DNA of 33,107 bases from a virus (lineage: Duplodnaviria; Caudoviricetes): positions 1-33,107 of IMG/VR virus record IMGVR_UViG_3300032260_000013. One strand, written 5' to 3'. Below are positions 1 through 33,107 of the stretch, piece by piece. How positions within the stretch are numbered: position 1 is the stretch's first letter; the number at the start of each line of letters is the position of its first letter. Made by a program: the position numbers and the translations under genes. Below the pieces are notes generated by a model that was given only the letters and a program-made list of their open reading frames with translations, searched no databases and was not told where the DNA came from.

Positions 1-351
1 AGAACCGCCTGCCTGACCTTCGGCACCCGTACGTCCTCCCGGTCCGCCTCCGCCGCCTGCGCCGCCACCCAGCGGCCCGTTGATGGAATTGAGGAAGTCG
101 AGGATGCTCCTGCCGTTGGTGTCGAGAAATGTCTGATCCGTCGCCCCGTCAGTCCCGCAAGGAACGACGCGACCGCCCGCGTCAAAACAAAACTGCGGAT
201 TGCTCGACGCGCCCGTCCCATCCTCGCCGCCAGGAAGCGGCGGCGGCTGTTGGGGGAAACGTCGGGGCTTGTTACCAGCCGGATCGCTCGGCGGATCCTG
301 TGAATCGTTTGGAATTCCCGATGTGTTGTTCGGATCTTCAATATCACGCAT
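1..351 (-). CDS. Partial (runs off the window) Pro/Gly-rich putative virion or internal (ejection) protein
   Basis: Not in the ORF track. ATG at 351 follows an AAGGAG RBS just after the upstream gene's stop. The frame MRDIEDPNNTSGIPNDSQDPPSDPAGNKPRRF...GGGAGGGGGPGGRTGAEGQAGGS is open to the window edge. Function is inferred only from its position after the tail genes. Confidence 0.65.
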   Translation of the reverse strand, partial: MRDIEDPNNTSGIPNDSQDPPSDPAGNKPRRFPQQPPPLPGGEDGTGASSNPQFCFDAGGRVVPCGTDGATDQTFLDTNGRSILDFLNSINGPLGGGAGGGGGPGGRTGAEGQAGGS

Positions 352-362
352 CGAACTTCTCC

Positions 363-1328
363 TTACGCCATGACCTGTTGCGTGCCAATCAGCTGTAACG
401 ATACATCGGCATGTGAACCAGCGGCGGACATGTCGAACTTCAAGACGTCACCCGCAGCAAGTGGGGTGTCCGTGATGTTGTTCGTCACGACGACTCCAAA
501 CAAACTCGTTGTCATGCTGATACCGTGCTTGAACACGCCATTGTGGTGCCAAAGCATCGTCGTTGTGCCCGAGTTCGACCCGCCGTGATACGTAGCTACC
601 ATTTTCGTTGCTACGACACCCACGGCACCGTCGGGAATAATGTGCGCGTGAATGGGTTGTCCCGTTGACGCCGCGCCCGGAAAGAATGCGGTCACGCTCC
701 ACGGAACGGTACGCGTGTCCACGTAATCTTTCCGCGTCAGATCTGCATCGTTGGTTGGCGCGGCGGAATTAACGCGTACCTGGTCCTCAACAATCATGCG
801 CCCGCTTGGATTGATTGACATTACGTCGACGCTCGTGTCCTGCTCGGTGATCACAAGCGCGCTAACCGACCCGACCGTCGTCAGCCTGATATCGTAATCC
901 GTCTGACCAGCCGTAGTGTCGACCAACCGCAGGACGGGCTCAGTGTGAGAGATTGTCGCAACACCTGCCGTCAGCTGAACAAATTCGGAAGAACTACGTC
1001 CCTCTAGAAGCCCGACGTTGAGATTCGTTACCACCGTTTGTGACGCAACAACAAGCGGAGCAGTACCGGTCGGAATTACCGACTCGAGTGCGCCACTCTT
1101 CAACACCTTGAGCCTGGTCACTCCGGTATCCTGCCACTCCTGTGTGTTACCGGACGTTTGCTGGTCGAGAACAACCGGCGTATTACCGTCGGACGACGCA
1201 ACCTTCACCTGAGTTGTCGTGTTTGATCCAGCCAGGGTGTTGTAAAGCGCGTCGAAATTCGTATTCATCTGCGACGACGAAATCAGCGTGGCCGGAGAAA
1301 AAACGTGTGATTTTGCGATGAGTGCCAT
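363..1328 (-). CDS. Tail fibre/spike-like virion protein
   Basis: 321 aa, Thr/Ser/Val-rich and beta-rich. The N-terminus (FSPATLISSSQMNTNFDALY) resembles fibre attachment segments. It also contains the fibre-type motifs GTAPLVVASQTVVTNLN and APTNDADLTRKDYVD. RBS GGAG; lies downstream of the nozzle gene. Confidence 0.65.
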   Translation of the reverse strand: MALIAKSHVFSPATLISSSQMNTNFDALYNTLAGSNTTTQVKVASSDGNTPVVLDQQTSGNTQEWQDTGVTRLKVLKSGALESVIPTGTAPLVVASQTVVTNLNVGLLEGRSSSEFVQLTAGVATISHTEPVLRLVDTTAGQTDYDIRLTTVGSVSALVITEQDTSVDVMSINPSGRMIVEDQVRVNSAAPTNDADLTRKDYVDTRTVPWSVTAFFPGAASTGQPIHAHIIPDGAVGVVATKMVATYHGGSNSGTTTMLWHHNGVFKHGISMTTSLFGVVVTNNITDTPLAAGDVLKFDMSAAGSHADVSLQLIGTQQVMA

Positions 1329-1337
1329 TTCACTCTC

Positions 1338-2990
1338 CTATGCGTCCTTGACGCGTCTGTGTGTTAGCCGCGAAACTTGAACCCCGAGGTTCTTGACTGC
1401 AACACCTTGGTCTATCTCACTTGCGCGAACGGAAAGCTGCACTTGCTGAAACCGGCTCGGTGGCCCGACGCCGCGCCACACGTCCGTATCCGTCGACACC
1501 TCGGACGCCCACGTCGCCGAGTCCCATAATCCGTCATCCCACAAACTGCCAGTACTAAGGCCGGAAAAAGACAACTGCCAAGATCGCGCTTTGGCATCGT
1601 TGCCGTCGATGCTGAGAAAGACCGACAGCGCCACCGGATCAGTAAGTGCCTCAAACTCCATTCCCCATCGATGGATTCGCTTTCGTACCAAGGGCTCATC
1701 AAAGTTTAGCGCCTTGAAAACAACAGCCGTCTGGTAGGCAACTCCGTCGTCCTGGTAACACGCCGCTCCGTCGGCCGCGCACTCCGTGTCGTTACGATAC
1801 CGATGAATGGCTGACGACCCGCCGGTAATTTCCTTCGCAACGAAAACACGAATGTCTCCGACCGTATCAATTACTTGACAAAAGGCCGACCCCGCAGGGC
1901 CGCCTGTCCAGCTCGTAAAGGCTACGCGCCCATTCACAGACAACAGTGTATAATCCATTACCCAGGTAACTTCGTTCACGCCACTGTTCACGTCCGGAAT
2001 TGAGATAGCGTACTGCGACCTGTGCGGAATTACAATCGACGGGTAGTCCTCGCGCGATCTCGGTACGCCCCGCAACGCCGGAACATTCTCAGACAACAGC
2101 GCACTGGCTAGGTCACCAGAGGAAAGCAGCTTCTGCAACGACATTAGGCCCTCGTCAGAGAGAAACACTAGGTCGCCAAGTACCTCCTGAATTGAGTTCT
2201 GCGAGATACATCCGACGTTGTTGACTAGCTGTCTGATTTCCCACTGCGACGTGTCCGTGTTGGGACTACCAAACGCCAGCGCGTAAATCCTACGTCGTTT
2301 GAATATTACAAGCTGTCCTCGGTATTGCTTGATCGCGGTGATCCTGCCTCCCTCGTCACCTCCAACATTCGCAGCATAAAATCCCGCAATTCCAGTCGCG
2401 CTCCATGCGTCCGCCGCCTCGGCATCACCGAGCTTGCTTGCGACAATTCGGTTCGGCAAGTCGGCGTCTACCACAAATACACGACTGTTCATCACCTCAA
2501 TGTATTTCATGTTTGGCTGCGCAGCGTCGGCACTTACGTCCTTCAACGTAGCGCCGCTGGTGGTAGCGTCGATCTTGATTGCGTTTGCGACCGTACCTCC
2601 AGTTGTATCGCCGCTAACCGCAATTGCTTTGTCATTGAACACTGCCCAATACCAGGTTGCTGTACCGGGCAAAGAACTAAACGCCGCGCCGCCGTCAATA
2701 GACAACACCGGCCAGCTCGTGGCGGAATTCCATCTGCGAACGTCCCCGGCCTCTGTCGCAAATACAGCAGATGACTCATCCGACTGCTGGAAGAAATAGA
2801 GTGATGTGATACGAGAATTCATTCCTGTCACGGACGAGCTGATATCTACTGTGCCAGCCCGGGTGACCAGGTTTGCTTTTGAGTCAATTTCGACGTTCTC
2901 TGCCGCAACAACCTCAGTATCTCCGATTTGGTCTGACGGAAGTTGTTGGTTTACGCCACCAAGCCAACCTCGATACGCGATGCTCGGCAT
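1338..2990 (-). CDS. Tail tubular protein B / nozzle-like (T7 gp12, P22 gp10 class) beta-propeller virion protein
   Basis: Start reassigned to MPSIAYRGWLGGVN (RBS AGGAG). The GGVN...AENV...LVTRAG N-terminus and the GGRITAI...LVIFKRRRIY...VGCISQNSI...LVFLSDEG segments are typical of podovirus nozzle/stabilisation proteins. Confidence 0.75.
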   Translation of the reverse strand: MPSIAYRGWLGGVNQQLPSDQIGDTEVVAAENVEIDSKANLVTRAGTVDISSSVTGMNSRITSLYFFQQSDESSAVFATEAGDVRRWNSATSWPVLSIDGGAAFSSLPGTATWYWAVFNDKAIAVSGDTTGGTVANAIKIDATTSGATLKDVSADAAQPNMKYIEVMNSRVFVVDADLPNRIVASKLGDAEAADAWSATGIAGFYAANVGGDEGGRITAIKQYRGQLVIFKRRRIYALAFGSPNTDTSQWEIRQLVNNVGCISQNSIQEVLGDLVFLSDEGLMSLQKLLSSGDLASALLSENVPALRGVPRSREDYPSIVIPHRSQYAISIPDVNSGVNEVTWVMDYTLLSVNGRVAFTSWTGGPAGSAFCQVIDTVGDIRVFVAKEITGGSSAIHRYRNDTECAADGAACYQDDGVAYQTAVVFKALNFDEPLVRKRIHRWGMEFEALTDPVALSVFLSIDGNDAKARSWQLSFSGLSTGSLWDDGLWDSATWASEVSTDTDVWRGVGPPSRFQQVQLSVRASEIDQGVAVKNLGVQVSRLTHRRVKDA

Positions 2991-3000
2991 AGTTGATCTC

Positions 3001-3687
3001 CTAGTAGTTGTCCGGTAGTCGTGGACCGCGAGGCACGGTACGCCGAGGGATATCTCGCGGCTGAAACACGTACGACGTGTCTTGTTCGTACGCGTATTTT
3101 CTCTGTAGGTTGCGAACGGAAATAGAATACTGCGACCTATATCGGTCCGCCAAATCCGTCTCACCGGAGTGCGTGTAGTAGCTCGACCGAACGTGGTGCC
3201 TCAGCGCTATGAACGTAGCAGGAGGCAGCTCGACAATCGAGTTCTGTCCAATCGACGCGGGATCCGTAACCCGATATACGGTATACGTTTCCACGGCGGT
3301 TGGAACAGGCCACAATCGAATACTGGGGCCGTCCGTTGCACTATACGTGCTGCTGATATAGTGAGTTGGCGTACCGGCTAGATCGATATCATACCCGTAC
3401 ATTGCCAACGAGCGCTCTGATGTGGGCCTCAGTCTGGTCTTCGTTTGATCACGAACGACCGCCTTGATTTCCGAAACCAGCGCGCCCAACGAATATGACG
3501 CCGTACTCGCGACCGTTGTTATGGTCTGAGTTCCGTCCAAGAATCTCCAGTCACTCGCCTCGTTCACCAACTCGGCAACTGCGTCAGCAATCCAATCGCT
3601 GAACTGCTGCGCCGTCGAGGCGTCACTCGGATCTTCGCCGAGTTCGCGAATAACGGGAGTAACAATCTGTATTGCGGTAGATGACAT
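3001..3687 (-). CDS. Head-tail adaptor / tail tubular protein A-like (paralog 2)
   Basis: 228 aa with adaptor-type motifs (TITTVASTASYSL, GTPTHY, IRLWPVP). Lies between the capsid genes and the nozzle gene. Confidence 0.7.
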   Translation of the reverse strand: MSSTAIQIVTPVIRELGEDPSDASTAQQFSDWIADAVAELVNEASDWRFLDGTQTITTVASTASYSLGALVSEIKAVVRDQTKTRLRPTSERSLAMYGYDIDLAGTPTHYISSTYSATDGPSIRLWPVPTAVETYTVYRVTDPASIGQNSIVELPPATFIALRHHVRSSYYTHSGETDLADRYRSQYSISVRNLQRKYAYEQDTSYVFQPRDIPRRTVPRGPRLPDNY

Positions 3688-3695
3688 ACCTCCCC

Positions 3696-4373
3696 CTATT
3701 CAACGGACGCAGCCGCAGCTTGCTTGGTTCCGCCGAGCTGCTTGATGCGCAAGCGAGATTGGATTTGGCGCGGCTGCGTATATCGCGAGTTGTACGCAAG
3801 GAGCAACTGCGTGTACACCTGCAACTCAGATTGTGCCAACTGCACCTGGTCGTCGTTCATTCGATACGCCGCACGAACATGGTGCTTCATCAGCTCGACG
3901 TATTCCGGCGGCAGCGGGATAACCGTAGCGTCCCCCAAATCCGGGGGTCGAGACAAAACGCGAACGTCAAAGTTGTAAATTGCGTCCGGAACAGGAACGA
4001 GCGTAACCTTGAGGCCGGTGGTGGTAGAATCGATCCCCGAATAGTGCCAATACATCGGCATTCCTACTTCCTCTAAATCGGTACCAAGGCGGGCCAGCGA
4101 CTCCTCCGTGTTGTACCCCAGCACAACTTCCGTTGAGCGGTCACGCATGATCTTGATTTCCGCAACGGAAGTATCGAGCGTATACTCGGCAACTCCGTTG
4201 GTGGTCACAAGCTGAACGCTCGCGTTTGACCACAGTGCGCGCGACGTGGCGGCGGTACTGATGTACGCCTCCTTACACCACGCGATGTATTGCGCACGAA
4301 CTTGAACATCACCGAAGTCTTCGCCAGCCTCCTGTGCCATCCCTTGTGCAAACGTTGCAAGCGTGGTTGCCAT
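3696..4373 (-). CDS. Head-tail adaptor / tail tubular protein A-like (paralog 1)
   Basis: 225 aa (LVTTNGVAEYTL, GMPMYW, VTLVPVPD). Colinear similarity to 3001..3687; RBS GGAGGAG. Confidence 0.7.
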   Translation of the reverse strand: MATTLATFAQGMAQEAGEDFGDVQVRAQYIAWCKEAYISTAATSRALWSNASVQLVTTNGVAEYTLDTSVAEIKIMRDRSTEVVLGYNTEESLARLGTDLEEVGMPMYWHYSGIDSTTTGLKVTLVPVPDAIYNFDVRVLSRPPDLGDATVIPLPPEYVELMKHHVRAAYRMNDDQVQLAQSELQVYTQLLLAYNSRYTQPRQIQSRLRIKQLGGTKQAAAASVE

Positions 4374-4375
4374 GT

Positions 4376-4687
4376 CTACTCCTCCTCAGCTGGGTGCGCC
4401 CATCCGGACGACGGCTCGTTACCACCGAGCCACTGCTTTGGCATTTCGGATTCCGATAGTACCGGACGAGCGTCGGCAGGATGAACAACTTTGCGGTGCG
4501 CTGCCAATGCCGCGCGAACTCGTGCTTGCTCCTTTGGATCAAGATCATCAAAGTCGCCGAGACCGTTTTGCTCGCAGACGGAAAATCCACAATGCTTGCA
4601 CCGATCCGGCGTCAAGAGCACGCGCTTACGCAAAGTCGTAGTACCATCAATTTGTACGGCGCGAACCACGTACTTTCTCTCTTTCAT
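4376..4687 (-). CDS. Small hypothetical protein with CxxC and HxxxxH (possible Zn-binding)
   Basis: Start reassigned to MKERKYVV (RBS AAGGGG). Contains CKHC and HRKVVH. The longer ORF-track start overlaps the neighbouring gene. Confidence 0.6.
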   Translation of the reverse strand: MKERKYVVRAVQIDGTTTLRKRVLLTPDRCKHCGFSVCEQNGLGDFDDLDPKEQARVRAALAAHRKVVHPADARPVLSESEMPKQWLGGNEPSSGWAHPAEEE

Positions 4688-4691
4688 GGTA

Positions 4692-5147
4692 TTACCCCTT
4701 TCGGAACACGATCGTCTTGTTGTATTGTGGCGCGACAACCTCGACCTCGGGCGGCACATCCGGAGTCGAGGGGGCGGTTTTGTGGTACGGCTGTACCTTC
4801 GTGTCAACAGGAGGTGCGACCACGAGACCCTCGGCCAGTACGGGCTCGAGATCATCCGTTTGTCCTGGCGGCGCCTCGTCGGGCAGCACGTCCTCCTCCT
4901 CGTGTGCGCCATCGAGCAAATCAAGGTCAGTCGCTTCCGGCTCCACCTCGTCGGCGCCCGCGGCTGACGCCGCGCCCAGCACCACAGTAGCCCCGTCAAA
5001 CGAAAGGCCCGCGACCACCGTGGACAACGAGGTCGGGCTGTGATTGAGTAGTGCAGCAAACGTAGGAGCCACGTTGAGGATTGCGCGAGCCTTCGACGCG
5101 CCGATTCCCGGCAGCGCGGTCAGAAAAGCAATATTCAAATCGGACAT
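4692..5147 (-). CDS. Helix-hairpin-helix domain protein with acidic tail
   Basis: Start MSDLNIAF (RBS GGAG). Contains the HhH signature LTALPGIGASKARAIL and a second degenerate HhH (VAGLS), followed by an Asp/Glu/Pro-rich region. Confidence 0.7.
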   Translation of the reverse strand: MSDLNIAFLTALPGIGASKARAILNVAPTFAALLNHSPTSLSTVVAGLSFDGATVVLGAASAAGADEVEPEATDLDLLDGAHEEEDVLPDEAPPGQTDDLEPVLAEGLVVAPPVDTKVQPYHKTAPSTPDVPPEVEVVAPQYNKTIVFRKG

Positions 5148-5156
5148 CTTTACTCC

Positions 5157-5187
5157 AAGAAAAAGCCCCGGCCCAGCGAGGCCGAGC
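5157..5187 (-). terminator. Rho-independent terminator after the major capsid gene
   Basis: Minus strand GCTCGGCCTCGCTGGGCCGGGGC forms a GC-rich hairpin followed by TTTTTCTT, about 20 nt after the capsid stop codon. Confidence 0.7.
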
Positions 5188-5207
5188 CGAGGCAAGTTAT
5201 AGTCGAA

Positions 5208-6212
5208 CTAGACCACGATGTTCGTGAGACGCGCGTGTCGCGCGCGGTTGTTGAGCACCAAGTTTGCGTACAGAAGCACCTTGCTGGTCCGCGCGTCCTG
5301 GTTGCCCGGCGTGACGAACGGCGAAGTCGCAAAGTTCCGGCCCTTACCAATCACGAACTTGATGTAGTTCGAGTTCAAGATAAACGCGGAAAACTCAGCG
5401 GTCGTGTCGTCCGTTTCGATGTCGTCATCCCAAACCAGCGGGATACCGTCGAACAGCACATTATCGAATCCGAGATCACCGAGCTTGCCGTCGGTAAACC
5501 GCCGACGATCCTCGAGCGTGGCGATGTACGCCTCGTAGACCTCGCGAGAAGTGATGATGAGCGTGGGGCGATCTTTGCCGCGCGACGCCTTGTTGACCAA
5601 GGTTCGCAACTGCTTCACGCCCTCGGTGGACTTCCCGGAAACCGTCTCGAACGAGGTTCCGCTAAAGTCCGCCCACTGGTTGCGCCAGAAAGTATTCAGC
5701 GCGTCCGAGCTATCGATGTTACCGAACGTACTCCACGCGCCACCGTCTTCGACAGCGATGTTGAGTCCGGTAAGGTCTTTACCACCGTTGCCGGTACCGT
5801 CGCCGAAAAGCTGGCGGTTCAGCTCCAGCTGCATCGAAATTTCCAGCTGACGAATCTTCGCCTGAAGAAGTCCGAAGATTCGCGACTTGCTGCCGGAATT
5901 TTGGAACTCTTCGCGGCCGGAGATGGTGACCGCGCCGCCGAGCTGCTTCCACTCATACTCCGCCGCCGTGATTCCTTCCTGCGGCGACACATCGAAGATG
6001 TCGTACCCATCGTACGAGCGAACCGTGGAGTTCTCGCCGACGAGTAGATTCTCGACGATATTCCGCGATCCGTCCATCTCCGTGACGAACCCGTGAGACC
6101 GAAGCATTGCGAACAGTGCCTGGTTGTTGGTGATATTGTCGCTCAGTTGACTACGATGATGTTGCAGCGTAGAAGTGATGAGCGTATTGAAGTTCACGTT
6201 CCCAAGAGCCAC
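5208..6212 (-). CDS. Major capsid protein (HK97-fold)
   Basis: 334 aa, GTG start with strong RBS GGAGGAGG. Motifs LSDNIT, AEYEWKQL.G.VTISG.E...NSG, LFGDGTGNGGK.LTGL, FWRN, GFDNVLFDG and LNSNYI match a widespread phage MCP family. Follows the scaffold and decoration genes and precedes a terminator. Confidence 0.9.
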   Translation of the reverse strand: MALGNVNFNTLITSTLQHHRSQLSDNITNNQALFAMLRSHGFVTEMDGSRNIVENLLVGENSTVRSYDGYDIFDVSPQEGITAAEYEWKQLGGAVTISGREEFQNSGSKSRIFGLLQAKIRQLEISMQLELNRQLFGDGTGNGGKDLTGLNIAVEDGGAWSTFGNIDSSDALNTFWRNQWADFSGTSFETVSGKSTEGVKQLRTLVNKASRGKDRPTLIITSREVYEAYIATLEDRRRFTDGKLGDLGFDNVLFDGIPLVWDDDIETDDTTAEFSAFILNSNYIKFVIGKGRNFATSPFVTPGNQDARTSKVLLYANLVLNNRARHARLTNIVV

Positions 6213-6227
6213 GTTGTCCTCCCTCCC

Positions 6228-6695
6228 TTAGAAAAACCGAACGGTTGCGGCGTTAGTCGCCTCGTCGATGAGCACGATACCGCGTCCCGCGCCATCACCG
6301 GCGGCTGCGCCGGTTGCATGCACGATAACGATACGTGAAGAGGTAGCGAAATGCTGAAACACGTCGTCCGCAACCAATCCCGTCGTTGCTGGAACGGCCG
6401 CGAAATCGCCGGAAACGCCAATCCAGCCGTAGCTGTCGAGCGCGATCGCCGTCGGAGCAAAGCCGTCGATGCGGTCGCCCGCACCGTTGGACAGCGTCAC
6501 GACACCGGCACTGTCGACTTGAACCAGCGCGTTTGCCGTGATTGCCTCGGTATCGGCAAACGCATAAATGTATCGGTTACCGCTCTGGTCGTGTGCGATC
6601 GAGCCAAGGACGTGGGCACCGCCCGTATCCGTTGCCGTCAGATCAACACCGAGACTCTTCAGCGGAGCTGAAAAGGGACTCGCTTGAATCGCCAT
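6228..6695 (-). CDS. Putative capsid decoration/cement protein
   Basis: 155 aa, Ala/Gly-rich beta protein (GNRYIYA, AIALDSYGWI) adjacent to the MCP gene; RBS GGAGG. Confidence 0.6.
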   Translation of the reverse strand: MAIQASPFSAPLKSLGVDLTATDTGGAHVLGSIAHDQSGNRYIYAFADTEAITANALVQVDSAGVVTLSNGAGDRIDGFAPTAIALDSYGWIGVSGDFAAVPATTGLVADDVFQHFATSSRIVIVHATGAAAGDGAGRGIVLIDEATNAATVRFF

Positions 6696-6713
6696 CAGTT
6701 GTCCTCCATTCTA

Positions 6714-7625
6714 TTACGCTTTCGCGCGCGTCACATCTTCCCAAGCGGCGTCTAATGCACTTTGGATCGACGCCGTGGCCGTTTGTGGTTCCGCACCCGT
6801 TGCGACGCCGGTTTCGGTGTTGTGCCGAGCGGCCATATTTTGTAGTTCTTCCATTGTGGCGTCGCCGGATGACGGCGCCTCGGGGGAGTTCGTTTGCGTG
6901 TCGGTAGGCACTCCCGATGCCGTATCCGTTGCCTGCCCTTCCGCACCCTCACTGGACAAAGTATCGGTTTTTCCTTGGGGCGCGGTTGGATTGTATTCAC
7001 CCATCTCAATCTTCTGAGCCTTTTCCGGGTTGTCGGCTCGAGCCTTCAGATAGATCTGCTCGAGCGACATATTTGAGTCGTCCGGTAGCGACTTGGAAAT
7101 CTCAAGCATTTCCGGTTGCCATTGTGCGAAGTCGGAGTATTTTGAAACAACGCCCTGCAATTCGTTGTGTGTTTTGTACGCGGACAGAACCGGCCGAAAC
7201 GGCTCAAGTTGCTGCTGAACAAAGTCCCCGACGTGCGCAAACTGCGAATGAACCGTGTTCATGACGAACTTACGCAGCTCTGCCGGATCGGATAGGACAG
7301 CGTCCATGTTGGGCGTCCCTGGGTCAGCCGCGACAGGCAACTTCGGCACGGCCCTCGGTGCCTCCGAAGCTTGCGTAACCTCCTCCAACTTGCTCAGTCG
7401 TTGCTCGAGAGCGAGGTTTCTCTGGTGAACCTGGGTTGCCCACCCCTGAACCGCCTTGTACCGCTTTTCGGCGGTCTCGACGTCACCACCAGAAAAGCGC
7501 TCAACGGCCTTCTTCCTTTCCTCTGGAGTCGGAGCTGGCTTCCCATCATCGTAATCCTCAAATTCAATCTCCAGATCCCCGTCGTCAGACATTCCAATCA
7601 CATTTGCACGCTGTTTAATCGCCAT
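6714..7625 (-). CDS. Capsid scaffolding protein
   Basis: 303 aa, acidic with a coiled coil (EKRYKAVQGWATQVHQRNLALEQRL), low-complexity tail and short C-terminal helix (SIQSALDAAWE). Lies between portal and capsid genes. Confidence 0.7.
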   Translation of the reverse strand: MAIKQRANVIGMSDDGDLEIEFEDYDDGKPAPTPEERKKAVERFSGGDVETAEKRYKAVQGWATQVHQRNLALEQRLSKLEEVTQASEAPRAVPKLPVAADPGTPNMDAVLSDPAELRKFVMNTVHSQFAHVGDFVQQQLEPFRPVLSAYKTHNELQGVVSKYSDFAQWQPEMLEISKSLPDDSNMSLEQIYLKARADNPEKAQKIEMGEYNPTAPQGKTDTLSSEGAEGQATDTASGVPTDTQTNSPEAPSSGDATMEELQNMAARHNTETGVATGAEPQTATASIQSALDAAWEDVTRAKA

Positions 7626-7639
7626 TTTCGGGTGTCTCC

Positions 7640-7993
7640 TTATTCTGGTATCCGCAGATCAGCTTGTCGGAGTGCCGCCGTCACGGAAGCCCCAATTGAT
7701 TCGTCTGCACGACGCCGCTTTTGTTCGGCGTTTCTCGCCACGTCTTCGCTTGCTCCGTCTTCAAGTTGACGAACGGGGTCGCTCTTATCGGCTGCCCTAC
7801 GCGCCATCTGGACGGTTTCTTTGTCTGCCTTCGGAGAAGACTGGTGCCATAGTGGGATATGGGACGCAGGCGCGGTCACCCACACCTGGCTACCAATACA
7901 CCCGCCTGGACCTGTTGCTGTATGCCGCTTCTCGTACGGCCGAAACTGCTCAAAGATAAAGCCATCGTCACACTTGTAGTCGTATGTCGGCAT
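7640..7993 (-). CDS. FmdB-family zinc-ribbon-like protein (degenerate)
   Basis: The N-terminus MPTYDYKC...FE is the FmdB-family start, a family commonly found after phage portal genes. Only two Cys are retained. Confidence 0.65.
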   Translation of the reverse strand: MPTYDYKCDDGFIFEQFRPYEKRHTATGPGGCIGSQVWVTAPASHIPLWHQSSPKADKETVQMARRAADKSDPVRQLEDGASEDVARNAEQKRRRADESIGASVTAALRQADLRIPE

Positions 7994-8002
7994 GCGTCCT
8001 CC

Positions 8003-9871
8003 TTACGATCTACCGCCGTTGTCGGATACGGCGCCTCCGCTCAGCGCCCCGGCTAGTCCGGCCAGCGGGCCAACCGCGTTACGCTGCTGCGACTCGGCGG
8101 CTGGATCTGGCGGCGGCGCATTCACACCTACCGGCAACCCGCCTCCCTCAACGAGTGGTTGGTCCACCGTTAACCCTTGCGGGAAGAACCGTTCAATGTC
8201 CTTGATATCGAACGTCTCCAAAACCCAACCGATGAGCGCAGCGACATCCACCTGCTGACCGGCCTGCGAAAGTAGTTGCAGTTGCTGCAACACAATCTGC
8301 ATAACCTGCATGCGCTGTTGTCGATCCACAGATCGGTCTACGCGATCCGCCGAAACCGTCGCGAGGTCCAAGTCAAACTCACCGCGAATTGCGTCCGGCG
8401 TTAGAGAAGAAAAGTGCTCCGCTGTTACGCGGGCGGCGTCAACACCGAGAGGAAGAACAAGCTTGTTCGTCTTCATGTTGGCCTGGGTGTGCTGAAGAAC
8501 CTGCCTCGCCACCCGCTGGAAAAACAAGTCGATCTTCTCGACCTTATCTTCCAACTTCAGACCAAAGAACTGTGCTCTGGCATTGACCTCGGTGGCCGAC
8601 GTCCGACTCTTCAACGATCCGCCCTGCGTGAGCGCGTCGGCGCCCGTCATGGTACGAATGTCCTCCATGATGGTGCGCTGAAGAGCCTCGGATTTGAACA
8701 GCTCCGTCGGCATCGACACGGCTTGGAGCGGCGAATCACCTGGCGCGCCGTCATGAAGTAGAATCTCCAACGCAGAACCACTCGTAGCCTTGGATAACTC
8801 GGTGGCACTGATGTGATTCTTTGCTGCCGTAATTAGAACGCCCGTACGGCGATGATCCGCAAACTCCTTCGTTCTAATCCGGTTCAACTCCATCTGCTGG
8901 TCTTCGATAAACCGCACCATACCCAGCGGGTAATGCTCGTCCTGCAAATCGATGAATGGCACGGTAACGTACGGAAAGCCGTCCAGGTACGGATACGGCC
9001 AATCCTCTTCGATAACCGGTTCCGTGACACCGTCGAGAAATACCAGGCGTTTTGAAAAACGCTTGTCCCAAACTTCCCAGATTACTGCAAGCTCTTGTGA
9101 ACGCTGTTCATCCGCCGTAAGCGAAGACACAGCGTTTGGTGTGGCATGATCTGAAAGGAAGCTCAGGTGCGTTGTCAGGGAAAGCTCACCGTTCTTGATT
9201 CGCTTGATTACCGACTTTTTGTACCTCTTATCTTCGAGTACATCCTGCACCGGACGAAACAAGATTTCAGCACACCACCGTGCAGACTCCAAATCGTGCT
9301 CGGGCGCATCCGGGTCAAAGACGAAGTGAAGCGGGTTGATGCGCCGAATCCACGGCTCCTCTTCTCTGATGGCGTCGTTGTAGTTGATCCGAACACCAGG
9401 TCGAAGGGCGCCCTCTTCCAGCTCAAACCGATAGCCGGTCTTCACGATACCGTGTCCTATGATCACGGAATCTTTCACCGCGCGCCGCATCTGCCTCGTC
9501 ATGTTCTTTTCGCGCCACAGGTAGTTCAGCAAATTCCGCTGGTTGACGGCGGCCTCCACTGACTCGGGGCGGCGCGGACGGATCGTAAACTCCGGGTGAC
9601 GACGAATCAAAAACGGGAGAAAGTCCTCCACGGTAGAACCAGTTACGTTCACCGTGATCAAGTCTCGAGGAGTGTCGGAGAAAAGATCCTCCTCCATCTC
9701 CTGTCCTTCGCTCCAGTGATCACCTCGCACCAGCCGCAGCGCGCGCTTCCACGCGTCGTCACCGTTCCAGTGGCTCTGCCTCCAGGCAAGGGACTTTGCC
9801 AGCCTGTCGTGCCACATTTCGTATGCGCGATCGCCGCTGGCGCGTTCGGTTTCAAACATTTCAGCTGCCAT
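8003..9871 (-). CDS. Portal protein (P22/podovirus-like)
   Basis: 622 aa. Motifs DSVIIGHGIVKTG, RINPLHFVFDPDA, FPYVTVP, DQQMELNR and RTSATEV are portal-typical. Located between terminase and scaffold. Confidence 0.9.
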   Translation of the reverse strand: MAAEMFETERASGDRAYEMWHDRLAKSLAWRQSHWNGDDAWKRALRLVRGDHWSEGQEMEEDLFSDTPRDLITVNVTGSTVEDFLPFLIRRHPEFTIRPRRPESVEAAVNQRNLLNYLWREKNMTRQMRRAVKDSVIIGHGIVKTGYRFELEEGALRPGVRINYNDAIREEEPWIRRINPLHFVFDPDAPEHDLESARWCAEILFRPVQDVLEDKRYKKSVIKRIKNGELSLTTHLSFLSDHATPNAVSSLTADEQRSQELAVIWEVWDKRFSKRLVFLDGVTEPVIEEDWPYPYLDGFPYVTVPFIDLQDEHYPLGMVRFIEDQQMELNRIRTKEFADHRRTGVLITAAKNHISATELSKATSGSALEILLHDGAPGDSPLQAVSMPTELFKSEALQRTIMEDIRTMTGADALTQGGSLKSRTSATEVNARAQFFGLKLEDKVEKIDLFFQRVARQVLQHTQANMKTNKLVLPLGVDAARVTAEHFSSLTPDAIRGEFDLDLATVSADRVDRSVDRQQRMQVMQIVLQQLQLLSQAGQQVDVAALIGWVLETFDIKDIERFFPQGLTVDQPLVEGGGLPVGVNAPPPDPAAESQQRNAVGPLAGLAGALSGGAVSDNGGRS

Positions 9872-10661
9872 GACGTGCTCTCCGTTCCGTTCGCGTCCAC
9901 GTCAAATAGTGCGCAAACAAGTGATGACCGATTACCTGCAACCCTCGGGTGCTCAGGGCCAAGACAAGCTCGCGTAGCCGCGTGCGCAATGTATACGCCG
10001 TGCTCAGCTTGCCGCCCGTCCCCAAATACAGTAGGGGAAACGCGTGTCGATAACGCAAAAACAAAATCCCCGCCGGAACCAGGTGCGGAACAATGTCAAA
10101 CCCAGCAAAAATGCGAGTCGCGCGCCCGCCGTAGTAGACCTCCAAAAACGCGCTACCTGGCCCGGTTGTAAACCGAGGCGCAGCCCAGGTAGTTACATCA
10201 GATACGTGCTCTCCGTGGCTGCGCACCGCGAGCAACGCCGAGAGACATCCAGCCAACGCGCCGCCGAGAGAATGCCCCCCAATGAGAATCGGACCTTGCG
10301 TCCGCGAAAGAAACGGCAGAACTACGTGGTCGAGTATGTCGACCGCCGACGTCATGAATCCCTCGTGCCACTTTCCTGGAAGACCAACATGCTCAACCGG
10401 GCGAACTCGAAGATTGGTTCTCCAGTCCGCCAGCTCATTCGTACCAGGAAAAACGACGGCACGGCGACCAAGAGAAGAAACACCGAGCAGTACCTGTGTT
10501 TTGTTGTGCTCTTCGTGCTTCAGATCCCAGGTCTCCGGCCGAATTTCATCACCCTCATAGTACAGGTCGAGGTGCCGATCACCTTGATCTGGGTAGTAGG
10601 CAAGCTGGATCAGCTCAGCCATCAGTGCAATGTTATGACTTATACTGTGCATACCGATCAC
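9861..10661 (-). CDS. Lipase class 3 (alpha/beta hydrolase)
   Basis: Contains VVFPGT (oxyanion/lid), WHEGF, nucleophile elbow GHSLGG, TWAAPR, catalytic Asp in DIVPHL and a C-terminal His (GHHLFAHY). The start may instead be the ATG at 10652. Confidence 0.85.
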   Translation of the reverse strand: MIGMHSISHNIALMAELIQLAYYPDQGDRHLDLYYEGDEIRPETWDLKHEEHNKTQVLLGVSSLGRRAVVFPGTNELADWRTNLRVRPVEHVGLPGKWHEGFMTSAVDILDHVVLPFLSRTQGPILIGGHSLGGALAGCLSALLAVRSHGEHVSDVTTWAAPRFTTGPGSAFLEVYYGGRATRIFAGFDIVPHLVPAGILFLRYRHAFPLLYLGTGGKLSTAYTLRTRLRELVLALSTRGLQVIGHHLFAHYLTWTRTERRARHGS

Positions 10662-12571
10662 CAGCCTCCTACGTCCCCGAAGTTTCTACCTCGACCAATA
10701 ATATCACCACTTTTTATAGCGTCATAATTATCGATCGCGTTCTCCCACCACGCAAACGACCCCTTCGGGACGGCTCCGAGCGAACTAGTCGCTTCTTGTT
10801 TTCCTAGGCTCGGAACAGCGCCCATCTGAATAATCATCTGCCACGCAATTGCGAGCGAGGTAACAAGGTCGTCTTTCCCGCTAGCTGCGCCGGTCTTTCC
10901 CGTGTCGTCGAGCTGAACAAACGTGGACAGCTCGTCAATTGTCGGTACGTCCTGAATCACGAGTAGGTCGTCCCGTAAGACTCCGTTCAACTCGTTGATC
11001 ATAAGAGGCTTTGTTGCTCGGTTCGTGCTCCAGCCGTACTTTAGTTCTGACCTGCTCGAAGCCTTGTCAAACACCTGCCTACGATACATCTTCGGATAGT
11101 ACAACCTCTTCGACAATTGAAGTTGTGTAGTTAACCCTGAACCGGTCACCTCAATGGCAATCCACGCTGTGTTGTAGATCTTGCCGAGAGCGGCCAGGTA
11201 GTCTCCAAAATCATCTGGATCAATGTGCAACTGAGCGACGGCAACCTGCACCATGTCTGGAATCCGAATTACATGGGCGGCCGAATAGTCACTCGTTGAG
11301 TACCCCTCCGACACATCCGCGCCGATGGCGTAGCGGTATGAGTGTTGGGGTGGTGCGTAGACGCGCAAATCGCCTGCGCCGATCGCGGCGGCAAAGGCGC
11401 GCATCCGGGCCAGATTCTCGTCAACCTGAAACATTCGCGTTCTAGATGGGCTGTGTTCAAAGTTTTGTGCGCGCTTGTTGTATGCGTATGCTGTGATAGG
11501 CGGCCGATTAACCTCGAGCGCCGTCTTTCTATCCGTGAGTTTGCTTACTGGGAAAACGCTTGTTCCAGATGTTACGAAAGCCTCTTGTGCGGTAACGGGA
11601 TGCTCCTGCCGGAAGACGCCCTTATCGCCATCGAATTCTTGGTCGATCTGCTCGCGACGCCACCGTAGGCGCTTTAGTGATTCTCGACTGAGCCATTCAG
11701 GAGTAGCCATCTCTGGGTACCAAAACTCCAACTCCTTGAGGACGCTTGTCCTTACCTGCTCCTCGTCACCATAGCGGCCCTCCGGGCGCTGCTCTAACTC
11801 GTCCACTGCCAACGGCTCTGGGCTGGTGTACTCGTCGTCTGCGACCCACGACAAAAATACTTTGCGTATTCCGTTGTGGTCGTCATCCCAGACGTCCTTA
11901 CCCATGTTGAATCCCTTGGCCGTTGTTTCGTAGATGACAAACGTACCGGGCTTGCGTGGCACAGCTTGACGAAACGTCTTCATTGTTTCGGCGATGTTCG
12001 AGTTCACCTCTGGATACCGAGCAAACTCGGAGAGGTGGGCGAACTGTAGCGTGCCTGAAACTCCGAAGTTACGATTGTCCGCCGTGGCAATGAGCACGCG
12101 ACTCTGCAACCCAGGATTGTCACTACCGTCTTGCGGATACGACGCATTCGCCCACCACATCTCGCGGCGGTTTGAGATACGTCGCATTGGCCGGACGGCC
12201 TCGGGGGCCTCCTGCCACATCAACTGCATCATCGAGAAGATTCTCGACGCGGCGTCGGTGTCGTGAGCCACGATCAGACCGTCGCGGTGGGTGTTCAGCG
12301 TCAGGTACCAATACCCGAGTCCTTCCGTAAAAGTGCTCATGCCGAGCTGCCGCGCTTTCAGCAAGTAGAGTCTGACTGGTCGATTCGCGTCCATATCCTC
12401 CTTGATGAGATCCCAGACGCGAAGCTGTGCGCGGTTAAGCCGGAATGGTACCAGCCCACCTTCCTTGGTTCTGATCTTGAGAACCTCCGCTGCGTACGCG
12501 GGGAAGTCGTTCTTCCACCGCATGAGCTGAATGGCAGCTTCATCCGCCGGTGTTCTCTTCTTGTTGCTCAC
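10658..12571 (-). CDS. terL: Terminase large subunit
   Basis: 637 aa. Motifs: FRLNRAQ (Q motif), LKARQLGMST (Walker A), AHLSEFA (Walker B), ETTAKG (coupling), and the RNase H-like nuclease residues IGADVSEG...SDYS and DDLV. Confidence 0.95.
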   Translation of the reverse strand: MSNKKRTPADEAAIQLMRWKNDFPAYAAEVLKIRTKEGGLVPFRLNRAQLRVWDLIKEDMDANRPVRLYLLKARQLGMSTFTEGLGYWYLTLNTHRDGLIVAHDTDAASRIFSMMQLMWQEAPEAVRPMRRISNRREMWWANASYPQDGSDNPGLQSRVLIATADNRNFGVSGTLQFAHLSEFARYPEVNSNIAETMKTFRQAVPRKPGTFVIYETTAKGFNMGKDVWDDDHNGIRKVFLSWVADDEYTSPEPLAVDELEQRPEGRYGDEEQVRTSVLKELEFWYPEMATPEWLSRESLKRLRWRREQIDQEFDGDKGVFRQEHPVTAQEAFVTSGTSVFPVSKLTDRKTALEVNRPPITAYAYNKRAQNFEHSPSRTRMFQVDENLARMRAFAAAIGAGDLRVYAPPQHSYRYAIGADVSEGYSTSDYSAAHVIRIPDMVQVAVAQLHIDPDDFGDYLAALGKIYNTAWIAIEVTGSGLTTQLQLSKRLYYPKMYRRQVFDKASSRSELKYGWSTNRATKPLMINELNGVLRDDLLVIQDVPTIDELSTFVQLDDTGKTGAASGKDDLVTSLAIAWQMIIQMGAVPSLGKQEATSSLGAVPKGSFAWWENAIDNYDAIKSGDIIGRGRNFGDVGGW

Positions 12572-13047
12572 GTCGTCACCTCATACGCGGCATCTAGAAC
12601 GTTCTGATCTTGCGCGCCCTCGACCTGCCGAATGACCGACTCAAATCCGCCGACGGGCATTTGCCCGATGACGTTGAGCGTGTTGTTCGTCACGGTCGTG
12701 GCGACGCCTCGCTGCTCTTCCTTGTCCACCGCGGGCGCCGAAATGTCGCGTAGAAATTTTGCTGCTGTGGCCGCGGAGCGGGCGTCGGCGGTGGCGGCGA
12801 TCGTAATCATCCGGTCGGCGATCGGCCCCAGGACCATCAGGTGAAGCAAATTTTTGCGTGCCTCGACAGCTTGCTTGAAAACCTCGGGGTGGCCCAAAAG
12901 CTCCACGAGGTCATCGGAGTCGATGTCTAGGCGCGCGGAGATATCGTCTACGGACTCTCCGGCAAGGTATGAGCGCGTTATCAAAAAGAGCTGGCTTTGG
13001 TCCAGCTCGAAGTCGCCGACCTGGATCAGCTCGTGTTCATCGTTCAT
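12568..13047 (-). CDS. Probable terminase small subunit
   Basis: Start reassigned to MNDEHEL (159 aa). N-terminal HTH-like segment (GESVDDISARLDID), helical core; the stop overlaps the terL start (GTGA). Confidence 0.6.
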   Translation of the reverse strand: MNDEHELIQVGDFELDQSQLFLITRSYLAGESVDDISARLDIDSDDLVELLGHPEVFKQAVEARKNLLHLMVLGPIADRMITIAATADARSAATAAKFLRDISAPAVDKEEQRGVATTVTNNTLNVIGQMPVGGFESVIRQVEGAQDQNVLDAAYEVTT

Positions 13048-13162
13048 GTTCGAGCCCCCCGTGTCGGCGCGTCGCCGCGCCCGCGAAAGTCGGACCCGCG
13101 CTGGCGCGGCGTCGGTTGTAGTTGGCTTCGAGTGACCCGGCGTCACTGAGTCACTCACTATA

Positions 13163-13193
13163 TATAAAACACCGCCGATCGACGTTTGTCCGG
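13163..13193 (-). promoter_or_regulatory. Candidate phage-sigma (late) promoter CCGGACAA-N7-TCGGCGGTGTTTTATA
   Basis: The same two blocks with the same spacing recur at 25020..25050 upstream of the SSB gene. This copy lies about 115 bp upstream of terS, in the sense orientation. Confidence 0.65.
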
Positions 13194-13367
13194 AGAAAGA
13201 TGAAGTCCCCGCTCGCCGTCCGCGGAGCCTCCTCGAGGTGGCCGGAGATGTGATTTTCCTTCCGGAGAAAGAAGAACTCGAGATCCCCGCTCGCCAAATT
13301 TTCTGGCGGGTACTGTATACCAATTTCTTCTTTTTCTTTTTCTTCTTTTCTTCTTTGCAACGAAGAA

Positions 13368-13439
13368 TAGAAAAGAAGAAAGAAGAGATAGTAGAAAAGA
13401 AGAAAGAAGAGATAGTAGAAAAGAAGAAAGAAGAAGTAG
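13368..13439. repeat. Three tandem copies of a 24-bp purine-rich unit TAGAAAAGAAGAAAGAAGAGATAG
   Basis: Copies at 13368-13391 and 13392-13415 are identical; 13416-13439 has a variant end. Preceded by a complementary polypyrimidine tract at about 13325-13356. Confidence 0.9.
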
Positions 13440-13910
13440 TATGCATATTACCCTAGAGCGCTTTATATAGAGCCCTTTATATAGAGCCACCGACCAAAAT
13501 AATCAATACAACCTGTAGGGGTGGTGGTCTCCATACAGGGGAATATGTGGTGGTAGGCTGGCTTTTTGGGAAAATTTTTCTTGTCGGGTGGGACTCAATC
13601 TCCCTTACGTCAGGGGCCGGTGGGCAAGGTAGGGGCCAGTACGATTATATTTTGAATTATATTGCTCCGGAGACACATTATTCTACGCGTAGGCGTGGGA
13701 TTATACAGCCCGTCGACTGATTTTCGCTGATATTGCGCGTTAATCTGCACGAATTGGCTGGAATTTTCCACAGGTGGGACGGATTTACAGGCGAAAATCT
13801 AATCCAGCCCTCAAAATCCTCCCATAATCCAGCAAATAAGCCCGTAGGTGGGTAATCCCCTGTATTCCCCTCTATCGATCTCTATAGCTGTATGGCCGAT
13901 TTAGTGAATC

Positions 13911-13971
13911 CGAGGATATTATGATGTCGAGGACGACGTCAATATCGAGGACGACGTCGACGCCGAAGACG
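13911..13971. repeat. Degenerate ~18-bp tandem repeat (CGAGGACGACGTC core)
   Basis: CGA(G/A)GA starts at 13911, 13928, 13946 and 13964. The two middle units share TCGAGGACGACGTC. Confidence 0.6.
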
Positions 13972-14218
13972 GTGCTCTAATACGATTCCACGAATGAGGA
14001 CATTCATCGTCTGCATAACTTCTTTGTTTTCAACTACTTAGATATGACTGTCCTCGTTTGATGACAAGACTGTCCTCTTCCGGAGACAATATGTGGTCTT
14101 GAATAAGAGCATTCATCTCTTCATTTCCTCTCTTCTCTTTTTTCTTTTCTTCTTTAAGTCCTTTGTTTTCATCACTTAGAAGAAAGTCAGCACAAACTTA
14201 CCCGCTCGCCTTGAATCC

Positions 14219-14234
14219 TGGCACGCCGTATGCA
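14219..14234 (+). promoter_or_regulatory. Sigma54 (RpoN)-type -24/-12 promoter candidate for the early arm
   Basis: TGGCAC-GCCGT-ATGCA versus consensus TGGCAC-N5-TTGCW, with the invariant GG and GC correctly spaced. An overlapping weak sigma70-like TTGAAT is at 14211. Confidence 0.55.
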
Positions 14235-14244
14235 ATACTATTAT

Positions 14245-14550
14245 CCCGTAAGCAAGAAACGACAACGCGACGGCTTACACGAGATCATTGAAAACTAGCC
14301 AAGCGAGCCCGGACCGACGGGGAATCAAATCCCTGTATCGTACGCGGCAACCTGAAAGCGAGACCGAAATAGCCCACAGGCTACTCGGCGACGCGGTAAG
14401 CGTGTCCAGGAAAGCACTCGAGATCGTTTGGCGACAGAATATGCGGATTGTGGAGATCGCGAAAGCGTGCGGGATGAGCAATCGTCCGCCCCACAATCCG
14501 CCTCGAATTCTGCTTAGAATCAAGCGGACGTTATCGTCCTCTTAGTTGTA
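14245..14550 (+). ncRNA. Candidate large structured non-coding RNA (unassigned)
   Basis: Nested helices: AACTAG/TTAGTT, GCCAAGCGA/TCGTTTGGC, ACGGGGA/TCCCTGT, CCGA..TAGCC/GGCTA.TCGG, CAGAAT/ATTCTG, GCGGATTGTGG/CCACAATCCGC, GGACG/CGTCC. GAAA and GCAA tetraloops; G-U pairs favour the plus strand. Confidence 0.65.
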
Positions 14551-14575
14551 CGCAGAACAAACAACGGAGAACGTC

Positions 14576-14788
14576 ATGTGCAGACCTACCACGCCAGATA
14601 ATGGCGCGCCGTCTAAGACGCTCGCACGTCGTGGACGATGGAACAGTACTTCCCGAGCAAACTCGGCGGACGCTGACCAAGACAAGCAAGCCCCCAACAC
14701 GTCCTGGCGACGTTGGCTTGTTTACCAAGTCGATCGACTGAAGAAATTCAAACACGAAATGGATGAGTACTTCATTCGCAATTCATAA
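14576..14788 (+). CDS. Possible small early protein (or structured RNA continuation)
   Basis: Phage-typical A/C-rich leader with GGAG RBS before the ATG. The translation looks poorly protein-like and the region is dense in hairpins. Confidence 0.4.
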   Translation: MCRPTTPDNGAPSKTLARRGRWNSTSRANSADADQDKQAPNTSWRRWLVYQVDRLKKFKHEMDEYFIRNS

Positions 14789-14804
14789 CCGTAAGGGAAA
14801 CGCC

Positions 14805-15023
14805 ATGCACATTTGCCGCCTCACCACGACAATCAATCCACACAACGATTCGAGAATTACGGACGTCGACATGGATCCGGATGCGGCTTTCGAGTTGCTT
14901 ACTCGCTGGATCAACCAAGCAAACGACGTGCACATCTCGCCGGTCAAGCGACCTCGTTTTGACCGTGCTTCCTATGCGCGTTCCGTCGCACACAATCACA
15001 ACACAGAAGAAACGACAAAATGA
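14805..15023 (+). CDS. Hypothetical early protein
   Basis: ATG (MHICRL) with AAGGGA RBS; 72 aa. Confidence 0.6.
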   Translation: MHICRLTTTINPHNDSRITDVDMDPDAAFELLTRWINQANDVHISPVKRPRFDRASYARSVAHNHNTEETTK

Positions 15024-15232
15024 CTATAAGGAGGGCTCGACATATTCGGATGCGCCACCGAATCGCCCTATTTCGACAGTACGTGTTCGATATTGGCGCG
15101 GTACCGAACTATGAGCCCGCACCGCTGTGGAGAATCATCCTTGATTATTTTCGGTTGCTGCGCAGGCAACGCGCGACACTCGGCGAATGCGATCAAGGCT
15201 TCGCGGATGATCGACCATTACTCCGCCCATGA
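15020..15232 (+). CDS. Hypothetical Arg-rich early protein
   Basis: ATGA overlap with the previous stop; 70 aa. Confidence 0.5.
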   Translation: MTIRRARHIRMRHRIALFRQYVFDIGAVPNYEPAPLWRIILDYFRLLRRQRATLGECDQGFADDRPLLRP

Positions 15233-15271
15233 ACAGACGAGAGGATAATTCCATTCCTCGAGATTGATCCC

Positions 15272-15320
15272 GTGTATTGCGTAGGTCCATCTGATTTGTT
15301 AGATGGACCAAACGGAACAC
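15272..15320 (+). repeat. Intergenic hairpin family, copy 1
   Basis: GGTCCATCTGA-TTTG-TTAGATGGACC with outer GTGT/ACAC pairing. Confidence 0.7.
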
Positions 15321-15352
15321 ACCGGAACCATACAACGTAAGGAGTTAGCGAG

Positions 15353-15589
15353 ATGTCCGACATTCACAGCGAACACGTGGAATTCCTCGTGGAGATCGCG
15401 AGGTTAGATGCACTCGTCGAGCGCGTTACGGAAGAGCGCGACGAATACAAAAAACTTGCCCGAGAAAGTCACGACACGCTCGTCCGTCTACAGTCGCGGT
15501 GCGGTGTCCTCGCGAAGGATTACCTCGACAAATACCGCCAAATCACCACCGACAACGAAATCACTCACGATGAGGTCAACCCGTCATGA
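15353..15589 (+). CDS. Hypothetical coiled-coil early protein
   Basis: AAGGAG RBS; heptad-like LDALVERVTEERDEYKKLA. Confidence 0.7.
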   Translation: MSDIHSEHVEFLVEIARLDALVERVTEERDEYKKLARESHDTLVRLQSRCGVLAKDYLDKYRQITTDNEITHDEVNPS

Positions 15590-15768
15590 CACGAAAACAC
15601 TACCGCGATTTAGCCCGAGATATTCGGCGAATCAAGATGAAGGCTGCCACACCAGAGGCGCGAGCCTCAGTCGCGGGCTGTATCAACGCCGTGGTCATGG
15701 CGCTAAAACAGGATAACAAGCTCTTTAGCGAGAGCACGTTCCGACGTGCATGTGACTGGCCAGACTAG
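15586..15768 (+). CDS. Small phage protein, MTRKHY...DNxxF...F..AC family (paralog 1)
   Basis: ATGA overlap and GAGG RBS; motif shared with the next two genes. Confidence 0.75.
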   Translation: MTRKHYRDLARDIRRIKMKAATPEARASVAGCINAVVMALKQDNKLFSESTFRRACDWPD

Positions 15769-15787
15769 CCGAGAGGAAGATACCATC

Positions 15788-16033
15788 ATGACACGCAAAA
15801 ACTACGTGAGCCTCGCGATGTCCGTTCGCGTTATCACATCGGGAGCGCGAGAACTCGCCGACAAGCAAGCCAATAGTGAAAGCCTCAGCGCGGAAGACAA
15901 GGTCGACGCAATGCGCATGCATGGAAACGTCCTGGAGATGGTTGAGGTTATCATGGACGCACTCAGACAAGACAATCCTCGATTTTCTCGTGAGATGTTT
16001 TTGACGGCTTGCGACCTACCGACCGGAGAATAG
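15788..16033 (+). CDS. Small phage protein, same family (paralog 2)
   Basis: Start MTRKNYVSLA (RBS GAGGA); ends QDNPRFSREMFLTACD. Confidence 0.75.
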   Translation: MTRKNYVSLAMSVRVITSGARELADKQANSESLSAEDKVDAMRMHGNVLEMVEVIMDALRQDNPRFSREMFLTACDLPTGE

Positions 16034-16040
16034 GAAATCA

Positions 16041-16092
16041 TTACCTTTCGTCGGTGCATCTGCTTTTGTAGATGCGCCTAGCGAAGTGTAAC
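16041..16092 (+). repeat. Intergenic hairpin family, copy 2
   Basis: CCTTTCG-TC-GGTGCATCTGC-TTTT-GTAGATGCGCC-TAGCGAAGTGTAAC. Confidence 0.75.
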
Positions 16093-16117
16093 GACAACCA
16101 ACCGATGAGGACCAATC

Positions 16118-16324
16118 ATGTATAACCGGCATATTGAAGAACTCGCCAAGGACGCCGAGAGAGCGCTCAATTACCTGTCAAGGAATGAAGCGCTCGGATA
16201 TAAACACGCCATGTTCCACATGAAGGATTACCTCTTGAGAACCGTTCCGGGATTCGATCCCGACGAGTTTACGAATGCCTGTGGACTCAAGACGAAATCG
16301 TGCAAGTGTCAACCGAGAACGTGA
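16118..16324 (+). CDS. Small phage protein, same family (divergent paralog 3)
   Basis: RBS GAGGA; MYNRHIEELA...PGFDPDEFTNACG. Confidence 0.7.
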   Translation: MYNRHIEELAKDAERALNYLSRNEALGYKHAMFHMKDYLLRTVPGFDPDEFTNACGLKTKSCKCQPRT

Positions 16325-16344
16325 CAACCAACAGGAGAAACGAG

Positions 16345-16701
16345 ATGTCGGAAAAATCCAAGCTTCCCTTGGCCCTCCCAGAGAACGGGCTTCAAATCGC
16401 AGCATACAGAGCGACAGGCGAGGTCAAGCCCGCCGACCCACCCGCTCACACGCTCAAATCCCCGCGTGCTTACGCTGTCGAGATCATGGATGATTGGGGC
16501 GGTGCGAAAAATGGCGTACACTACACCGCCGCGCCATACTTGCGCGAAATGTGTACGTTCCATTCATGGTCCGGATATGCGGGCGCCTACGACGATCCGT
16601 ATTCGGTCACGCGATACTTTCTCTCGAATGCGTCGACGTGGCGCGGCCCGGTCGCGCGGCGAATCAAGAAAGAGCTTCGAGAAATCGTCAAATTCGAGTA
16701 G
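16345..16701 (+). CDS. Conserved phage hypothetical protein
   Basis: Start MSEKSK (RBS AGGAG). The C-terminal AAPYL..M...YFLSNASTWRG.VARRIKKEL motif is recognisable from many phage early regions; function unknown. Confidence 0.75.
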   Translation: MSEKSKLPLALPENGLQIAAYRATGEVKPADPPAHTLKSPRAYAVEIMDDWGGAKNGVHYTAAPYLREMCTFHSWSGYAGAYDDPYSVTRYFLSNASTWRGPVARRIKKELREIVKFE

Positions 16702-16704
16702 CTT

Positions 16705-16758
16705 GTTTCCTTTCGTTGGTTCATCTGATACACTCAGGTGAGCCGAGCGAAGTGTAAC
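16705..16758 (+). repeat. Intergenic hairpin family, copy 3
   Basis: CCTTTCG-TT-GGTTCATCTGA-TACAC-TCAGGTGAGCC-GAGCGAAGTGTAAC; flanks nearly identical to copy 2. Confidence 0.75.
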
Positions 16759-16782
16759 AACCAACCAACCGGAGAAACGACA

Positions 16783-17205
16783 ATGACCATGATCTACGCC
16801 ACAAAATGGACGCTTCACACCGAATGGATGTCGGACGAAAACACGATCGAGGTAATCTTTCCGATCCTGGACGAGTTGCTCGACGGCTATACCGCAACGC
16901 GCGCGGAGGGGGTTTGGAATGGTAACCACGAGCAATCACTGGTTATCGAAATCATTCAAGAGCTTTCCGGGCACAATTCGCGAACCATCGAAACGGCAGC
17001 GCGACGCATTTGTCGAGCGAACAACCAGGACGCGGTCATGGTTACGTCCGAACACGTGAACATGCGGCTCGTGAAACAGTCAAGCGAAATTGTCGCGCGA
17101 GAACTAGGCCATCCGAGCCGATCGGACTTTGCCGAAGAAGAAGCCGAAGACATCAAACGGGATGAGCTTACTCGCGAAGCCCTCGCCCTCCGGGCAATCA
17201 GTTAA
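16783..17205 (+). CDS. Putative S-adenosylmethionine lyase-like protein (T3 SAMase / DUF3574-like)
   Basis: The pattern DGYT...AEGVWNG..EQSLVIEI...AARRIC...NQDAVMV matches the GxW/Y...E...Q(D/E)(A/S)V signature of phage SAM lyases. Located in the early region. Confidence 0.6.
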   Translation: MTMIYATKWTLHTEWMSDENTIEVIFPILDELLDGYTATRAEGVWNGNHEQSLVIEIIQELSGHNSRTIETAARRICRANNQDAVMVTSEHVNMRLVKQSSEIVARELGHPSRSDFAEEEAEDIKRDELTREALALRAIS

Positions 17206-17234
17206 CCGCAACACATACACACAAGGAATGCACC

Positions 17235-17474
17235 ATGACCTATCCCAGACTGTCCGACATCCCGAACCGCACCCAACGCTCCAAGACTCGCGAACGCAAG
17301 GAATACAAAGATCGGTGGTTCGCCGTCCCGCAGGAAAGCCGAGAGGAGACGATTGAGCGGCGCAAAGAGCGCGAAGCCCGCAAGGCGGAAATCAAGCGCT
17401 GCCAGCAAATTCGCCAGCACCGACGCGCCGCGATGCTGCACAACCCGGACACGGAACAAGTCATTTTTTCTTGA
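17235..17474 (+). CDS. Hypothetical highly charged protein
   Basis: AAGGA RBS; 79 aa, Arg/Glu/Lys-rich. Confidence 0.6.
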   Translation: MTYPRLSDIPNRTQRSKTRERKEYKDRWFAVPQESREETIERRKEREARKAEIKRCQQIRQHRRAAMLHNPDTEQVIFS

Positions 17475-17525
17475 GCCTTGCAGAGCTGCCTATCCGACTC
17501 CGGGTAGGCAGAGTGGAACGCTCAA
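17471..17525 (+). repeat. Intergenic hairpin, divergent copy 4
   Basis: CTGCCTATCCG-ACTC-CGGGTAGGCAG closed by outer TTGAGC/GCTCAA. Same architecture and position as copies 1-3. Confidence 0.6.
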
Positions 17526-17545
17526 CATCAAAAAAGGATACCGCC

Positions 17546-18220
17546 ATGTCTACAACTCCGAAAAAGAAGCCCGCCAAGTCCCGACGCAAGGCTTGGGTCG
17601 ACACCCTATGCTTTGACGCTCTTTGCTCAAACGTCGCGCGCGCATACGATAGCGCAACGGCGGATGAAAGGGTTTCGGGATCGTTCTGGTATACGAACGC
17701 GCACGATTGGATTTGTCGGCTTTCGGACGATTCGTTTAACTGGGAAACAGGGGAAATTACAACGGCGGAACAAGTCGCCGGTATGGTTGCCGCCTTGTCG
17801 CCTGGCGTCCGTTGGAGTACAAACCAGACCGACGCGGAGAGAGCCATGCAGCGCGATCGAGGACACCGATATTCAACATATGGCAAGCAAGTCGCGAAAG
17901 CCTTCGAGATCGTAGACGGAGCCGACCCGAGGGTGGTGCTTCGCGGACCGAAAGAGCGCGCGTTCTTTGAGTGTCTCTTGAATCCCGCAAATCGGGAATG
18001 GGTTGTTCTCGACAGGCATGCGTTACGGGTTGCCATCGACTGGCGCGCAACCATAGATGACGTGAACAGGTGGACTAGCCGAGCGCGGGTTGTGGAAACG
18101 ATTTCTCGCGTGTATACCTACGTCGCGCGACAGTTACAGATCTCGCCTTGTGAACTACAGGCGATTACGTGGCTGTGGTTTCGGAACAATCACGTCGAAA
18201 CGCGATATAGGGATCAGTAA
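17546..18220 (+). CDS. Conserved phage protein resembling the HhH DNA-glycosylase superfamily
   Basis: Start MSTTPKK (RBS AAGGA). Motifs FWY..A, VAALSP...W..N, GPKERAF, VVLDRHALR and ELQAITW. Confidence 0.65.
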   Translation: MSTTPKKKPAKSRRKAWVDTLCFDALCSNVARAYDSATADERVSGSFWYTNAHDWICRLSDDSFNWETGEITTAEQVAGMVAALSPGVRWSTNQTDAERAMQRDRGHRYSTYGKQVAKAFEIVDGADPRVVLRGPKERAFFECLLNPANREWVVLDRHALRVAIDWRATIDDVNRWTSRARVVETISRVYTYVARQLQISPCELQAITWLWFRNNHVETRYRDQ

Positions 18221-18239
18221 ACTGAAAACGCAGGAGGGC

Positions 18240-18269
18240 TTGACTTATGCCGCCCGGTTAAGGTAGACT
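18240..18269 (+). promoter_or_regulatory. Sigma70-type promoter
   Basis: TTGACT-N18-TAGACT in an intergenic gap. Confidence 0.65.
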
Positions 18270-18383
18270 AGTCCGTAGTGGAGTGCCGTATAGATACACC
18301 GAGATAAACCGCAAACGCACGCAAGGGGGAAGCCATGACAACAGATCGGGGAAAGCCCGGTCACAGTTGAGACGAAGCATAAC

Positions 18384-18417
18384 GCCAGGGGAATTAGAGC
18401 CTCCCCTGGCACTTTTT
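18384..18417 (+). terminator. Rho-independent terminator
   Basis: Perfect 9-bp stem GCCAGGGGA/TCCCCTGGC followed by ACTTTTT. Confidence 0.7.
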
Positions 18418-18488
18418 ATACATTAGTTGAATTCGATGCTGGCAACTAAGCCAAGTCCCTATAACCAACACAGGAAAGGGGTGCACTA

Positions 18489-18770
18489 GTGGAAACAAGA
18501 ATCATCAAGGTGGAGGAATTCATCAGCGCACTAAGGGATATCCCTTACGCTGACGCTCTTGTCGACGAAGATGACATCGAACCCGAAACGGACGAAGCCC
18601 TAGAGGCGGAAGCTCGCGCATATCTGGACAAGTCGGTTTGGGAATTCGTCGGTTGGCCGTCCGCGGTGCTCTCACACTTCGGGATTCCGGCTGATGCGAC
18701 CATGGTCTCGGGCAATCGATCGCTTGCGGTATTCCATCTTGACGAAACGAAAGGGGGAGGCCGTGAATAG
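18489..18770 (+). CDS. Hypothetical acidic protein
   Basis: GTG start with AAGGGG RBS; 93 aa. Confidence 0.6.
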   Translation: METRIIKVEEFISALRDIPYADALVDEDDIEPETDEALEAEARAYLDKSVWEFVGWPSAVLSHFGIPADATMVSGNRSLAVFHLDETKGGGRE

Positions 18771-19206
18771 TTCGTTTCTTCTCACCGCCGCCGCCGTCGC
18801 CGTCATCTCGTGGACGCTTTCGTCAGAGCGTCTCTTTCAGGCGCCGCGCCAGTGGGTCGCCAAGCGCTCAAAACTTCTCGCCCTTGGGGTAGCCTGTCCG
18901 TTCTGCGTTGGTGGCTGGGTGGCCGTCCCTGCGCTGTCTCTCGTGTCTCCGGAGACGATTCCGGCGATCATCAGCACGTATTTCGTGCTCGTGGGAGCTT
19001 CCGGAGTGCTGACCACCCTATACGGGACGGCGCGACAGCTCTTGAAGCTCGCGACGTCTCGTGCTACAATCGCAGCTCTCGAGGCGGCAACGCTGACCGC
19101 CCGCGCGAAGAGACTGGAGAAGCTCCAGAGGCGCAACGTTCTTCCAACCTCAACTTCTGATGACGCAACGCATGTGGATCGCATAGCGTCATTGGCGAGG
19201 GTATAA
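18763..19206 (+). CDS. DUF1360-like membrane protein
   Basis: GTG start with GGAGG RBS. Hydrophobic segments and the LF.APR.W...CPFCVGGWVA motif characteristic of DUF1360. Confidence 0.65.
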   Translation: MNSSFLLTAAAVAVISWTLSSERLFQAPRQWVAKRSKLLALGVACPFCVGGWVAVPALSLVSPETIPAIISTYFVLVGASGVLTTLYGTARQLLKLATSRATIAALEAATLTARAKRLEKLQRRNVLPTSTSDDATHVDRIASLARV

Positions 19207-19207
19207 C

Positions 19208-19588
19208 ATGTTCTACGTCTACGACGATGACATCTCTGGGCTTGATCCGTGGATCAATTCCGTTCCTGATTGCGGTGATCAAGTGATGTTTCTTCTTGAT
19301 CCGCACCTAACCTCGGACGAAACCGATGAAACGAGGGCCGCTCTAACCAAGCGATTCCGAAAAGTTAACAAGTACGTTCTATGGGAGGAACCCGACGCGC
19401 GTGTGACACTCATGAACCTACCGGCGCACACCACATCGATCGCGGTGAAGCAAAGTATTCGCTTGTTTGGTCGGGTAGTTGCGACGCCCACAAGAGAGGA
19501 GATACAACCATGGAAGCAAACCGAGCGGCAGATTCGTGCCCGAAGTGTCGATACTTGGGTGGCCCAATGGCGCATGCGTGCGCGCTAG
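19208..19588 (+). CDS. Hypothetical protein
   Basis: GAGG RBS; 126 aa; abuts the previous gene. Confidence 0.6.
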   Translation: MFYVYDDDISGLDPWINSVPDCGDQVMFLLDPHLTSDETDETRAALTKRFRKVNKYVLWEEPDARVTLMNLPAHTTSIAVKQSIRLFGRVVATPTREEIQPWKQTERQIRARSVDTWVAQWRMRAR

Positions 19589-19702
19589 TGTTGCTGTCGA
19601 CGGGTAAATACCGAATCCGACCCGGTACGATTCGATGTAACCCGGAGACAAAAAACTCCTCTGTCGTTCTGGAGCGCATCAGCGACGCCAAGGAGGAAAC
19701 AG

Positions 19703-19927
19703 ATGGACCTTGAAGTTTTCGGTTGTGGATTCGTAATAGGCGTGGTATTCTACGTGCGCCTAATCGTTACGCGGTCTTCTCTACTCGACAGCACACCACA
19801 AACCGATCGTGCGAAAAGTGTAGGATACCCATGGGAGAACTCAAATGAGCATAGAGACTCGACAGGAACAAATCGAGCGCTTATATCCAGACCTATTAAG
19901 GCTCGTTGCCTCCAGGACGACGTCTGA
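19703..19927 (+). CDS. Small hypothetical protein with N-terminal hydrophobic segment
   Basis: Strong AAGGAGG RBS, but overlaps the sigma gene by about 80 bp. Confidence 0.45.
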   Translation: MDLEVFGCGFVIGVVFYVRLIVTRSSLLDSTPQTDRAKSVGYPWENSNEHRDSTGTNRALISRPIKARCLQDDV

Positions 19928-20327
19928 CATTGCCGCCGATATCGTGCACGATGTTGTTGTGCACCTACTCCAGTTGCCGAAAGAAAAGCAGACTACGGAC
20001 TCGTGGATCATGCGGCTTGCCGTAAACCGAGCGCTAAACAAGGTGCGCGATGACGGTAGGCGAGCAGTACGGGAGCGTGGATTTCTGGACGTGACTCACG
20101 GGAACAACGAACCCACCCAACTTGAATCTCTTCTTCTGGATGAGTCTCTTCTCCGTCTCAACGAAGCGTTTAAGTTACTACCGAACGACGATGCAATGCT
20201 CATCTTTGTTCACTACTTCTGGGAATTCAGCCAACGCAAGACGGCGGAATTTCGTGGTCTGAGCAAATCTACCGTGAATAGCTCGCTAGCGCGCATCCGT
20301 GCCAAACTAAGGGAGAATCTACAATGA
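19845..20327 (+). CDS. RNA polymerase sigma factor, sigma70 family ECF-type
   Basis: 160 aa. Region 2 (AADIVHDVVVHL...SWIMRLAVNRALNKVR) and region 4 HTH (LP...FSQRKTAEFRGLSKSTVNSSLARIRAKLR). Confidence 0.85.
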   Translation: MSIETRQEQIERLYPDLLRLVASRTTSDIAADIVHDVVVHLLQLPKEKQTTDSWIMRLAVNRALNKVRDDGRRAVRERGFLDVTHGNNEPTQLESLLLDESLLRLNEAFKLLPNDDAMLIFVHYFWEFSQRKTAEFRGLSKSTVNSSLARIRAKLRENLQ

Positions 20328-21277
20328 GCGATTGCGAACACTTTGATCTATTCGGTGGAGATGTGCGGCTGCGCTTTTGCCCGGACAAGCACGTCTACCA
20401 CGTTCAACCGGCCGCGCCTGGGGTTTCTCTTCCTGAATCTCCGGATCTCAAACCAAATACATCGTGGTTATATGTTCCGTCTGTCACATCGATTGGAAGA
20501 ATGCTCGGTGGAGACAAGGTGAACGGACTGTTGTGGTGGGCGGTAGACCAAACGCTGCGCCATCTCGACGCGAATTTGGCAAGCGGCGTGGTAGTGCCTA
20601 CGATTGAAGGCTTTCTTGATTGCGCCGTTGGCCGAATCGAAAGCGCGCTGGGCTCGCGTGAAAGCTTGTCGCGCGGCGAACTAGAGGACACCATCAACGC
20701 ACTCGACACGTGTGTCGGCAACGATTTGGTTGGGTGGTCCAATCTCCGTGGCGTAGCCGCAAAGGCTCGCGATGCAAATCTTGGTAACGCGGCCGACCTC
20801 GGTACCGTCGTGCACAATTGGTTGGAGGAGTATGTCAACCATAAATACCTGAACAAGGCCGAGATGCCCGCCGAACCGAGCGACCCCGTTGTGCAGCGCG
20901 CGATCAAGAAATGGTTGGCGTGGGAAGCAAAGCAGGACATCGAGTGGTTGATGACTGAAGAGCGTCTCTACTCCCACACGTGGCACTATGCCGGAACGAT
21001 GGACGCCGTTGCCGTGGTGAACGGCAAGCTTACCTTGATTGACTATAAGACGTCGAAAAAGGTTTATCCGGAGCATCGGCTTCAAACTGCGGCTTACAGC
21101 ATGGCGATCAAGGAAGAGTACAACGAGGATATTGAGCAACGGATCATCATTCGGCTGTCTAAAACGACGGGTGAAACCAAGGCGACGAACCTTGAAGATC
21201 TTGGATTTACAATCAAAGAGGACTTTACCGCATTTGCGGGGCTTCGCGCCGTCTATCGCCTGCTCAAGGGCGCATGA
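20324..21277 (+). CDS. PD-(D/E)XK exonuclease (phage Cas4/RecB-like)
   Basis: Motifs VPSVTSI, GTVVH, E.RL, YAGTMD, IDYKTS and LQTAAY. Confidence 0.85.
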   Translation: MSDCEHFDLFGGDVRLRFCPDKHVYHVQPAAPGVSLPESPDLKPNTSWLYVPSVTSIGRMLGGDKVNGLLWWAVDQTLRHLDANLASGVVVPTIEGFLDCAVGRIESALGSRESLSRGELEDTINALDTCVGNDLVGWSNLRGVAAKARDANLGNAADLGTVVHNWLEEYVNHKYLNKAEMPAEPSDPVVQRAIKKWLAWEAKQDIEWLMTEERLYSHTWHYAGTMDAVAVVNGKLTLIDYKTSKKVYPEHRLQTAAYSMAIKEEYNEDIEQRIIIRLSKTTGETKATNLEDLGFTIKEDFTAFAGLRAVYRLLKGA

Positions 21278-21288
21278 TTGGAGGAGAC

Positions 21289-22938
21289 ATGCTACACGAC
21301 CACCTGACAGCCGTATATGATGCGTTTGGTTTGAGCGGTGACGAAACCGGAGAGGTTGCCGTTCGCTGTCCGTTTCACGGGGACACTAGCGCGAGCGCTT
21401 CCATCAACCTGGAGCGTAGTAAGTACAACTGCCACGCATGCGGTAAAGCCTTTTCCACGCTGCACGCTCTTGCGGACGCGCTGGAAGAAACGGATACCGC
21501 GGCGGAAGAGCCTGCGCAGATGCCCGTCGTGCTTCCCGCCCAGGCTGCGCAGCCCGTCGATCTCGAGTCGCTGGCTTTCGACTACCTGGAGTCGCGGGGA
21601 TTCCACGACTCAAACTTGACAGGTGTTGAATTCGAGGTCGAGACCGACACAACGTCGCCAATGTACGGATATCTGATCATGCGTACGGCCGGTTATGGTG
21701 ATCGGTTTGTTGCCCGTAACCTGCTTCCGAATACAAACCCACGGTACTTCAACAGCACAGGCAAGAAGGATCTCTTCTACCTTGACGGATACGACGAAGA
21801 GGCGGGGTATATTTGGTTGGTTGAGGGTATCTTTGATGCGCTGTCTTTGCGTGCGCTTGGCTACGTAAACGTGGCTGCCGTATTGGGGTCCAAGCTTTCG
21901 TCCGAAGCCATGTATCAAATACGTGATAAGACCGTGTTCCTCTTGTTTGATCGGGACTACGCCGGTTATTCCGGAGCGAAGAAAGCCGCCAAGGAATTGC
22001 ACGTAATGAAAGGAAATCCGATCGTTGTCGAGATGGAGCGCGAGCACGGCGATGATCCAAACGACGCGTTCGTTCGCGACGCCGCATCCTTTGAGGCGTG
22101 GCTCCGAGAGCAGGCGGTGGGACAAGCCAGGAACGACGTTGCATACATCGAAAGCTTTCTCGCCGATGCGTTGCCACTACAGCTCGTCCCAACGGGACTT
22201 CCTGTGCTGGATGACATGCTCGGCGGCGGGTTCAAGGATGGCGTGATCGTCCTCGGTGCCGAACCGGCCGTAGGCAAGACGTCATTTGCGGCGTGGTTTG
22301 CGGCAAACGCGGCAAGCAATCACGGCAAGCGTGTCTTGTTCATCACATACGAGGTGACCAAGCGTCAGATCTGGTCTCGGATTGCCTCAATCAGATCCGG
22401 CGCGCATTGGGCCACGTTGGAATTGAACCCGGCGATGGTAGGTGTCGAGGGCAGGAAATGGCTCGATCAAGTCAGCCAGCTTATCCGTGTCGAGGCGGGA
22501 TGGAGCGTACAAAAGATCCTTGGTGCCATTGCTGGCTACGACGTGGTGATTGTGGATTACCTACAGCGTATGCCCGGCAAGCCAGGCGATGACGTTGACG
22601 AGATGGCAAACGTGAGCGCAAACATTCGACAGCTGTCAAACATTGCGCGAGACCATCAGAAGATCATTCTCTGCATCAGCTCACTCAACCGGGTTGGTTA
22701 CGGGGCGATCAACATGTCAATCTTCAAGGCATCCGGGGATACGGAATACGTTGCTCAGGTTGCAATGGCGCTGCTTCGGCATCGAGCGGCGGCGGATGAA
22801 AAGCCAGAGGGATTGATTGACCTTCACGTCATCAAAAACACGCGCGGCGCAAGGGGCGTTCGCGTACTCCAGTCTGACTTAGGACACCAAACGTTCGCCG
22901 AGGCCGAACCGTACGGCGGAAAGTACCAACCGGACTAG
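21289..22938 (+). CDS. DNA primase-helicase
   Basis: Zn finger CPFH...CHAC, TOPRIM domain (LVEGIFDAL, FDRDYAG, DPND) and SF4/DnaB-like helicase (GAEPAVGKT, IVDYLQ, SSLNR, KNTRG). Start set at the ATG behind GGAGGAG. Confidence 0.92.
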   Translation: MLHDHLTAVYDAFGLSGDETGEVAVRCPFHGDTSASASINLERSKYNCHACGKAFSTLHALADALEETDTAAEEPAQMPVVLPAQAAQPVDLESLAFDYLESRGFHDSNLTGVEFEVETDTTSPMYGYLIMRTAGYGDRFVARNLLPNTNPRYFNSTGKKDLFYLDGYDEEAGYIWLVEGIFDALSLRALGYVNVAAVLGSKLSSEAMYQIRDKTVFLLFDRDYAGYSGAKKAAKELHVMKGNPIVVEMEREHGDDPNDAFVRDAASFEAWLREQAVGQARNDVAYIESFLADALPLQLVPTGLPVLDDMLGGGFKDGVIVLGAEPAVGKTSFAAWFAANAASNHGKRVLFITYEVTKRQIWSRIASIRSGAHWATLELNPAMVGVEGRKWLDQVSQLIRVEAGWSVQKILGAIAGYDVVIVDYLQRMPGKPGDDVDEMANVSANIRQLSNIARDHQKIILCISSLNRVGYGAINMSIFKASGDTEYVAQVAMALLRHRAAADEKPEGLIDLHVIKNTRGARGVRVLQSDLGHQTFAEAEPYGGKYQPD

Positions 22939-22955
22939 ACCAAGGAGGAAGTCGC

Positions 22956-24845
22956 ATGGCGGATGATGCAATAAACGAAGCACAAACGATTCGCGAGATG
23001 GCGAAGACTCCTCGTGTCTGGGGATTTGATCTCGAGACGTACAACCCCGGAGGACAGCCAGATCCGTGGCACGAAGAGGGGCGGATTCTTACCGCCGCGT
23101 TGTCCACGGACGGTATGAACTTCGGCTTTCTACTCGACCATCCGCTGGATACCGAGACGACCGACGAGCAGTACGCCGATCGCATGCTTGCAATCGACGC
23201 GGTACTTTCCAACCAAGCAAACACCATCTCTTGCCACAACCTCGTTACTTTCGACGCCGTTTGGTGGATGCTGCGAATGGAACGAGAGGTTTTTGGGGCG
23301 ACTCAGTTTGATACTCGCATTGCACACTCGCTGATTAACGAAAACGAGGAGAACTCCCTAGACGCGCTGGCGCGTAAGTACACGAGCCACGTAAAGAACG
23401 AGGAAAAACTCAACAGAAAGAGGCTGGACAAGGTGGATCCCGCTGCCGTTCTTCGGTACAACATGTCGGACGCCCGGATAAGCTACGACTTGTTTCATCC
23501 TGTAATGAGGGACTTGGTTGCCGAGAAGCAGCTCCACATGTTTGAGTTTATGCGTCGAGTTGCGCTGGTAACGCAGCGGATGACCATGATCGGTGTACAC
23601 ATCGACATGGGGTGGGTTGAGTCCCAGAGCGCGGCGATTTTGGATGAGGCAAACGCTCAGGAGATGGAGCTGAAAAAGCTTTTTGGTGACGTGTCATTTA
23701 CCTCACCAAAGCAGCTCGCAGACTTGTTGTTTAATAAGCTGAGGCTGCCGGTTCTCACGCGATCAAAGAAGACCCAAGCTCCGGCCACCAGCAAGCAAGC
23801 GTTTCTGACTCTCAAAAACAAGGCGCAGTTGAGTAGGCGCACGCGAGGACTACTCGACCAGATTTTGACGATGCGCGGAACAAAGAAGCTTCACGGCACA
23901 TACCTGTATCCGTTAGGATCGAAGCACCGAAAAGGGGACGGGCGTATTCATACGACGTTTAATATTGGTACCGGTCGTGGCATAGGTGGCACCGTTACAG
24001 GTCGCTTGTCTAGTTCATCTCCGAACTACCAAAACATGCCGCGCGATGCTCGCCTACGCGGCGTCGTCGTTCCGACGCCTGGGATGGTGATGTTTGACGC
24101 TGACTATTCACAACTTGAGCTGCGTATCCTTGCTTGGTATTCAAAGGATCCAGACATGTTGGAGGCGTTTCGTGTAGGGCAGGACTTGCACACCCTGACG
24201 GTGGCACGAATGTCGGGTCTCAAGTACGAAGACGTCGTGGAAAAGCTGTCGAATCCGAGTACGAAAGCGGTCTGGAAAGAGAAGCGTGTGCAGGCCAAGC
24301 GCGTCAACTTCGGCATTCCCTACGGCGTCGGTCCGTACGGACTGATGTTGCAGCTTTGGGATTCGGGTGTGCGCGCCGACGAAGGTACGGCCGCAGAACT
24401 AATCCAAGGCTGGAAGCGTACGTTTAAGGGTGCCACGGCCCAGCTTGAACGATGGAAGGATACGGTCGTTCAAACCGGGCAGCTTGTTACGCCAACTGGT
24501 CGTATTCGTAGACTTCCTGGAGGATCAAGGTACTCAGGAGACGGCAACAGGGTATTGCGACAGGGAATCAACTATCCGATTCAGTCTCTTGCAGCCGATA
24601 TCACGTTCGCCGCGCTGGTGTTACTACACGAGGAGTTTGAACGACAAGGGGGTGCCCGACTTACGTTAACGGTGCACGACTCTCTCATGGGAGAGTACTA
24701 CGAAGAAGACTGGCCGGATATGGAGCACGTTGTGCGCCGAATCATGGTCGACGACACACTAGACTTCATCCGCGATCGCTGGGGTATCGAAGGTATTCCA
24801 CTTGCGGTTGATGTCGACACTGCGCTGCCACGATGGGGCGTTTAA
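22956..24845 (+). CDS. polA: DNA polymerase, family A (3'-5' exonuclease plus polymerase)
   Basis: ExoI DLET, ExoII HN...FD, ExoIII YNMSD; TGRLSSSSPNYQN; motif A DYSQLELR; motif B AKRVNFGIPYG; motif C TVHDS. Confidence 0.95.
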   Translation: MADDAINEAQTIREMAKTPRVWGFDLETYNPGGQPDPWHEEGRILTAALSTDGMNFGFLLDHPLDTETTDEQYADRMLAIDAVLSNQANTISCHNLVTFDAVWWMLRMEREVFGATQFDTRIAHSLINENEENSLDALARKYTSHVKNEEKLNRKRLDKVDPAAVLRYNMSDARISYDLFHPVMRDLVAEKQLHMFEFMRRVALVTQRMTMIGVHIDMGWVESQSAAILDEANAQEMELKKLFGDVSFTSPKQLADLLFNKLRLPVLTRSKKTQAPATSKQAFLTLKNKAQLSRRTRGLLDQILTMRGTKKLHGTYLYPLGSKHRKGDGRIHTTFNIGTGRGIGGTVTGRLSSSSPNYQNMPRDARLRGVVVPTPGMVMFDADYSQLELRILAWYSKDPDMLEAFRVGQDLHTLTVARMSGLKYEDVVEKLSNPSTKAVWKEKRVQAKRVNFGIPYGVGPYGLMLQLWDSGVRADEGTAAELIQGWKRTFKGATAQLERWKDTVVQTGQLVTPTGRIRRLPGGSRYSGDGNRVLRQGINYPIQSLAADITFAALVLLHEEFERQGGARLTLTVHDSLMGEYYEEDWPDMEHVVRRIMVDDTLDFIRDRWGIEGIPLAVDVDTALPRWGV

Positions 24846-24856
24846 GGAGAACAACG

Positions 24857-25033
24857 ATGACGAATACGGTTGAGACCGAGGTTCCTGCGCCGGATGTGTT
24901 GACGCTGGTGGTGACGTCTGCGGACGGAACCGCGAGACCCGACGTAAGACTTCAAATCGAAAGCGTGGAGTCAGCGAACAGGCTAATCAGGAGACTAGCG
25001 GAGATTTCCGACTACCTTGCCGGACAACAGTAA
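24857..25033 (+). CDS. Hypothetical protein
   Basis: AAGGAG RBS; start MTNTVETE; 58 aa. Confidence 0.6.
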   Translation: MTNTVETEVPAPDVLTLVVTSADGTARPDVRLQIESVESANRLIRRLAEISDYLAGQQ

Positions 25034-25050
25034 TTCGGCGGTGTTTTATA
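25020..25050 (+). promoter_or_regulatory. Candidate phage-sigma promoter (second copy)
   Basis: CCGGACAA-CAGTAAT-TCGGCGGTGTTTTATA, 36 bp upstream of the SSB start. Matches the motif upstream of terS. Confidence 0.65.
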
Positions 25051-25086
25051 ACTGATCGATACGAGAACAACACAAGGAGAACACTC

Positions 25087-26670
<1,584 letters not shown>

Positions 26671-26694
26671 ACAACAAACAAGGAGAACGAAGCA

Positions 26695-27000
26695 ATGCAA
26701 TTCAAGAAAGTTTCCACCGCCAAGAAGTACGCCAAGCCCGCCAACTCGCGGACCCGAACCTCCAAGTACGATCCGTTCATCGACGCCGGGATCGCGTTGG
26801 TCGAAAACGAGGGTGTCGCCGCCCCGTTTGAAACCTCGGACGAGGCGACGGCCGCGCTGAACGGTCTACGCGGTCGCCTGAAGAGGCGCGGACTCTATCC
26901 GATCTTCACGGCGTACATCGTCGAGGGCACAACCGTGGTCCTCACCAAGAAGTCCGTGCCCGACGAGGTGGCCGACGCCGACGCGGACGGTGGCGAATAA
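26695..27000 (+). CDS. Small basic protein, possibly DNA-binding
   Basis: AAGGAG RBS; Lys/Arg-rich N-terminus with an R.SKY motif; acidic tail. Confidence 0.65.
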   Translation: MQFKKVSTAKKYAKPANSRTRTSKYDPFIDAGIALVENEGVAAPFETSDEATAALNGLRGRLKRRGLYPIFTAYIVEGTTVVLTKKSVPDEVADADADGGE

Positions 27001-27517
27001 ACCCGGTAAGCAATTCGAGATTGATCTCTCCTCCAGCGCTGTACGTCAAGGCATTTATGTCTACCGACTGAAGGACTGTCCCGGCGCGTGGCCATCTCAG
27101 AACGACAACGAAAACGGGAAGCCGACAAGCATACGATTTACGTCGAATAACCCGTTTGACTTGTTGTTCTACCACGCGGGAAACCTGCTACTACTTGAGT
27201 TGAAGTCGTTCGCAGGAACATCCTTTCCATACAGCGCCATTCGTGACCACCAAGTGACGGGCCTTTCTAAAGCAGCACAATACCCCGGCGTGATACCCGG
27301 GGTTGTGCTTAACTTTCGGAAGTACTCCCGCACATTCTTCATTCCTATTGCTGATTTTGTTCACGAGATGGACACGGGGTCGAGAAAATCCATTAACCTC
27401 GACCGAGCATCATCCATCGGAGTCGAAATTGATCAGCAGAAGCTTTTAGTACACTACCGATACGACATTGTAAAGTTTGTCGGTGAGGTGGCGTACTTTG
27501 AAACGGAGAGTGCGTGA
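26990..27517 (+). CDS. recU: Holliday junction resolvase, RecU family
   Basis: Motifs GKQFE, YRLKD, NPFD, LELKS, SFPYSAIRDHQ and RKSI. Confidence 0.85.
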   Translation: MANKPGKQFEIDLSSSAVRQGIYVYRLKDCPGAWPSQNDNENGKPTSIRFTSNNPFDLLFYHAGNLLLLELKSFAGTSFPYSAIRDHQVTGLSKAAQYPGVIPGVVLNFRKYSRTFFIPIADFVHEMDTGSRKSINLDRASSIGVEIDQQKLLVHYRYDIVKFVGEVAYFETESA

Positions 27518-28725
27518 ATACTGAAAAGACACCGTGGAGTGTACAACGGAAAGTTGAGCTGAACGGAGACATCACTGTTGCTGCCGACGTAATCCCTGGT
27601 GACCTGTCTCAGGTAAGCGCAATTGACAAGACCGAAGACGGCGTACCGATAGTTGGATTGCGCAGCCCAGAGGATCTCGCCGCTGCGGGTGGTGTTCCGG
27701 ACGGATTTGAGCTGATTTACTACAAGCCGAATACGTGGCCAATACAAACGAGAGATCCTTTGTTTGGCGACGGTGATACCGCACGAACCATTATCGCTCG
27801 GCAAGTGAAGGGCACGTTTCGTGCGCAGCCGAGCGCCTTGGTTGCAGGCAGAGACCTACTACTCGAGTTGCGATCCCGCAGCCCGCGCAAGAAAATGTAC
27901 AAGCATCGCGTGAAGGCCAAGGAGCCGAAGAGTATGTTGGAGATTTCGATCCCCGACTTACACCTCGGTCTCAACGTGTGGCAACAGCGCGGTGGTAACG
28001 GTACATACAACTTCGATGTCGCGGAGAGGCTTTTCCTTGCGTCTATCGAGACGCTTCTCGCCCGCGCGAAGCATCACAACGTAGAACGCATTGTCTTCCC
28101 CATCGGAAACGATTTCCTTCATGTCGACAACCGACAGCAGGCCACAACGAATGGAACGCCGCAAGGTGGCGAGTCTGCCGATTGGCAACAATCGTTCCTT
28201 CGTGGACGCGATCTACTCTTCGCCGGTATTGACCGACTCAAGAAGGTTGCTCCAATACATGTCGTTGTCGTGCCCGGAAATCATGACGCCGACAGCATGT
28301 TTCACATGGGACTTGTTGTCGAAGCCTATTATAACAATGACGAAAACGTTACAGTTGACGCCGGTCCTTCGACTACGAAATTCGTAGAGTACGGATCTAA
28401 TCTCATTGGCTTTGACCACGGTAACAACATCAAACCGCTGGTCCTTGCCGGTGTTATGGCTGAGCGTCAGCCGGAAGCGTGGCAGCGTACCAAGTTCCGG
28501 GCCTGGCACCTGGGACACAACCATCGGAAAGGCGTGTACTTCTCCGAGAACGCGGTAGATATTGAATTTCTACCGAGCCTTGCTGGTGTCAACGCTTGGC
28601 ATCTCAATAATGCATACGTTTGGAGCCGCGCCGCCACGGCATTCGTCTGGGGACACGACGAAGGTCAGATCGCGCGGTACCAAGTCAACGTCGATCCAAC
28701 CAACCCCGAGGGGCTCCTCGGATAG
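27514..28725 (+). CDS. Calcineurin-like metallophosphoesterase
   Basis: Metal-binding motifs DLHLG, GNDFLH, PGNHD, HG and GHNH. Confidence 0.85.
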   Translation: MNTEKTPWSVQRKVELNGDITVAADVIPGDLSQVSAIDKTEDGVPIVGLRSPEDLAAAGGVPDGFELIYYKPNTWPIQTRDPLFGDGDTARTIIARQVKGTFRAQPSALVAGRDLLLELRSRSPRKKMYKHRVKAKEPKSMLEISIPDLHLGLNVWQQRGGNGTYNFDVAERLFLASIETLLARAKHHNVERIVFPIGNDFLHVDNRQQATTNGTPQGGESADWQQSFLRGRDLLFAGIDRLKKVAPIHVVVVPGNHDADSMFHMGLVVEAYYNNDENVTVDAGPSTTKFVEYGSNLIGFDHGNNIKPLVLAGVMAERQPEAWQRTKFRAWHLGHNHRKGVYFSENAVDIEFLPSLAGVNAWHLNNAYVWSRAATAFVWGHDEGQIARYQVNVDPTNPEGLLG

Positions 28726-28734
28726 GAGCAAATT

Positions 28735-28989
28735 GTGGGACACGTTTGTGACATCTGCAACAGTCCCGCAACGGTAGAGATCGAACATACCCCAACGATT
28801 CTACTCTGTGACACCCACGCCGAGTGGGACGACGCACGAATCGTTGGGGTTCTTTTCGACCAACCAAAATGCGTGGACTGTAACAAGCCCGCAACCGAGA
28901 TTCAATTTCGAAAGCGCGGCCGTCATCCTGTCTGTGCACAATGCGCGTGGAAGTTTGCGGTTGCGGAACTAAAAACCCAGACTAAGTAG
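28735..28989 (+). CDS. Small double zinc-finger-like protein
   Basis: GTG start with AGGAG RBS. Internal duplication CDICNSPATVEI...CDTH / CVDCNKPATEI...CAQC. Confidence 0.7.
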   Translation: MGHVCDICNSPATVEIEHTPTILLCDTHAEWDDARIVGVLFDQPKCVDCNKPATEIQFRKRGRHPVCAQCAWKFAVAELKTQTK

Positions 28990-29003
28990 GGAGATACATC
29001 TCA

Positions 29004-31136
29004 ATGCATAATCAATACCAGACCCACCCCATCAACTGGCGAGCTTTTGGCGCAGCGATGATCGTTGTGATCGCACTGATTGCCCTGTTCGGCTTTGCTG
29101 ACGCTGCCTCCTCGCAGCCGCTGCCCGACGCGTTTGTCGAGGTCGACTCGAACTACGTCGTCGGCGTGGGGACGCATCTTGCGCCGCCCTCCTGGGACTG
29201 CTCGTTCTTTCCGTACGTCGACCGGTGCCGAATCGACCACCAGGCGGGCTTCGGTTCCCTTGATCCCCTTTGGCCGTCAAATTGTGGGGGCGGCGGAAAC
29301 CCCATCATTCCCTCGCCGTCAACCCGCTCGGCCGCACTCTATACCGTGAACGGTGCCAAGGCCGTCTACGAGCGCGCGACGCAGCGCATTTTCTACTTCG
29401 TTCAATTCAACAACAAGGCGGCGTGTGACGACTACCAGACCGGCAACGACGACCTCAACGGGGACGGCACGCCGTTTGATGCGCAGGGACTGTGCGAATT
29501 TCCGGATGGTCCAGGCGGAGAACAGAACGGTATCGGTGGAGACGAGTTCATTATTGTCACCTGCCCGGCGTTCGATCCGCTGTGCAAGATTTCGTCTCCG
29601 GAATTGATCACCGACCATACGCGCCCACACAATGACGGCCATTGCCGACAAGACGTTGATCCCGCGAGCTGCGATAAGAACAGTTGGCAGATCAAGGCGG
29701 TCACGTTGATCGGTTCTCCGGTTGGCGAAGACACTTTCCTGGACGTCCAAAAGGTTCAAGGCTTTGGTGGCAAGGTCGCGCACTACGACAGCTCGGGCAA
29801 TTTGATTACCTGCGACGGGACGACCTTCCCGTGCGGCGAGGAGATTATCTCCAAGCCAACGCACATCGTGTTCCGTCATACCTCGGTGCTGTCGATTACG
29901 AACCCGTCGACCAATTGGAATGCCGACGGCGGCGGTACACCGGACAACATCCGAACCGCGTTCAGCGTCACGCCCGACCGACGTTGGTGCGGCGGCACGT
30001 TTACGACGGCTTGGTCGGACGATACGTTTGGATACTGCGCAGCGGCTGAGCGCGGCACAACGTGCGACGACTGTGAGACCTTCACCGGAGCAAACCTGTG
30101 CGGCAATCCATTCCCCGATGAGGCCGTTTGGTTGCCGTGGGAATCGATCGACTGTCCCGAGGAGGCTACGAAGACGCGCGTTATTGACGCTCCGTTGGAA
30201 AGGTGGACGCGCGGCGAGATTACGCTGCCTCTCAACACCAACATTTCGGTTACGGTCACACCGGAATATTTCGGGTTGCTTTCTTGGAGCCAGGACATCA
30301 CCGGTACATACGTGGACGGCGCGTTCTGCCTCGAGGGCGGTCCTGGCGTGTCCTGCAAGGGCGGGCTCCTGGACGGCCGGTCATACTTCCTGGTGGACGA
30401 GGGAATCGCGACCTACTTCGCCGATTACGACCTCGACGGCAACATTGCTCAGTGGTTCAAGGTGGCTTGGGGACGCGAAGTACCGGCCAGCTTTTTGAAG
30501 ATCGTTCCTTCCCTTCAGCCGACCGCCAACGAACTGCTGTTAGGCGACGTGGCCACGCTTCGTCGGCGAACGTCTGACTTGTCGGTGGTCAACTACAACG
30601 GGAACAAGCGATTCATCATCGCACAGTCCGTCCGAACGGAAGATCCCTCCATCGAAGGCTTGGGCAACTCCCCTTGTGGCGCGTCGGCGAACGACGACAA
30701 CCGCGTGTTCGCGTGCAACTTCCCAGACGCCGCGACCGAAACCAAGGGATATTCCTATCGCTGGATGTGGTGGGATCCGATTCTCGGCGCCGTCGTCGAC
30801 GAGAACGGGAACCCGTCGTCCGACGCGAAAGCCAACTTGAATGTCTTCGGGTTCGCCAACAACGGCCCGATGCCCTCCATTTACGCCGAAGGTACGGTCG
30901 GCTGGGCCTACGACTACTTCGAGATCCCGCGCGTCGATCGTATCGATCGGTTCTTCTGCTACGGTACGAAGGACACGACGGCTTGCCGCGTTCCAGAAAG
31001 TCTGACATTCGACAACGCTACCGGCCGCGATCTTCGGTGCGTACAGGTTGAGTTTCCCGCCGAACCTGACATCATCTTTCGATCGGATTTCGAGTTCAAA
31101 AACACGTCGGAATGGACCGATGAACAAGACCAATAA
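29004..31136 (+). CDS. Large secreted Cys-rich protein
   Basis: 710 aa with a hydrophobic signal peptide ending ADA-A. About two dozen Cys, DxNxDG/DxDG Ca-binding-like loops, and C-terminal DIIFRSDFEFKNTSEW. Confidence 0.75.
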   Translation: MHNQYQTHPINWRAFGAAMIVVIALIALFGFADAASSQPLPDAFVEVDSNYVVGVGTHLAPPSWDCSFFPYVDRCRIDHQAGFGSLDPLWPSNCGGGGNPIIPSPSTRSAALYTVNGAKAVYERATQRIFYFVQFNNKAACDDYQTGNDDLNGDGTPFDAQGLCEFPDGPGGEQNGIGGDEFIIVTCPAFDPLCKISSPELITDHTRPHNDGHCRQDVDPASCDKNSWQIKAVTLIGSPVGEDTFLDVQKVQGFGGKVAHYDSSGNLITCDGTTFPCGEEIISKPTHIVFRHTSVLSITNPSTNWNADGGGTPDNIRTAFSVTPDRRWCGGTFTTAWSDDTFGYCAAAERGTTCDDCETFTGANLCGNPFPDEAVWLPWESIDCPEEATKTRVIDAPLERWTRGEITLPLNTNISVTVTPEYFGLLSWSQDITGTYVDGAFCLEGGPGVSCKGGLLDGRSYFLVDEGIATYFADYDLDGNIAQWFKVAWGREVPASFLKIVPSLQPTANELLLGDVATLRRRTSDLSVVNYNGNKRFIIAQSVRTEDPSIEGLGNSPCGASANDDNRVFACNFPDAATETKGYSYRWMWWDPILGAVVDENGNPSSDAKANLNVFGFANNGPMPSIYAEGTVGWAYDYFEIPRVDRIDRFFCYGTKDTTACRVPESLTFDNATGRDLRCVQVEFPAEPDIIFRSDFEFKNTSEWTDEQDQ

Positions 31137-31147
31137 GGAAGCAAATC

Positions 31148-31915
31148 ATGTGCAACAACAAATCCAAATGGCTGCCCAATCCCGACGTTGAGCGAGCCCT
31201 GGTAGACCAGGTACGCTTTCTCCGCGCGACCAAGGAGAACCAGTCGTCTCAATTGCGACTGCTTCGGTCGGAGAACGAGGATCTGCAACAGAAGCTGGCT
31301 GACGAGCGGAGAACCAGTGATCACCTTCGCAGGCAGCTCATAAACGCATCTGGCTACCAGATCAACAGCGTTCGGGCCGCGAATGAGAAGCTGCTACGCA
31401 AATTGGAGGCCGAGGAAGCGGCGCATAAGGAGACGCGCGAGTACCTTGAAGCACTTCGAAGTGAATACGGCAGCCACGTCGCCGCTAACCAGCGCTCGCT
31501 CGAAAGTGCTTTGGAAGGCAATAGCATCCTGGCGCGCCAACTGAAGGGCGTGAAGGAAGCGCGTAAGCGCCTTTGTGGACGCTACGCGGAAATCTTCAAC
31601 GCGTACACCGAAAAGTCTGACGCGCTGACCGCCTGCCAACGGAAGTTGAAGCAGATGGAAGACCGGTATGAGCTGATGAAGGACGGGTACAAAGCGCGCG
31701 GCCAGAGGGTTGGCGATCTATCCCGCCAGCTGAGTTCTCTCCGGAAGCAGTACAACAAGGTTATCGACGCGTACCCGAAGAAGTATGCGGAATTTCAATC
31801 GCTGAAGGAACAGGTCAGCACCCTCAAAAGACGCATCTGCGAATTCATGGGTGTTCCGCCCGAAGAATTTCCAACCGGAAAGGAGTCCGAACATGGCCCG
31901 CCCGCGCTCGGGTGA
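31148..31915 (+). CDS. Long coiled-coil protein
   Basis: 255 aa with a continuous heptad pattern; AAGGA RBS. Confidence 0.75.
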   Translation: MCNNKSKWLPNPDVERALVDQVRFLRATKENQSSQLRLLRSENEDLQQKLADERRTSDHLRRQLINASGYQINSVRAANEKLLRKLEAEEAAHKETREYLEALRSEYGSHVAANQRSLESALEGNSILARQLKGVKEARKRLCGRYAEIFNAYTEKSDALTACQRKLKQMEDRYELMKDGYKARGQRVGDLSRQLSSLRKQYNKVIDAYPKKYAEFQSLKEQVSTLKRRICEFMGVPPEEFPTGKESEHGPPALG

Positions 31916-32057
31916 TTCCCGAAAGACAAAGAAACCCGACTCTCGCCAACAATGTATCGAGCGAATCCGGGAGGCGAACCCCGACAAGACACACATGATA
32001 CTGTACATGAGTGGTGCCTTCGAGCCGTGTACCGGCAACGCGAAGAAGGAGAAGTAG
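31893..32057 (+). CDS. Small hypothetical protein
   Basis: ATG (MARPRSG) with AAGGAG RBS; 54 aa. Confidence 0.5.
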   Translation: MARPRSGDSRKTKKPDSRQQCIERIREANPDKTHMILYMSGAFEPCTGNAKKEK

Positions 32058-32273
32058 GTGATGCCAAACTACCAAGACGCGCAGTTTACGACCGAGAATC
32101 TTACGGACGCACAGCGTTGCGCCGTTCGAGCCGCGCGGATTGAGAACGCGGAGGAGCGTAACGCGGCGCTTCTCGGGTGTGAGAAGCACGAGCGCTGCAA
32201 CAACATGCGTCAGTTTATCCGTTCGGTCGTTGAGGCGTCCGGGTGCGCGCAATCGAACAAGGAGGAAGCATGA
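32058..32273 (+). CDS. Hypothetical protein
   Basis: AAGGAG RBS; directly follows the previous stop. Confidence 0.6.
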   Translation: MMPNYQDAQFTTENLTDAQRCAVRAARIENAEERNAALLGCEKHERCNNMRQFIRSVVEASGCAQSNKEEA

Positions 32274-32554
32274 TGCACCAACGCAAAAATAGGGAGGTCT
32301 CTGACTCGAATATGATCAACCAGCTTGTCGATATCGACCTCGACGGCTTTCTCTACGAGCTGCGCGCACAACCCGCGACAACGGCGCCAACCGTCACGAT
32401 GTACAATAACCAGGCGCGTACAATCAAAGCACAGCGCAGCGAGATCGAAGCGTTGGAACAGACAACCGAGTTGCTAAGAGACGACGCCGAATCGATGAGG
32501 AAGTTTATCACGTATCTACAGAACGCGCTCCGTCGCTGCGAACACAGCAAATAG
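32270..32554 (+). CDS. Hypothetical coiled-coil protein
   Basis: ATGA overlap with GGAGG RBS; start MMHQRK. Confidence 0.65.
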   Translation: MMHQRKNREVSDSNMINQLVDIDLDGFLYELRAQPATTAPTVTMYNNQARTIKAQRSEIEALEQTTELLRDDAESMRKFITYLQNALRRCEHSK

Positions 32555-32570
32555 CGGCGCGACGGGACAC

Positions 32571-32620
32571 AAAAAGGCCCCGGACTTTGGGAGAATATCC
32601 CTCGGTCCGGGGCCTTTTTT
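32571..32620. terminator. Bidirectional rho-independent terminator between the convergent arms
   Basis: AAAAAGGCCCCGGAC...GTCCGGGGCCTTTTTT, located between two convergent stop codons. Confidence 0.9.
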
Positions 32621-32623
32621 CGT

Positions 32624-33106
32624 TTATGCCAGTTTGAGTCCGACGTGTAGGAGTCGAATGTCGCTGGTTGATGTGTCGGCTGCGTCCGCCGAAATGCGCC
32701 GCACGTTCAAGGTGACGCCGATATCGTTCGCGCCGAAGGTAATTGGGTTGGCCGACGAATCAAACCCGCCGACCGTGCTCGCTGTTCCCGGCTCGTTGAC
32801 GGTTTGGGCATAGGCCGTTACCGAGAATGATCCCGGCGTATCCCCGATCGCGAACGGGATGATCCGGATCGACATGCGAAACGCGCCACCGGTCGTCGTG
32901 GAATAATACGATGCAAGCCCGTACGCGTTCTGTCCCTGCCACGACGCGGGCAACCCTGTGGTCCAGTAGCTATTCTGGTTGCTCGAGTTCGGCTGTGACA
33001 GGTAGACGACTTGGCCTGTGACCAGGCTGACCGTCCCATTCCACACGCGCGTGTTTGGTTGGAAGTGGATCTCCTGCGGCTGGATTGGCACGGCGGCGAT
33101 GGAGTC
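32624..33106 (-). CDS. C-terminal part of a probable virion/tail protein (5' end outside the window)
   Basis: The frame stays open to the window edge. Ser/Thr/Gly-rich beta-type sequence on the same strand as the structural genes. Confidence 0.6.
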   Translation of the reverse strand, partial: DSIAAVPIQPQEIHFQPNTRVWNGTVSLVTGQVVYLSQPNSSNQNSYWTTGLPASWQGQNAYGLASYYSTTTGGAFRMSIRIIPFAIGDTPGSFSVTAYAQTVNEPGTASTVGGFDSSANPITFGANDIGVTLNVRRISADAADTSTSDIRLLHVGLKLA

Positions 33107-33107
33107 G

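Follow-up and report, generated by a model that had tools for sequence, protein, structure and literature searches.

A gene-poor stretch in the region where the two gene arms of an uncultured phage diverge appears to be a real structured leader, as predicted by RNA folding, of the early operon, and its predicted architecture departs in part from the one given in a preliminary description of this DNA. The explanation that we tentatively prefer is that it is an untranslated, three-domain leader, which may build up as a stable transcript about 300 nt long and gate read-through into the early genes.

Setting of the leader in the phage genome

The phage is podo-like and may be sediment derived, and its record (here called the window, meaning the whole stretch of DNA that was analyzed) is linear, comprises 33,107 bases, and is estimated to be 42% complete. 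Left of about 13,450, family matches of the Pfam/PHROG type define a minus-strand arm with terminase, P22/SU10-like portal, major capsid, and adaptor protein genes, and right of 14,576 a plus-strand arm carries small orphans and genes for SAM-lyase-like and DUF7178 proteins, an ECF sigma factor (19845-20327, +), an exonuclease, a primase-helicase, and a family A polymerase. No single-subunit RNA polymerase was found among the family matches in the window. The match of the SAM-lyase-like gene (16783-17205, +) to its Pfam family has an E value of 1e-5, which is below the curated cut-off. The structured stretch, about 300 bases long, lies in the divergence region, at the head of the plus-strand early arm, flanked by a moderate sigma70-like promoter (14211) and by the first early gene (14576) (Table 1). 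Its earlier description as the first early transcript agrees with this position between a promoter-like site and the first ORF led by an SD sequence.

Low-complexity purine/pyrimidine repeats (13323-13439 and 14128-14164) flank the divergence region and adjoin the small terminase gene, with three copies of a 24-nt repeat at 13368-13439; the low-complexity repeats may serve as signals for packaging or as terminal signals. Between the terminase and portal genes lies a class 3 lipase gene (9861-10661, −), which is absent from the relatives tested. In the early arm, the ORFs at 15586-15768 and 15788-16033 (+) are small, adjacent, and paralogous at both ends, and an ESM Atlas search with the second early ORF returned scores of 0.80 to 0.81, which are noninformative. 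The sole DNA sequencing run containing the stretch, a sediment metagenome from which the phage may derive, showed no variant letters, and none of the sequencing runs listed held RNA data containing it.

Table 1. Predicted features of the leader and of the early transcript
Feature	Position	Strand	Description
Candidate sigma70-type early promoter	14211-14239	+	TTGAAT, 17 nt, TG-extended AATACT; 8/12 consensus plus TG
5' hairpin	14248-14278	+	6-bp stem, A-rich loop; pair probability 0.88-0.96; overlooked in the preliminary description
Domain 1	14298-14432	+	9-bp closing helix, two nested three-way junctions; z −3.0
Domain 2	14435-14512	+	Perfect 11-bp helix 14443-14453/14491-14501, three-way junction, GAAA- and GCAA-capped arms; z −4.0
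Switch strand	14507-14515	+	Three mutually exclusive predicted partners: 14435-14440, 14522-14528, 14552-14557
Domain 3	14508-14557	+	Long irregular hairpin; z −5.2
First early ORF	14566-14788	+	GGAG ribosome-binding site, ATG 14576, 70 aa; orphan
Spacer hairpin 1	15268-15330	+	RNase III-like
Spacer hairpin 2	16037-16099	+	RNase III-like
Spacer hairpin 3	16702-16765	+	RNase III-like; upstream of SAM-lyase-like gene
Strong intrinsic-terminator-like hairpin	18384-18417	+	T run; −19.0 kcal/mol

The candidate promoter lies below the cut of 9/12 used in the promoter scan and was therefore not listed by it. The first predicted helix begins 9 nt past the −10 box, a distance that would fit a start site at about 14246-14248, and the last helix ends 8 nt upstream of the SD sequence of the first early ORF, whose SD-AUG region is on average 0.58 unpaired. 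This ORF was called as a gene in one assembly; its codon score is neutral (0.001), and no homologs were found. It contains four hairpins in succession (14592-14723, +; z −2.4), and because they lie in an orphan, codon-neutral frame, the structured RNA may extend to about 14725. Terminator-like sites show no excess in the window (19, against 20.8 in shuffles). One of them, formed by the tip of domain 3 (14526-14539) and a U-rich tail (14540-14548), is weak, with a 5-bp hairpin and a broken U run, and is a candidate 3' end or processing site. The strong hairpin at 18384-18417 is likely the end of the early unit. Within 18240-18417 (+), a second promoter-like site (9/12) precedes it by about 115 nt, with an SD sequence and a short ORF between them; this segment may be a small unit of its own or may mark where the early operon ends.

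Predicted fold of the leader

Folding of the plus strand from 14245 to 14560 gave −116.7 kcal/mol (z −5.12), an energy as low as which was seen in 0 of 100 shuffles, and the stretch thus folds better than chance; the minus strand reached a z of −2.38. Each of the three domains, with borders picked after the fold was seen, also gave 0 of 150 shuffles as low. The model that best describes the predicted ensemble would be a 5' hairpin (14248-14278) followed by three local domains (14298-14432, 14435/14443-14501/14512, and 14508-14557).

All the strands named in the preliminary description lie where it placed them and are complementary, and many of its local helices are retained. The helix GCCAAGCGA/TCGTTTGGC that closes domain 1 (14298/14432) has an ensemble pair probability of 0.98, the hairpins at 14317-14336 and 14364-14388 reach 0.95 and 0.96, the perfect 11-bp helix of domain 2 reaches 1.00, and the GAAA- and GCAA-capped arms reach 0.86 and 0.89, respectively. 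Within domain 1, an arm at 14307-14348 contains the first of these hairpins, and the second three-way junction (14351-14410) contains hairpins at 14364-14388 and 14390-14406. The GGAC/GTCC helix proposed for this domain has a probability of 0.00, and CCTG/CAGG (14351/14410, 0.70) and GACGCG/CGTGTC (0.96) form instead; the hairpin register 14391-14403 likewise falls to 0.02. The junction strands are A rich, and CGAG (14359) could pair with CTCG (14417) as a pseudoknot, a pairing that has a probability of 0.12 as a nested alternative.

The 3' half of the earlier architecture depends in part on the length of the RNA. Two hairpins had been placed between 14512 and 14539, and that at 14526-14539 is upheld (0.99), whereas that at 14512-14525 is not (0.14). 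The base helix of domain 2, CAGAAT/ATTCTG (14435-14440/14507-14512), is conditional on the transcript end: it holds at 0.87-0.93 if the RNA ends by about 14552 and is displaced beyond that point by TTCTGC/GCAGAA (14508/14557, 0.94). The outer helix (14293/14547) that was to close a single ornate RNA of about 255 nt drops from 0.37 in the original cut to 0.00 when ten more bases are included, and the predicted ensemble does not support such a closed RNA. The outer closing helix and the next helix both use G14298, and the fold as first drawn costs 4.2 kcal/mol (−95.1 constrained versus −99.3).

In equilibrium folding at increasing transcript lengths, the strand 14507-14515 changes its partner. 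It closes domain 2 at lengths to 14525 and again at 14542-14552; at lengths of 14530-14536 it pairs with 14522-14528, hiding the 5' strand of the terminator-like hairpin; and it becomes the base of domain 3 once the transcript reaches 14557. These exclusive pairings would amount to attenuator logic, but helices of 6 to 7 bp arise by chance in any 300 nt. An antiterminator helix between 14483-14489 and 14524-14530 was also considered and was rejected because it is 16 to 21 kcal/mol worse.

Spacer hairpins in the same early transcript

Three hairpins farther along the early transcript are paralogous, and each precedes an A/C-rich spacer, an SD sequence, and a start codon. Both sides have changed in 5 of their 21 pairs, and 96.8% of cells are paired, a level reached by 5 of 500 shuffles and set against 32 to 52% in slid controls; the comparison involves three sequences only, and the structure was derived from the same three. 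RNase III-type processing of the early message likely takes place at them, and their covariation shows that the early transcript uses RNA structure. A model of these hairpins (R2, consisting of an 11-bp upper stem, a 2-nt bulge, and a lower stem, with sequence common to the copies) recovers its three source copies and misses 14508-14557, and domain 3 has only its position, ahead of an A/C-rich spacer and an SD sequence, in common with them. None of the 17 relative loci searched with R2 gave a match, nor did any of 30 motif loci, which leaves the hairpins without a counterpart in the distant relatives searched.

A leader that may be stable and gate read-through

In the explanation that we prefer, transcription by host sigma70 would start at about 14247. 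Shielding of the RNA from nucleases would be due to the 5' hairpin together with domains 1 and 2. Part of the polymerases would stop, or the transcript would be cut, at the hairpin and U-rich tail (14526-14548), and the rest would read through. Closure of domain 2 by the strand 14507-14515 is predicted to leave the hairpin 14526-14539 free and so to cause a stop, and pairing of the same strand with 14522-14528, at RNA lengths of 14530-14536, is predicted to hide the 5' strand of that hairpin and so to permit read-through. The read-through RNA would then rearrange to form the long hairpin at 14508-14557, immediately ahead of the A/C-rich spacer and SD sequence, and farther downstream the message would be cut at the three RNase III-like hairpins. 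In its action, such a leader would resemble the Pleft RNA that cluster A mycobacteriophages make, while lying outside that family.

Several lines of evidence argue for this explanation: the difference in folding between the strands (z −5.1 on the plus strand and −2.4 on the minus strand), with none of 150 shuffles matching any domain; the close fit of the fold between the −10 box (9 nt) and the SD sequence (8 nt); an overlapping 85-aa ORF that has no SD sequence, was never called, and has no homolog; the exclusive pairings along the transcript length; the RNA-level structure of the spacer hairpins in the operon; and the Pleft precedent (described in the available part of PMC5712189), together with early genes related to those of actinophages. 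Other results count against it. No homolog was found, and hence no covariation; coding windows that fold better, and strong windows that are common in five relatives, weaken the argument from energy; the promoter matches at 8 of 12 positions, and the weak terminator belongs to a class present at the chance rate; the alternative helices that would make up the switch are of a length expected by chance; and 14508-14557 falls outside the spacer-hairpin model, with no sequence or motif linking the stretch to cluster A.

It is also possible, if somewhat doubtful, that the stretch is a plain structured 5' leader whose hairpins stabilize the early message and keep the first SD sequence open, with neither a separate RNA nor a switch. 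The local and independent character of all domains, the improbable outer closing helix in the full transcript, and the partly unpaired SD-AUG region would agree with this. So would T7, whose single early message is cleaved at five positions by RNase III (according to the available part of PMC4858673), given the three similar-looking hairpins here. Against it, end protection would hardly seem to require 330 nt, nested three-way junctions (two of them), and arms with GNRA caps. The two phages are alike in having a host-transcribed early message (expression here being predicted) and long intergenic hairpins before ribosome-binding sites; unlike T7, this phage has a multi-branched leader that does not fit the spacer-hairpin model, and its window contains an ECF sigma factor gene and lacks a single-subunit RNA polymerase. 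A SAM-lyase-like anti-restriction gene, as in this phage, is reportedly present in T3.

Searches for relatives and the possibility of a new RNA class

We consider it unlikely that the stretch is the first example of a class of ornate phage RNAs not yet described, one that would be made first in infection and freed from the early transcript, in which a core of T-loop and pseudoknot would give domain 1 a tertiary fold and the 3' end would contain a switch, and that would act in trans as a decoy for host defense or RNA-binding proteins or as a catalyst against host defense. Nested junctions, A-rich junction strands, a possible pseudoknot, and two GNRA loops would be in keeping with such a class, as would the word CUGAAAG at 14352, presumably of the T-loop type, of which the plus strand of the window holds 7 copies. 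The earliest position in the transcript would suit an anti-defense role, and a SAM-lyase-like gene lies in the same operon. The stretch shares its multi-branched form, its GNRA loops, and its possible pseudoknot with ROOL, GOLLD, raiA, OLE, and HEARO, which are large ornate RNAs of phages and bacteria; it differs from them in having no Rfam match (0 at gathering score in the window and 0 at E values up to 10 in 14240-14600). The Rfam families covered included the SAM and TPP riboswitches, small ribozymes, introns, RNase P, SRP, 6S, tmRNA, ROOL, GOLLD, and raiA. The absence of a match to known families is as the preliminary description had supposed, also for tRNA and tmRNA (0 genes found by ARAGORN), and a novel class would predict it, but no ribozyme core was matched in Rfam either, and no second member appeared in any of the searches described below. 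No positive evidence emerged for the put-like, decoy, or ribozyme roles suggested earlier. Apparent similarities to words of SAM-I, TPP, RNase P, hammerhead, and group I RNAs were dropped because Rfam did not support them. If a new class did exist, it and the tRNA-like Pleft element would make the slot between promoter and first gene a recurring home of unrelated anti-host RNAs.

By blastn, the stretch had no match among phages and one 42-base match among plasmids, at an E value of 0.6. Viral contigs were scanned with terminase and capsid for related loci. The closest phages have capsid identities of 77, 76, 70, and 67% and terminase identities of 75, 73, 70, and 65%; the relatives at 73 to 77% (P0002/P0123, P0003/P0122, and P0124) are known as proteins only, and the closest locus fetched (L002, 65 to 70% protein identity) breaks off upstream of the small terminase gene, by about 350 bases, and so does not reach the stretch. 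A metagenome scan covering 32 of 64 parts gave a best identity of 42% among the matches listed, and a genome scan with the capsid alignment gave no match. An insensitive one-sequence model of domain 1 (R1) found nothing in 50 related viral records out of about 160 viral loci (a first look had given a candidate in 1), a best E value of 0.15 with filters off in 97 kb of five relatives, and nothing in 49 motif loci, 3 named phage regions, and 11 genome loci; given this low sensitivity, the blanks are no proof of absence. The best E value of an nhmmer search over 305 loci was 0.88 among the matches listed. Two scans of viral contigs for the junction motif returned 63 and 49 stretches, none with the fold, and a genome motif scan returned 11 hits and no second member. 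Distant syntenic relatives (capsid identity 42 to 50%; G004 and G006) have many near-consensus promoters in the early region, and no match to the stretch was found in them.

In the literature, we found no description of the element in the papers covered, which were those open without subscription, and it is absent from the available parts of PMC9378689, PMC9163698, PMC10690425, and 10.64898/2026.09.22.753630. Among the viral structured RNA candidates of PMC10690425, one 11-base word occurred 0 times in 3 of the 6 supplement files, alignments not included. The earlier proposal of a new system is thus not borne out: no homolog was found, and a positional precedent is already in print (PMC5712189).

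Folding energy and palindromes

Chance folding, or palindromes that function at the DNA level (REP-like elements, origin or packaging signals) without any RNA role, is in our judgment a distinctly unlikely explanation. Among 208 sense-strand windows of 316 nt, the stretch ranks third (z −4.3, with 7 shuffles per window and a pooled deviation), behind two coding windows at 28623 and 8399. The coding windows 28623-28938 (+), 8399-8714 (−), and 27043-27516 (+) have z values of −4.6, −4.5, and −4.0 and so fold about as strongly as the stretch. When both strands were scanned at 200 nt up to 21,800, the best window of the stretch was sixth of 438. In the same region of five distant relatives, z values of −4 to −7 are often reached by 160-nt windows, and of the 10 copies of the conserved Pleft element from cluster A, 9 fold at z above −1.4; folding energy is thus neither sufficient nor necessary. 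In favor of chance or DNA palindromes are the rank of third, with borders chosen on the fold, the position of the region next to low-complexity repeats by the small terminase gene, and a heptamer palindrome seen in 8 of 11 genome hits, to one and a half units of which the 11-bp helix corresponds. RNA is favored, in contrast, by the strand asymmetry and the G-U pairs; three adjacent domains are each significant; and outside the searched arms the flanks are no more similar to the heptamer loci than random pieces of the window are (1 of 22 comparisons below 0.05). A REP-like origin of domain 2 was rejected on this last result, flank similarity not being above chance. The long palindromes of 7-base units (L414-L417 and L419-L422) occur in genomes of Blastocatellia, Chloroflexia, Oscillochloris, and Gemmatimonadales; they form a family of REP-like repeats, and their sharing of the 11-bp helix with domain 2 is probably due to chance.

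Put-like and coding alternatives

That the stretch is a put-like cis antiterminator or antipause element binding host polymerase is very unlikely. A put RNA has a size of about 70 nt. The stretch and HK022 put are both structured nascent RNAs behind an early phage promoter (predicted in the case of the stretch), and put acts from nascent RNA on early genes, which would suit a position right behind the promoter (PMC9378689, available part). HK022 put consists, however, of two adjacent stems that bind the beta' zinc-binding domain (PMC9378689), whereas the stretch is far larger and has three larger domains; no similarity was found, and neither the predicted fold nor Rfam revealed two adjacent beta'-binding stems. 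The single strong terminator downstream lies 3.8 kb on, and the energy cost of the rejected antiterminator helix (14483/14530) also argues against antitermination.

It is highly improbable that the stretch encodes the overlapping 85-aa ORF (14288-14545), with an incidental fold: the frame is open, and its codon score (−0.074, with an off-frame mean of −0.17 and a gene mean of 0.17) equals that of a plausible early ORF at 15020 (−0.072), so that coding is possible by score, but it starts with TTG, has no SD sequence, was called in no assembly, matches no Pfam or PHROG family, and gave, against 1.84 billion proteins, 5 hits that are sums of weak stretches, the best of 8.4 bits, and that lie in long repeat proteins.

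Comparison with the Pleft RNA of cluster A mycobacteriophages

From their early promoter Pleft, cluster A mycobacteriophages make an abundant, stable noncoding RNA that is about 500 nt long. Some 90% of transcripts end before the first gene, and the RNA is processed into smaller RNAs, is toxic, is partly essential, and includes a part that could not be deleted (PMC5712189, available part). Like the stretch, the Pleft RNA of L5, D29, and StarStuff is noncoding and is placed after an early promoter for host polymerase and before the first of the small early genes (PMC5712189); the promoter here is a moderate match only. Both are a few hundred nucleotides long and have a candidate stop or cut before the first gene. 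Two early genes of the phage have actinophage relatives, and one of these sits in the operon behind Pleft: the early ORF at 16342 has relatives in Gordonia and Mycobacterium phages (42 records), located 1.5 to 2 kb behind the start of the right-end operon.

The likeness is one of position. A profile of 10 Pleft elements gave 4 window matches (E 0.77 to 6.5), none of them in 14245-14800, and also missed Gordonia phage Anon, so that its reach is limited; a structure model of the 5' part (R3, 9 sequences) gave no match in the stretch and also missed the expected place in L5. The conserved Pleft element of about 230 nt ends in a 3' tRNA-like acceptor stem and T-arm, which the stretch lacks, and the T-arm word is absent from 14245-14800. 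Unlike cluster A phages, which are temperate siphoviruses, this phage is podo-like, and no stoperator-like repeats were seen in the stretch. The same position without any sequence or T-arm link suggests that the stretch may act as the Pleft RNA does but does not belong to its family.

Phage early regions have been mined for small anti-defense proteins, and RNAs that are made even earlier have hardly been studied. The Pleft RNA, the one close precedent, is abundant, toxic, and partly essential, without a known mechanism. A second, unrelated fold in a Pleft-like slot would raise a question that is testable in vitro with a 310-nt transcript, and the value of the stretch is that of a well-bounded candidate, predicted from a single genome.

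The Pleft element itself was aligned from 10 named phages (L401:822-1055, L404-L411, and L403:833-1055) and shows visible compensatory changes, CUGAG words in the junctions, and a tRNA-like end right before the first gene. It had no Rfam match at an E value of 0.05 in the 4 loci tested. The tRNA-like end, seen in the alignment made here, goes unmentioned in the available part of PMC5712189. In L5, the aligned Pleft stretch overlaps the nondeletable part, and the T-arm, at about 51,140, coincides with the published position of the abundant RNA's 3' end (PMC5712189).
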